Below the pieces are notes generated by a model. It had not been told where the DNA came from. It was given only the letters and a program-made list of their open reading frames with translations, and searched no databases. Shown here piece after piece: positions 1-64,000 of a stretch of DNA of 64,000 nt (positions are counted from its first letter, which is position 1; every line of letters begins with the position of its first letter). The position numbers were made by a program, and so were the translations under genes. Source of the stretch: Alloascoidea hylecoeti (taxonomy: Eukaryota). The DNA lies in the NCBI GenBank assembly GCA_001600815.1, contig BCKZ01000007.1, forward strand, positions 1,040,059 to 1,104,058, written 5' to 3'.

Positions 1-248
1 AACAGTTATGCCAAGAATTTGGCGAGAAGTCATAAGACCTCTTGTGACTACTTAAACATCTACAAAATGCTTTACAATTATATTGAACATTACAGTTGTT
101 TCCGATTAAGTAATAAACACATAAATTCTACATACTTGAATAACAACTTACAGCAATATTATATTAATGATGTCATAAAATAATGTAAATATATTAAATA
201 ATTAATGCTAATATATACACTAATAAATTAATAAAATCATTAAATAAT

Positions 249-2242
249 TTAATTAGAGATTTCCAAAGGTACAATCCAATCAGCACCAAACCATTCTCTA
301 TTAAACTTCCTCATATTACCTTTCGTGAATAACGTTGGTGGGAAACCAACATCAACAAGATAATGTATCCAATCACCTCTAATTACTGTTTGTGATGCAT
401 AAGCATTAGGTATACCACTTAACGGAAGACCTAACGAAACAACCCATTTACTGTTAATAAATAATTGATTTGGTGTTTTTTGACCTGAACTAGCATCAAT
501 TCCACTTGGAATATCAATTGATAAAATAACTGCTTTTTGTTGATTTGCCCAATTTATTAATAGTAAAGTGGTTTGTAAATCATCATCCCAAAGATCAGTT
601 AGTGAAGTTCGATAACCTTGAATACCATCAATAATAATTTCTGGTGGTGAATCAATATTATCTAATATTTTTTCCAATTGTTCAATTCTACTCGCAATTT
701 TACCACCAGAGGATTTAAAAGACTTAACTTGCAATTTAACAGAATGTGATAATTCATCATCTTTTGATAAACCAATAATAATTGCAACAACTCGAACATT
801 TCTATTAATTAATTGTCTACCAGCTGCTAAAGCTTGAGCACCAGCTCTGTTATTACCGGCTAATATCACAACCAATGGTAATGAATTATGATTTTTAGAA
901 CTAACTCTTGAAGAACCACCAAAGGCTTGTACTACAAGTTGAGCGATTCCCCTTGCACCATTTTCAATAAGGATTTCTTCTGATATTCCATATGTCGAAG
1001 TACAAACTCTTTCAACTTCTACAAATTGAATAGGAGAACATGATGGGCATGGCATATGATCCAAACTTGATATTATCTGAGTACTTCCAGAAGAAGTAGT
1101 TGACTGTATAGGTGTTAACTGTGGTAATAAATCTTTAATAGAGGCCTTTGATTGTAACCTCTCCTTACGAGGGATGGTCTGAGCTGGAGGTGTAGGCAGT
1201 TGAATTGAAGTAGAAGTTATAGAAGCAGTGGAAGCGGTAGTGTTAGGTAAATTTTTCTTTAATTCTGATAAATTATAAATATTTTTAGAATCATCAAAAC
1301 TTGTATCAGATTCATCATCTTCATATTCTTCAGATATAGGAGTAGATTCTAAGCCCCAACCTTTATCATTATGATTTGATTTTTCAATGATCATTTCATT
1401 ATGGCCATATTTTGACTGAGGATTTTCAGTAGGTTTATTATGAGCAACAAGCCTATTACTTGGGTTAACTTGATCCATTGCACGCAATTCTTGAAATACC
1501 GTTTTTTTATCAAAACGATTTAAGTTTGCTTGAAAATCAAAGTCTGTATCCATATTAATAATATCTTCTCCTTCCCAATCTGGTTTTGATTTATAGTCCT
1601 GACGTTGTGCTTTATTACTATTGTTATTGTTATTAATATTACTTTTAGTTTTAATTTTTCTTCTAACAGACGTAGCAGTAACATCAGAAAAATCACCGGG
1701 AGTGTCATAATCAGAAGTATCATAATTTTTTCTTTGTTTTGTTTTCTTATTTTGTTTTCTTTGTTTTGGTTTTCGTACTGCTGAAGAATCATATTCAGAG
1801 TCATCAACAGTTTCAGGAGTAATATTGGATGTGGTGGCTAATAACCGAGTAGGGGTTTCCAATGGAGTTTTCTTAGGAACAGCCGATAAAATCGCCGGAT
1901 CATGGATATCCGGTAGGGTTGTATTAATCGGTTGAATACCCGCTGATCCTGATGACGAGTGTTTTGGGGGTTTGACCTGTTCTGGTAAAGCAGCGACAAC
2001 CAGGTCGGCGATTTGAGAGCCTGGAACAGAAAAAAAAGCAGCAGTTTCATTCGAGTCAGGGAAAAATACTATATAAATGAAACATTTGTTAGATGGTTAT
2101 TCAATGAAAGTGTTCAGGAGAAGTGAAGGCACGTACCGTTTGTTAAGTTGAGAGTTTTGTCGACGACGCTACTGACGACTCCTCTTACTTTGGTGTTGCT
2201 GGTCAACGTGACATCGACGGTGTAGCCTACAAATTGAGCCAT
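249..2242 (-). CDS. EDC3: Enhancer of mRNA decapping Edc3 (LSm, FDF and YjeF-N domains); exons 2137-2242 and 249-2068
   Basis: ATG at 2242 gives MAQFVGYTVDVTL (LSm-like). Intron 2069-2136 (GTACGT...CTAAC...TAG) joins in frame through DPAILS to ORF 249..1862, which has DFDFQANLNRFDKK (FDF motif) and YjeF-N motifs (GNNRAG, SIDIPSG). Confidence 0.93.
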
Positions 2243-2461
2243 TTTCCTTGAAAGGTGAGAGTAATCTGATGGAGGTTTTTATTTGCAAATGGTTTGATGA
2301 TAAGTTCTTATGAGAAGCAGGTGTGAAGAAAAAGGAGGGTGGATGGTGCTGAGTATTACACACATCCGGTATATATCAGCACCGGGGATGTTAAGCAGCT
2401 TTAGTATCAGATAAGATTAATTAAGAAAATTCACTCCTCCAACAGCACAAATGCAAGCACG

Positions 2462-4621
2462 ATGGGTGAAACAGCAGAAGAATGGCCTCCATCCCACTCC
2501 ACTACTCAACTACAAAAGACGGCCTTGGAGACTTTGCTGGATGCTCTTGAAGCTAACCTGACTGCTACTATTTCCACACATGACACAGACACCAATCAAA
2601 ATCCGGGTCTTCTTTCTGATGCCTCCATGATGAGTTGTGGCTGTATCGTACCAGAATCCATGGTCTTGGGAACTGGGGATGGATCGCAGTTGATCTGTCC
2701 TAATTGTCATAAAATATCTAGTCTTGTAGGTCCAATAACTCCGCTGCGAAATATCTACAAGGCATTTTCTCGTTACAAAGCCAATATTATTGTACAACGG
2801 CCTTTATTTACTTCTGCTTTAACTTCTTCTTTATTAAACAACAAAGTCCAAAATATCAATAATCACGAAAATAGAAATTCTGTGGAATCACAACTTTTGA
2901 ATAATGAAAAACATAATTTTATATCGTTATTCACTAACTTAGCGTTAGCTTCTAGCCCTCCTCAAGTCCAATCTTCATTTATAACAAAAAAAACACTAAC
3001 ATCCAATAATTCCACTTCACAGCCAATAAGTATACACTCGTCAAGCTCAAGTTCAAGTACTAATATTACAAACCTAAAGAAATCTGAATCTTATATGCAT
3101 ACATCAAATTACATGCACAACCCATCTTCGACATTAAACTATTCGATGAGTCCAACTTCATTCTCATCACAAATATCTAATAGTATAACTAGTATCGGTG
3201 AAAATACAAAAGAAAATTTTTTCAATAAATGTTTCCCAATATATAAAAAACATTATCGACATTCAACAAATCCTCGTTCGTTTTTGCAGAGTAAAACGAC
3301 ATTTATAGATTCTTCAATATCTTACGATGGTAAATATTTCGTTCTCCTTACTGATAAAAAATGGAAATTATATGAAATTTCCGATGATTCAAATATAAAA
3401 CCAAAATTATTATTTACGGGTAAAAACTCAGGTGAGATATCAGTTTCAACTTCAACTTCTTCTTCTTCAATAACAATGCTAGTACCACCTTCAAATAATC
3501 CAAAAATTCCATTACATGATCATTTATATTGTTTCTTATCCAATCGATATTTAGCTATTGCAGAAACAGGTGGTGTTTTAAGAGTTTATGATTATTTAAA
3601 TCATTGTAAAAATGTTTATAAATATACTTCGAAATTCCCAATTCTTTGTCTTTCAATATCACCAACTGAAAAATTCGTAGTATGTGCAATGTTAGGTAAA
3701 AATTCAAAAACTAATCTTGATCAACCAATTATTGCTCTACATTTTTTATTTTCATCATCAGATAGAATAACAAAATCAACTTTAATAGAAACAAATTCAA
3801 GACCTGATTTACAAAGGCAAAATACAAGTTCAACAAATCTAGGTGAAACGGCAAATTTTAATGTATTATCAAGATATTCAAGTAGAGCATCAATAAGTAC
3901 AACAAATTCAACTACTACAACCCAAGTTAATAATACTCAAAGTATACAACCCAATACTCAAAGTACAGAATTACAACAAATAGATCCAATAATTGTTACA
4001 TTCCCATATCCAGATATTATAAAAACATTACAGTTCTCACCAGATGGATCATTTATGACATGTTCAACGTTTTCTCAATGTCGTTTTATGGTAGTTAATG
4101 TTACTAATCCGAGTGAGCCAAGATTAATTATGAAATCAATGAGAAAACCAATAATTGATGATATATATGAAGGTATTACAAGTGTTGAATTTTTTCCCGA
4201 TAATAAAACTATTGTTTTATCATCAGTTTCAACAAATTTAACACCAATTGTTGTTAATTCTCAAATTACACGAAATTCATCATCAATTGCACAACCAACG
4301 ATTATATCAAGAGTAAATGAAGTTGGTCAAAAGATTGAAAGAACAGCAGTATCACCAAGAGGAGATGCTATTGCATTTATTGATAAGAATGGACTTTTAT
4401 ATTTACTTTATATTTCGCACGGAAATTTTGAAAGGAAAAAAGCATATATCGTTAGTGAAGTTACTGGTTGTTCAAATTATAATGATGCAGCCTCAATTAG
4501 GTTTTCAAATGATGGTTATAAAATTTATACCGTTGATAGAAAGGGAATTTTTTACATTGATGACTTCGCTACAGGTTTACCACAAAATCATGACATGGAA
4601 AAATGTAAACCATTGTTTTGA
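2462..4621 (+). CDS. PTR3: SPS amino-acid sensor component Ptr3-like protein (Cys-rich N-terminal motif, C-terminal WD40-like repeats)
   Basis: 719-aa ORF with SCGCIVPE...CPNC...GPITPLRNIY, a Ser-rich linker and a WD-like C-terminus (FSPDG, AVSPRGDAIAFIDKNG), as in Ptr3. Confidence 0.8.
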   Translation: MGETAEEWPPSHSTTQLQKTALETLLDALEANLTATISTHDTDTNQNPGLLSDASMMSCGCIVPESMVLGTGDGSQLICPNCHKISSLVGPITPLRNIYKAFSRYKANIIVQRPLFTSALTSSLLNNKVQNINNHENRNSVESQLLNNEKHNFISLFTNLALASSPPQVQSSFITKKTLTSNNSTSQPISIHSSSSSSSTNITNLKKSESYMHTSNYMHNPSSTLNYSMSPTSFSSQISNSITSIGENTKENFFNKCFPIYKKHYRHSTNPRSFLQSKTTFIDSSISYDGKYFVLLTDKKWKLYEISDDSNIKPKLLFTGKNSGEISVSTSTSSSSITMLVPPSNNPKIPLHDHLYCFLSNRYLAIAETGGVLRVYDYLNHCKNVYKYTSKFPILCLSISPTEKFVVCAMLGKNSKTNLDQPIIALHFLFSSSDRITKSTLIETNSRPDLQRQNTSSTNLGETANFNVLSRYSSRASISTTNSTTTTQVNNTQSIQPNTQSTELQQIDPIIVTFPYPDIIKTLQFSPDGSFMTCSTFSQCRFMVVNVTNPSEPRLIMKSMRKPIIDDIYEGITSVEFFPDNKTIVLSSVSTNLTPIVVNSQITRNSSSIAQPTIISRVNEVGQKIERTAVSPRGDAIAFIDKNGLLYLLYISHGNFERKKAYIVSEVTGCSNYNDAASIRFSNDGYKIYTVDRKGIFYIDDFATGLPQNHDMEKCKPLF

Positions 4622-4819
4622 TAATTATAACCAATTAATAATTTAATCTAATTTTGTATACTAAATAAATTTTTAAATAAAAACAACGTGCACGTGGCAA
4701 GATGAAAAATTTTCAAGAAACAAATTCTAAATGAAAATGACTTTAAACGGAACACTCGAAGAAATCCATTCCTCGACCATAACATCTAAAATCATTTCAC
4801 AAAGTGAAAATGAGGTTAA

Positions 4820-5010
4820 ATTCGCGTCAGCTGCCTGTAGTGCAATAGCAGCGACACTGTGCCACGAGCCATAGGCAAGCCCAGGGGACTCAATAGCTAG
4901 TTTCAAAAATAAGAGTAACATAAAAAAGGCATCGATGATGCCATTTCAGTTGTTACACTGAAAAGAACAGATACTACACTTGATCTAAGCCAAAAGGCAA
5001 AGAGATTTGC
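4820..5010 (-). ncRNA. LSR1: U2 spliceosomal snRNA, compact (~190 nt)
   Basis: Minus strand reads ATCTCTTTGCCTTTTGGCTTAGATCAAGTGTAGTATCTGTTCTTTTCAGTGTAACAACTGAAATG, the canonical yeast U2 5' end with GTAGTA. Sm site ATTTTTG at 4904-4910 and stem-loop IV loop TATTGCACTA follow. Ends are approximate. Confidence 0.95.
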
Positions 5011-5043
5011 TGAGAAAGAAAGGGGAGTGGGGGAAGTGTTGCA

Positions 5044-5089
5044 TTTATAGTATATTCTAAGTGCGGGTAACTATTTTCTTTCTAGGGCT
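5044..5089 (-). promoter_or_regulatory. U2 promoter: Tbf1-like site, Reb1 site and TATA box
   Basis: On the minus strand, AGCCCTA (5083-5089), TTACCCG (5064-5070) and TATAAA (5044-5049) lie ~35-80 nt upstream of U2. Confidence 0.6.
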
Positions 5090-5462
5090 CTGCGACATAT
5101 GACGGCTCACATGACACGCTTAGATGTATCGGATATGCTGAAAACCTCTGAAACAATGCCGAAATCCAATGTACTTATACGTTTTTGCTGCTTGTGCTCA
5201 TTGGGCCGAGCGGCGAGAACACTTACTAGAAAGTAGTCATAATTGTAACATTGCAACATCATTGTGTCTACGGCGAACTCACTTACATAAAGGTGCAATG
5301 CGTATATTATATGCATGAAACTTAATGCATATGGTAAATAAAAAAGAATGAGAAGAAAATCCTTTACCCGCGAAACACTTTCAGCGAATAAACTTATACT
5401 TTCTAACCTTTTTTGGTCTTTTCTACGGAATAGTTATATGATTAAATGCAGATATATATATC

Positions 5463-6605
5463 ATGTCTTCCTCAAATAAAAGATCTTCCCCAAATTCTTT
5501 TTCTTATAATACCCTGTTCAAATCAGTCGATCAAGAACAACCACAATATCTTCCAGGAAAAAAAGTTGTCAATAACAAGTACCTGAATAGCAGTCATAAT
5601 TTCACTAGTAGTGCTACCTATACTACCCCAGACTCCAACCCCACTGTATCTACAATGGAAAATCTATATATAAATCCTTTTAACTATGGTGATGATAGTG
5701 GTTATGACATGGAGGAGATGTCGATGCCACTGAACATGAACAGTGACGATTACCAGCCGCAGGTGTCACAGTTTCTCCCTACAAATCACATTAGTATTGG
5801 TCCTTCAGGACCTATATTTCTAGATAATCAAAACTTAAATATGGATCTACCCTCTTCCTGTTATGCACCTACATTAGAGAATTGTCATTCGGTCTCCTAT
5901 TCACGCGGTCCTCTACCTGGGTCTCCTTGTGGACTACTATCAAAAATGGATATTAAACAAACGCAAACTAATAACTTTACAGTACAACTTTCAAATATTG
6001 ATTTCTTGGATCCCATGAATTCGAATGACTTATCCCCACTCCCTGCAGATATCAATATCGATCTTCAACAATATGATATGGCTCTAAATTTGCAAAAGAC
6101 TCATGATCACGATGCACAAAAAGTCACAATGAAATTACCACTTGATACATATACAGAAATTAATCCCAAAAATATTGAAAGTCCTTTGAAGTCGAAAAGG
6201 AGTTCATATGACGCATTTTCACCAGACACAGCTCCAAATACTCCAAGTAGTACACCTAATATCAAACGACATAAAAGTATACAGTTGACAGAAGAACTCG
6301 TAGAGGAAATAAACGAAGCAGATAGAAGACGACGAAATCTAGTAGCCTCAGCAAAATTTAGATATAAAAAAAAACAACGAGAACAAAAAATGGAACAAGA
6401 GAGTAAGGGCTTGACTGATAAAATTGATAATATGAAGACTCAAATTAATCGACTAGAAATGGAAAATAAGTATCTTCGAAAATTGGTTCTAGATGCTAGT
6501 ACATTAAAGAACCAAGATTCGATTCGAAATATCCGAAAACAGATTATCAATAAAATGAATTCGAGTTTACAAACTGGTGAACAAAAATATCAAACCTTGT
6601 ACTAA
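5463..6605 (+). CDS. bZIP transcription factor of the Met4/Cys-3/MetR sulfur-regulator type
   Basis: C-terminal DRRRRNLVASAKFRYKKKQREQ...INRLEMENKYLRKLV matches the Cys-3/MetR basic region and zipper pattern. Confidence 0.75.
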   Translation: MSSSNKRSSPNSFSYNTLFKSVDQEQPQYLPGKKVVNNKYLNSSHNFTSSATYTTPDSNPTVSTMENLYINPFNYGDDSGYDMEEMSMPLNMNSDDYQPQVSQFLPTNHISIGPSGPIFLDNQNLNMDLPSSCYAPTLENCHSVSYSRGPLPGSPCGLLSKMDIKQTQTNNFTVQLSNIDFLDPMNSNDLSPLPADINIDLQQYDMALNLQKTHDHDAQKVTMKLPLDTYTEINPKNIESPLKSKRSSYDAFSPDTAPNTPSSTPNIKRHKSIQLTEELVEEINEADRRRRNLVASAKFRYKKKQREQKMEQESKGLTDKIDNMKTQINRLEMENKYLRKLVLDASTLKNQDSIRNIRKQIINKMNSSLQTGEQKYQTLY

Positions 6606-6731
6606 TGCATAATATTAATATTGATCAGTTCACTAATTATAACATTTGGGACTTAATATAATTATATAATTTTTTTAATAAGACCATATATCCGATGTAA
6701 ATATAAAGGATCGACATGCCATTTCAATTGA

Positions 6732-6760
6732 AATTTAGAATTTAGAATTTAGAATTTAGA
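6732..6760. repeat. (AATTTAG)x4 tandem heptamer
   Basis: Direct reading of the sequence. Confidence 0.9.
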
Positions 6761-7217
6761 CTTGATATCTTAAATTTTCAATTTTAATCTTTATTACAAA
6801 CCGCCGGCCGATTTAAGTCATGATCAATATTTCATTATATTTATAAAAGTTCACAAACAGTTATTCTTGATTAATTAGAAGTAGTTTACCGTCGTTCCAC
6901 ATATTTCTAAAACTTTTATATAATAAATTAAAACAGTTGCAACAAATAGAATCTTATAATTATCCTAAACATAAATTAAACAGAACCCATCTGGCTAGTT
7001 AATATTAATATGAAATTATAGAAATAATTTATATAACACAACATATATGAAAATACAAGAAACGCCTATGGAATTCATAATCCAAAATCATTAGTTTATA
7101 ACATTTTTTTTATTATTATTATTATTAATCTTCTATCATTTGTTACTACATTACGTATAGCAAGAATATAAGCTGTTATGATTTTAATTCCATAATAAAA
7201 GCAAAAGAAACAACCGT

Positions 7218-7319
7218 AAAAAAATTGAAAATAAAAATAAAAGCAAAAATAAAAAAAATAAAAAATAAAAAAAATAAAAAATAAAAAAAATAAAAAATAA
7301 AAAATAAAAAATAAAAAAC
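7218..7319. repeat. A-rich low-complexity repeat (A5-7T units) in the YAK1 3' region
   Basis: Direct reading; it explains the spurious Phe/Tyr/Ile ORF 7096..7332. Confidence 0.9.
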
Positions 7320-7352
7320 ATACCCAGATCAACGAAACCTTGTTAACTTAAA

Positions 7353-9812
7353 TTAAACGCCACTTACTCTAGGTTGGCCATGTTGTTTCGTTTGATCTCT
7401 TTGAGAGGTTTGATTTTGATGTGCAGCTTGGTTATGTTGTTTTTGGTACACTTTCTGAAAAGCCTGCGGCACACTATCTTGTCCTATGGTCCTAGCCCTT
7501 TGTCTTCCGGATCCATTCGAATTTACCACATTACCATTGGAATTACCATTCATATTTGTGTTTACATTCATACTAGTTACGGTTTGTGTGGTTTTAGGAG
7601 AGGCTATCATATTCCCATATTGGTAACCTTTAGCCAAACTAGGTGCCTTTGGCATTTCATAATTATTATAATCATAATCATTGAAATCCGATATATATTT
7701 CCCAGAGTTTGTTGAATGGCTGTTCTTATATCTATCTTTTAAATATGGCGTTGAAGTGGTTGAACCAACACCATGACTTACTTTACCACCACTCCTTTGT
7801 TGTTGTAATACTTGTGGTGGGGGAAATTGGGCTTGTAATTGGGCCTGTGCTTGATAAAAACCATTGATTTCTCCATTGGATCTACTAGCCCTAATTTTTC
7901 TCGGTGGATCATGAGGAATGCCAACAATATCATTTTCCTTCTTCGATGAATGATATGTTGATGAAGGCTTATAACTACCTTTAAATTCCTGTCCAGTAAT
8001 AAAAGGATGTTTCATTGCTTGATGCGGAGTCCAGCGTTGTAAAGGATTGATTTGTAAAAGGCCTGATAAAAAATCAAGAAGTATATACCGTTGTTTCATT
8101 TCAGATTCGGATATTGATGATGAATTATTACCATTGGTATTTGATGTATTATTGTAATTTGTGTTAGGATTTGTATTAGGATTAGTGGCAGAACTGACTG
8201 CAGAGGATTTATTCGATGAAGAACCAAAAGTTCTTGGAACATAATTAATAATTAACTCCTTTAATTTAGTTTGACTAAAGTACTTTTTACTCTGTCTTTC
8301 ATTGGATCCATATTCGTTATTAAATGCATCTAATGATTTCAATTGAAATCCATCTTTAATAACTCCTGTTGAGCTTTTATACTTTAATTTTGTGAAAAAA
8401 CGAGATGAATTTTTCCCCATTTCTAACATCCAATGAGGGGGTAAACCTAATGCCTCGATTATTCTACTTAATTGATTATATTCGGATTGACCAGGGAAAA
8501 TTGGTAGTCCCAAAAATAATTCCGCGACGATGCAACCTAAAGACCACATGTCGATTGAACAAGTATATGGGATACCTAATAAAATTTCTGGCGCTCGATA
8601 GAACCTAGATTGAATATAGGTATAAACTGTTTGCCTTTCATGACAAGCTGAACCAAAATCAATGATTTTTAACATTGGTTTATCCTGCTGAATTAAAAGA
8701 ATATTCTCAGGCTTTAAATCACAATGAATAAGTTTTGCATCTTTCAAAACAGCAAGAGAGTCCAATAATTGCGTAGTGAAACATCTTATCAACTTAATAT
8801 TTAATCCTTTAAATTGATTTTGTTTAATTAATTCGTATAAATTACATGATAATAATTCAAATACAAGACATAAATGTTCCTTATGAATAAAACGGTCTAA
8901 TAGTTTTAAAAAATGATGTTCATCCTTTGGATCAACTTTCCTGTTTATTTGCTCTAATATTGCAACTTCCATTAATGATTGATTTAAATAAGCCTTTTTG
9001 GCTTTAATTATTTTCGTTGCAACAATTTTTTTAGTTTTCATATTTTGTGTCTTGACAACTTGGCCAAATGTTCCATGTCCCAAAATGTCTAGAACAAGGT
9101 ATTTTGTTGATTGTTGCGTGCCTAGAATGTCATTGACAAACAGAATGTAGTCATTATTTTCATTATCCCAACCATTGTTTAGTTTAGGAGTGCTCGGTTT
9201 TGTCAAAGCCCTCCTTGGATTCCGTGTCGAGCTATAGGTGAAGTTTGGATTGCATAATTGAAATGTATCATTTATGTTGGCCGTTAGAGATTGTAGAGGT
9301 GATAAATAGATTCCTTCGTATGTTGCTCTTCTATATTTCGGTGTTTTGTGAACTATGGGAACCAGCTCCTCATATGTATTGACGTTTCGAGTGAAAGGAG
9401 CAGGAACTCTTGGTGTATTATTTGCACCGCTTGTAGGAAAAGCAGAAAGGGGGCCTAGAGTGTTCCTTCTGGTAAATCGGCCTTGTGTTTGTGGCCCTCC
9501 AGACTGCGCACTTGACTGACGATGGCCATACGAAGATGGCCCAGGAGCTGGGGGAACAACAGGCACAGAAGGGTTTCGGGATCTCACAGGGGAATATCTT
9601 TTACTGGCACTATGTGAACTATGAGCTTCATAATGGGGAGAATAGTTTAAATTTTCTAAGCCTGTTTCAATTGTTCCTATTTTATCCCTTGGTCCATTGT
9701 TTCGAGAAGGTTGGCGGGGTTGAATTGTCCCCGGAGACCTATATCTTGTATATTCCTTCTGGGATCCAGGATTTGAAGAGCTGGGGGTCGTCGAGTATCG
9801 AGGAAGCATCAT
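7353..9812 (-). CDS. YAK1: DYRK-family protein kinase Yak1
   Basis: NPRRALTKPS...NGWDNENNDYIL, LGHGTFGQVVK, HCDLKPEN, and DFGSAC...YTYIQSRFYRAPE (YxY activation loop). Confidence 0.95.
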   Translation of the reverse strand: MMLPRYSTTPSSSNPGSQKEYTRYRSPGTIQPRQPSRNNGPRDKIGTIETGLENLNYSPHYEAHSSHSASKRYSPVRSRNPSVPVVPPAPGPSSYGHRQSSAQSGGPQTQGRFTRRNTLGPLSAFPTSGANNTPRVPAPFTRNVNTYEELVPIVHKTPKYRRATYEGIYLSPLQSLTANINDTFQLCNPNFTYSSTRNPRRALTKPSTPKLNNGWDNENNDYILFVNDILGTQQSTKYLVLDILGHGTFGQVVKTQNMKTKKIVATKIIKAKKAYLNQSLMEVAILEQINRKVDPKDEHHFLKLLDRFIHKEHLCLVFELLSCNLYELIKQNQFKGLNIKLIRCFTTQLLDSLAVLKDAKLIHCDLKPENILLIQQDKPMLKIIDFGSACHERQTVYTYIQSRFYRAPEILLGIPYTCSIDMWSLGCIVAELFLGLPIFPGQSEYNQLSRIIEALGLPPHWMLEMGKNSSRFFTKLKYKSSTGVIKDGFQLKSLDAFNNEYGSNERQSKKYFSQTKLKELIINYVPRTFGSSSNKSSAVSSATNPNTNPNTNYNNTSNTNGNNSSSISESEMKQRYILLDFLSGLLQINPLQRWTPHQAMKHPFITGQEFKGSYKPSSTYHSSKKENDIVGIPHDPPRKIRASRSNGEINGFYQAQAQLQAQFPPPQVLQQQRSGGKVSHGVGSTTSTPYLKDRYKNSHSTNSGKYISDFNDYDYNNYEMPKAPSLAKGYQYGNMIASPKTTQTVTSMNVNTNMNGNSNGNVVNSNGSGRQRARTIGQDSVPQAFQKVYQKQHNQAAHQNQTSQRDQTKQHGQPRVSGV

Positions 9813-11150
9813 TAGTACTGGTGATAAATCTTAGAGTGCTGAGGTTTTGTACTAAGTCTGATCACGTGTGTCAATTGTTTCACTTCTTTGTTACTATTAT
9901 ATAATATTGGATACTAATTATATTTTATCACTGAATAGATCACATTAACTTAACGGTCAAGAATATTAAATAATGTTGGTAAACTTGAACAGTTGTGATA
10001 AAGGTGATGTAGGGTCTTTCAGGGCCCAATTGACATCAACGCTCATCGTTGTTCAGGAAAACTCAATTAACTCAATTAATGCTTCCAATTGCTTTACTTT
10101 ACATCAACTAGTACTTACTACTTGGCCTTTTCACCCTATCATTCTACCATATGGATGGATAAGAATACTCGTCAATATTTGTGCACTTACTCGAGGTAGC
10201 TGGGTTGAGAGAAAATTCTAAACAAACACCCTTAAACTTAAGGTTTACTATAATACAACTGTTAAACAATTATGGTCTACATCTAGTATAGCTGATAATA
10301 TTGTTTTATAATGAGATAGAGCTTCGGAATATGAAAACCTCTTAAACAGGCTTTCAGTTCGAAGCAGAAGTAGTTTACGTACAAGTACCCATACGTATGC
10401 GCTAACTAGGTTGAAAAATAATCTAGATCTGATAATAAAAGAAAAAAATACAGTATATCAAAATATTCATACACATCCTCATCATATTAAAAAACAATAA
10501 TTTTAATATTCTTGGAACCCTTTAAACTAAAATTTTATATTATTGTTCAATTTGGACTAACTCTTATTTAGTCCAAACTTTCTGTAACTAGATTAATGTA
10601 GGATGCTATATCGCCATCCATATAGATATTTATGAGCTTAAGCATGAGGAGATGTATTAAGAAATTCTAAATAACAAGAATATAAATCAATCCAATGCCT
10701 CGATCTCCTTTGGCCTATCAAAGTTGATTTATAAAAATTATTTTAGAATACCAATTGCAATACGCATATTATAAACCTTATAGAAACTAGATTAAGAATT
10801 TGAATGAATGAGATGAATATTTATTGAAGAAATTTTTTATCTATCTTCCTATTCACTATGTATTAATAACTGATGAGTCTAGAAGGATGAAGTAGAAGTA
10901 TGGTGATATCCGGTTCTGAGCCCTCGAGTACTGGGAATGTAATGAGAATGGAATGTTAATGAGTTTTACCTTAGTGGAGAATTAATTCTTGGTTCTATCT
11001 TATTATGTCAGATATTAATTATATCCCACGTTTGTAATGTAGTCATTACAATAGAAAAAGACTAAATTTAGTATTAATTAATATATCGTCTGAATATAAT
11101 TTTGCTAAAAGTTCCTGCTATATCTTAATTATAAGGATTAGTTCTTAAAT

Positions 11151-13560
11151 CTAGTAAGGAACTGTATCATCGATATCATCATCACAGTCATAATCATTGA
11201 CATCATCTATCGTGCTGTTCTTCGCCCATGCCTTTTTAACTTTCTTATATGAAAATTCAGCATTATAAACCCCATATGCCAGTAGTCCATTGAAGAACCG
11301 TTTAACCAGAATTTTATCGTTCTCATCTATACAGTTAATGCCTGTAACAATCATTATCCATTGCACCATCATGGTTTGGCGAGGGAATTTATCAGGAGGA
11401 ACTCCTGATGTTAGGTAAGCATCATCCCGCAAATAGTACATCAATCCTAGTATTGTCTTTACAATCTGTTGAACAAGATGATATGTTTTAGGTAACCCGA
11501 GTAAACCTTTAGTAGTTAATATAATTAGGTAGCATGCCCATAAATGTGTTCTATGGCTGACATCATACCACGAGAAACAGATTTGATTATTATTTATAAC
11601 CGCTGTTCCAATATCATCAGGATTCATATCCATTTGATGTTTCTGTTTATAGTCGTAATTGTAATTACTCAAATGATAAACACTTGAAGTGGGTATAACA
11701 CAATCCTGAGTACCATGAATAACTTCGAACTTCAATTCATGTTCAATTCTACCCAATACTGACAATATTTCAAGAGGTGTTGGCAAAAATCTAATATCTT
11801 GTTTAGAAATTTGTGCTTTCCTGATTAGTTTAACTACATCACGAAGAATTTTCATAGACGGCATAGAAAATCCTCCATGTAAGTAAAAGCCATCTCGTCG
11901 AACTATTCCGATATCAACAAGTATCCTTTGATCAATTTCTAAATCATCGTCTCTTATCAGCATATCCAATTCATAGTTATTATTAGCACTTCCACCATTA
12001 CGAGTTGATAAGCCAGCAAGAATTTCACAGACGTTGAACATATTCTTGCACAATGCTAATGTGATGGTACATTTATATGGTGTGTTATTACTAGCTATAG
12101 TAAATCTTGTCAATAATTCTTTTGTGCCACGTAAATGAGTACGCCATGTTTTTCCTTTACTTCTTGCTCTATCAACCGTTAATAACAAGGTGGTTAGTAA
12201 TAAAGGCTCTATTTGAGATTGAGTCTTTGCCTCATCAGAATACACCTTATCTAGTTTCTTGAGGCATTGTGACAGATAACCACAGTAAGTTACCTCGTGA
12301 GTTTGGTTGGTATTACCAGATTTTAAAAACAAATACCGGGCAGAGCAGGAAAGAACAGAACAAAGCAAATAGGGTGAATGTAGGCAATAGTATAATATGA
12401 TGTTTCTCATCGGATCAACCATTAAATCGGGTGAGAGTGGAGATAAAAATCCAGAAAATACATCATAGAATATCTCCAAGTAAATATAATGATTTTGTGG
12501 AATATTATATAATTCAAGCGGCAATTCTTTAAAAGATTTCAATTTTAAAAAAGATGCGAAACTAAGAGGTGCATCATCTTCTTGTCGCAAGTCGAAAGAT
12601 ACATTTGATAATGGTACCACTACAGCTTGTGGTCCCTTATTAAGCAAAAAATCGTCAAAATTGATAATTTCTTTTAATGAATCATTAAATGCAGCATCAA
12701 GGTTCATTGATAAAATATCGTTTAAATTATGGGCGATGTCGTGGACCAATGGAACTATTTCTTCATTATTCCAATCTGTGTATGGCTCATAGATCGATTC
12801 AGATGTGGAAATGTTATTTGTATTAAACAATTGGTTTGTCCCATTAAAGTTGGAGCTGAAACTGAATGTGTTTGTGTTGAAGTTTGGAATGGGACTAAAT
12901 AAATGTTGAGGAGCAGTTGCTGTGTTCACATTATAATTGGTGGGATTTAGAAGCGAATCTATTCCTGTAGCACTTGATTTCTCTGGCCTCATGTTCTCCA
13001 AAATCGAATTATCTGTTTCAAGGTTTATACTGGTAGAAGAATTATTTGAAGCATAATTATTAATGCCAATCACACTGTTTGTGGCATCACTTGTTACACT
13101 ACTGTTAGTTCCATTATTTGGGCTTTGATCTCTTGAGGATTCTGCCGTATCTGTCGAAGTATACCTTTTTACCTTTTTCATTTCTGGAGTCTCAAAAAAT
13201 ACAATTTTAAATTCTTTATTTGGAGTCGTATGTCGACTGCTTCTCTCGCTTATATCAATTCTTGGATTTCCTCTGGATGTAGAGGTTCGTGTTGTTTCTT
13301 TGGTTTCAGGTTTGCCAACAGATCCAGAGAAAGGTTTCATTTGGGTGAACTTAATCACCCTCTCATATTTGCATTCCTTGTCCAACCTTGAGCAGTGCCA
13401 ACATTTAGGCTTCGACTCATCGCACTATTACAGCAGAAGTTAATAAGGCATATCTTTTGCTTTTAAAATAGTTTCTCACCTTTAATTTTCGCCTTTTGCA
13501 CTCTAAACATCCGTTTCGACTATAAGATCTTTTTTTCACCTTATTATCTTTTGATACCAT
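11151..13560 (-). CDS. Zn2Cys6 transcription factor, Lys14-like; exons 13480-13560 and 11151-13424
   Basis: Removing intron 13425-13479 (GTGAGA...TTAAC...TAG) gives KKRSYSRNGCLECKRRKLKCDESKPKCWHCSRLDKECKY, very close to the Lys14 zinc cluster. It continues in frame into ORF 11151..13385. Confidence 0.85.
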
Positions 13561-14166
13561 TGTTTATTTCATTTTCGGATAGACTGAATTGTAAGCTTTT
13601 GAAAAGTACAGTAAAATAAATTAGTAGACATGGAAATTTTCGTGTAATTCCGTATTTTCTTAATCGTTATCTAAAATTTAAATCCGGGTAACGTTTTACA
13701 TGTTAGAATATTTTTTGTGGCTCAACATAAAGATATATCCATATCGTCATTATCATAAATCTCAGATTCCTTTTAAAACGAAGGTGTAGATAGATTCAGC
13801 CCTAAAATATTACTTTTATAACATTATGTGCGGTTTTAGTGAATTCAAAGTAGCAACAAGCTCAATTATATTAGGACACTCTTTTATAAATTTATAATGG
13901 GACTCAAAGCCACGCCAATACTTAGAAATCTAATTATGAAGTGTCAACTCAATTTTTGTCACTTCCAGCACAAGATCGTAATCATGAGGGTTCGAGTGAA
14001 TAGACATGTGTATTTTAGGTATCCATTCTACGAGACACATGTACACATTTAGATCTAGATCTTGTTTTGGTGTTGTAACTGATTTCTGTTGATTTTGAAA
14101 AACTTACTGAAGAATTTGTTAAATATTTAATCGCTAGCGAAAAGATGTTTGCAATTGAGGTTTACC

Positions 14167-14292
14167 TTAAAAACAAATACTGGGCAGAGCAGGAAAGAAC
14201 GGAACAAAGCAAATAGGGTGAATGTGGGCAATAGTATAATATGATGTTTCTCATCAGATCAACCATTAAATCCGGTGAGAGTGGAGATAAAA
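14167..14292. repeat. 126-bp direct copy of internal LYS14-like coding sequence (12323-12448)
   Basis: Aligned by eye: 5 substitutions in 126 bp and no indels. Confidence 0.93.
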
Positions 14293-14334
14293 GACTAATT
14301 ATCAGATGACTCCAAAACTAATTTTCTGCCGAGC

Positions 14335-15580
14335 TTTATGTCTTTGATCTGTCTCGGATATTGAACTATCATAAATGTATATCGATTGAAATATCATGAT
14401 TCTTGTTGATATTTGTAGTTTAAATCAAGAGTTATTTTATGGGGTATTGGTTCCACTATTGGTACAGTACACTGTCGTAAAATGTTTAAGCTATAAAATT
14501 CTTAATAATATATTAAAATTAACAGTTATCCTATATAAATATAAATCCCTATTGATAATGGAGGCAATCCCCCTTAGATTTCGATCATGTAGTAATATTA
14601 TAGTGCTAGTTTGATTTTTAATTTCAATTGACAATTTACAAGTTTTCAATTGTAATCTTTCTCTTTGGTGCAACAGATTCAGCTTTCTTTGGAATAACCA
14701 ATTCTAAAACTCCATTATTATATTTTGCTTTAATATTTTCTTCATCAATCTCAATATCTTTTGAAAGTTGAACAGTTCTTTTAAAGCTGCCTGATCTTCT
14801 TTCTTTGATTGTTAAATCCTTTTTCTTTTCCTCCGATGACGATTCGGTCTCACCACTGATAGTTAATTGATTTGAATTGGAATCAAATTCAATATTAACA
14901 TTTTTTGGATCTGCTCCAGGAATAGAAGCATGTACCTCAACGTGCTTATCGTTATTGTAAACATCAATTGCTGGTGTAAATAATCCATTNATATCATTAT
15001 CAAAGTTGAATGAGAACGGGTCCCATTTGTTCAATTGTTTGTTAACGTTGTTATTTGATTTGGAAACTTGTTTTTGATTTTTATTATTGATATCCCTTGT
15101 AACCCCAGCATCTTTTAATTCTCTATTTAATGAATCAACTTGATCTGTGATCGAATCAACAAAGTCCCAAAATGGTGTGTAATAAAATGACATNCTAATT
15201 GTTAATGTGTAGTTGTAACTTGTAAGCTTGTAATAGTAATATATATTGTAACCAGTTTATGTGTATTAATTAATTACTTCTGATGAGAATGATAAAACCG
15301 TGGGAGAGGTTATAACTACCCTTTATATATTTATCTCAAGAATCAATTCTAATATATATAGAATATTCTAGTTGTTTGTTTAATATAGTGAATATATTCT
15401 ATATGGTGTAGGGAAAAGGGTAGTGATATCTAGAATTTTCTATGATGGCATCTGCATATCCAATGCATATGAATATAGGTCCTGCAGAAACGTAAGTAAG
15501 TATGTTTCCACACATAGGAAATTATTAGGAATATAGAGCCTTCTATAATTATGTTCATTAACCTCATTAATATTATAAGG
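14335..15580. repeat. Left arm of an inverted segmental duplication (partner ~26435-27693); near-identical core 14631-15444
   Basis: The reverse complement matches the right arm line by line across the CDS. The promoter differs by one SNP and a 4-nt AT indel; the outer flanks are homologous but clearly diverged. Confidence 0.9.
14636..15193 (-). CDS. Small heat-shock protein (HSP20/alpha-crystallin), copy 1
   Basis: PAIDVY, ASIPG, LTISGE, ERRSGSFKRTVQL and AKYNNGVLELVIPK motifs. The CDS is identical to 26808..27365. Confidence 0.95.
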   Translation of the reverse strand: MSFYYTPFWDFVDSITDQVDSLNRELKDAGVTRDINNKNQKQVSKSNNNVNKQLNKWDPFSFNFDNDXNGLFTPAIDVYNNDKHVEVHASIPGADPKNVNIEFDSNSNQLTISGETESSSEEKKKDLTIKERRSGSFKRTVQLSKDIEIDEENIKAKYNNGVLELVIPKKAESVAPKRKITIENL

Positions 15581-15696
15581 TTATACTGTTAGTTTTTATT
15601 TTTTTATAATCTAATAGAATAATATTCTAAGTCCCGAATATCAATAACTCGCTGTAAAGTAGCCAAACACCAACATCACCGAAAAATATGAATTAA

Positions 15697-16266
15697 CTAG
15701 ACATTCTGTATATACATATAAACTACTTGTTCTAATAAATTCTTCTGACATTTTTGTGTCCGCTCTTTTGTTTTCAGCTCATAGTTGAAACTTTCTTGTT
15801 TTTGATCGTGCTTACCTCGAAAAGTTTTCTCGGATTCACTTTGAGAAAGCCAACCGCCCGATTGGAACACACATACTGGCCCGCACCCGTAGGGTCGTTC
15901 TTGATTGGTGGTGGGCATATCTATAGAGTGTTCATCATCTCGATATCTTCGGTCCACTATGACTAACTAATTGACGAAACAATAAAGCATTTCTCTGTCG
16001 GTCCGCACCGCCATTTTTGCATAATAAGGTAGCATAATAATTATCCAAGTCTCTTGGGCCTTAATCAAAATTTAGGACACTTCTTTAGCTGGTGATCTAG
16101 ATTGTCCACCTACAATACGATAAATGAATGTTTATCGGAACACCCCGGCGTCCCTAGCAGTCTGTCTGATGTCTTCGGTTCAAGACAACCTCTTTCCATA
16201 GCGTTTAGCGGTCTCACTTCCTTATTGCTTGCAAGTTATTTGATGGATCTTATGGATCTTTACCAT
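15697..16266 (-). mobile_element. Degenerate pogo/Fot1 (Tc1-mariner superfamily) transposase N-terminal fragment
   Basis: One frame reads IRQTARDAGVFR*TFIYRIVGGQSRSPAKEVS*ILIKAQETWIIIMLPYYAKMAVRTDREMLYCFVN*LV, the psq plus CENP-B HTH pattern of fungal pogo transposases. It has several in-frame stops and no DDE domain. Confidence 0.7.
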
Positions 16267-17575
16267 ATGAATTGTTGGTGGCTGTGGATAAGACCGGCAA
16301 AAAATTTTAGCGTTCGATGTGTTCGGAAATTTTAGTTAGGCCCCGGTCTGGGTGAATTTTGAGCGCTAGCCTCTAGTTCGGCATACATTTTTTCGTGTTT
16401 TTACTAAATATCATATAGATCGCCTGGATTTCATGAGCTCTCTACGAATCTCCTATACGTTCTTCAGTCAAGAAAAGTTTTGCGTTCGCCTCGTACTCGT
16501 CAAAATCCGCCTCGATACTCGTAATCAGAAATTTAACAGTGTTAGCCTCGGTGTTCGCTAAAGTGTGTGTGTTCGGTGTTCGCGTCTCGGCGATGCGCAG
16601 CCTACTGTGGAGTGGTGAAAAAGAAAATGGGGTAGACGTTTTAAAGATGGCCAACTTCTCTGTACCGACCAAGAAAAACGCGATCGGCTTTATAGGAAGT
16701 TATTTAATAATAATTGTTACATATACAAAACATTGGAAATTTTTTCATTATAAATAAGATCGCGGTACATATAAGTAGACATCATCGCGATTCGCGATGG
16801 TTACATATGCAAATGAATATGCATTCATTGAAATCGCGATACACGTACGTATACCAATTAGATGTTATAACAGTTATATAAGCACTTATAATTAAAATTT
16901 AAAATCTCCTCATTCTATTTTCTTACGGCTCACGGCTTTAATCTACTTTCCAAGGCCAATAATCGCTTGAGTAAATCAAGACCGAGCGCACCATACTTAT
17001 AATTAATATTTTTGTCTCATTATATTGTATTTAAGGCTTCTTGTGTTGTTTGGCCTTAACGGTGTGAGCTTACATAATTAATATATCTATTATTAATTCA
17101 TGGCTGAAAATAAAGGGCCCTAGTTGTGACATTTACTTTTTTCTACTACCATTATGAATCAGCTGTGCCGAAGTACAATGATATTTAAAACAGGTCTATA
17201 GCTAGATCTAGAATACTCTTTATCTAACTTCATAGAGAAACTTTGCTTAAGAGAGTTCCAACTAATAATAAACTATTTAGGGCCAAATAATTTCATTCAC
17301 TAAAGATGAATCCATTGCAATTGTAAGTGTTATTGATAATAATGTTCACTAATTAACAGAAAGCTTTGGGCATAGGTTTGAATTTAGTATAGCAAGTGCA
17401 ATTGTCAACTTCGATATAGGCGTAGCCCTGCCATTTACATATTACATATCCATATTTCATTGATCATTACAGATATGAACAGTTGCCTAATAAAAGCTAC
17501 TTAAAGGTATATGACAATATTCATGAATTTTTTTAAAACATCTTGAGGAATCTATAGTACATGCAATTTAGAAAT

Positions 17576-18637
17576 CTATTTACCTCTTCTACTTCTTGGT
17601 TTAGTTCCTTTGATTTTACGAGAAGGTTTAGAAGAAACATCAGAACCTCGTTTCTTAGCTTGCTTTGAATCTTTTTCATGTCGGTTTGGATTTGATTTTT
17701 TCTTCTTATCAGCTTTCTTATCAGAAGTTGTTTCTTCTAATTCAATATCAAATTGCTCACCAGTAATCTCATTATTCTGTCGTTTCCTTTTTAAAGATTT
17801 GATCTTATCTAAAGTATCTCTTTTCTCTTTTTGATGTTCTTGCATTCTAGAAACTTGTTTTTGCTTGCCAAATTTTTTCAATTCTCTCTGCTTTCTTGCT
17901 TCTTGACTTGCCTTTCTTGCAGTTGCTTCTTCAATTAATTTCTTCTTTAATTTATCCATGTGCTCATCTGATTTAACCATTTCTGCAAAATAATCCAATG
18001 GTCTTGAAAAAGGTATTTTTGCTCTAAGATATTGCTTTTTAGCAATTTCGACAGCTTCTAAACCCTGCTTGTAGAAAACCAATTCTCTCTGCATCTCTTC
18101 ATTAGGATCTGTAATTTCAGTTGATGTATCAATGGAAGATGGTAGCATATTAAACTCATGAAACGCCAATTTTTTGTAAGGTAACCGAATAGAATCCAAA
18201 GATTTTTTAAGAGCTTTAATATTGTTTATTTGCTTTCTTTTGGTTTTTGTGTCTGCAGAATTTTCATCATCCTTTTCCTCTTCAGCTTCATCATCTTCAC
18301 CCTCAACCTCTTCCTCGTCAGACTCCGACCCAGGTTCAGAGTTAGACTCCTCGTCAGATTCCGATTCAAATTCAGACTCGCTATCAGACCTATCTATTGC
18401 TTCCATATCAAAGGTAGGAGTTTCCTCTTCGTCCTCAGTCTCAATTTCATTTTCAGGTTCTTTATTTTCCTGAAGCTGTTTCAATAGTTTCTTTTTTTCT
18501 TTCCTTCTTTCTTTTCTTGAAAGAGGTCTAATGTCTTTTGTAGTAGTATTTTCTGCTGCCTCAGTAGTATCTACCAGTTGGGGTATTTCCCCATCGTCCT
18601 TCAGACTCTTTTTTGACAAAGTTTTTGTTTTAGCCAT
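17576..18637 (-). CDS. EBP2: rRNA-processing protein Ebp2
   Basis: Acidic N-terminus followed by QRELVFYKQGL...PFSRPLDYFAEMVKSDEHMDKLK...QRELKKFGKQ. ATG at 18637; the track starts at an upstream GTG. Confidence 0.95.
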   Translation of the reverse strand: MAKTKTLSKKSLKDDGEIPQLVDTTEAAENTTTKDIRPLSRKERRKEKKKLLKQLQENKEPENEIETEDEEETPTFDMEAIDRSDSESEFESESDEESNSEPGSESDEEEVEGEDDEAEEEKDDENSADTKTKRKQINNIKALKKSLDSIRLPYKKLAFHEFNMLPSSIDTSTEITDPNEEMQRELVFYKQGLEAVEIAKKQYLRAKIPFSRPLDYFAEMVKSDEHMDKLKKKLIEEATARKASQEARKQRELKKFGKQKQVSRMQEHQKEKRDTLDKIKSLKRKRQNNEITGEQFDIELEETTSDKKADKKKKSNPNRHEKDSKQAKKRGSDVSSKPSRKIKGTKPRSRRGK

Positions 18638-18666
18638 CACTCACAGTTGTAGTAAAAAAAGATTTC

Positions 18667-18698
18667 AATTTTTTTTTCAGTGTGATGAAGTTACCCGG
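18667..18698. promoter_or_regulatory. RRPE-like element and Reb1 site in the EBP2/FPPS divergent promoter
   Basis: AATTTTTTTTTCA (RRPE-like) and TTACCCGG (18691-18698) upstream of a ribosome-biogenesis gene. Reb1 sites also recur near 5365, 13684, 23692, 39351, 40527, 52972 and 53906. Confidence 0.55.
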
Positions 18699-18961
18699 AT
18701 GTTAATTAACACCCGAACACCTCTCCTGATCAATATTTTATGGGGTGTCAACTTCGGGGCGTGGTGTGCATGCACGGGTCGGGTACCGTAGTGTGTGAAT
18801 TGTATATTGAACGGGTCTTTTGGGGTGTGTCACAACGGCAAGTCCGAGGCCAAAGTCCGATTCAGAAGAAAATGGTATAAAAAGTAGTCAAGATCCCCAG
18901 TCACCCTCCTTCCGATTCATTCTACTTCACCACTTTTATCTTTATTCGTCAATAAAACCGA

Positions 18962-20083
18962 ATGATGACATTATCAACTCCAAAAGAACGTTTTCTAGGT
19001 GTTTTCCCTTCCATCGTCGAGGAAGTCGATAAAATCATCTCTAATTATGGTCTAAGCAAAGAAGCCAGGGATTGGTATAAAGCTGTATGTAAACTTCCTT
19101 TCTGAAAATCTCCTATAAATCACTCAATGCTAACAATATTTCTTTTGCATTTTTAGTCTCTCAATTATAATACCCCGGGCGGTAAACTCAATCGTGGGTT
19201 ATCAGTCGTTGACACATACCAGATTTTAACCGCAAAATCAGAGCTTTCTGATGAGGAATATTACAAAGTTGCCATTCTTGGCTGGTGTGTTGAATTACTT
19301 CAGGCATTCTTCTTGGTTTCCGATGACATGATGGATTTCTCGATCACAAGAAGAGGTCAGCCATGTTGGTATAAGCAAGAAAAAGTTGGTATGATTGCCA
19401 TTAATGATTCATTTATGCTTGAATCTGTAATATATATTTTATTGAAGAATCATTTTAGAAAGGATTCTTATTATATTGACTTGGTCGAACTATTTCATGA
19501 AGTCACTTTTCAAACAGAATTAGGTCAATTATTAGATCTTATTACCGCTCCGGAAGATCAGGTCGATTTGAGCAAGTTTTCTCTTGAAAAACATTCTTTC
19601 ATCGTTAGATACAAAACTGCTTACTACAGTTTCTATTTACCTGTAGCCCTTGCTATGTTTATGGCTGGTATTACAAATGAAAACGATTTAAAACAAGCTC
19701 AAAATGTTTTAGTACCTTTAGGTGAATACTTTCAAGTTCAAGATGATTATTTGGATTGTTATGGTTCCCCGGAGGTTATTGGTAAGATAGGTACAGATAT
19801 TCAAGATAATAAATGCAGTTGGTTGGTAAACAAAGCTTTACAAAATGCATCCCCAAAACAACGCAAAATCTTAGATGAAAATTATGGTAAAAAAGATAAG
19901 GATTCTGAAAAATTAATCAAAGAGCTTTATAAAGATTTAAAAATTGAACAAGAATATCATAATTATGAAGAATCTATTGTATCACAAATTAGAAAAGATA
20001 TCGATAATGTTGATGAAAGTAGAGGATTTAAGAAAGATGTATTAACGGTTTTTTTGGAAAAGATCTACAAGCGATCCAAGTAA
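18962..20083 (+). CDS. ERG20: Farnesyl diphosphate synthase, copy 1 (closest to canonical); exons 18962-19084 and 19157-20083
   Basis: Intron GTATGT...GCTAAC...TAG. Motifs [23 protein letters not shown] (FARM), [17 protein letters not shown] (SARM), [14 protein letters not shown], and the end KIYKRSK. Confidence 0.93.
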
Positions 20084-20578
20084 TATAGCTTTTTCTATAT
20101 AATTTGATAGATAAGTTCCTGTAATAATAATATATTATATATCTCGTTAAGTTGCTATATAAAGAATATTTTGTGCATAATCCCAGCTACAGTTGTTGAC
20201 TGCCTGTCGTATATGATGTAAGGATCGGCTATTACATTTATTTGAATTCGTAAGGTTAAACCCGCTCAGACAGTGTCAGTCTGTCAAACACTAAATTGTA
20301 TATCACAGCACTATTAATATTAATAACAACTGTGATGAAAAGGATTCTATTATCAAGGTTAAGTTGAACTATTTATAATATTATTGTACTGTATGTTTTC
20401 TTTTTAAGATTGTTAATATGCAAAGTATTTTAATTCACATCTACAGCAATTTAAGCTTATGGTTATATAGGTAACGAACGTTACATATCGATTTTGTAAT
20501 TTTAATTTCAATCTTTTATTTTTAATGGTACACATACAATGCTATATACTTTTTGTATAAAACAATTTAGCTATATAT

Positions 20579-23500
20579 TTAATTGTCTAATAATTTAGTT
20601 TCTTTTAGACTTTCAAGTAGACTCTCATCTAAATATTTATTTATCCTTGGCTCATCACTTAATCCTTTCCTTCTTCTTGTTTTCAATACAAAATCTTTCG
20701 CCAAGGAATTAATCGGAGATGGTCTCAATGGAATCAATTTTGCATTTTTATCTAATGGATCTCCAGGCACAATTTGCCATTTATCAAAAATCATTGAAAC
20801 GAAGGCAAGACCTTGAGATGCAACTCTAACATCAGTTTCAAATCCTATCGAATCCATAACAGGAATTAATCCGGTAACAGTTGATAATGGTGTTCCTGCA
20901 ATGGTTGATGTTCCGATTATATGGCCACGTCTTTTTTCTAATAGCATGCCAATTGCTCTTATAGCGCTACCTGGACATGTAGCATGAATAGAATAAACAG
21001 GTTCCATTAATTTAGGTTCTGCTAATAAGAATGAAGAATAACATGCCCTTCTGATAGTTGGGATAATTTGACCCCCAATTTTATATATCGGCTCCGATGC
21101 CAAAGACACATCCATGATTTTGAATTGAGTATTTCTGATAGGTTCTTCACATAATGGACCTTCTCTGACTGCCCACTGAAATCCTTGTTTTATTGAATCT
21201 TTAATACTAAACAGTAGCTTCTTATCAACCTCGGTAGGTAACGTATCGTCAATTAGAGTATTAGGGCCACAACCATCAGGGCCAAAAGCCCAAATTGATC
21301 TAGCAGCCATTAAATCCCAATCATAATTCTTTTGGAAATGTGTTGCTAATGTTCTACTTGGCCATTTAGGATCGATCGCTCCCTTTTCAATGTCATCTGC
21401 AATTTGTGTATCTAGAGGTTCAGCAATGATTGTTATTTTATTCTTTTTATTTGTTGTCTCTGCATAACATTTCATCATTGATGTTTCAATACATGTTTCA
21501 CTAAATTTAGTAACAGGATCCGATACTTTTATCTCAATCTCAGCATATATTTTTCTTAAATCATGTAGTAAACAATCCATGTATAATTCTCCTGATCCTA
21601 CGATAATATGCTCTCCAGATTCTTCAACCTTTGTTTCTGATACAGGATAGGATTTATTGATTTTTCTTAAGCCATCTAACAATTTCGGTAATTCTGATGG
21701 ATTAAATGGTTCGACTGAAACTTTGAGTATAGATTTTGAAATATATCTTATTGGATTAAATATATATAAAGGAGTACCATGATCGGCTACATCATAAATA
21801 GTTGAACTTTGAACAATTGACTCATCAATTCCCGAGATTAAGGCAATATTACCTGCAGGAATACCATCAATTGGTAATTTATACCTCGTTTCCGAAATCC
21901 ATAAATCTTTAATTGTTGTACTGACCATATCTTCCTCATCTTCTATTGTATACCCTTCACCAAGCACTTTTATATCTTGGCCACTTCTTAAAGTACCACT
22001 GAAAACACGTGCTAATGCAAAAAATTGAGTACTATCAGATGCGTTTATTAATTTTGTAACATGAGCAACTACTGGCCCATTTTCATCCGATTTTAATATA
22101 GATTTAATAATTTCACTATCTTCATCAATTGGTCCTCTGTAAATTGTTTGTAATTTAGTTTTGGCTATTTGGATTGGTGAAGGTAAATGTTTAACAATCA
22201 TATCACCAAAAGGAGAAGAATTTCCAAAAAATGATAAACAAACTTCCCTTAAAAGCGGTAACATATCAAGTTTATAAGTTGAGGGTTTAAGGACCACTCC
22301 TAAACCTTTTAATATTGATTTTAGTTGTTTAGCATCCTGACTTATCGTAACTGAATAAATTTTATATAATGGTTCCAATATAAAATAAATGAATGACAAT
22401 TTACTATCCTCCTCTTTGGCTTTATTGGAAAATTTCCTAACTGATGGATTATAATATACATCCCCCCATAATCGTTTGGCAAATTCTTCTCTGTTGATAA
22501 GTAAATGTTGTTTATCAATATATAACTTTGCAAAACTGTTTAAAGAAAATATCCATTGCATTGATGTAGAAGCAAATGAAACATTACCCAATTCAGGTGA
22601 AAACGTAATAGATTCCGAACTGAATCCTGATTCTTTTACAAATTGATTAACTTCAGCTAGTGAATGTCGTATTTTATAATATGCATCATTGATAGGCAAT
22701 TTTAACTCTAATATCAATCTATCAATTTTGTTGATGATTAAAACCATTGGTAGTTTCTCTAATAATGTGTGTTCAATAATCCGTTTTGTATTTATACCTA
22801 ACCCTTCAATAACATCAATCACTACTACAACACCATCTGCTAGCCTTATAGAAGCAGCCACTTCGTCTGCAAAATCAACATGCCCCGGTGTGTCAAGTAT
22901 ATTGAAAACGTGTGATTTACCATTTAAATCGGGAAGTAGAAGGGTAACAGGTGCTGTTTTAATCGATATTCCTCGTTGTGTTTCTAAAATATGATTATCC
23001 GTGTACCGTAATTGGTGATCTAATTTTTTACCATGATATTGTTCTACAGTTGGATGGGTTTCTAATATTAACATATCAATTAAAGATGTTTTACCAGAAT
23101 GCAATTGTCCAACAATTGAAATATTTCGAACGTGTTCTGGGAAATGCATTAAGTCTGTCAAATATTTTCTTTCAAATGTAACTTGTGGTAAGTTTGTTTC
23201 TTCAATTGAAAAACTTTTAACCTCAACAGGCGCAATTATTGGAACTGATATATCCTGTTCATCGACATCTTGAACTAATGTTTCAACATCAGGACCAAAT
23301 ACTTCTTCTGCTGAAGGATAATACTGTTTATCTTCATGTAATACCACAGCCGATGAAGGACCATCAAATCTAGCAACTGCCATTTCGGTATCATTATCAA
23401 CAAAATTATCATTTTCATCTTTATCACCTCTTCCTTTATCTTTTTCATCGTCTGGATCGGCTTCTGAATCTGATAACATATAATTTGAAACATTTGGTTT

Positions 23501-23599
23501 CCTTGTTGAATTTTCACTTGACACACTTTCAGCATCTGAATCATTTAAATCGCCAATGAAATTACCAAAATCATCATATAAATTGTCATCTTCATCCAT
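20579..23599 (-). CDS. SNU114: U5 snRNP GTPase Snu114 (EF-2-like)
   Basis: N-terminus MDEDDNLYDDFGNFIG, VVLHEDKQYYPSAEEVFG, GQLHSGKT, DTPGHVDF, and C-terminal KTRRRKGLS. ATG at 23599. Confidence 0.96.
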   Translation of the reverse strand: MDEDDNLYDDFGNFIGDLNDSDAESVSSENSTRKPNVSNYMLSDSEADPDDEKDKGRGDKDENDNFVDNDTEMAVARFDGPSSAVVLHEDKQYYPSAEEVFGPDVETLVQDVDEQDISVPIIAPVEVKSFSIEETNLPQVTFERKYLTDLMHFPEHVRNISIVGQLHSGKTSLIDMLILETHPTVEQYHGKKLDHQLRYTDNHILETQRGISIKTAPVTLLLPDLNGKSHVFNILDTPGHVDFADEVAASIRLADGVVVVIDVIEGLGINTKRIIEHTLLEKLPMVLIINKIDRLILELKLPINDAYYKIRHSLAEVNQFVKESGFSSESITFSPELGNVSFASTSMQWIFSLNSFAKLYIDKQHLLINREEFAKRLWGDVYYNPSVRKFSNKAKEEDSKLSFIYFILEPLYKIYSVTISQDAKQLKSILKGLGVVLKPSTYKLDMLPLLREVCLSFFGNSSPFGDMIVKHLPSPIQIAKTKLQTIYRGPIDEDSEIIKSILKSDENGPVVAHVTKLINASDSTQFFALARVFSGTLRSGQDIKVLGEGYTIEDEEDMVSTTIKDLWISETRYKLPIDGIPAGNIALISGIDESIVQSSTIYDVADHGTPLYIFNPIRYISKSILKVSVEPFNPSELPKLLDGLRKINKSYPVSETKVEESGEHIIVGSGELYMDCLLHDLRKIYAEIEIKVSDPVTKFSETCIETSMMKCYAETTNKKNKITIIAEPLDTQIADDIEKGAIDPKWPSRTLATHFQKNYDWDLMAARSIWAFGPDGCGPNTLIDDTLPTEVDKKLLFSIKDSIKQGFQWAVREGPLCEEPIRNTQFKIMDVSLASEPIYKIGGQIIPTIRRACYSSFLLAEPKLMEPVYSIHATCPGSAIRAIGMLLEKRRGHIIGTSTIAGTPLSTVTGLIPVMDSIGFETDVRVASQGLAFVSMIFDKWQIVPGDPLDKNAKLIPLRPSPINSLAKDFVLKTRRRKGLSDEPRINKYLDESLLESLKETKLLDN

Positions 23600-24495
23600 T
23601 ATTTCAAGAGTTCTCAATAGGATGTCAAAACAGAAAGATCAGTTGCACTATTCGATGAAATTATGGAAAATTTAAGGTATGAAGTTCATGCCCGGGTAAC
23701 ATCACAATATAAATATGTGACACGTGATTGTATCTCGATATTAATCGTATCACATTAGTTGGAGTATCGTGGTAACTAACACGACAATCACAATCCTTCT
23801 ATAATACACTTCACGCTTTAAACTAGATAATAAAACTTCCTCATGATTCAAGATGAGTTGAAAGAGAAGATAATTATAACTTGATCCTGTATGGCCAAAT
23901 CAGGGACAGTACTAGTTAGCTATGAACTTTATAGTAAATATTTCTACCATTCCTGAAATGATATTAATTGATCATGAGTATAGATCTTAAATTTAAATTT
24001 GCATGTACTATGTAGTATATTGATTCCCAGTTGCAATATAATGTATAAACAGTTTGCTAAACACGTACTAAAGATAAACGCCTTAAATCTTGACTATAGA
24101 TCTCAATTAAACATTGTGTAACAAATTTATCTATAATCATCCAAGGATATACTTGTTCCAACCTTCTGAAGAGACTTAAAATTGAAAAACTCTGTTGATC
24201 TGTTGCCTGATCTGGCTGGATATGCCGCGGATTAATATGATCTCAAATGCTAAAGTACTAAAAGTAGGCATTCCAGGTAAAACCACATCTAATTCATTGA
24301 ACCATGATCATTATAATTAAATAACATCTCTTCAAATTCTTCAAATTTATCTTCGGATTCGGACTTGCATTTGTCTATAAATACTGCTAAATCCTCGAAG
24401 ATCGCCACTTTCCTACCTGAACAATTAATATTGATTTCAATTGAAAAATTTCCTCAATTAACTTTCATTTACACCTAACATAATATTTAAATAAT

Positions 24496-25606
24496 ATGCC
24501 ATCTAAAGTTGATTCTAAACAAAAGTTCCTTGATGCTTTCCCTCAAATTTTGGATGAAATTGAAGAATTGTGTCATCAATATGGATTAAATCAAGAAGCA
24601 ATTGATTGGTTTAAAGAGGTAAGTGATTCAAATCATATATTGATTTTAATTTGAACTAATATTGATTTCCAACAATTAGAACCTTAGCTACAATACACTA
24701 GATGGTAAACTTAATCGTGGTCTTTCTGTTATTGATACATATCAAATTCTCACTTCAAGAACCAAGTTATCAAGCGATGAATATAATAAATTAGCTCTTC
24801 TTGGTTGGTGTGTTGAACTTTTCCAAGCCTTTTTCCTTGTTGCTGATGATATTATGGATGGTTCAATCACACGTCGCGGTAAACCATGTTGGTATAAAAG
24901 GGAAAAAATTGGGCTTTTAGCAATTAATGATGCATCAATGTTAGAAGCTGTTATATTTGTTTTATTGAAAAAACATTTTAAAAAAGAAAATTATTATATT
25001 GATTTAATTGAATTATTTCATGAAATGATTTTAAGAACTGAATTAGGTCAATTATTAGATTTAATAACAGCTCCAGAGGATGTTATTGACTTATCTAAAT
25101 TTTCTTTACAGAAGCATTCTTTTATTGTTAGATATAAAACGGCTTATTATAGTTTCTATTTACCTGTTGCATTAGCAATGTATATTACTGGAACTGCGAC
25201 AGAATCAAATTTAAAACAAGCGTTAGATGTTTTGATTCCATTAGGTGAATACTTTCAAATTCAAGATGACTATTTAGATTGCTATGGTGATCCTTCAGTA
25301 ATTGGAAAAATCGGAACTGACATTCAAGATAATAAATGTTCATGGTTAGTTAATACGGCTTTGACTATTGCTACTCCTGAACAACGTGCTATACTTGATT
25401 CTAATTATGGTAAAAAAGATAAAAAATCAGAACAAATAATTAAAGATTTATTTAAGGAATTAAATCTTCATCAAAACTATCTAGATTATGAAGAATCGAT
25501 TGTTAAAGATATTAAGAAACAAATTGATGAAATTGATGAAAGTAATGGATTTAAGAAAGATGTAATTACAACATTCTTAAACAAAATTTATAAAAGATCA
25601 AAATAA
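24496..25606 (+). CDS. Farnesyl diphosphate synthase paralog, copy 2 (diverged); exons 24496-24618 and 24680-25606
   Basis: Same intron position as copy 1 (GTAAGT...ACTAAT...TAG). FARM DDIMD and SARM DDYLD are intact; substitutions include YNTLDGK, NDASML and [11 protein letters not shown]. Confidence 0.92.
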
Positions 25607-25690
25607 ATTGTTTGATATCTATGTGAATTTAACTTGGGATTGAATGAGAGTTCTTTTAAGGAAAAACCTATTTTCTTTTTTGCATAACGA

Positions 25691-25760
25691 TTTTTCATTT
25701 TCATTTTCATTTTCATCTTTATTTTTATTTTTATCTTCATTTTTATCTTCATTTTTATTT
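25691..25760. repeat. Degenerate hexamer repeat (TTTTCA/TTTTTA/TCTTCA) after FPPS copy 2
   Basis: Direct reading; it explains the KMKIK ORF 25588..25833. Confidence 0.85.
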
Positions 25761-26472
25761 TACCTGTACCCTGTGAATTCTTTTTGTGATATTTCTCAAA
25801 TCTAAAGATATATATACATATATTTAAGGGCATTTCAAATGATTGGAAATCATAAATTGTTCTAAAGCTGAGACTAAAAACTTATAATTAATTATATAGG
25901 AAGATTAAGTGATTGGAAATCAATGGATCTTTTACTAATAATATAAATGTGAACAATATGATGTATAAAAATTTTATATAGTTCAATTACATTTTTATAT
26001 TGATATTAATAATTTAATGTATTAATTGATCACAAATGTAATAACAATTATATTTGTATACTTAAACTTACCACCGAAAAATATGTAATTATTAAAATCA
26101 AACGTCCTGATATAAATACTATGAGATAACAAATATGAAAATGTGCTGAAATATTCGAGTAGTAAGAAATCATATACTTCAATAATGAATTCCACTTGGT
26201 AATTCTAATTAACGATTAAAAAAAGTCGCATATAGTTTAGAAATAAAATGTTTTGTGTGTAAAAAGATTTAATTTGGTATTAAGGTTTATATGTGGTGCA
26301 TATGCATAGACCTATAAGGGCAATATTATTGATGTAGCCAATCAAAAGTTGTAATTGCAATTGTGAATTAGAACCTCATCAAATAATTAAAAATTGACTT
26401 GTTAATATTATCTTACTGGAGTATAGAAAATGAAATAATATCAATGAAGTTAATAAACTTAATTATAGGATA

Positions 26473-26683
26473 GAAGGTTCTATATTGCGATGTTAGAAAC
26501 ATATTTCCCCTTTCCAAGTCCCTAGATTCATACGGGTGCACATCATAGGCGACAATAATGCATAGAAAATTCTAGATATCACTACCCTTTTCCCTACACC
26601 ATATAGAATATATTCACTATATTAAACAAACAACTAGAATATTCTATATATATTAGAATTGATTCTTGAGATAAATATATAAA
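26473..26683 (+). promoter_or_regulatory. Heat-shock elements and TATA box of HSP20 copy 2 (largely mirrored in copy 1)
   Basis: GAAnnTTC units at 26473-26480, 26565-26572 and 26637-26644; TATATAAA at 26676-26683. Confidence 0.7.
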
Positions 26684-26807
26684 GGGTAGTTATAACCTCT
26701 CCCACGGTTTTATCATTCTCATCAGAAGTAATTAATTAGTACACATAAACTGGTTACAATATTACTATTACAAGCTTACAAGTTACAACTACACATTAAC
26801 AATTAGN

Positions 26808-27365
26808 ATGTCATTTTATTACACACCATTTTGGGACTTTGTTGATTCGATCACAGATCAAGTTGATTCATTAAATAGAGAATTAAAAGATGCTGGGGTT
26901 ACAAGGGATATCAATAATAAAAATCAAAAACAAGTTTCCAAATCAAATAACAACGTTAACAAACAATTGAACAAATGGGACCCGTTCTCATTCAACTTTG
27001 ATAATGATATNAATGGATTATTTACACCAGCAATTGATGTTTACAATAACGATAAGCACGTTGAGGTACATGCTTCTATTCCTGGAGCAGATCCAAAAAA
27101 TGTTAATATTGAATTTGATTCCAATTCAAATCAATTAACTATCAGTGGTGAGACCGAATCGTCATCGGAGGAAAAGAAAAAGGATTTAACAATCAAAGAA
27201 AGAAGATCAGGCAGCTTTAAAAGAACTGTTCAACTTTCAAAAGATATTGAGATTGATGAAGAAAATATTAAAGCAAAATATAATAATGGAGTTTTAGAAT
27301 TGGTTATTCCAAAGAAAGCTGAATCTGTTGCACCAAAGAGAAAGATTACAATTGAAAACTTGTAA
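26808..27365 (+). CDS. Small heat-shock protein (HSP20/alpha-crystallin), copy 2
   Basis: Identical CDS to 14636..15193, in inverted orientation. Confidence 0.95.
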   Translation: MSFYYTPFWDFVDSITDQVDSLNRELKDAGVTRDINNKNQKQVSKSNNNVNKQLNKWDPFSFNFDNDXNGLFTPAIDVYNNDKHVEVHASIPGADPKNVNIEFDSNSNQLTISGETESSSEEKKKDLTIKERRSGSFKRTVQLSKDIEIDEENIKAKYNNGVLELVIPKKAESVAPKRKITIENL

Positions 27366-27795
27366 ATTGTGACACACATTTTCAATATCTCATTTTCAAT
27401 TGAAATTGAATACCAAACTAGTTTTGGAGGATACTATAGTACTACTAAATATGATTGAAATTTAAAGGAGATTGCTTATCAATAGGGATTTATAGATAGG
27501 ATAACTTTTAATATAATATTAAGAATTCTATGACTTAAACATTTTATGACAAGATAATCATTAGTGTTACAATAGTAGAACTAGTATCCCAAAAATTAAC
27601 TCTTGATTTAAACTACAAATATTAACCCATTATTCTTTTTGTTGATATATATTTATGATAGTTGAATATCTGAGACAGATCAAAAACGTGAAATTTCCCC
27701 ACCTATGCCTATAAGTTATGCATAAAAGGAAATATTAATGAAAATGAGAATATATTAGATCTTTATATGGTAACATTGATTTAAAAGATTTGTAA

Positions 27796-28139
27796 TTAAA
27801 CATTAACTCTAGCTAATTCTTCTCTTCCAGCTTTTGTATACAAATATTCGTTGTAATTGTTGGCTCTTTCAATTATGTAGTACATTGAAACGACCGGGAT
27901 AATAACGAATAAAGCCTGGGCCTTAACTCTGCGATACGTGTTGAAAATGGCATTGTTTAAAGCACCTTCCAAAGGTTTTTGAGCATATGGAGAAACAGTG
28001 TATCTCTTAATGTACTTTTGCTTTGGGGAGCCTACGAGAACAAGAGTTAGGATCCACGTAGTTAGAAACACAGACAACGGAACATACCAAGATGACCCCA
28101 CCATCCCATATAAGATTTTGGTGCAGGAGGACCAGCCAT
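27796..28139 (-). CDS. QCR8: Cytochrome bc1 subunit 8; exons 28088-28139 and 27796-28031
   Basis: MAGPPAPKSYMGWWGHL, then intron 28032-28087 (GTATGT...CTAAC...TAG), then GSPKQKYIKRYTVSPYAQKPL...YLYTKAGREELARVNV. Confidence 0.95.
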
Positions 28140-28537
28140 TTTTGTATAAGATGTGAAAGTTGGTGAAGAAGTTTGGAGGATATGAAATTGTTTGGGACTT
28201 TTGTGATTGGCCGGTTGTGTGGGTGTACGGGTGGGCGTGCTGATAATTACCGTTCATACCACGTGCTGTCGCTTACTCAGCCGCTTTCTCTTTTGGGGGC
28301 AGTTTTTTGTTTGCTTTGCTTCTTAATTTATATTGAATTATTAGTTTCTGGTACGTCTGAATTTAAACCTCTTTTTTTTCCCGTTCGTGTCTCTGAAAAA
28401 GATGAAGTGTCTTTTCCGTGCGGACTCTATTGCTAACCGTCCTGCTCTAGTAGCGTAGTCATACGACGCGTGTCTTCGTTACTCCGTATACCAAAACACT
28501 TCCAACTCTCTCGAAGGATCCCATACAGAAACTGAAA

Positions 28538-31243
28538 ATGGATGGTATATCTCCGACTTCTCCGTCCCAAGATTTCAACTCGCAATTCATGAACATGGAT
28601 TCTTTCGCAGCTTCTAATTTTGGCCATGAACATCGGCATGATGATAACACCACTCATTTTAATATAAATCATTTAAATGACCATAATAATCGAAATGGTT
28701 TCGATATAAAAGAGTACACAGATAATGCACCTGAACCTGAAAATGTTAATGAACATATCAATGATCATATAAATCAGAACTCAAATGGTAATGCGTTCAC
28801 GAATGATGATCATAATATGGAAGCCTTTTTGAATACTGACCCTGATGAAAATGAAAATGAAAACGAAAATGAAAATGAAAATGAAAATGAAAATGAAAAT
28901 GAAAATAAAATTGGGCACAAAAATGGAGATGAGAATGAACACGAAAATGAAAATGAAGATGAAAATGTAAATGAAAATGCAGACTTAAGTAATCCAAAGA
29001 AACCCCAAAATGAACACTTAAATGAGGAAAGTAACGACAAAACTACAGTACCCACGGACGAAGTACACTCTATTAATGCCACAACTATCAAGGATGAGAC
29101 ATCGTCTCTACAAACTCCTACATCTCAAAATAATAGTACTGTTGCTTCGTTTCAAGAACAAAATGAAGGAGATTTGAACATTAAAACAAACACTTTAAAC
29201 GTTTTACAAAATGATGAATCTATAATTGAAGAAAATCGAGGCGACCACGAAGATGGTGACATCTCAATGACTGATGTTATTACTGCAACAACTCCCAAAT
29301 CCGAAAATATCGCAACCACTATCAAGAATGAAAATGATTTAGAGTCTTCGGTAATATCATCTCCACCATCAACCCCACGGGATTCAGTGCCGTTAACAAC
29401 CGATTTGGATTTTCACGTCGAACAAACTCACACAATTGTTTTGCCATCATATACATCATGGTTTAATATGAAAAAAATTCATTCAATTGAAAAAAAATCA
29501 TTGCCTGAATTTTTTAATAATGTAAATCCATCAAAAACTCCTTCATTATATTTACGTTATAGAAATTTTATGATAAATACTTATCGATTAAACCCTAATG
29601 AATATTTATCAATGACTGCAAGTAGAAGAAATTTGATTGGTGACGTTGCTTCAATAACAAGAACTTTTTTATTTTTAGAACAATGGGGTTTAATTAATTA
29701 TCAAGTAAAACCTGAGGTTAGACCAAAAAATTTCCCAACTTCAGGTTTACCTTATGAGAATGATGATAATGAAATGGATGAACACAGTACACAACAACAA
29801 CAACAAAATATAATGATGAATGGCAATATACACTTAAATAACAAACACAATGGTGGTATAAAAATTACAAATGAAACTCCAAGAGGTTTATTCCCATTCG
29901 CAAGTTCAAAAATTCCAGATATTGTTGAAAAAGTCGGTTTACATCAATTATTAAATAAAAGGAAAAATACAACTGATATACAAAACAATAATATAGAAAA
30001 TGATGGAAATGATACAACTGCTAATGGTATTGATAAAAAAATTATAAACGATTATATTAATCCTTATAAAAAACCACGAATTCTTGAAAGAGAAACAAAT
30101 TCAATGCCTACAGATATCATCAATAATAATAAAAATTCAATCAATAATCCACAATGGTCAAAACAAGAATTAATACGTTTGTTAACTGCAATTCATAATT
30201 CAAAATCTTCAAAAGAACCCTTATCATGGTTTGCTATATCAGATTTTGTAAGAAGTAAAACACCACAAGAATGCCTTATTAAATTTTTAAAATTACCAAT
30301 TGAAGATGATTATTTAGGATCAAATGATAGGGATAATTTTAAAGGAAATACAATTCCAAATGTTAATGATATTCATAAAATTGGTCCTTTAAAACATAGT
30401 CGAAATTTACCTTTTACACAACCTGATAATCCTGCTTTTTCAACATTAGCATTTTTGTTAAATTTAACAGATAAAGAAAAAGTTAATGAAAGAGTTAAAG
30501 CTTCAAAAAATGTAATATTAAAACAAGTTGATATTAAATTAGAGGAAATTAAAAAGAAAAGAATACAACAATTATTAGAGAGTTCTAAGGAAAAAGAAAT
30601 GGAAAATGTAAATATAAATAGAACCGAAAATGGAGCAGAAAATGGAACTGAAAATAGAACCGAAAATGGATCTGGAAATGAAAACGTAAAGGATATGAAC
30701 ACGAATATTAATGGAAATATTTTTAATAAAAATGATAAAGAAACAACTGAGTCAAATACAAATACAAATAACAGTCCAATAATATATCAATCAACTGAAT
30801 TAAAACAATTAATTAATAAAGTTATTCAAAATCAATTAAATGAAGTATCAACAAAAATTAAAAAGATTAATGTTTTTGAAAAAGAAATAGAATATTCAAA
30901 AAAATTAATATCAATACAAAAAAAGAAGAATTTTCTTGATAAATTATCATTATTAAATATAACAAGTAAAATTATTGATAAATTATCAATGGCAAAAATT
31001 GAAGAAGATAAAAATAAAATTAATGAATTAATTGATGATGCAAAATCATTATTAAACTTAAATAATCCACCTTTACAAAAAGATAATAATGATGAACAAC
31101 AAGATAATGATAAAGAATTGGAAAATAATAAAGAAGAAAAAGAAGAAACACCTACTACAGCTTCTATTGTTTTTAGTAATAATGATGAAATCAAACCTAT
31201 AAGTTTTGAAGGATCTCAAACTTTTACATATTGGTCTGGATAA
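28538..31243 (+). CDS. SWI3: SWI/SNF subunit Swi3 (SWIRM, SANT and coiled coil)
   Basis: QTHTIVLPSYTSWF...YRNFMINTYRLNPNEYL...WGLINYQ (SWIRM) and WSKQE...ECLIKFLKLPIED (SANT). The long acidic N-terminus and the FTYWSG end favour Swi3 over Rsc8. Confidence 0.85.
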   Translation: MDGISPTSPSQDFNSQFMNMDSFAASNFGHEHRHDDNTTHFNINHLNDHNNRNGFDIKEYTDNAPEPENVNEHINDHINQNSNGNAFTNDDHNMEAFLNTDPDENENENENENENENENENENKIGHKNGDENEHENENEDENVNENADLSNPKKPQNEHLNEESNDKTTVPTDEVHSINATTIKDETSSLQTPTSQNNSTVASFQEQNEGDLNIKTNTLNVLQNDESIIEENRGDHEDGDISMTDVITATTPKSENIATTIKNENDLESSVISSPPSTPRDSVPLTTDLDFHVEQTHTIVLPSYTSWFNMKKIHSIEKKSLPEFFNNVNPSKTPSLYLRYRNFMINTYRLNPNEYLSMTASRRNLIGDVASITRTFLFLEQWGLINYQVKPEVRPKNFPTSGLPYENDDNEMDEHSTQQQQQNIMMNGNIHLNNKHNGGIKITNETPRGLFPFASSKIPDIVEKVGLHQLLNKRKNTTDIQNNNIENDGNDTTANGIDKKIINDYINPYKKPRILERETNSMPTDIINNNKNSINNPQWSKQELIRLLTAIHNSKSSKEPLSWFAISDFVRSKTPQECLIKFLKLPIEDDYLGSNDRDNFKGNTIPNVNDIHKIGPLKHSRNLPFTQPDNPAFSTLAFLLNLTDKEKVNERVKASKNVILKQVDIKLEEIKKKRIQQLLESSKEKEMENVNINRTENGAENGTENRTENGSGNENVKDMNTNINGNIFNKNDKETTESNTNTNNSPIIYQSTELKQLINKVIQNQLNEVSTKIKKINVFEKEIEYSKKLISIQKKKNFLDKLSLLNITSKIIDKLSMAKIEEDKNKINELIDDAKSLLNLNNPPLQKDNNDEQQDNDKELENNKEEKEETPTTASIVFSNNDEIKPISFEGSQTFTYWSG
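28846..28905. repeat. (GAAAAT)n coding hexamer repeat giving a Glu-Asn tract in SWI3
   Basis: Direct reading. Confidence 0.9.
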
Positions 31244-32071
31244 AATCTACATTTATAAATATTTATTTTCTTAGATCAAATATTAATCAAGTGGATGTTT
31301 ATAGTTATAAATTGTTAGTTAAATAAATATAATTATAAATATTAAATATTCCTGTTGTATTATTAAAAATCTGTGTATTTATATAATATTCCTAAAATAT
31401 ATTATTAAGAACAAGAGCTGATTTAATTTATAGCTACATAGATTCCAACAAATATTATATAAAGAAAGAAAAAAGAAGGGAGGCTAAAAATGGTGAAGCA
31501 TTAACAGCCAGAATCGGTGATAAGCAGAGCTGTTAATTAATGACTTGATATTTTCAGGTTGATTTTTACTTTCCTTTTGCAACTTTTATGATTGTTTGTG
31601 CGCCTGTAAAAGAATATAGGATGATGATATTTATACCCAAATCAAAATAATTACAAGGTTTTCAACAAGTCCAAATTATATTCACCTGTTCACATACATT
31701 TCACACATACCTGCCAAGTCATTTATATATTTAGTACTAGTATATTTTCTGCCATACCCCAATGAATATCATTTGTATTCCCTGCATTTTCTATAATGGT
31801 CATCTCTAATATTTAATCTCTTACATTATCACTACGGCTATTATAATGTATGTGCACACAGATAATACAATGTATTTATATAATCAAGAGAATATAAATA
31901 AACGGGAAATAGAGATACATGAGATTATTTTATACAAACCTAACAATACCCGATAAATAACAGTACTCCCCTTACAAATAGTTTGTTTATTATTCATTTG
32001 TAAAGCAATTGAATTCTATATATTCTTTTGAAAAACATGGATCCATTTTTATAATCTTAATTTAATTTGAT

Positions 32072-32629
32072 TTAAGCAGCAGTCAATCTCTTCCTTGAAG
32101 CTAATCTTCCTCTTTGACGAGATGATAATCTAACTACAGCATTTTCCTTTGTCTTAGCAACTTCTTCATCCTTTTCAACTAATATGATTTCAATATGACA
32201 TGGGGATGATTGATAGGCATTGATACGACCATGAGCTCTGTATGTTCTGCGTCTTTGTTTTGGAGCTTGGTTAACTTGAATGTGTTTAATTATGAGTTTC
32301 TCAATATCCAATCCTTTCGCTTCGGCATTTGATTCAGCATTCTTTAATAAATCTTGAACAAATTTGACTGACTTAACGGGCCATCTTGCCTTTGTAACAC
32401 CAAACTCTTTTCCTTGAGCTGTTCTTCCAATAGAACCAGCAAATCGTCTAAATGGAATGGCTCTCTTCTTTTCGGAAACTGCTTCAAGATAAGTTTGAGC
32501 TTTCTTTAAAGGCCATCCATTGATAGCTTGGACGGTTTCTCTGGTATTTTTGTAAGAGACACGGAGATACGAACCTCTGGAGCTAGCACTCTTTGCTGGA
32601 TTTTCGGCTGTTGCGGCGTATCTTGTCAT
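32072..32629 (-). CDS. RPL17: 60S ribosomal protein L17 (uL22), intronless
   Basis: [28 protein letters not shown] and [11 protein letters not shown] motifs. Confidence 0.97.
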
Positions 32630-32819
32630 TATTGTATTTTATTGTATTGATTATTAAAGATTTTGGAGGTTTGTTGTTTAATTTCAGTGTCGCACTTCCA
32701 GTGGAAAGTGACTGTTTATTGTGTATTAGCCCTAACATGACCCGCGTGACTAGCACATGCCCATGTATCTTAATTAAACCTCCCTTACCAAATCTATCGA
32801 AAAGTAAATATTGGTAACA

Positions 32820-33999
32820 ATGCATCCATTTCCAACAGAACACGAGGAATTGGTTCATGATATAGCCTATGACTTTTATGGTCAACGACTGGCTACTTGC
32901 TCCTCAGATAAGCATATTAAGATTCATGATTATGACCCAAATACAGGCAACTGGACATTAAATGATTCATGGAAAGCTCATGATTCAACTATATCTAAAG
33001 TCGTATGGGCAGGTCCAGAATATGGCCAGATAATTGCAACATGCTCATTTGATAGAACAGTGCGTGTCTTTGAAGAAGATCCCGAACAGCCTATTAATTC
33101 TGGGCGTAGGTGGAGGAAAATGGCAACATTATCAGATTCAAGAGGTCCATTATATGACTTAGCTTTTGCACCAGCTCATTTAGGATTAAGACTAGGAGCA
33201 ATTGGTGGCGATGGCTGTTTTCGTATATATGATGCTTTAGAACCAAACGATTTAAGGAATTGGACTGTCACAGCCGAAGTTCAGGTTTTAAATACACCAC
33301 CTGCAAAACAATTACAATCTGCTTTCTCATTAACGTGGTGTCCTTCGAAATTTTCACCTGAATTTATTGTAGTGTCTGCTTTAGATCAAGTTTTTATATA
33401 TCAAAGAGATAGAAATGGAAGATTACAATCCACTTCTACACTTACTGAACACAATGGTCTGGTTAGGGATGTTGCATGGGCACCATCAATGGGACGTGGC
33501 TATCATTTGTTGGCAACAGCTTGTAAAGATGGTTATGTTAGAATTTATAAAATTGTTGTTAAGACAAATAATCATCTGAATGGAGATCAATCAAATGATG
33601 ATAGAAAAGATGATGAAATGGCTGATGCTTCAATGAATGATGATGCAGACGATAATTTAGGAGTATCAATTTTAAATAACGGGATACAATCGTCTTTACC
33701 TTCAACATTAGATGTTAAGCTACTAAATGCTTTAGATGAACATAAGGGTGAAGTTTGGAAAGTATCATGGAATTCGACTGGTACGATCTTAAGTACAGCC
33801 GGTGATGATGGGAAAGTCAGATTATGGAAATCTACTTATTCAAATCAATTCCAATGCATGTCCATTATTTCGGCAGAACAAGCAGAGTAAGTATTGAATA
33901 TTTTCTTTTAATTCTTTTAAATATTAACTAACACTTCTTGATATTGATATTAATATTAAAAGGCCTGCAACTTTCGATGAATCTGCAATGGATGAATGA
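32820..33999 (+). CDS. SEH1: Nucleoporin/SEA-complex WD40 protein Seh1; exons 32820-33886 and probably 33963-33999
   Basis: MHPFPTEHEELVHDIAYDFYGQRLATCSSD, WAPSMGRGYHLLATACKDG and WNSTGTILSTAGDDGKVRLWK. A GTAAGT...ACTAAC...AAG intron overlaps the apparent stop. Confidence 0.92.
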
Positions 34000-34090
34000 T
34001 AATGTATCCTACTAATGCCAATAAAATCTTCAAATTATCTTCATTTAATAATAATTTCTTATAAATAATGATTTTTCATTGAATTTTGAT

Positions 34091-34594
34091 CTAGTTCACT
34101 CCTGATCGCTTGAAAATCTCTTCCATGCCATTTACTGTATTGTTCAGTGTAGTTTGTAGATAGTTTTTCTTCTTATCCAATGCATTTAGTTGATCCTTAA
34201 TTACGCTCTTTTCCTTTTCCACAGATTTTTTATAATCACCAGTCTCTACTCCAAGAAACCTATAAAGTTTGATGGGTCAATATCTCATTTTCAAATGTGA
34301 GGATTTTAATAAGTGGAACTTACATTTTTCCAACACCTTCCCAAACCACTTCTTTTTCTCCTTGTGAGCTGCCTTTTAATTCTTCTAAAGTGACTTCATT
34401 AAGTCTTAACTCTCGTTGTCTTTTTGTAACTGTTTGGTTAACTACAGATAATTCAGACCGTGTCTTCATTAGACTGGAGTCCATCTCCAATAACAACTAT
34501 TGATGACGGTGTTAGCATTCTATGCCTCACCTTACCTATACACCAAGAGAATTTATATGCGTACCTTTTGTAGAGCTTCTTGAGGAATTGACAT
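34091..34594 (-). CDS. PFD1: Prefoldin subunit 1; exons 34565-34594, 34324-34496 and 34091-34259 (absent from the ORF track)
   Basis: The spliced product MSIPQEALQKLLLEMDSSLMKTRSEL...VVWEGVGKMFL...ALDKKKNYLQTTL carries the prefoldin-1 signature WEGVGKMF. Introns 34497-34564 and 34260-34323 keep frame. Confidence 0.88.
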
Positions 34595-34733
34595 ATTTCT
34601 TTAAATTTATTGATAATTAACAAATTTGCAACTTATAATTACAATCTTGAAAGTTATGGTTGAAACATCCTTTCATCCACTCAAATCTTGCAAATTCCTA
34701 CTTGAAAAAGATCTTATTATAAAACCAATATCA

Positions 34734-35854
34734 ATGCTGAAAACAAGTCTTAGAATTTCTGCGAGGTATCCTCGGACTCGATTATCAAACTTCTCTTATG
34801 GATTGGCAAATGTTTCGATTAGTCGATTTGCCTCGACTGTTGGGAAGACACTTTTACATGAAGATCTAAATATTAAACAATCAACTGGAATTCTTGGTAA
34901 AGATACAACTTTAGAGCATAATATTAAGTCCGAAACAAATAGATTGGAAAAAACTTTAAAGAAATTCTGGGAGAAAGTGAATGTGGCTAAACATGCTGGT
35001 ATGTATTGAAAAGTTCTAAAAAGCTACAATAGTATATGATTAAAACGAATCTAACGAATGATATAAATGTAGATGGATTCACAGTTCAATTGGATACGAA
35101 ACCTATTAGGACTCCATTAGGTAATAATCTGATTATTCCAAAATCAAAAGAAGTTTTAGCCCATTTAATTGCACACGAATGGAAAATATTACCAAATTTG
35201 AAGATAAAACCGCATTCTGTCCCTCTAACTTCTATTGCTTCAAGGGCAATTGATTTGAGTTTAGCAGAGAAAAAGAAATTAGCAGGTGAAGAATTAAATG
35301 CAGATGATGCGATGAAACTAGCATCAAAAAACGATATTGTTGATGGTTTATTAAATTATTTGGATACTGATACTTTATTAGTATTTTCACCACTTGCAGA
35401 TCATGAAGGGAAATTAAGAAAAGCACAAGAGGATACTTATGAACCAATCATAAAATATTTTGAAGAATATTTTTCAAATTTATCTGGTAAACAGATCAAA
35501 TTAAAGTCATTAGATTCCGAACTTGGACTTATGGGTAATCAACAAACTCCAGAAACTAGAGAAATAGTTAAAAATTGGTTACATCAATTAGACATTTGGG
35601 ATTTATGTGCATTAGAAAAAACAACATTGGTTGCAAAGAGCTTTATTGCTGGGTTTTTAATTATCAATAAACATTTACCTCCGCAACCAAATGCTTATTC
35701 AAATATAACTGTCGATGAAATTTGTAACGCTGTTAATTTGGAAACAATTTTTCAAACTCAAGAATGGGGTGAAGTTGAAGATACTCATGATGTTGATCAT
35801 GCAGATTTAAGAAGAAATTTAGGTGCTTCTCTTATTGCTTCTCATAGTGTATAA
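34734..35854 (+). CDS. ATP12: Mitochondrial F1-ATPase assembly factor Atp12; exons 34734-34998 and 35073-35854
   Basis: Presequence-like N-terminus and KKFWEKV, intron GTATGT...CTAAC...TAG, then VQLDTKPIRTPLG, YLDTDTLL and QEWGEVEDTHDVD. Confidence 0.92.
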
Positions 35855-36010
35855 AACAATGTGTTAAGCATTATCATACAAGTTACTAACCATTTGTATA
35901 TTGGTTACTGCTTTTAAATTGTAAAAAATAAAGCATGTAATAGTTTTACAAGATTGAGTATTTATTTCCTTCAATATATATAGGATAAATAATACATAAT
36001 TATAAATAGT

Positions 36011-37816
36011 TCATAAAAGCTCATCTACTATACCAGCAGCAAAAGTATTACCTTTTTCTCGTAAAATAACTCTTCCAATATATTTATTATCCGAAAATGG
36101 TTGAAGAGGCAATTCTCTACCATTAAGAGCGATTTCAATCACTGCTGTTTGATGTGATCCTAAATGTGCCACCCTTCTCCTTTTAATATTTCCTTTTTCA
36201 TCTAAAAGACCAACAATTTTAGATATACTAGCAGGTGCAACTGAACTTCCACGGTGAACAACAATTGAATTTCCCACAAATAATGGTCTATTGATTTGGA
36301 AAGTTGTAATTTTACATCTGAATTTTGTAACTGAGGATAACTTTGCATTGACTCCTGAAATAATGTCACCTTCTTGAATATCAGTTTCAGTTAAATTGAT
36401 TCCAGAAAATGTTAAATAAGCAGAATCCCCGGCTGCCGCAACTTGTCTTTTCTTTTCATCAACTTCAATTGATTTAACAACAAAGTCTCTACCACATGGC
36501 GAGAAAGCAACAGTTTCTCCAACTTGAACACTTCCACATTGAACACTTCCTCCGAATGATATACTATTACCACGTAAATTAAAATCACTAATAGGAAATA
36601 TAAATGGGGAATTGATATCTTTTAAGTTGTTATCACTGTATTCAGATAAACAATCCAACAAAGTAGGGCCTTTATACCAATTAAATTTAACATCGTTGGA
36701 TTTATTAACGACATTTCCTCCTGTTAATCCACTGCAAGGTATAAACTGCAATTTTTTGTCATTATATCCAACTTCTGTTAAAAGGGGTATTAGAGATGCT
36801 CTGGCAGATTCGAATGATGCCTCCGACCAGTTATTAGCATCCATTTTATTGACAACAACAACCAGGTTTTCTATTCCCATATTTCTAACTAGGAAAGCAT
36901 GTTCAACCGTTTGACCGGATAAACCAGATTGAAGAGCATTTTCAGTTGAATCAACAACTAAAACAGCGAGTGAGGCCTGAGCAGCCCCACCAATCATATT
37001 TGGGATAAAATCCCTATGACCGGGAGCATCTAATATCGTAAATGAGGTTTTATCCGTTTCAAAGTACTTTTGAGATATATCAGCAGTTATACCTCTTAAT
37101 CTTTCTTCTTCTGTTGCATCCATAACCCAAGCTAAAAAGAAAGAAGATTTACCACTTTTTGTACTAGCATGCTTTAATTTTCTTATTGTTTGTTCATCAA
37201 TAACTCCAGTATCATAAAGTAATCGACCCATTAATGTTGATTTCCCGTGATCGACATGGCCAATAACCACGAAGTTAACATGTGGCTTATCATTACGTTC
37301 TTTGATTACTTCTGTGATATTAACTGACTTCTTGGGTAGTTGTGGCAGTCTTGATCCATCAAGTGTAAAATTTTTCATTGTAGCTGTGACCTTATCAACC
37401 GAATCTAAATCCAAAGGCTCAGGGGTTGAGGCACCGGATGTATTAGTTGAATGGGCATATGTATTATTACTTGATGTAGTTGGTGTGCTAGGTGTATGTT
37501 CTTTAGCAATTTGTGTTGGAGAATGAGATGGTGAAGCTGACGTTGATCTTGTTCTTGATGCTTTTTTAGTCTTTAAATTAAAAGACTTTTGTAACGATTT
37601 TATTGTATCATTTATAACGAAATAAGTATTCCATAACGTTTCTTCGATCTCTGAGGTCTTGATTTTTGAAACACTACTATTGTTATATTTTTCTTTTAAT
37701 AACGTTTTAACTGTTGGGACTAATTCATCAAATTTTTGATAGTCTTCATCGGTGTATTCTTCTTCATAATGATCACCATCGTCATAATCGTTCAAGTCGT
37801 CACTGTCGTAGTCCAT
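36011..37816 (-). CDS. HBS1: Translational GTPase Hbs1
   Basis: Acidic Hbs1-type N-terminus; [49 protein letters not shown]. Confidence 0.92.
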
Positions 37817-37985
37817 TTTTGAGACTTGGGATAAAGCTATAGATTATGTAGGAAAAAAGGTTTTAAAATGAAATTATAAGTGGATTGGAAGAGTTGGGAT
37901 TTTTTATAAACGAGGCAGGTGGGAGATCTTACATAGAAATATTATGCACAAACAGTAGATTAAATATTTATATGGCATTATTATG

Positions 37986-39293
37986 CTAAAGTGAGCCAAA
38001 AAACCTGTGAATGATGATTATATACACTAGGAAAAAAATCGCCAGTTCATTTCCTGAGTAAGAGGAAAAGAAAGGCATGCAATTGACACCAACACCGTTG
38101 AAATATGTTTTACACTGATCAGGATGTTGACGATCAGTTAATGGCTGTGGGAATAATCCATTTTCAATTAGAGTTTCCACCGACCATTCGGACGCATTTT
38201 CAGTTTTATACGTCCAAAACACCCATCCTCTACCTTGTTCATAGGCATCCATCTGGGCCTCGATAAACCTTCTTGTCCCATTCTTTTTAGAATCACTCCA
38301 CCTAGAAATATCATTAATCCCTTCACAACTTCCTATATACGTTTTATTATTGGAATAAGTTTTGTCATATCTTGCTCCTCTACCAACTCCATTAAGCCAT
38401 TTGGTACAATCTGTCATTGCACCAGACCATTCACTTGTAATGGGTGTTAAGCTTTCACCGTTTAACTGTTTTCCAAATGCGCAAGCAGCAGAGACATGGT
38501 CATCGGCTGATAGTTTTAGTTCTCCGACAGAAAAGCACTGATACTTATGATGATCCAGAACAACCTTCTTTTTATTTCTACTTGAGAAATCGGAATCATC
38601 CCAAAAATGTAATTGTTGAAAAGCATCGTGGATAATAACAGGAGTATTTTTCGTTTCATTCCTAACAGCCATATATGCCGATTGATAATAGTCTTGGATA
38701 TCATTGATAGAATATTTTGTGGGAAGTGGTTCATTGACCAATTCAATGCCAATGACAGTATCCTGATAATCCGAAGCTCCATATTTTTCAGCAATTTGTT
38801 GTGTTACGTTTAATGATAACGTCATATTACTCCCTTTCCAATTATATTCATCTCTCAACCCAGAATTATCGTAGCCATTTTGTGAACCACGATGACCATG
38901 GATATCAATCCATACCTTTAAATCTGAGTTTTTAGCCCATTCGATAGCCTTATCCAAATATTCGATTTGTCCTTGAACAAATGGATCATCATCAACAATT
39001 TCAAATGCCCAGTAACCAATTGGTATTTTAACAAGATTAAACCCATACCCGGAAACTTTTTTAAAGTCATCTTCGGTAATCCATGTATCCCAATGTTTTT
39101 TTAGTCTTTTTGAAGATTCTGTTTTGCCTAATTTCTTGGTATAATGGTATTCATCAATCGGAACGTTCGCATCGGTACTGTTGGTAGTATTACTAAACAC
39201 TTCAAAAAGAGAAGGTGTGATAAAAGGTTCCAATACAAACCAACCACCGAGGTTGATACCCCTAGTCATTGTTTTAGCATAACTATAACCCAT
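37986..39293 (-). CDS. GH5 exo-1,3-beta-glucanase (Exg family) with a hydrophobic C-terminal tail and no visible signal peptide
   Basis: RGINLGGWFVLEPFITPSLF, IPIGYW, GSQNGYDNSG, IELVNEP (acid/base), EWSGAMTDCTKWLNGVG (nucleophile) and GWVFWTYKTE. Confidence 0.88.
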   Translation of the reverse strand: MGYSYAKTMTRGINLGGWFVLEPFITPSLFEVFSNTTNSTDANVPIDEYHYTKKLGKTESSKRLKKHWDTWITEDDFKKVSGYGFNLVKIPIGYWAFEIVDDDPFVQGQIEYLDKAIEWAKNSDLKVWIDIHGHRGSQNGYDNSGLRDEYNWKGSNMTLSLNVTQQIAEKYGASDYQDTVIGIELVNEPLPTKYSINDIQDYYQSAYMAVRNETKNTPVIIHDAFQQLHFWDDSDFSSRNKKKVVLDHHKYQCFSVGELKLSADDHVSAACAFGKQLNGESLTPITSEWSGAMTDCTKWLNGVGRGARYDKTYSNNKTYIGSCEGINDISRWSDSKKNGTRRFIEAQMDAYEQGRGWVFWTYKTENASEWSVETLIENGLFPQPLTDRQHPDQCKTYFNGVGVNCMPFFSSYSGNELAIFFLVYIIIIHRFFGSL

Positions 39294-39450
39294 TTCTGCT
39301 TATATCGACGCTTTTAGACTTATAGTTTAGAAACATATTTGTTGAAACTGCGGGTAATAGTAACGTGACAATCCGTTTATAATTATAACTTATACCTATA
39401 AATAATTATGATATGATGTCTAAATAAACTTATATCCATACACTTTTTAT

Positions 39451-40449
39451 TTAATCTAAGATCACATTATCAATAAGGCGTGCTTCTTTCCCGTTTTTCG
39501 CCGGAACACGTATAGCAGCACTCAAAATGGCACCAACTCCTGGAACAACGGTATCTAAATCAGTTAATGTTTTCGGGTCAGACAGAGTAATATAATCAAT
39601 GTGTACTTCTAACGGCGATGATTCTAAAACCTGATGGGATACTTTTAAAATATCAGAAGATTTTGTGGGGTGTGGCTTACTTGATTCGTAAACTTTTCTC
39701 CCTGCTGATAATGCTTGATAAAACACTTTTGAAAGATCTTTAATCTCATTTGATAAATATGCATTTCTTGAGCTTAAAGCAAGGCCTGTTGCTTCTCTGA
39801 TTGTTGGCATGACCCTTATTATAACAGGTAGAAGTAAATCTTTAACCATTCTTTTAACAACAACAGTTTGTTGGATATCTTTTTGACCAAAGTATGCTTT
39901 TGTTGGGGTAATAATATTAAATAATTTACAAACGATCGTTGCGACACCTCTGAAAAATTGGGGTCTTGTGGTACCTTCTAATTGTTCACTTAGACCTTGC
40001 ACAGTGACAAACGCACCCACTTGGCTTTTCACGTCTAAAGGTATACCAGATGGATACATTTCATCTACTGTTGGGTTAAAAACGATATCGACAGCCCTTA
40101 CTTCGCCGTTTATATTCAAAGAAATGGAAGATAGTAAGGCTAGATCAGCTTCAAGGTCTCTGGGGTAAGAATCAAGATCTTCAGTTGGGGCAAATTGTGA
40201 AGGGTTCACAAATATTGATACAATAGTTACATCATTTTCAGCCAATGAGGATTTCACTAAATACAGCAAGTCACATTAGTATCTCATGTAGATCAGTATA
40301 ATAAGAACATAAAACTTACCTAGTGATAAATGCCCTTCATGGAGTGCCCCCATTGTGGGGACTAAACCAACCGTTTTTCCGGCCACGAGCTGCTGTAGCC
40401 TCCACCGACGAATATCCTCTACGGTTCTGTACATCTTCGGACCAGTCAT
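39451..40449 (-). CDS. PAN6: Pantoate-beta-alanine ligase; exons 40320-40449 and 39451-40256
   Basis: VPTMGALHEGHLSL, intron 40257-40319 (GTAAGT...ACTAAT...TAG), then SIFVNPSQF, YFGQKD, GLALSSRN and RLIDNVIL. Confidence 0.95.
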
Positions 40450-40579
40450 CGTGTTGTATCTATATATTTTTGTCTGTAAAGAATCTTTATGACTTAAATG
40501 TCAAAATATCCGTTGACTCACACAAATTACCCGGCCTATTCACATAATTGAATCATTAAGCAAAATATATTCTAAATAT

Positions 40580-42005
40580 TTAAATTTTGTTACTGATTTA
40601 TTCTCAGGTGAAGCTTCTTCAACATCAAAGCCCATTATCATTGTAGCATATCCTAATGGTTGTAATTGAAACTAATTTGCAAACTCATCTACTGTTTCTG
40701 CCATTTCTGTTAAATCTATGCCTTTTTCTTCTTTTTCTTCTTCTTCCTCTGTAACTCTCATCTTACAACCAGGAATAAAATTAATCACATAACATAAAGC
40801 ATATGTTCCTGCAAAACCGTAACTAGCACATAAAACTCACCCTGCAAACTGATGTCTCATTTGTATCCAATTTTTGTGAATCCAACCTCCGTCAATTTCG
40901 GTAAACACCATCAGCTCCTGCTAGAGATGCAAAGACACCCACACATATACTGCCAACTATACTGCCAATCCCATGCACATTAACCGAATATGTAACTTCG
41001 TCAACCCCACCCATTTATTGAAGTTATATGTTCCTCTACAAACATTTGCCGCAGTTATTACAGAAATAGCAGTTCCCCAAGGCGAAGTAAATCCACAACG
41101 TGGAGTAACACACACAAGTGCTCTATCACAAGCGGCTGAAAGTGTCCATTTCTTGGTAAGTATTTTATCAAATATTTTAAATGTAACTAAAGAAAATGAT
41201 GCAACGATTTGAGTGTTTGCCATAATATAGACAGTTCATGTATTAACCGAGAATAAAGTGCTTGAATTGAAACCTAACCATCCCATCCAAATTAATGAAA
41301 TTCCAATAAATGATGTAACAGGTAAATGAGGTCTGTAAGATGACATTTTACCTGTACTTTTCCATTCTTTTCTTTTACCTAAAAATGGTGAAAAGGATAA
41401 CGAGGCATAACCACTCGCAATATGAACTGGGTCACCCTCCAAAATCTAAAGCGTCTAAAGTACACCATTTTCTGCCCACCTCGCATATGTCAATAGACAA
41501 TAAATAACTGTTGTCCAAACAAATGCTAATATTAAAGAGGGTGTTAATCTACCTCTTTCAGAAATTGCACCCAGGAAAATTTGAACTGCAATAGGGGAGA
41601 AGATTGAAAAAATCCAATAAGTAATTGATGCAATTGAATCACCCTCAGACAATGGACCAATTTCTAAACTATTAATTGCACCAAGACTGAAATTACCTAT
41701 GAAATGTGAAGCTATCTATTGAGCATGCAAGACTATATCCTAATAAAATACCATTGTATTGTAACAATGCCTGTGACCATATAAGATTGAAATAAGATTG
41801 ATACCCCTGATTTTCTTCTTAGTTTACCACTGTAATACAATTGCAGGAGTGATACTCATAACTAAGACTGAGCATACCAAAATATAGGCCATATCTACTC
41901 CGACAAAAGCGGTGTTTGCCCTTCAACATCAATAAGTCTTTTTGAAAGTAACTCCTTTCTTAGAATAATGGCAGAATTAAGACCACCAGCAGCAAATCCC
42001 CTCAT
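40580..42005 (-). pseudogene. Ammonium transporter (Mep/Amt) pseudogene
   Basis: Collinear fragments DMAYILVCSVLV.., YYSGKLRRKS, GAISERGRL, WTTVIY, ALDFGG/PVHIASG, YRPH, WMGWLGFN, ITPxxG-like and CKMRVTEEEE are split by many stops and frameshifts. Confidence 0.88.
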
Positions 42006-42024
42006 TTTCTTTATATAATAGAGT

Positions 42025-42049
42025 TATATATATATATATATATATATAT
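42025..42049. repeat. (TA)n microsatellite just upstream of the Mep pseudogene
   Basis: Direct reading. Confidence 0.9.
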
Positions 42050-43187
42050 CTATAGAAATTTAAACAGATTTCAGTAGCTTGGTGGAATAAGCCCATTAAT
42101 TATATTCTGATCTAGTCTTGGTATAATTATTAGTTAGTTTTAGCCAAGAAATATAGGTATCTATATAATCGATATATGCTAGATAACGTACAAGATTAAT
42201 TAATTACTTACCATTTCTTGAATATTTAATCTTATTATGAGCGAGTTATAGTATATGGTAATTCCTAAACTATAATATTAATCATAAAATTGGTATTCGA
42301 TGTGGAGTATGGGACGTGACATTATTGGGAAGATTGTTACATTTCAAACACAAATCGGCAAAAAATATAAATTCTTAAAAATAGTGTCGCTAAAGTCTAC
42401 TTAATTTCATAATTCGGATGATATAATATACGATATATGTTTTTGTAATTCTTGTGTGCGTTCTTTTACGATTTGTCATATTGACCTCACTAGTCCCAAG
42501 CTTCCGACACATATCTCTCTTTGTTATCTCCGACGGACTTTTTGTAATGATTGCATTTCCCCACTTAGAAGTCTGAATTCCACTTCGAATAGTTTTTAGG
42601 GGAGCTTCGAACACTATGAAGGAAATTTGAGCTATACTACAGTTAATAAAGTTTCCTGCATCCCTTGAACATATGCATATCCTTTTTTGAGGCCAGTTGT
42701 TGGTGGGTTTTTGTTACTGTATATTGTTAAAATTATGTTTCCATCTAAAAGTGTGGGGTGGCAGCCTGTTGTTAACATAATATTCATTTTAAACGAATTC
42801 TTCGACTTTAGAACCATTTATTTATCATGGCAAGTTATATAACTATAAAGGAAGTCAACTCCTCCGGATCCTCTGTTTAAACCCTTCTAATTAACATTTG
42901 ATTGATCTCTACGAACAAATTTCATCGGGAAGCTAATGGAAAAATTATATCTTTTTAGCATTATTTTACAAAATTATAAACTTAGAAGGTATTTTTATGA
43001 TACTGTCACCCGTACGCTTACAAATCTTGCTCTTTAGCTAAGACGCTCTAATCAAAGCTATTTTGATTCTTTTACATTTTGCCTGGAGTTGCCATGACAA
43101 CAAAAATGGAAAGTGTAAACATCCACACTTTCATCAAAACCTTCTTTATTCAATAACTAAGATTTACCTTTACTATTGTCTTCAGTA

Positions 43188-45260
43188 ATGCAAAACGAAT
43201 TCTCAAGTTATCGACGAGGGATCGTTGATCCTTTATCCCAAATTGATCCAAAGACTTTAAATGTTTCTCATATTCCACAACCAGCCTCGGTATCTAAAAA
43301 AAGAGCTTCTAACGTCAGATCTTCCATGGCCTATGGTGGAAGACAATCTATGATTGGTGGTATGAGAGGTCAATCTGCTCTTGGTGGTGTTCCCTCTTCA
43401 GCTAAACGAACTAGTGTTGGTGGTAATAATTTCTCACAAGATATGGTGGTCCCACAGAGTGTTGTAAGACATGGTGGCATTAGGAAAAGTTTTGTGCCCG
43501 GCTCTGCTGCTTCTGGCTCACAAGGCAGAAATAGTGGTAGGCCCTCATCATTTGGTGTTGGTGGTAGTATGTTTTCGAACACAATGGCTTCTGCTTCTCA
43601 ATCAAAAGATCCGAGACCGTTAAGAGATAAAGCACATCAAGCAATGATGCAAGAGGAAATTTACGAATATTTGGAAATAAATCAATTTAGTGTTGAAATG
43701 AATCATCCTTTAAAAGAAAAAAGTTTAGTTAATCCAACCCAAAAAGATTTTGTTGTTATTTTTCAATGGTTATACAAAAGAATGGATCCAGGTTACAGAT
43801 TTACAAAGGCTATTGAACAAGAGGTTTATCAACTATTGAAAGCTATTCGTTATCCTTATTTGGAATCCATTAATAAATCTCAAATTTCTGCTGTTGGAGG
43901 TAGAAACTGGTGCATTTTTTTAGGCTTACTACATTGGATGGTTCAATTAAATCAATCTTTAGAACATGCTGAAAATATGGATTATAGAACTGTTGAAGAA
44001 GGTTCATTTGTCAATAAATTGGTCGCTAAATATCTCTTAAAATCTTATAAAGCATTTTTAATGGATGAAGATCATCATTTCGTTGAATATTACGCAGAGG
44101 CTGAAGATGAATTTAATCAATATGCACAACCAAAAGTTGAAGAAATAGAACAAATGGAAAAAGAAAATGTTGAATTAAAAGAAAAATATGCTAGTTTATG
44201 TAGAGGCACTGATATTTTAAGTGCTCTTGAAAAAAAGGGAGAAGCATTAGAAAGTGATTTAGTTAAGTTTAGAGCTTATATTAATGCCTATGAAAAGAAA
44301 AAAGAAAAATGGAGTGCAGTACTTTCTAAAATCAGAGATGAATTGGATAGTTCAGAAGCTCAAAAGATTGAATTAGAAAAGGAAAAACAACATATAGAAT
44401 CACAAATCGCTGCACAAGGACTAACTCCTGGAGATATCGACAAAATGAATGCCGAAAGGGATAAACTAGCAAAAGCTTTAGATTCAATATCGGTAAGAAT
44501 AGAGGAAGCAAATAGGGTTGTTAATGAAAAGGATCAAAAGGCACAATCTACTTTGGACTCATTAGATCGAGTAATTCAGAAATACAATACGGGTTGTTAT
44601 AGAATAGGGGTAATTCCTTCAACATCAAGAAATTGTCCAAAAGGTATGAATTTTGAAGTTTATCTGGAAAATCCATTATCAGAAGAAAATTTAGGCCAAA
44701 GGCCCGATGTTTTGTTAAAGGGAATCGACTTACGACATGTTTCAAAGCCAGCTCTTTTACAATTGAGAAATCAAATAACGGCACGAATGCATAAAATTCA
44801 AGATGAAAGCATTAAGATACAAGAAATGTTAGATCTTTTAAATGATCAGTTAAATGATAAAAAGGAAGAAATAGAAACATTGGAAGCCAAATTAGCGACT
44901 GGTAAAAATTCTTTTGATGAACTTTATGAAACAATGAATAGCGAAGCTAGTTCATCACATGCAGAAATTGAAAGATTAGAAAGAGAATTAAGAGCGATGA
45001 AGTTAAGTAATCAACAGGGAATACTACAGCTTGAACAACGATGTCAATCGATTGCTATCGAATATGATCAATTAAAACATTCTATACAAACAGCACGAGA
45101 AGCAATGCATGCTGATGTTGAAAAATTCATTGACTCAACTATTGATTTTAAAATGCATATTCAAGAATCTTTAGAAGGTTATGAAGGGTTTGTTATTGAA
45201 GAAATTGAAAATCATGATAAGGAGGACGATAGTGTGGATGTTACAATGACAATTCTTTAG
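43188..45260 (+). CDS. NDC80: Kinetochore protein Ndc80
   Basis: Disordered basic N-tail, KDPRPLRDK, PTQKDF..IFQWLY, YPYLESINKSQISAVGG and a long coiled coil. First ATG is at 43188. Confidence 0.95.
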   Translation: MQNEFSSYRRGIVDPLSQIDPKTLNVSHIPQPASVSKKRASNVRSSMAYGGRQSMIGGMRGQSALGGVPSSAKRTSVGGNNFSQDMVVPQSVVRHGGIRKSFVPGSAASGSQGRNSGRPSSFGVGGSMFSNTMASASQSKDPRPLRDKAHQAMMQEEIYEYLEINQFSVEMNHPLKEKSLVNPTQKDFVVIFQWLYKRMDPGYRFTKAIEQEVYQLLKAIRYPYLESINKSQISAVGGRNWCIFLGLLHWMVQLNQSLEHAENMDYRTVEEGSFVNKLVAKYLLKSYKAFLMDEDHHFVEYYAEAEDEFNQYAQPKVEEIEQMEKENVELKEKYASLCRGTDILSALEKKGEALESDLVKFRAYINAYEKKKEKWSAVLSKIRDELDSSEAQKIELEKEKQHIESQIAAQGLTPGDIDKMNAERDKLAKALDSISVRIEEANRVVNEKDQKAQSTLDSLDRVIQKYNTGCYRIGVIPSTSRNCPKGMNFEVYLENPLSEENLGQRPDVLLKGIDLRHVSKPALLQLRNQITARMHKIQDESIKIQEMLDLLNDQLNDKKEEIETLEAKLATGKNSFDELYETMNSEASSSHAEIERLERELRAMKLSNQQGILQLEQRCQSIAIEYDQLKHSIQTAREAMHADVEKFIDSTIDFKMHIQESLEGYEGFVIEEIENHDKEDDSVDVTMTIL

Positions 45261-45569
45261 AATTTTTTTTGTACACTTAATTGATATTTGATATCTGAGT
45301 TGATTTTATTAGGTTACTATTTATATACGAAGTGTTTGTACGATTTTATATTACTATGAAAGGCTGGCTTTCGATTAATGGAAATTTGAATTTTTTAATA
45401 TATTTATGTGTATGTCATTCCGTAATTTACACTTTCTTGGGCGATGGTGTAATTATAATCATGGGCTTACATTCAAAGAAATTTTTTGAAATATTAGAAT
45501 TGAATTTATTTTCCATTTAAAACTTACAGAATACCTTTCTACTATTAACTAATACGCATAATTCTAATC

Positions 45570-46625
45570 ATGGAGAATATATCTTTTGGTGATGCTAAAA
45601 TTAAATTGGTTCCTTATATCTTGGATTTTTTAGAAAGAAATGGCTATAAGAAAGCTCAAAAGGCATTGAAAAAAGAATGTAAGAAAGCATTAAAGCAGAA
45701 CGATGATGAAGAACAGCCACTCCAACTGGAAGCCATTTATTGGCTATTTGATAATAACTTAACTGTTGATTCATTAAATTCTATTGCAAATGATTCGGAT
45801 AGTGATGAAAGTGGTAATGATTCAGATAGTGATGAAAGTGATAACAAGTCCGATAGTCAAAGTGATGAGGAATCGGATAGTGAAAGTGAAAGGATCGAAA
45901 AGAAGAAAAGTTCTGATAAATCTGACTCTGATAGCTCAAATTCTAGTAATGATGATAGTGACAGTGACAGTGACAGTGACAGTGATAGTGACAGTGACAG
46001 TGATAGTGATAGTGATAGCGATGACTCTGATGAGGAAAAAAAGAAGGAATCAAAAAAATCTGATGAAAGTTCTTCTAGTGATTCAAACTCCTCTGATAGC
46101 AGCTCTGACGAAGATGATAAAAACTCAACTTCTAAAAAACGTGCGCACTCCTCAGATTCTTCTTCTTCTAGCAAGGACTCCGATGATTCAGACGATTCAG
46201 ACTCTTCCTCTGATAGTAGCTTAGATAAAAAACCTTTGAAAAAAAGGGCCAGAAAAGAAACCAAAAAAGAAGAATTATCCTCATCTCCTGAATCCACAGC
46301 TGACGAACCATCTTCTGCAACACTAAGTGTTTCTACATCTCCTGAAGCCGATGAGCAAGTAACCACAATAAATAAAGAAACACTAAAGCCTGGTCAAAGA
46401 AATCATTTTTCGAGAATAGATAGATCTAAAATTTCTTTTGAATCCCATGAGTTGCAGGATAACACATTTAAAGGTGCAGCTGGAAATTGGGGCGAGTTAG
46501 CAAACACAAAACTTATGCAAGTTAGAGGTAAAGATTTCACAAAATCAAAAAATAAAATGAAGAAAGGTAGTTATAGAGGGGGATCAATTACCATGGCTTC
46601 TGGTAGTTATAAATTTACGGATTAA
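45570..46625 (+). CDS. SRP40: Nucleolar phosphoprotein Srp40/Nopp140-like
   Basis: LisH-like N-terminus, Ser/Asp tracts with (GAYAGT)n repeats, and the C-terminal SRP40 domain FSRIDRSK...VRGKDFTKSKNKMKKGSYRGGSI. Confidence 0.92.
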   Translation: MENISFGDAKIKLVPYILDFLERNGYKKAQKALKKECKKALKQNDDEEQPLQLEAIYWLFDNNLTVDSLNSIANDSDSDESGNDSDSDESDNKSDSQSDEESDSESERIEKKKSSDKSDSDSSNSSNDDSDSDSDSDSDSDSDSDSDSDSDDSDEEKKKESKKSDESSSSDSNSSDSSSDEDDKNSTSKKRAHSSDSSSSSKDSDDSDDSDSSSDSSLDKKPLKKRARKETKKEELSSSPESTADEPSSATLSVSTSPEADEQVTTINKETLKPGQRNHFSRIDRSKISFESHELQDNTFKGAAGNWGELANTKLMQVRGKDFTKSKNKMKKGSYRGGSITMASGSYKFTD

Positions 46626-46904
46626 ATTCGAACTATGGTAGAAAAATCAAAAATACTCACCGATTAGTGGAAGTTTGAAATGAAGCTTTGCATCCGATAT
46701 TGTACTGTTAAATGAACATATCATTTTTATATACATTTTTTATAATCTAGGTTTTTTGCGCTCTACTAATTATACTATCTATAGATATAGATTTTGTTAG
46801 AACTATAGATAATAGCAAATATCAAGCAAACCTCTTGAGTTCAACTGTAAAAATAAATAATAAATAGTAGAATTATACTATGTAGGGCATATTAATTATT
46901 AGAG

Positions 46905-48137
46905 TTATAATTTGCTTGAAGAAATAGTCTTAACCTCTTGTTTTAAGTTATTAATTATAGTGATATAACCAGCCTCTTGTAACTTTGATCTAATAACAAC
47001 AGAGTCTGCTGTTTTAGCTATATCTCCTAATCTAACAGATACTTTGTTTGGGTCTTCAGATAACCTTTGATCCACAAAATTTTCAATAGCATTAATTATT
47101 TCATCCGGTTTTTCAATATTCACTAAATGTTCACCACCTTCGATATCTAAAGGAGTACAATGTTTAAGTTGACTTCTAATTTTTTCAGCACTTTCTGGTG
47201 GATTCCATGTAGCTTTTGAACCAATAACATGCAAAACTGGAACTCTTATTAAAGGTAATAAGCTAAATCCATCATCGATACAATCCGGAACGCCCATATA
47301 TGTGACTAATTGTTGCTTTTTAGAAGTCCTCGTCTTAAATTTGGCATTTGTTTGGGTTTTATATTTAATTTCGATTTGCTCGGCCTCCTTTAAATCATCC
47401 AATACTTTGGGATGTGCATTTTTGAAAAAACCTGACTGAAACCAATCATTATAAGCTTCATCAGATATAAATTCATCTTGTATGGTTCTTTCAAGTGCTA
47501 AAAAGAGACCAAGAAGTTGCTTTTTATATTTTTCATCATGCTTTGCGTAAATAACAGGTTCAATTGAAATGACAGAATCATACAAGAGGGGATCTAAAAA
47601 GGCTGAAGTGAGACTGTAAAATGAAGTATACTAGAATTAGTATTTATATTAGCATTATGGTTGATCATTTACTTACACCTGGTATCCACCCATTGAATGG
47701 CCAATTGATAGTGTTCTCCCTTTAAGATTCAGCTTTTTAACAACTCTGGAAATATCTTTACCTCCATCAAGCCAGTTATAACACCAACCAACTTTATTCT
47801 TATTCAAAAGATAGCTATCACCATGATTAACGGCATCAATAGCTACGGCAGTCCCAAGGATCCATTTCCGATCTTTTTTATCATTTCCGCGGAACAACTT
47901 ATCAATATGATAATTCCATACTTCTTTACACATACCTGTTCCATGGACAAAGATGAGGTTGATGATTTCCTTGTTATGAAGGTCATTGTGAGCCGAGTCC
48001 ACTGAGTCCAATAACCTAGACTCATAAACGGTGAGGACTAAATCCAATCTGTCAGAAGGATAAACAGTTGAATTGAGCGGAGTGCGTGGGTAATGAGCAT
48101 CCTGAGTTCTTAAAGTCTTTATATAAGGTATTGGCAT
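46905..48137 (-). CDS. Peroxisomal alpha/beta-hydrolase, Lpx1-like; exons 47677-48137 and 46905-47613
   Basis: LIFVHGTGMCKEVW, DAVNHGDS and GHSMGG. Intron 47614-47676 (GTAAGT...CTAAT...CAG) restores frame; GGEHLV and a C-terminal PTS1 SKL follow. Confidence 0.87.
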
Positions 48138-50176
48138 TTAAAAATATCGATGGTTATGGCGAAAGAAGGTTTAAAAAGAGAATATTTATTGGTGTGGAGA
48201 AACATCCGATAATTGAATGGGGTAAGCATCTTCATATCATGTGAAGTAATGCATGCATCATATTATGACTTCTATAGAATATTCGAACATATAATTATAA
48301 CGAATAACTGACAACTCTTCTACTATATATTTTAATAATGTATTTCTCACATAGACACACTCTCCATAAAAATATTAAACCTTGATCAATGAAAATATGA
48401 CATTAAAATTATAAAGCCGCCATTCATCAGGAGGGATTCAAATATTCAAACAGTATTATTTAATGAAGTCTTCGCTTTATTCTTTAAATACCAGTACAAT
48501 GTTTGTCTAACAGTGCAGAATGTAATCATAAATTATCGAGCTTTCACCTAAAATTGAATACAATCTATACCAAAATCTACTATAAGCCGATATCTGGTGG
48601 GAATTGTTTTTGTACTTTTCATTCAAATTTTATAAATATTGTTAAAGTTCAAAGTGCCTGTTCTCCCAATTGCGCCAAAAAGCCAATCGACCCTTTAGTG
48701 AACTGTTCTAAGAGTGTAATATATATCCAACAAATATGTATAAATATTACGTTTTGGAATTCTCTATTTTAATTGTAAGTAGCTATGTTGCTTTATAATT
48801 TAGTTAGGCTCCACAGGAGTCATACTAGCTATCTAATTCATTGAATTAAAAAGCAACGAATACCATCAAGCCTTAGTTGAGCAATATACATCTACTGATA
48901 ATAACACCGCTAGCGCTACGATATATGACACCAGAAAATCTTAAAAAACGAAAATCTTATATCGTATTAGTTGAAATATATTTATAGAAAGATATAAAGT
49001 TGTATATGTTTTTAACAATCAACTACAAATTGTTTATAATAATAATGTGAGCTATAGGCCTACAAGTTAGTCACAATTACTTCCAAATATAGGACTTGAA
49101 AAGGGATTCTTAATTGCAATCGATATCCTCTAGATATTAATATTGTTAAAAATAAGGGAGATAGTAAGATCGTGTCATGATCACATGGGATTGCTTGTGA
49201 TCAGTGTTTAAACTAGTAAATGAAATCATACTCTTCCAACGCAAAGGATTCATATTCGTATGTATAACTTTGCCAGTTGCAAATGGAGAAACTTCAAGTA
49301 TACCTCAATATAAGAAATACCATATATATATGTATACTCATAACTTTTAATATTCAGATTAAATCATAGTGTAACTGAAGTTTTCCTTGAGATTCCTTCA
49401 CTAGAAGGTCTGTTACCAATTGAATAATATTACTTTTAATCTTTCAGCGCTTTTTTATTTTATATAAATATTGTTAATAATTCTCTCATAGTCGCCACCG
49501 TGTATTATATAGGTATAGAGCTTTATGATCGCATTATATAGATGGATGCCTCAGTTTAGCCGTTTTTGAATTGCAATTGGATGGTAGCATTGCGATCGCT
49601 GTAAAAATTTAAACTTATATATTCCCATGGCCGATTCAATATTTTAACGCTTCATACCAACTATTTATATTGACGGTTTAAACCCTGAAATTTTCTTTCT
49701 CTACACAATGTAGTATATGCTGTATATTATCTCATATGTATTCCCCTTGTTGTTCCTACTATTATTACCATTATTATATAATAATGTCAAATCAATTAAG
49801 AATAGTAGCTATATAGTATAGGCCTTTATGTATAAAATCATGATAAGCTTATAACAAGCTTAAAATGATTTGCCATCTTCTAGCTGTGATGATATTAAAA
49901 TCGATATCGAACGTGTGTAAACGGGATAACCCAAAGTTACAATACAGGCCAAATTAAATAAATCAATATTGAATGAGACTAAATTAGATTTAGATCAGCT
50001 TAAACGTCAACTGTATTTTGTGATTGTTGCAACCAGTTGCAACATTATTAATTGCAATTTTAATTTTATCTAAAAATTATTAAATATTTCTTTTGTGAAT
50101 ATAACATTACACAAAACCATAATTGTAAACATCTATAAAAGCACACAACAATTAATATCAACTGTGAAAAAATTTA

Positions 50177-50623
50177 ATGTCTTCTATCAGAATAGGTTTT
50201 AAAAAGAACACAGATATTATGGGAGAAAAAACAATTAAAGCGCTCACGAAGTCCATCAATTTTGTTCTCGATAAAATAACAACCCACGTTTCCGATACAA
50301 ACTCCCACAAAACATATATCGGTAGGAAATTCTCAAGAACAAAATATGAAGCAAAGGATATGATTATTCATCTTCAAGAGTGTTCTAAATGTCATGATCG
50401 TGCCTCACAAGTTGCCGATTATAGTGTTCTAGTTGTTAATGTATTTGCTTGTTATACTTGGGTTATTATTGTTGATGGAACTATTGAATTATGGGATAAA
50501 TTTTATCGAAAATTACCGACTTGGGAAGTTCGACCATATTTGACATATTTGATGATTGCGGTGGTGGTATCGATTCTTTTTAACTATGTGTTTGCTTTCA
50601 TCATTTTAATTCTTATTGGATGA
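50177..50623 (+). CDS. Hypothetical 148-aa protein with a C-terminal hydrophobic segment
   Basis: Longest ORF in a very AT-rich tract, with TATAAAA ~40 nt upstream. No family recognised. Confidence 0.4.
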   Translation: MSSIRIGFKKNTDIMGEKTIKALTKSINFVLDKITTHVSDTNSHKTYIGRKFSRTKYEAKDMIIHLQECSKCHDRASQVADYSVLVVNVFACYTWVIIVDGTIELWDKFYRKLPTWEVRPYLTYLMIAVVVSILFNYVFAFIILILIG

Positions 50624-51161
50624 AATCAATTTATTAAAGTAAAGATGTGAATGGAGTTGATATAAAATGTGGAACATACAAAGATTATAAACTGTGATGA
50701 AGGGACTATACTATGGGATCTCTACTTGAGATTGAGATAACATAACTTTGTAAGGGTATCAAAGCAATAGTATGAGAATCAGATAAACTTTCAATGAAAA
50801 TTTAGCAAAAAGGTGAGAAAATAATATACCCAAACTAGTATAGTAATTAAGGAATAATTTTTTAGCGATTGCACAATCATCATGACTATATTACATTAAC
50901 CTGATAACATGCTTATTTATCCATTGATCAGTTGTAATTAAAAACTTAAGGATATCTGGAGTTGTAAAAGTACTTCCAATAATGATATATCTATTGATAA
51001 ATATAAAGTTTTATACGGAAGCAAGAGTAGTAACTATACCGATATACACATTTTTCTTTGACATATAATTTCCAATTAAAACTTATAACTAGAAACTATT
51101 CAAACATATTTTGATGCTTTAATCCTTCACCTCACAGAGAAAACATATTTTTACCATCACT

Positions 51162-51199
51162 TCATCATGTTTTAGTCAAATCATCATGTTTTAGTCAAA
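51162..51199. repeat. Perfect 19-bp tandem duplication (TCATCATGTTTTAGTCAAA)x2
   Basis: Direct reading. Confidence 0.9.
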
Positions 51200-51406
51200 T
51201 CCATACACAATATTGATACTTACTAGATCAGATGAAATCTCTTGAGAGGTTCGGTAGGAGATATCAATGCTTTTTTTTAACTATACAGGTCAGTTAGGAG
51301 AAAATCCTATTCACGAACGAAGTCTTACATTAGCAAGACACTCAGCCCCTTCTATAATTTTTTTAACGTTTCATATATCATGTATATTTAGAAACTATGT
51401 AAATTA

Positions 51407-51663
51407 TGAGGAAATCTCTACTATATATAGTGAAATAAAAAACCTCTTTATCCATTCTTCTTATTATTTTTGTATGTTCCTGGCATACATCATTCCTCTC
51501 TTCTTATGTTTCTTTACCTGGACCACCTTATTAAATGTTACAAATCTCTTTGTAAAGCGTGTCATCCTCATGCAGGGGCCATGCTAATCTTCTCTGTCTA
51601 GATATATCCATGGCGCGAAGATATATAAAAGATGATTTCTCATATCAAATAGAAAATACCTCA
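51407..51663 (+). mobile_element. Possible older, degenerate solo LTR containing the U6 fragment
   Basis: TGAGG...CCTCA termini, a pyrimidine-rich 5' part loosely resembling the adjacent LTR, and TATATAAAA near 51622. No matching TSD. Confidence 0.3.
51533..51597 (-). ncRNA. U6 snRNA 3' portion only (ACAGAGA box to 3' end); probable pseudogene fragment or isolated exon
   Basis: Minus strand: ACAGAGAAGATTAGCATGGCCCCTGCATGAGGATGACACGCTTTACAAAGAGATTTGTAACATTT. No U6 5' stem-loop or telestem strand upstream, and only T3 downstream. Confidence 0.85.
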
Positions 51664-51668
51664 CACAG

Positions 51669-51972
51669 TGTGAAGATCCATTCTCGACTCTTTTTCTTTA
51701 TCTATCTATTTCCTCTTATTTTCTGTTTATCTGGTTACACTCGTTCCTCTCGTGTTCTCGTAGTTATACTTATTGTTATTATTACGTTTCATGTGATACA
51801 CTCCAGCATGGCCACAATCACACCTATTATCGTATGATATATATATAAACCAGACATAGCTAGAACTATATAAACTCTCGTTTCCATCTAGTTATCTAGT
51901 CTAATTAACTTGTACTTGGCCTTTGTCAAGGTCCTAGTAAGACTCTACAAGCCAATCATAGAATCTCTTACA
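51669..51972 (+). mobile_element. Solo LTR (~304 bp), Ty3/gypsy-like by position, 13 nt upstream of tRNA-Arg
   Basis: TGTGAAGAT...ATCTCTTACA termini (TG...CA, imperfect inverted repeat), 5-bp flanks CACAG/TACAG (4/5 TSD), an internal TATATAAA, and tRNA-proximal placement. Confidence 0.7.
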
Positions 51973-51985
51973 TACAGAAAGAGTT

Positions 51986-52079
51986 GCCCGCGTAGCCTAA
52001 TGGTTAGGGCGTCAGACTTCTATTAAAGTTTCTTTAGATTGCAATCTGAAGATTGTGGGTTCGACTCCCACCGTGGGTG
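51986..52079 (+). tRNA. tRNA-Arg(UCU) with a 21-nt intron (52023-52043)
   Basis: Acceptor GCCCGCG/CGTGGGT, A box TAGCCTAATGG, anticodon stem TCAGA/TCTGA with TCT at 52019-52021, GGTTCGACTCC, and a T5 terminator. Confidence 0.93.
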
Positions 52080-52673
52080 CTTCCTTTTTAATCTGCCCAT
52101 TTGTATAGTCACGTGATAAAACAGTTTAAAATTTTTTTGGTTCCAGGGTGCTCGACCAAACCAAAAGTTAGGGGTCGACCACGCTCGAAGGTCGGATGGT
52201 AGTACCTGGTACTTGGTATACGCACCATACGAAGACGAAACAAATGGACCATGATTGACTGTGTTATGGCTATTATTGGCTAGCGCTCGAGTGTGGTGCA
52301 TAACAATAAATAACGGAAGCGAATATTAAATAACTTAATCTTATACGTATACTAGTAAGCCTAATTACATTTTATATTGATTGATATCGATATTGATATA
52401 TTAATATCCACAGATTTCCCAAACCGACAATGTCAAAAAAACAACAACCTAATTAAACCATAGTGGACTATAAAGAAGATCTAGAGCAGCATAATAAAGC
52501 CAAATAAATCTTTCTAAAACATATAATCCCAATTAGTTGAAAATATCTAAGAATGAGCGAAAATTTAAGGAAGAGTAGTCGATTTCAAATACAATTGCAT
52601 GATACTTTAAATGAAACAGATATATTAATACTAACACTAATAAACTAAAATTACTGTAACTAGATTTCTTTTA

Positions 52674-52902
52674 CTATAAAGGCAATAAATGTTAGTTAAA
52701 CTTTCAAAGATAGTTGTTTATGTTTAGACAACACTTTTTAAAAAGATGAATTTCAATTTATCAGACAATTCTACTATCGGTTTTCCATAAAGGATCAACA
52801 CGGTTATTCAGTTGTCCCTATCTAAATAATATCATCATTATGAAATTCATCTTCTAAACTGCGTTTGAACAATAATTCATCAAACTTACCATTACATATC
52901 AT
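52674..52902 (-). other. Non-coding snoRNA host transcript with intron 52674-52889
   Basis: GTAAGT (52884-52889), ACTAAC (52691-52696) and TAG. Spliced exons encode only MICNVKEI*. Tbf1-like, Reb1 and TATA sites lie upstream at 52955-52999. Confidence 0.75.
52757..52842 (-). ncRNA. SNR64: Box C/D snoRNA, snR64/SNORD74-type (guide for the 25S Cm2337-equivalent)
   Basis: C box ATGATGA (52832-52838), guide TAGATAGGGACA before D' CTGA complementary to LSU rRNA UGUCCCUAUCUA, D box CTGA (52761-52764), and an 11-bp flanking stem GATGAATTTCA/TGAAATTCATC. Confidence 0.85.
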
Positions 52903-53248
52903 TTTTTGGAAGAGAAGAAAATAAATTCCAAAAATAAAATAAAATTTAGAGCTTTTTATACCGTACAAGTCCGGGTAAATCATATACCTTGTTAGGGCTT
53001 CAATTACTATAATGGATGGTATGAGTCTCGAGTTGGTCATCCTACGAGGGTTGGAGATCTTTTAAATACCTATTAATAATAGTTCATTCACCATACAATT
53101 AAGCTTAGTTGATTACCATAATTCGTAGTTACATGTAGATACTAGATACTATAACTTTTTTTTTAAATTTATATGGCCGGTCACATGTTCCATAACCCGA
53201 CCAACTGTGTCGAAATCTTTCACTCTCCATACAAACCAAAACAGAAAA

Positions 53249-53640
53249 ATGCTAAGACAGGCTTTTAATAGCATTCCGAAACTCGCTTCTTCTTCTTTTT
53301 TACCAACCTATACATTGATACCTTTGGTAGGGCTTGGTAATGCTGCATTTGGGTCCTCTACCTTTGTCAGAACTATGATGAAGACGCACAGGGGGTGCTA
53401 TAAGAGATGGATGAAGACAGGATCAGGTTATAAAAGAGTAAGTTATTGATTTAAAGCTGAATAATGCAAATGAAAAAATTATTTAGCTGACAATGAATAT
53501 AGGGTAGAAGTGGCCGAAAGCACGGTAATACTGGATGGGGTGGTACCCTTCTTGGACAACATACTGGTACTATTGGAGCTAAAGGTAAAGGACATGGAGA
53601 TCAAACCAAGAAACTCAAACGATTATTGCCATATATATAG
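53249..53640 (+). CDS. Mitochondrial ribosomal protein bL35m; exons 53249-53437 and 53503-53640
   Basis: Presequence and MKTHRGCYKRWMKTGSGYKR, intron (GTAAGT...GCTGAC...TAG), then GRSGRKHGNTGW...KLKRLLPYI, the L35 pattern. Confidence 0.88.
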
Positions 53641-53967
53641 TCAATTTTTATGATTCTGCATTGTAAATAGATCAATCAAGTATTACTCCACACGTTACTG
53701 TATAATATAATTACAAGGTATCTAGGAAAAGTTTGTTTGACTTGAAAGGTCTGATAATATATAAATAAGTGTATATTACACCGTCTATAAATAATTGATT
53801 GAGATTACCCATTCCTATGTTGGTCTCATCATTTTAATTATAAATTATAAATTATAAATTTATACCGGTAATTCAAATGTCGATATCATTTTTTTGTAAC
53901 TCAGATTACCCGGATTAATAAGAAAATGTTTATTAATTGCAATCGTCAGTTATCATAATATTAAGCC

Positions 53968-54579
53968 ATGCCATTAGAATTAATACTAGATACTCTCAGT
54001 TATATTGATGATGATATCTCAGTTTCAGATCGTGAGAATTCCGAAGCACAGATCACTGAGGAACTAAAAAAAATTCATCAAACTGCACTTTCATCAAAAG
54101 TTGAGAAACTTTTACCTTCAATACCATTAACAAATTCACTTTTAAATCTAGAGATTGGTAAACTTGAGAAACTACCAAAGAAAAATTTAAAGACCATTTT
54201 TAATGATTACACGATGGGTGGGGTTGACATGTCACGATACTCAAATCTATATGAAGATTCTAATAATGAAAACCTTGATCACTTAAGAGCTTATGTTGCT
54301 TTAGCTTATACAAGTAATCGACTACGATCGAACAATTTACTTGGAGAGTATGGGAAAAATCATTGGTTAAGGACCGTTGATGACACATCTAATATATTGG
54401 GTTTACTAGAGAGAAATGTTGAAAAAAAACGAAAAGATGTGGAGGAGATAAATTCAAACAGAAAGAAACAACAATTGGATGCCCAACCACGTTTGTCTTA
54501 CCTAGAAGAACAATGGGAAAAGGGAGTGAAAAGTTGTCTAGAGGTTGGAATAGCGGTCGAAGAACTCAACAATTCTTAA
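53968..54579 (+). CDS. Prp19-complex splicing factor SPF27/BCAS2 (Snt309 family)
   Basis: LDTLSYID, GGVDMSRY, LLGEYGKNHW and INSNRKKQQ...LSYLEEQW motifs. Confidence 0.82.
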   Translation: MPLELILDTLSYIDDDISVSDRENSEAQITEELKKIHQTALSSKVEKLLPSIPLTNSLLNLEIGKLEKLPKKNLKTIFNDYTMGGVDMSRYSNLYEDSNNENLDHLRAYVALAYTSNRLRSNNLLGEYGKNHWLRTVDDTSNILGLLERNVEKKRKDVEEINSNRKKQQLDAQPRLSYLEEQWEKGVKSCLEVGIAVEELNNS

Positions 54580-54833
54580 ACGAAATTTTATAGCTGTATC
54601 GATATAAATAAATTGTATATGATGGGCGCTTTGCTTTGGCAATCTGTATATTATAAGAGTACAACTATTGATAAATAATAATAAACCACGCATTTACCAA
54701 TACAAATAGTAAGTAGCTATATTCTATAGAAATAGCACTATACATTACATGAACCATCTATTACTGGGAAATATAAAAACTCTGAATTAATACATCATGT
54801 TTAAAGATTAAATGAGATACTAGTTAAAAAGCT

Positions 54834-55689
54834 TTATTTGTTTAAGACATCAGCATCATATTTTTGCTTGAACCATGAGACGGAATCTTCTTTTGTAACT
54901 TTATGAGCAAGACCAATCTTTGATTGAGCCCTCTTTCTGCGGGCAATACGAGCACCTGGTCTACCCATGACGACATAAAAGTCCATACCGTAAATTCCAA
55001 TAGAAGGATCATATTTGATACCTAAATCAATGTGTTCGGAAATACCGAAACCAAAGTTACCAGTTTCAGAAAAGTTTCTGTTACGGAGTTGATATTCCTT
55101 AACCTTTAAACCTCTTTCTAAAATTTCTTCAGCTTTTGGCCCACGGACAGTAACATGAACAGCGATCTTTTCATTTCTTCTAATACCAAAAGTTCTAACT
55201 GTGTATCTGGCTTTAGAGTAAACTGGGGTTTGACCAGATAATTGTTCCAATACTTTGGCAGCACGGGTTAATCTATCACCGGATTCACCAACACAAATGT
55301 TTAAGGTGAGCTTCTCGATACGAAGATCTCGCATTGGGTTTGTAGTTTTGCCGCTCTATATAGTATGTTAGACAAAAATGATTTGAAAAGAAATGTTCAT
55401 TTTTTACTGATTCTTGTGGATGAAACTATCGTAATAGTATCATTAGATGTAAAGTACTAAAATGATTAGAATGATCTTTTAATCTATTCATCTTAATCTT
55501 CATGTTGCAATTAGAATATTTCTTTTTCATCGTATCGTATTTGTTGAAATTTATTGTTTCCTAAAACTTCATTTTATAAACCACTCTTAAAAACCTCTTT
55601 ATGAATCCACCAAAACAATATACTAAGTAAGAAGCTACTTCATCCACAGAACTTCAATATATTTGAGAGAATAAAGAGTGACATACCAT
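54834..55689 (-). CDS. RPL11: 60S ribosomal protein L11 (uL5); exon 1 is the ATG (55687-55689), intron 55356-55686, exon 2 54834-55355
   Basis: ATG|GTATGT...CTAAC...[35 protein letters not shown]. Confidence 0.96.
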
Positions 55690-55929
55690 TTCGAAATATG
55701 TTGTTGTCGAATGCAATTGATGAAGACTTCGAAATTGATGATTTTGGATATTCTGTTATCCTAATTCAAAGCGTTCTGAGAGGTACATTGTTAGTACTAC
55801 AATTACGACTGTGACTGAATATTTACTAATTGGGAAAACTCAAATTTATTTAGCCCTAAATAGCATTTTTCAACCGTACATCCTCGATTATATGCGAAAA
55901 CAAATTTTAAAGAAAATTCAAACTCAATA

Positions 55930-57333
55930 TTACTTTCTAAAAGATTTTATATTCTCGATTTGAACAGTTAAATCATTGATCTTTTGTCTTACACTATTCT
56001 CCTTTTCAAATAATGTATTAACTTGTTGTACCTTATCCATCGGTTGTATATTGTCTGAGAATCGGATTATAAATGGATAGAGCTGTTTCTTATCACTTGG
56101 CTTTTCAATGATGCGGAAATCTGTCTCAATGGCCGTCATATCATTGATGATATTGACTACAGCATCGCCATCGTATAACCCGATGAACTCCTCAATACTG
56201 CTTACCAATGCTTGTGTATAGACACTCCTGGTTTCGGAAACCGAAGTAATGAGATGTTTCTTATAAATCTTTTTCTTCAAATCTTGAAGGACTGTGATTT
56301 CACTTTGTGTTAATTGAGGGTCATAATGATTATTCTTCATAGTAATTGTAGATAATGATATATCTTGTGATAATATGACATCAATGAAATCACATTCAGA
56401 TTTTAGCACTGGGTTAAATGTGAGATATTTCAAAATTTGATGGAATGGTCTATTTTTTTGTAAATCATTTAAGGGTCTTATCAATAAAGATAGTAAACAG
56501 TAAACAACCATAGCAAATTCCAAGCTTTTTATTTCAAATTCTACCGGGAATCTTAAGAGCTATAATACATTGCCAATTAAATGTTAGAACTTACAATATA
56601 AAAGTAGTGTTCCGTGATTAATTTAACTTACAGCATTTATCAATTCATCAGCTTGTTGATATTTTTCCAAACCTATCAATATTAATGTTCCATGGTAAAA
56701 ATAGTTAATAATGTCCTCTGCGCTACAATCCAAAGATTCTATATTTTCTAAATCTAGAACATTGAGAGCTAATCTTGAAAGTTGATGTTCATCTGCAAGT
56801 GTTATGAAATTGGCAGTTGCAGTGCTTAAAATATGATATTTAAGAAACTGACACTCTGCTATATGATATAAAGCGTGTGACGAAATAAAGCCATTGTGTA
56901 TATCACCATCGCTCAGTCTCAGCAATAAGTCTGATATTGGAGAAATAAGTTTCCACACGCCACTTGTTTTCGAGATGGTGTCCCATTTGACTGCAAATAT
57001 ATAACTGACTATTGTATTGAAATGGGCTTCAAAGTCAAACTTAAGGGAGTTCTCTGCAACGTTTCGAATGCAGTACGTACTTTTTATGACGGTTAGTAAA
57101 TGGTTGGAATATTCAATGGAAGTGTAACTGGCAACTCACATTAACTGGGCCCAATAAGTGGCATATTGTGTTGGATCGAATGCATTCAAGGAGGTAAGAA
57201 CCGTTGTGATGGCAGATTTCTTGTCCAAGCCCGATTGGAAGTGCTGTCCCAGAGTTGCTGCCAGACTCTGTTCAATGAAGGTATTTGGATTTGTATTGGC
57301 ACATTGGGCGATTTTGGTTGCTAATAAGCTCAT
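55930..57333 (-). CDS. Divergent COP9 signalosome subunit 3-like protein (~423 aa); exons 57140-57333, 56632-57079 and 55930-56559
   Basis: Two introns (GTGAGT...TACTAAC...AAG and GTAAGT...CTAAC...TAG) join three track ORFs in frame. INYFYHGTLILIGLEKYQQADELINALL resembles the CSN3 helical repeat. Confidence 0.55.
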
Positions 57334-57421
57334 TGCAATGTTATTTGGTTGTTGGACAGTGAAGGGGGGGGGGAAATGATGTTCCTCCAACAAACATCTA
57401 ACTCACCATCAAATATTCATC

Positions 57422-58756
57422 ATGTCGGAACAGATTGCAAAAGAGGCACATGTTGCTGCCACCGTCCTAAAGACCCTTTCAAATGAGGCAAGAACAGAGG
57501 CTTTGGACTTGATCCACTCTGCCCTTCTGCAAAATAAAAATGAGATCCTCGAAGCCAATAAACTAGATATGGATCTGGCGAAACAGAATAATCTTAAACC
57601 ATCCCTCGTTAAACGACTGGATCTCTCCACTGGTGATAAATACGACGCAATGGCTCAAGGGATCACAGATGTTGCAAACTTGGAAGACCCCGTTGGAAAA
57701 ATCACATTGGCCACGAAACTGGATGAAGGATTGAATCTGTATCGACTTACTTGTCCCGTGGGGACATTACTCATTATTTTTGAGTCAAGACCAGAAGTGA
57801 TCGCTAATATTACAGCACTTGCTATCAAATCTGGTAACTCTGCTATTTTAAAGGGGGGAAAAGAATCTCACCACTCATTTGTTGCTATATCCAAGGCAAT
57901 TAATGATGCCTTGGGGAAATCACAAGTTCCAGCTGGTGCTATTCAATTGGTCTCTACCCGAGATGAAGTCTCTTCGTTATTATCTCAGGATAAATATATT
58001 GATTTGGTTATTCCAAGAGGTTCAAATGAACTTGTTCGTCAGATAAAAAACAACACCAAAATTCCTGTTTTGGGTCATGCCGATGGAATTTGTTCAATCT
58101 ATGTTGATGATGATGCTGATCTACCAATGGCTCAAAGGATTGTCGTTGATGCTAAAACAAACTATCCTGCCGGTTGTAATGCTGTTGAGACTCTTTTAAT
58201 AAACAGAAGAAATAAAAAACTTATCATTGGTGTCCTCAAATCCTTATTTGAAGCAGGTGTTAATATTCATCCAACCCAAGAAATTGCTTCTATAATTTCA
58301 TCATCCGATGAGCTTTCTCAGTTTTCCAGTAAGGTTGTTCCTGCTCTTGAATCGGATTTCACAACTGAATTTTTATCTCTTGATATTGCCGTCAAAGCAG
58401 TTGATTCTGTATCTGAAGCCATTGCTCATATCAATGCCCATTCTTCTAAACATACTGATTCTATCGTCACAAATAACGAAGAAAATGCTCAAGTCTTCTT
58501 AAAAGGTATAGATTCCGCTGGTGTCTATTGGAATGCAAGCACAAGATTTGCCGATGGCTTTAGATATGGTTTTGGAACAGAAGTTGGTATTAGTACAAAT
58601 AAAATACATGCAAGAGGTCCTGTTGGTCTTGAAGGTTTAGTTGGATATCAATATCAAATTCGAGGACATGGTCAAGTTGCATCGGATTATATTGGAGCAG
58701 GTGGATCAAAGTCCTTTATTCACCAAAAATTAGATATTTCTACTATTCATCTGTGA
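57422..58756 (+). CDS. PRO2: Gamma-glutamyl phosphate reductase
   Basis: IFESRPEV, ILKGGKES, IPRGSN, YPAGCNAVETLL and NASTRFADGFRYGFGTEVGISTNKIHARGPVG. Confidence 0.97.
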   Translation: MSEQIAKEAHVAATVLKTLSNEARTEALDLIHSALLQNKNEILEANKLDMDLAKQNNLKPSLVKRLDLSTGDKYDAMAQGITDVANLEDPVGKITLATKLDEGLNLYRLTCPVGTLLIIFESRPEVIANITALAIKSGNSAILKGGKESHHSFVAISKAINDALGKSQVPAGAIQLVSTRDEVSSLLSQDKYIDLVIPRGSNELVRQIKNNTKIPVLGHADGICSIYVDDDADLPMAQRIVVDAKTNYPAGCNAVETLLINRRNKKLIIGVLKSLFEAGVNIHPTQEIASIISSSDELSQFSSKVVPALESDFTTEFLSLDIAVKAVDSVSEAIAHINAHSSKHTDSIVTNNEENAQVFLKGIDSAGVYWNASTRFADGFRYGFGTEVGISTNKIHARGPVGLEGLVGYQYQIRGHGQVASDYIGAGGSKSFIHQKLDISTIHL

Positions 58757-59018
58757 AATTAGGTTAAAATATAACTATATATATTAGTACATAACTTTTC
58801 AATATGTAACAAAAAATAAAGATAAAAAGGTATACAGCATTACATTCGTTATATTATATAATTAGCAATTAATAGCAGTAAGATTAAGAAGAAGTTATAA
58901 ATGAGAAATGAGAATCGGAAATAAAATGAAAATATAGAAAAAAAAACTAGTTACAAATAGCATGTATTATTAGATGCTTTAAATAAATCAAATTAGTGGC
59001 TTTTATCTTTCGTTTAGT

Positions 59019-62000
59019 TTAAATCATTTCACCATAAACACCTCTTTCTTGTGTAGTATCATAAGCTCTTATAATTTTTTCTTGGCCTTCATCAGCTTGA
59101 CTAAAAGCAAAACCTCTTTGCTTTCTCATTCTTTGAACTTGTCTAACTTTTCTGATAGCTTTCTGGAACTGTTCCATTCTTGGTCTATAATCAACCAAGT
59201 TATATTTTTGAATTTCTTGAACATAATGATATTTTGCAGGTCTGTACATTCTTCTCCAATATTTCCATGAAAAATCTCGTAATAAACATAATGCTGGTAG
59301 AACAACTATGCAACACCAATATGCCCAAGTACCAAAAGTATAAGGAATAACACCTTCATATTCTTTCGAAACATTAATCTTAGGCGCAATTATAGCATAT
59401 AATGGGAAGAAAACAATCCATGCGAAAAATGAACCAGGTATAGCTAATAATGTAAATTTTGTCCAAACACTTGAAATTAAAGCAGCTTTTAGAAGTGCTG
59501 TTAATGTAACAGAGGTGAAAAGTGCCACACTCCAAGGCCAATGACCAACACTATAACCATTATTGTCTTGTATTCCATATCTATAAATATAAATGGATCC
59601 AACAAATAATATGACGGAATGATAGACACCATTTATAATCCAAGACCAAAATAATTTAATATTGAAAAAACAATGTTCTTGACCCAATTTATATAATTGA
59701 GGATAACGGTCCAATAATCTAGCATTAATAAATTGGTCAAAGACACCTAAAACAAAAGGTGGGAAAACAGTGAAAAAGACATTATAGAAAGTAATTGTCC
59801 AAGATTCATAAATTGATTCACCTGAAAAACCGTTCAGAAAAACAAACCAAAATTGAGTTAAATAAAGCATTATATTTTTATAAAAAGAATATAAAATGGC
59901 TTGACTTAATCTTTGATAACTCCAAGAACCATGAACAAGTAATAATTTTCTTAAAAACTTAAATTGACCAATTGATATATCAGCACTACGAGCAGCTTGT
60001 TGACCTTCAACACCACTTATACCAACACCAACATGAGCAGCTTGGATCATACTAACATCATTTGCACCATCACCAATTGCTAAAAGCAATGAATTTAAAT
60101 TTCTTTTAACAAGTTTCACGACTAATGCTTTTTGTAAAGGAGACACTCGACAACAAATAACTGCTTTACATTTAATAGCCAATTGTAAAAAGTCTTGTTC
60201 CAAATCAGGTGCTAAAGCAAAACCAAGTGACTTCCCATCAATTATTAAAGCCAATGTGCTTTCTTCCCTTGCCGTGATTTCAGGTCCAGATATGATTTGT
60301 AATTTCTTACGAATATTATCTTGAGTTGATTCAAAAGTGTCTTCATTAACAATTAATAAATTCATATCTTCACTGATTAATTTACAACTTAATCCAATAT
60401 TTATCGCAGTTTCTTGTCTATCACCGGTTAAAACCCAAATTTTAATACCGGCAGTTTGTAAAGTATGAATTGTTTCTGGTACACCATCTTGTAATTTATC
60501 TTCAATCGCTGTAGCTCCCAATAAATATAAATCCTTTTCAATTAATTCAGCAACTTTATCTAGTTCTTCACTTCTATTTACAAGAGTTGTTGCTGCTTTG
60601 TTATAAAGAATATTCCATTGTTCATATTCCTCATCTGAAATATATCTCATTGATAAACATAAAGTTCTTAACCCATCAGCAGCAAATTCTTCCAAATGAC
60701 GTATAGTTGAATCGACAAATTGACAATCAGGAACTAAACGTTCTAATATAACAGTATCAGCACCTTTACAATATAATCTAATTCTTCCATCAGGACATCT
60801 AAAAATTGTACTCATTCTTTTCCTTGTTGAATTAAATTCACAAATATTTAATAATTCATATTCTAAATCATGACCATCAGAATTTATTCTAATTATGATA
60901 GATTTTGGTTTTCTGACTATAAATTCATAACCCAATTTTTTAGCACCATCAACTAAAGCACCTTCATCAGGACTTGAGGCTTGATAATTTATATCACCAT
61001 TTGGTTTCAATTCAGGTATAACTGTATGACAAGCAGCTAATAGAGTTAAAAATTCTTTAATATAAACACCATTTTCATCATTAATATCTTCATTTAATAG
61101 ATTGTCAAATGTTCTAAAACCTACTTCAATTCCATCATCATTCAAAATACTTGTCCTATCTTCTAAAATTTTATCAGTATAACATTTCCCAGCAATTGAA
61201 CAATTCTTAAATTCCATTATATTTCTTGTTAGAGTGCCAGTTTTATCAGAAAAAATATATTCAATTTGTCCTAATTCTTCAACTAATGAAGAAGTTCTAC
61301 AAATTGCAGGAGTATCAGTTTCTTCATAATACATATCTAAATCAGAACTTATTAAAAAAGCTTGATAAAATTTAATTAATTCAACAGTAACAAACAAAGA
61401 AATTGGAACTAAATTTGAATATAAAATCCAATAAGTTAAAATATCTAAAAAAAATAAGCCAACTTTGTTTGTACCATTTAAATGTAAATAACCAAGAGAT
61501 TTTTTATGAACTTTTAATGTAATTACATCACCAAGACTTGATATAATTGCTAATAAAATAAGTAATGAAAATAAAAATAAAATTTGTAAATTTATAATAT
61601 GTTCAACATTTGTTCTTTTAATTGGAGCAGCAGTTGCATTTCTCATTAATTTTGTTTCATGGCCAGTAAAGACAACTAAACCATGAATCCAAAGAGTATT
61701 TCTCAGAGTAGCGCCACGTAATAATAATTGATCAGGATTTAAAGAGATATCAGATTGACCATTTAATTTGAAGGTTGCTTCATAAGTATATAAGCTACTA
61801 TTTGGAGGTTCTGATAATAAAGTACCCTGAATTGAACCGATTGATTCAGGAGATATTAAATTTGAAGTTTCTTGGCACGCTTGTTTAATTTTGAGATTAG
61901 TTTCACCATCTAAATTTGCGGTTTCTATATAACATAAACCTTCAGGTTCAGAAGAAGAGAGCAAAACTAAATCAGCAGGGAAAGATTCCTCAGCCTGAAT

Positions 62001-62606
62001 TTTAACAATATCACCAACTTCGATATCAATCCATTTTTTAGAAATAAATTGAGCATTCTCATAAACTAAAGCTTTTGCACCATTTAAATCACTATCAGCG
62101 GAAGCACGTTTAAAATCTTCAATCAATTCTTTGATGGCGGATACCAATAGAACGATCAATAATGTGCCAATTGTTGTATAACGATTTGTCGGAGAAACGT
62201 GTGGTACTTGCTGAATAATGGCAGTAAATAAGAAAAACAGATTTGCATATTTTGAGAATTGTTCAAAGAAGAATTTAGGGATAAAAGTGGCGATATTATA
62301 TTTGGTGGTACTAATATGATTATCGAAGTAATTGTTTAAACTATTTTTGGAAGGATCATTTATATGAATCACCCGAGGTTCTTTGCTGTCTGGAGCATTT
62401 GCAGAAGATCCTGAGAATAGCCTTGAAAATAGGGAGGTTAGGGTTGCGTGTGAGCGGGGACGGGGAGGACGAGTGTCTGAGTAAGCCGGGCCCATTCCCA
62501 AACGAGAACGCATGTTAGCGAGCATTGTGTTGGACGGGGACGGAGGGACAAAAGAAGAGTTGGGAGGAGACGGGTCATCAAAAGGGTTGTCGTTGGAGTG
62601 AGACAT
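59019..62606 (-). CDS. DRS2: P4-ATPase phospholipid flippase Drs2
   Basis: NPF motif, DGETNLK, DKTGTLT, GDGAND and the C-terminal GFAFSQ motif. Likely ATG at 62606; the track starts at GTG 62678. Confidence 0.95.
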   Translation of the reverse strand: MSHSNDNPFDDPSPPNSSFVPPSPSNTMLANMRSRLGMGPAYSDTRPPRPRSHATLTSLFSRLFSGSSANAPDSKEPRVIHINDPSKNSLNNYFDNHISTTKYNIATFIPKFFFEQFSKYANLFFLFTAIIQQVPHVSPTNRYTTIGTLLIVLLVSAIKELIEDFKRASADSDLNGAKALVYENAQFISKKWIDIEVGDIVKIQAEESFPADLVLLSSSEPEGLCYIETANLDGETNLKIKQACQETSNLISPESIGSIQGTLLSEPPNSSLYTYEATFKLNGQSDISLNPDQLLLRGATLRNTLWIHGLVVFTGHETKLMRNATAAPIKRTNVEHIINLQILFLFSLLILLAIISSLGDVITLKVHKKSLGYLHLNGTNKVGLFFLDILTYWILYSNLVPISLFVTVELIKFYQAFLISSDLDMYYEETDTPAICRTSSLVEELGQIEYIFSDKTGTLTRNIMEFKNCSIAGKCYTDKILEDRTSILNDDGIEVGFRTFDNLLNEDINDENGVYIKEFLTLLAACHTVIPELKPNGDINYQASSPDEGALVDGAKKLGYEFIVRKPKSIIIRINSDGHDLEYELLNICEFNSTRKRMSTIFRCPDGRIRLYCKGADTVILERLVPDCQFVDSTIRHLEEFAADGLRTLCLSMRYISDEEYEQWNILYNKAATTLVNRSEELDKVAELIEKDLYLLGATAIEDKLQDGVPETIHTLQTAGIKIWVLTGDRQETAINIGLSCKLISEDMNLLIVNEDTFESTQDNIRKKLQIISGPEITAREESTLALIIDGKSLGFALAPDLEQDFLQLAIKCKAVICCRVSPLQKALVVKLVKRNLNSLLLAIGDGANDVSMIQAAHVGVGISGVEGQQAARSADISIGQFKFLRKLLLVHGSWSYQRLSQAILYSFYKNIMLYLTQFWFVFLNGFSGESIYESWTITFYNVFFTVFPPFVLGVFDQFINARLLDRYPQLYKLGQEHCFFNIKLFWSWIINGVYHSVILFVGSIYIYRYGIQDNNGYSVGHWPWSVALFTSVTLTALLKAALISSVWTKFTLLAIPGSFFAWIVFFPLYAIIAPKINVSKEYEGVIPYTFGTWAYWCCIVVLPALCLLRDFSWKYWRRMYRPAKYHYVQEIQKYNLVDYRPRMEQFQKAIRKVRQVQRMRKQRGFAFSQADEGQEKIIRAYDTTQERGVYGEMI

Positions 62607-62704
62607 TGGGTATGCAGAGAAGCTGTGATACAATAATATCCTGTCATGTAAGCTATTATTACTCCGATGGTGGGTCACGTGCGCTCACGCAGCGGAATCA
62701 AAAA

Positions 62705-62776
62705 AGGTCGTGCCCGGGATCGAACCGGGATCGCCAGAATCAAAATCTGATGTGCTAGCCATTACACTACACAACC
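62705..62776 (-). tRNA. tRNA-Gln(UUG)
   Basis: GGTTGTGTAGTGTAATGG...TCAGA TT TTG AT TCTGG...GGTTCGATCCCGGGCACGACCT, followed by a T-run terminator. Confidence 0.95.
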
Positions 62777-62902
62777 AACTTTTTTGTTTTCGCGATTCAG
62801 CAGAATATAACAGTACCTGCAGCTTCCAACAAGCCACCACTCACGTGATTGATGGTATTAGGTAAGATATATTGCAACTCCCAGTAACACAACTTCACAT
62901 TA

Positions 62903-63814
62903 ATGTCTGTTATATTAGCCTCCGCCGGTTATGACCACACTATTCGCTTCTGGGAGGCCCTTACGGGTATCTGCTCTAAAACGATACAGCATGCTGACAG
63001 TCAAGTCAACAGACTGGAAATCACATCCGGAAAGCGTTTCCTAGCGGCCGCGGGTCGTGAGCATGTCAGACTTTACGATATACGAAGTGAAAATAAAAAC
63101 CCAGTCACCTCATTTGAGGGTCACACAAATAATGTTACTTCTATAGCTTTCCAATCTGATAATAAATGGATGGTATCTAGCTCTGAAGACGGAACCGTTA
63201 AAGTCTGGGATGTGAGGGCACCAAGCGTACAAAGAAACTACAAACACAATTGTCCTGTTAATGAAGTGGTTATACATCCAAACCAAGGCGAATTAATAAG
63301 CTGTGATCAGGATGGAAACGTTAAAGTTTGGGACCTGGGCGAAAATACGTGTACACATCAATTGATACCTGAAAATGATGTCCCTGTTCATTCGGTTTCT
63401 GTGGCTTCTGATGGTAGTATGCTGGTTGCTGGTAATAACAAAGGCAACTGTTATGTTTGGAAAATGGTCAATTCAAAAGATTCAACCTCTTTGCACCCCG
63501 TTACAAAATTCAGGTCACATTCAAAATATATCACTCGAGTATTATTATCTTCAGATGCGAAACATCTAGCAACTTGTTCAGCTGATCATACCGCAAGAGT
63601 CTGGTCGACCGAAGATAACTTTTCACTAGAAACTACATTACAAGGCCATCAGCGCTGGGTTTGGGATTGTGCCTTCAGTGCTGATTCAGCATACCTTGTT
63701 ACTGCTTGTTCTGATCATTATGTTAGATTATGGGATTTAAGCACCAGTGAAATTGTTAGACAATATAATGGTCATCATAAAGGTGCAGTTTGTGTTGCTC
63801 TTAATGATATCTAA
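62903..63814 (+). CDS. LST8: TOR complex WD40 subunit Lst8
   Basis: MSVILASAGYDHTIRFWEALTG...GHQRWVWDCAFSADSAYLVTACSDHYVRLWDL...VCVALND. Confidence 0.97.
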   Translation: MSVILASAGYDHTIRFWEALTGICSKTIQHADSQVNRLEITSGKRFLAAAGREHVRLYDIRSENKNPVTSFEGHTNNVTSIAFQSDNKWMVSSSEDGTVKVWDVRAPSVQRNYKHNCPVNEVVIHPNQGELISCDQDGNVKVWDLGENTCTHQLIPENDVPVHSVSVASDGSMLVAGNNKGNCYVWKMVNSKDSTSLHPVTKFRSHSKYITRVLLSSDAKHLATCSADHTARVWSTEDNFSLETTLQGHQRWVWDCAFSADSAYLVTACSDHYVRLWDLSTSEIVRQYNGHHKGAVCVALNDI

Positions 63815-64000
63815 TGTAAAACCCTTAGCCACTAGTACTTCCTATAATTTATTATCACATCTCATTTATACAATTATAATGTAATCCTACTTCATCAAAA
63901 CATCGACCCTCATTTATTATCTTTAATATAACAATAAATAAATGGTATAAAAACAAAAAAAACAATGAAATGTAAAATGTAAAATGTAGAAAGTAAAATA

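Follow-up and report, generated by a model that had tools for sequence, protein, structure and literature searches.

A U6-derived fragment and its surroundings

The locus lies in a 64-kb window, by which we mean the whole stretch of DNA that was analysed, and consists of a partial U6 snRNA sequence on the minus strand, a candidate solo LTR and a tRNA gene on the plus strand. A U2 snRNA gene lies in the same window. The features, in window coordinates, are these:

51533-51597, minus strand: U6-derived fragment, recognised by Rfam, by alignment with a Saccharomyces-type U6 gene and by predicted duplexes with U2
51598-51600, minus strand: TAG directly upstream of the ACAGAGA box, a 3′ splice-site look-alike
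51602-51626, minus strand: weak A/U-rich hairpin (ATATATC-N11-GATATAT), onto which cmscan forced the U6 5′ stem-loop
51621-51627, minus strand: TATATAT, the first T of which precedes the fragment's first base by 30 nt
51437-51442, minus strand: T6, the first run of four or more T, 91 nt downstream of the fragment
51407-51663, no strand assigned: 257-bp segment bounded by TGAGG...CCTCA, with borders at chance level
51669-51972, plus strand: candidate solo LTR of 304 bp, TGTGAAGA...CTCTTACA, orientation guessed from TATA-like motifs
51986-52079, plus strand: tRNA gene with a 23-nt intron (Rfam tRNA, 60.5 bits; ARAGORN)
4816-5006, minus strand: U2 snRNA gene of the same organism (Rfam U2, 151.6 bits)

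The Rfam U6 model (RF00026) matches positions 51531-51624 on the minus strand with 63.3 bits (E 1.3e-13; gathering score 44), and this is the sole U6 match in the window, both at gathering scores and with E values up to 5. The true U6 homology within it comprises 65 nt (51597-51533, minus strand), from the first A of ACAGAGA to CAUUU. In the cmscan alignment these 65 nt are nearly identical to the Rfam consensus; 5′ of the box the alignment is poor, with a 9-nt deletion, sparse matches and four of five stem pairs non-standard. A 19-nt motif of the U6 tail, scanned against metagenomes, yielded 73 loci, only two of which (L033 and L045) contain U6 genes, both of the Saccharomyces type and neither from the species studied here. 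The local alignment between the fragment and L033 extends from the box to GAGATTT with 47 of 56 positions identical. As judged by these similarities, the U6-derived sequence on the minus strand is confirmed as genuine. It includes the ACAGAGA box, the AGC triad, the internal stem-loop (ISL), the strand that pairs with the 5′ end of U2 and a UUU tail, and its ISL loop reads GCAUG, whereas the loop ends in A in the Rfam consensus and in L033. The initial annotation had read the same 65 nt (ACAGAGA, AGC, ISL and 3′ tail) on the minus strand, with TAG directly before the box, a T3 end and the loop GCAUG, had placed them beside a tRNA and had named the Rfam U6 model as a check; in all these respects it agrees with the present data.

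The U2 gene at 4816-5006 served as the partner for duplex prediction. The fragment is predicted to form a 9-bp helix II with nucleotides 1-9 of this U2 and a helix I-like duplex of 4+3 bp, and by these predictions it is matched to the organism's own U2. Because the fragment is nearly undamaged and its predicted pairing with U2 comprises both helix II and a helix I-like duplex, the copy may be young or recently derived from a real U6.

The U2 gene itself is short and canonical (191 nt), and the same 64 kb contain a Snu114/EFTUD2-like gene (20579-23638, minus strand) and a BCAS2/Snt309-like gene (53965-54579, plus strand). The presence of these three splicing components in one window is probably a coincidental cluster.

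The anticodon of the tRNA at 51986-52079, read by eye, is UCU (Arg); ARAGORN gave no name. Just beyond its terminator lies a G+C-richer stretch (52128-52335) that is predicted to fold better than shuffled sequences on the plus strand (z -2.5, 3 of 200 shuffles) and to a lesser degree on the minus strand (z -1.5). It has no Rfam match and no convincing open reading frame, and may represent an unannotated small RNA. Further along, a C/D-box snoRNA-like match (RF00530, 52772-52844, minus strand; 30 bits, short of the gathering score, 48) sits in an apparent 216-nt intron (52674-52889, minus strand) with the signals GTAAGT (52889-52884), TAACTAAC (52698-52691) and TATAG ending at 52674. The transcript around this intron has little coding potential and is directed towards the tRNA. 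Elsewhere in the window, two copies of an 814-nt inverted repeat (14631-15444 and 26561-27370, 11.1 kb apart) are 100% identical, an identity that points to inverted duplication in the recent past or to gene conversion that still goes on. Each arm carries an open reading frame of the HSP20 family (14636-15256, minus strand; 26736-27365, plus strand), and two polyprenyl-synthetase paralogues (19157-20083 and 24680-25606) lie between the arms.

The two borders of the fragment

At its 3′ end the fragment stops at T3, and no Pol III terminator is present there; the first run of at least four T follows only after 91 nt. The tRNA genes of the window are terminated immediately, by T5 (52085-52089) in the case of the 51986-52079 gene and by T6 in that of a tRNA-Gln at 62705. 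In L033, six bases follow GAGAUUU before the U run begins. The fragment likewise has six bases after GAGAUUU, followed by UUU and then by unrelated sequence, and by this alignment its 3′ border lies three bases into the would-be U-tail. A hypothetical 161-nt read-through RNA (51597-51437) is predicted to fold no better than shuffles (z +0.31). Two further candidates on this side were rejected: a degenerate second U6 copy just 3′ of the fragment, which 105 of 300 shuffles align equally well, and a second intron near the 3′ end (GUAACA ... AG|GUUUUUU), for which the 5′ splice site is weak and the branch site absent.

On the 5′ side, cmscan and a search for the linker motif show that the first 46 nt of U6 are absent at the locus and in the whole 64-kb window. 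Even with permissive thresholds, cmscan found no second piece of U6 in 51598-52400, in 49000-55000 or in the whole window. We also aligned five flanks (51532-51430, 51700-51598, 51850-51701, 51985-51851 and 52330-52130) to full-length U6, and no score exceeded those of dinucleotide shuffles: depending on the flank, 94 to 264 out of 300 did equally well. A candidate 5′ half at 52130-52330 was dismissed on these grounds, 123 of 300 shuffles aligning equally well. The conserved linker (...AACNAU) that precedes the box in U6 is absent, its place being taken by a deletion and mismatches in the cmscan alignment, and no local alignment covers it. Across the whole window the linker motif has scattered matches only. 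The closest-looking of them, TTGGAACAAT at 55250-55241 on the minus strand, was rejected as it lies inside the coding frame of a ribosomal protein of the L5 family (Pfam Ribosomal_L5).

The U6 homology thus has two sharp borders, with flanks unrelated to U6. The U6 sequence at the locus begins with the ACAGAGA box and extends to the third U of the tail, and the features that a U6 gene needs around it are absent.

Origin of the fragment

At somewhat better than even confidence, we interpret the sequence as an orphan, non-functional U6 fragment, most likely a 5′-truncated cDNA copy of mature U6 RNA. The initial annotation had offered three origins, and among these a one-off capture of U6 cDNA is the best fit to the sharp borders, the 3′ border in the U-tail and the missing promoter-proximal half and terminator. 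A 3′ border inside the U-tail is expected of an RNA copy and not of a gene piece, which would include the T-run and the flank beyond it. According to the proposed mechanism, a retroelement reverse transcriptase would have copied mature U6 RNA into a 5′-truncated DNA, and this copy would have become fixed in one of two ways, within a chimeric cDNA produced by template switching or as filler DNA during the repair of a break. The insertion would have taken place upstream of a tRNA gene, in DNA that is prone to retroelements. In yeast, cDNA can be captured where breaks are repaired, and retroviruses are reported to package U6. From where the 3′ border lies in the sequence we infer an RNA origin, and we likewise infer the reverse-transcriptase route and an intact U6 gene elsewhere in the genome. 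As to the last, of 230 Saccharomycotina genomes surveyed with covariance models, 229 were predicted to have a U6 gene (PMC10581693), so that an intact U6 is to be expected elsewhere if the organism belongs to the Saccharomycotina; our own placement puts it in the Ascomycota, and its intron signals are of the yeast type. The survey might also accept strong partial matches like this fragment, which passes the Rfam threshold.

Hallmarks of a particular route of insertion are not recognisable at the fragment borders. For a target-site duplication, the best downstream match of the 23-nt upstream flank scores 9.0 against a null mean of 10.4. There is no poly(A) at the fragment border, A7 and A8 runs being 169 and 255 nt downstream, and no retroelement tail was recognised there. 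A LINE-type target duplication beside the A8 run (51278-51271) was discarded, being neither the best match nor above the null. Searches of the literature found no snRNA retro-fragments in yeasts, and an 18-nt U6-tail string had no occurrence in a full-text search.

Next to the cDNA copy, the reading that survives best, although we consider it unlikely, is that the fragment belongs to a repeated LTR or TRIM family, U6 having been captured into an LTR and then copied with the element. Such a family was one of the three proposed origins, and LTRs with 5S or tRNA sequence are known (PMC10886601). The segment 51407-51663 has TG...CA ends with a 5-nt inverted repeat and adjoins a candidate solo LTR near the tRNA. 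Its TGAGG...CCTCA termini, noted initially as the bounds of an LTR-like segment, are indeed present but occur at chance level: in the A+T-rich DNA of 50650-51985 there are 52 TG...CA pairs with perfect 5-nt terminal inverted repeats, 13 of which enclose the U6 piece, compared with means of 40.4 and 13.2, respectively, in 300 Markov shuffles, every one of which has at least one enclosing pair. The segment is flanked by AATTA and CACAG, and since these differ at four of five positions, there is no target-site duplication. Neither a primer-binding site nor a polypurine tract can be read beside it. The small-RNA pieces of Cassandra, Helenus and Ajax include Pol III promoter elements, and the U6 part has none. 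We therefore disfavour this origin on the strength of the chance-level termini and the missing target-site duplication.

The neighbouring candidate, 51669-51972, has TGT...ACA ends, is flanked by CACAG (51664-51668) and TACAG (51973-51977), stands between the fragment and the tRNA and stops 13 nt before the tRNA start. It is plausibly a better LTR candidate than 51407-51663. The solo LTR that had been claimed to adjoin the segment can be retained as a candidate, but relaxed criteria yield 17 such candidates in 1.3 kb, and this one has no second copy in the window. Elements targeting the start sites of Pol III genes typically occupy such a tRNA-proximal position, and Ty3-type elements land there. 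Nothing in 50650-51985 recurs in the rest of the window, the flanks having at best A+T-rich matches of 20-27 nt, and the absence of a second copy within the 64 kb also speaks against a family. No retroelement protein domain was found by Pfam in 31 of the window's 40 stop-to-stop frames of at least 110 aa, which were the frames scanned, and reading the six-frame open reading frames of 50640-52700 by eye revealed nothing recognisably retroelement-like. Two flank strings gave no matches in viral_contigs, and the U6-tail string none in genome_contigs.

It is improbable that the fragment is a DNA-level remnant of a former U6 gene from which the first 46 nt and the 3′ flank have gone while the old promoter stayed. 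The observation that speaks for such a remnant is TATATAT, which starts exactly 30 nt before the fragment, the spacing between TATA and +1 in the L033 gene; in addition, Pol III genes are frequently clustered. TATATAT is, however, one of eight TATAWA motifs in 1,336 nt, a TATAWA lies 27-33 nt upstream of 3.3% of positions (the chance level for the -30 spacing), and the match was spotted after many features had been inspected. A remnant would also require a precise deletion of +1 to +46 and a second break in the T-run, with the 65 nt between them nearly unchanged. Of A- and B-box promoter motifs near the fragment there are just two loose matches, each about 800 nt away.

Quite improbable, too, is the third of the proposed origins, according to which the fragment is the 3′ exon of an intron-split U6, or a true U6 allele interrupted by an insertion, the 5′ part having been displaced. 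Its attraction is the YAG at the exon-like border (TAG, 51600-51598), directly before the box, where fungal U6 introns are described as clustering, at and upstream of the ACAGA box (PMC5855946); the fragment is, moreover, intact and predicted to pair with U2. The remaining splice signals argue against an intron. The 388 nt upstream (51985-51598) contain no CTRAY branch site, and the lone YTRAC in this interval (TTGAC at 51929) is 329 nt from the TAG. For comparison, CTAAC is present in 9 of 18 intron candidates of the window, which were selected by pattern and are not validated introns, and the distance from CTAAC to YAG is 8-20 nt in the three best-supported probable introns. Of these three, 34999-35072 (plus strand) and 56631-56560 (minus strand) each link two long open frames, and 55686-55356 (minus strand) lies just 5′ of the frame with the Pfam Ribosomal_L5 domain. 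Strings resembling 5′ splice sites occur upstream of the fragment (GTGAG 51664, GTATGT 51975 and GTAAG 51971) with nothing U6-like before them, and the latter two are 11-15 nt from the antisense tRNA. A U6 5′ exon, which would comprise the stem-loop and the linker and run up to a 5′ splice site, is present nowhere in the 64-kb window. The candidate LTR hides no such exon either, as its excision together with one flank copy brings the tRNA to about 84 nt from the box. The absence of a branch point and of a 5′ exon had already been put forward as weakening a split U6; both absences hold, and with the terminator missing after the fragment as well, the split gene is contradicted locally and disfavoured.

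We give still less credence, and regard as very doubtful, the notion that the fragment is the catalytic half of the organism's only U6, with the 5′ domain encoded elsewhere and trans-spliced or base-paired to it, or that a 5′-truncated U6-like RNA is made from the TATA at -30.

It is scarcely credible that the fragment belongs to a functional U6, contiguous but very short, in which 51626-51602 would serve as the 5′ stem-loop. In support of such a gene, cmscan aligned the full model (positions 1-105) at 63.3 bits, and a hairpin of 7-8 bp exists. But the hairpin, with a minimum free energy of -4.9 kcal/mol, is equalled or bettered in 43 of 500 shuffles (8.6%) and by 7.9% of 1,175 neighbouring 32-nt windows, in line with the earlier remark that no U6 5′ stem-loop precedes the fragment. 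Linker and terminator are absent, the read-through RNA shows no excess folding, and a real Saccharomyces-type U6 (L033) reaches 79.2 bits with the Rfam model despite a core further from the consensus than that of the fragment. A mis-join within a true U6 gene during assembly is just as hard to credit: it requires mis-joins at both borders, and four runs from three studies, one maybe the source, hold fractions of 0.71-0.86 of the words sampled from 51300-52300.

The truncated cDNA copy, which we prefer, leaves two coincidences unexplained if the capture was random, namely the 5′ border exactly at ACAGAGA after a YAG and the TATATAT exactly 30 nt upstream (3.3% by chance). It is these coincidences that leave a small probability to the gene remnant, to the split gene and to a transcribed half-U6.

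Should the retro-copy reading hold, the locus would be an snRNA retro-fragment in a yeast-like fungus, a small curiosity, and a further sign that reverse transcriptases in a retroelement-rich genome copy cellular RNAs; snRNA retro-copies are already well described in vertebrates. It would gain much greater importance only if there were no intact U6 elsewhere in the genome. Since the fragment passes the Rfam U6 cut-off as a seemingly full-length match, automatic annotation would label it the U6 gene.

Comparison with known systems

With the canonical Saccharomyces-type U6 genes (L033 and L045) the fragment shares the box, the AGC triad, the ISL and the U2-pairing strand, and as in L033 there is a TATA 30 nt before the first base, which is the first transcribed base in that gene and the first matching base here. 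What the fragment lacks in comparison with the L033 gene are 46 further 5′ nucleotides, the T10 terminator and the B-block-like GTTCGAACC, which in that gene stands some 120 nt downstream.

Intron-containing fungal U6 genes, such as that of S. pombe, resemble the fragment in that a YAG abuts U6 sequence at the ACAGA box (PMC5855946). According to that source, which summarises Canzler 2016, the signals of fungal U6 introns are canonical at both splice sites and at the branch site (PMC5855946). Such genes possess a branch site, a 5′ exon and a terminator, all three of which are missing at the fragment.

Cassandra, Helenus and Ajax are described as TRIMs with LTR sequence derived from 5S or tRNA (Kojima 2024, PMC10886601), and the likeness first proposed was that of a small-RNA-derived sequence in an LTR-like unit. 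The captured part in these elements is a Pol III promoter, and the elements are multi-copy with target-site duplications (PMC10886601). By contrast, the fragment has no promoter element, and the LTR-like borders around it do not exceed chance expectation and lack a target-site duplication. The term "snRNA" has no occurrence in the main text of that paper (PMC10886601).

Among the U6 retropseudogenes of vertebrates are chimeras, made through template switching by LINE enzymes, in which a 5′-truncated U6 is joined to a short stretch of LINE (Doucet et al. 2015, PMC4476161), and in platypus almost all U6-L2 chimeras are reported to consist of a 5′-truncated U6 upstream of a short LINE piece (PMC4476161). 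What these retropseudogenes have in common with the fragment is the 3′ end of U6 RNA, without promoter or terminator, joined to foreign sequence (PMC4476161). Unlike the vertebrate U6/LINE chimeras, the fragment has no recognised LINE tail, poly(A) or target-site duplication, and its host is a yeast-like ascomycete.

Template switching by LTR elements is reported to produce retrocopies flanked by pieces of the element (Tan et al. 2016, PMC5131818). Whereas the copied RNA here would be a piece of a Pol III snRNA and not an mRNA, and the LTR flanks are only putative, the putative copy of a cellular RNA amid retroelement-like DNA resembles LTR-mediated retroposition, in which neither poly(A) nor LINE hallmarks are expected (PMC5131818).
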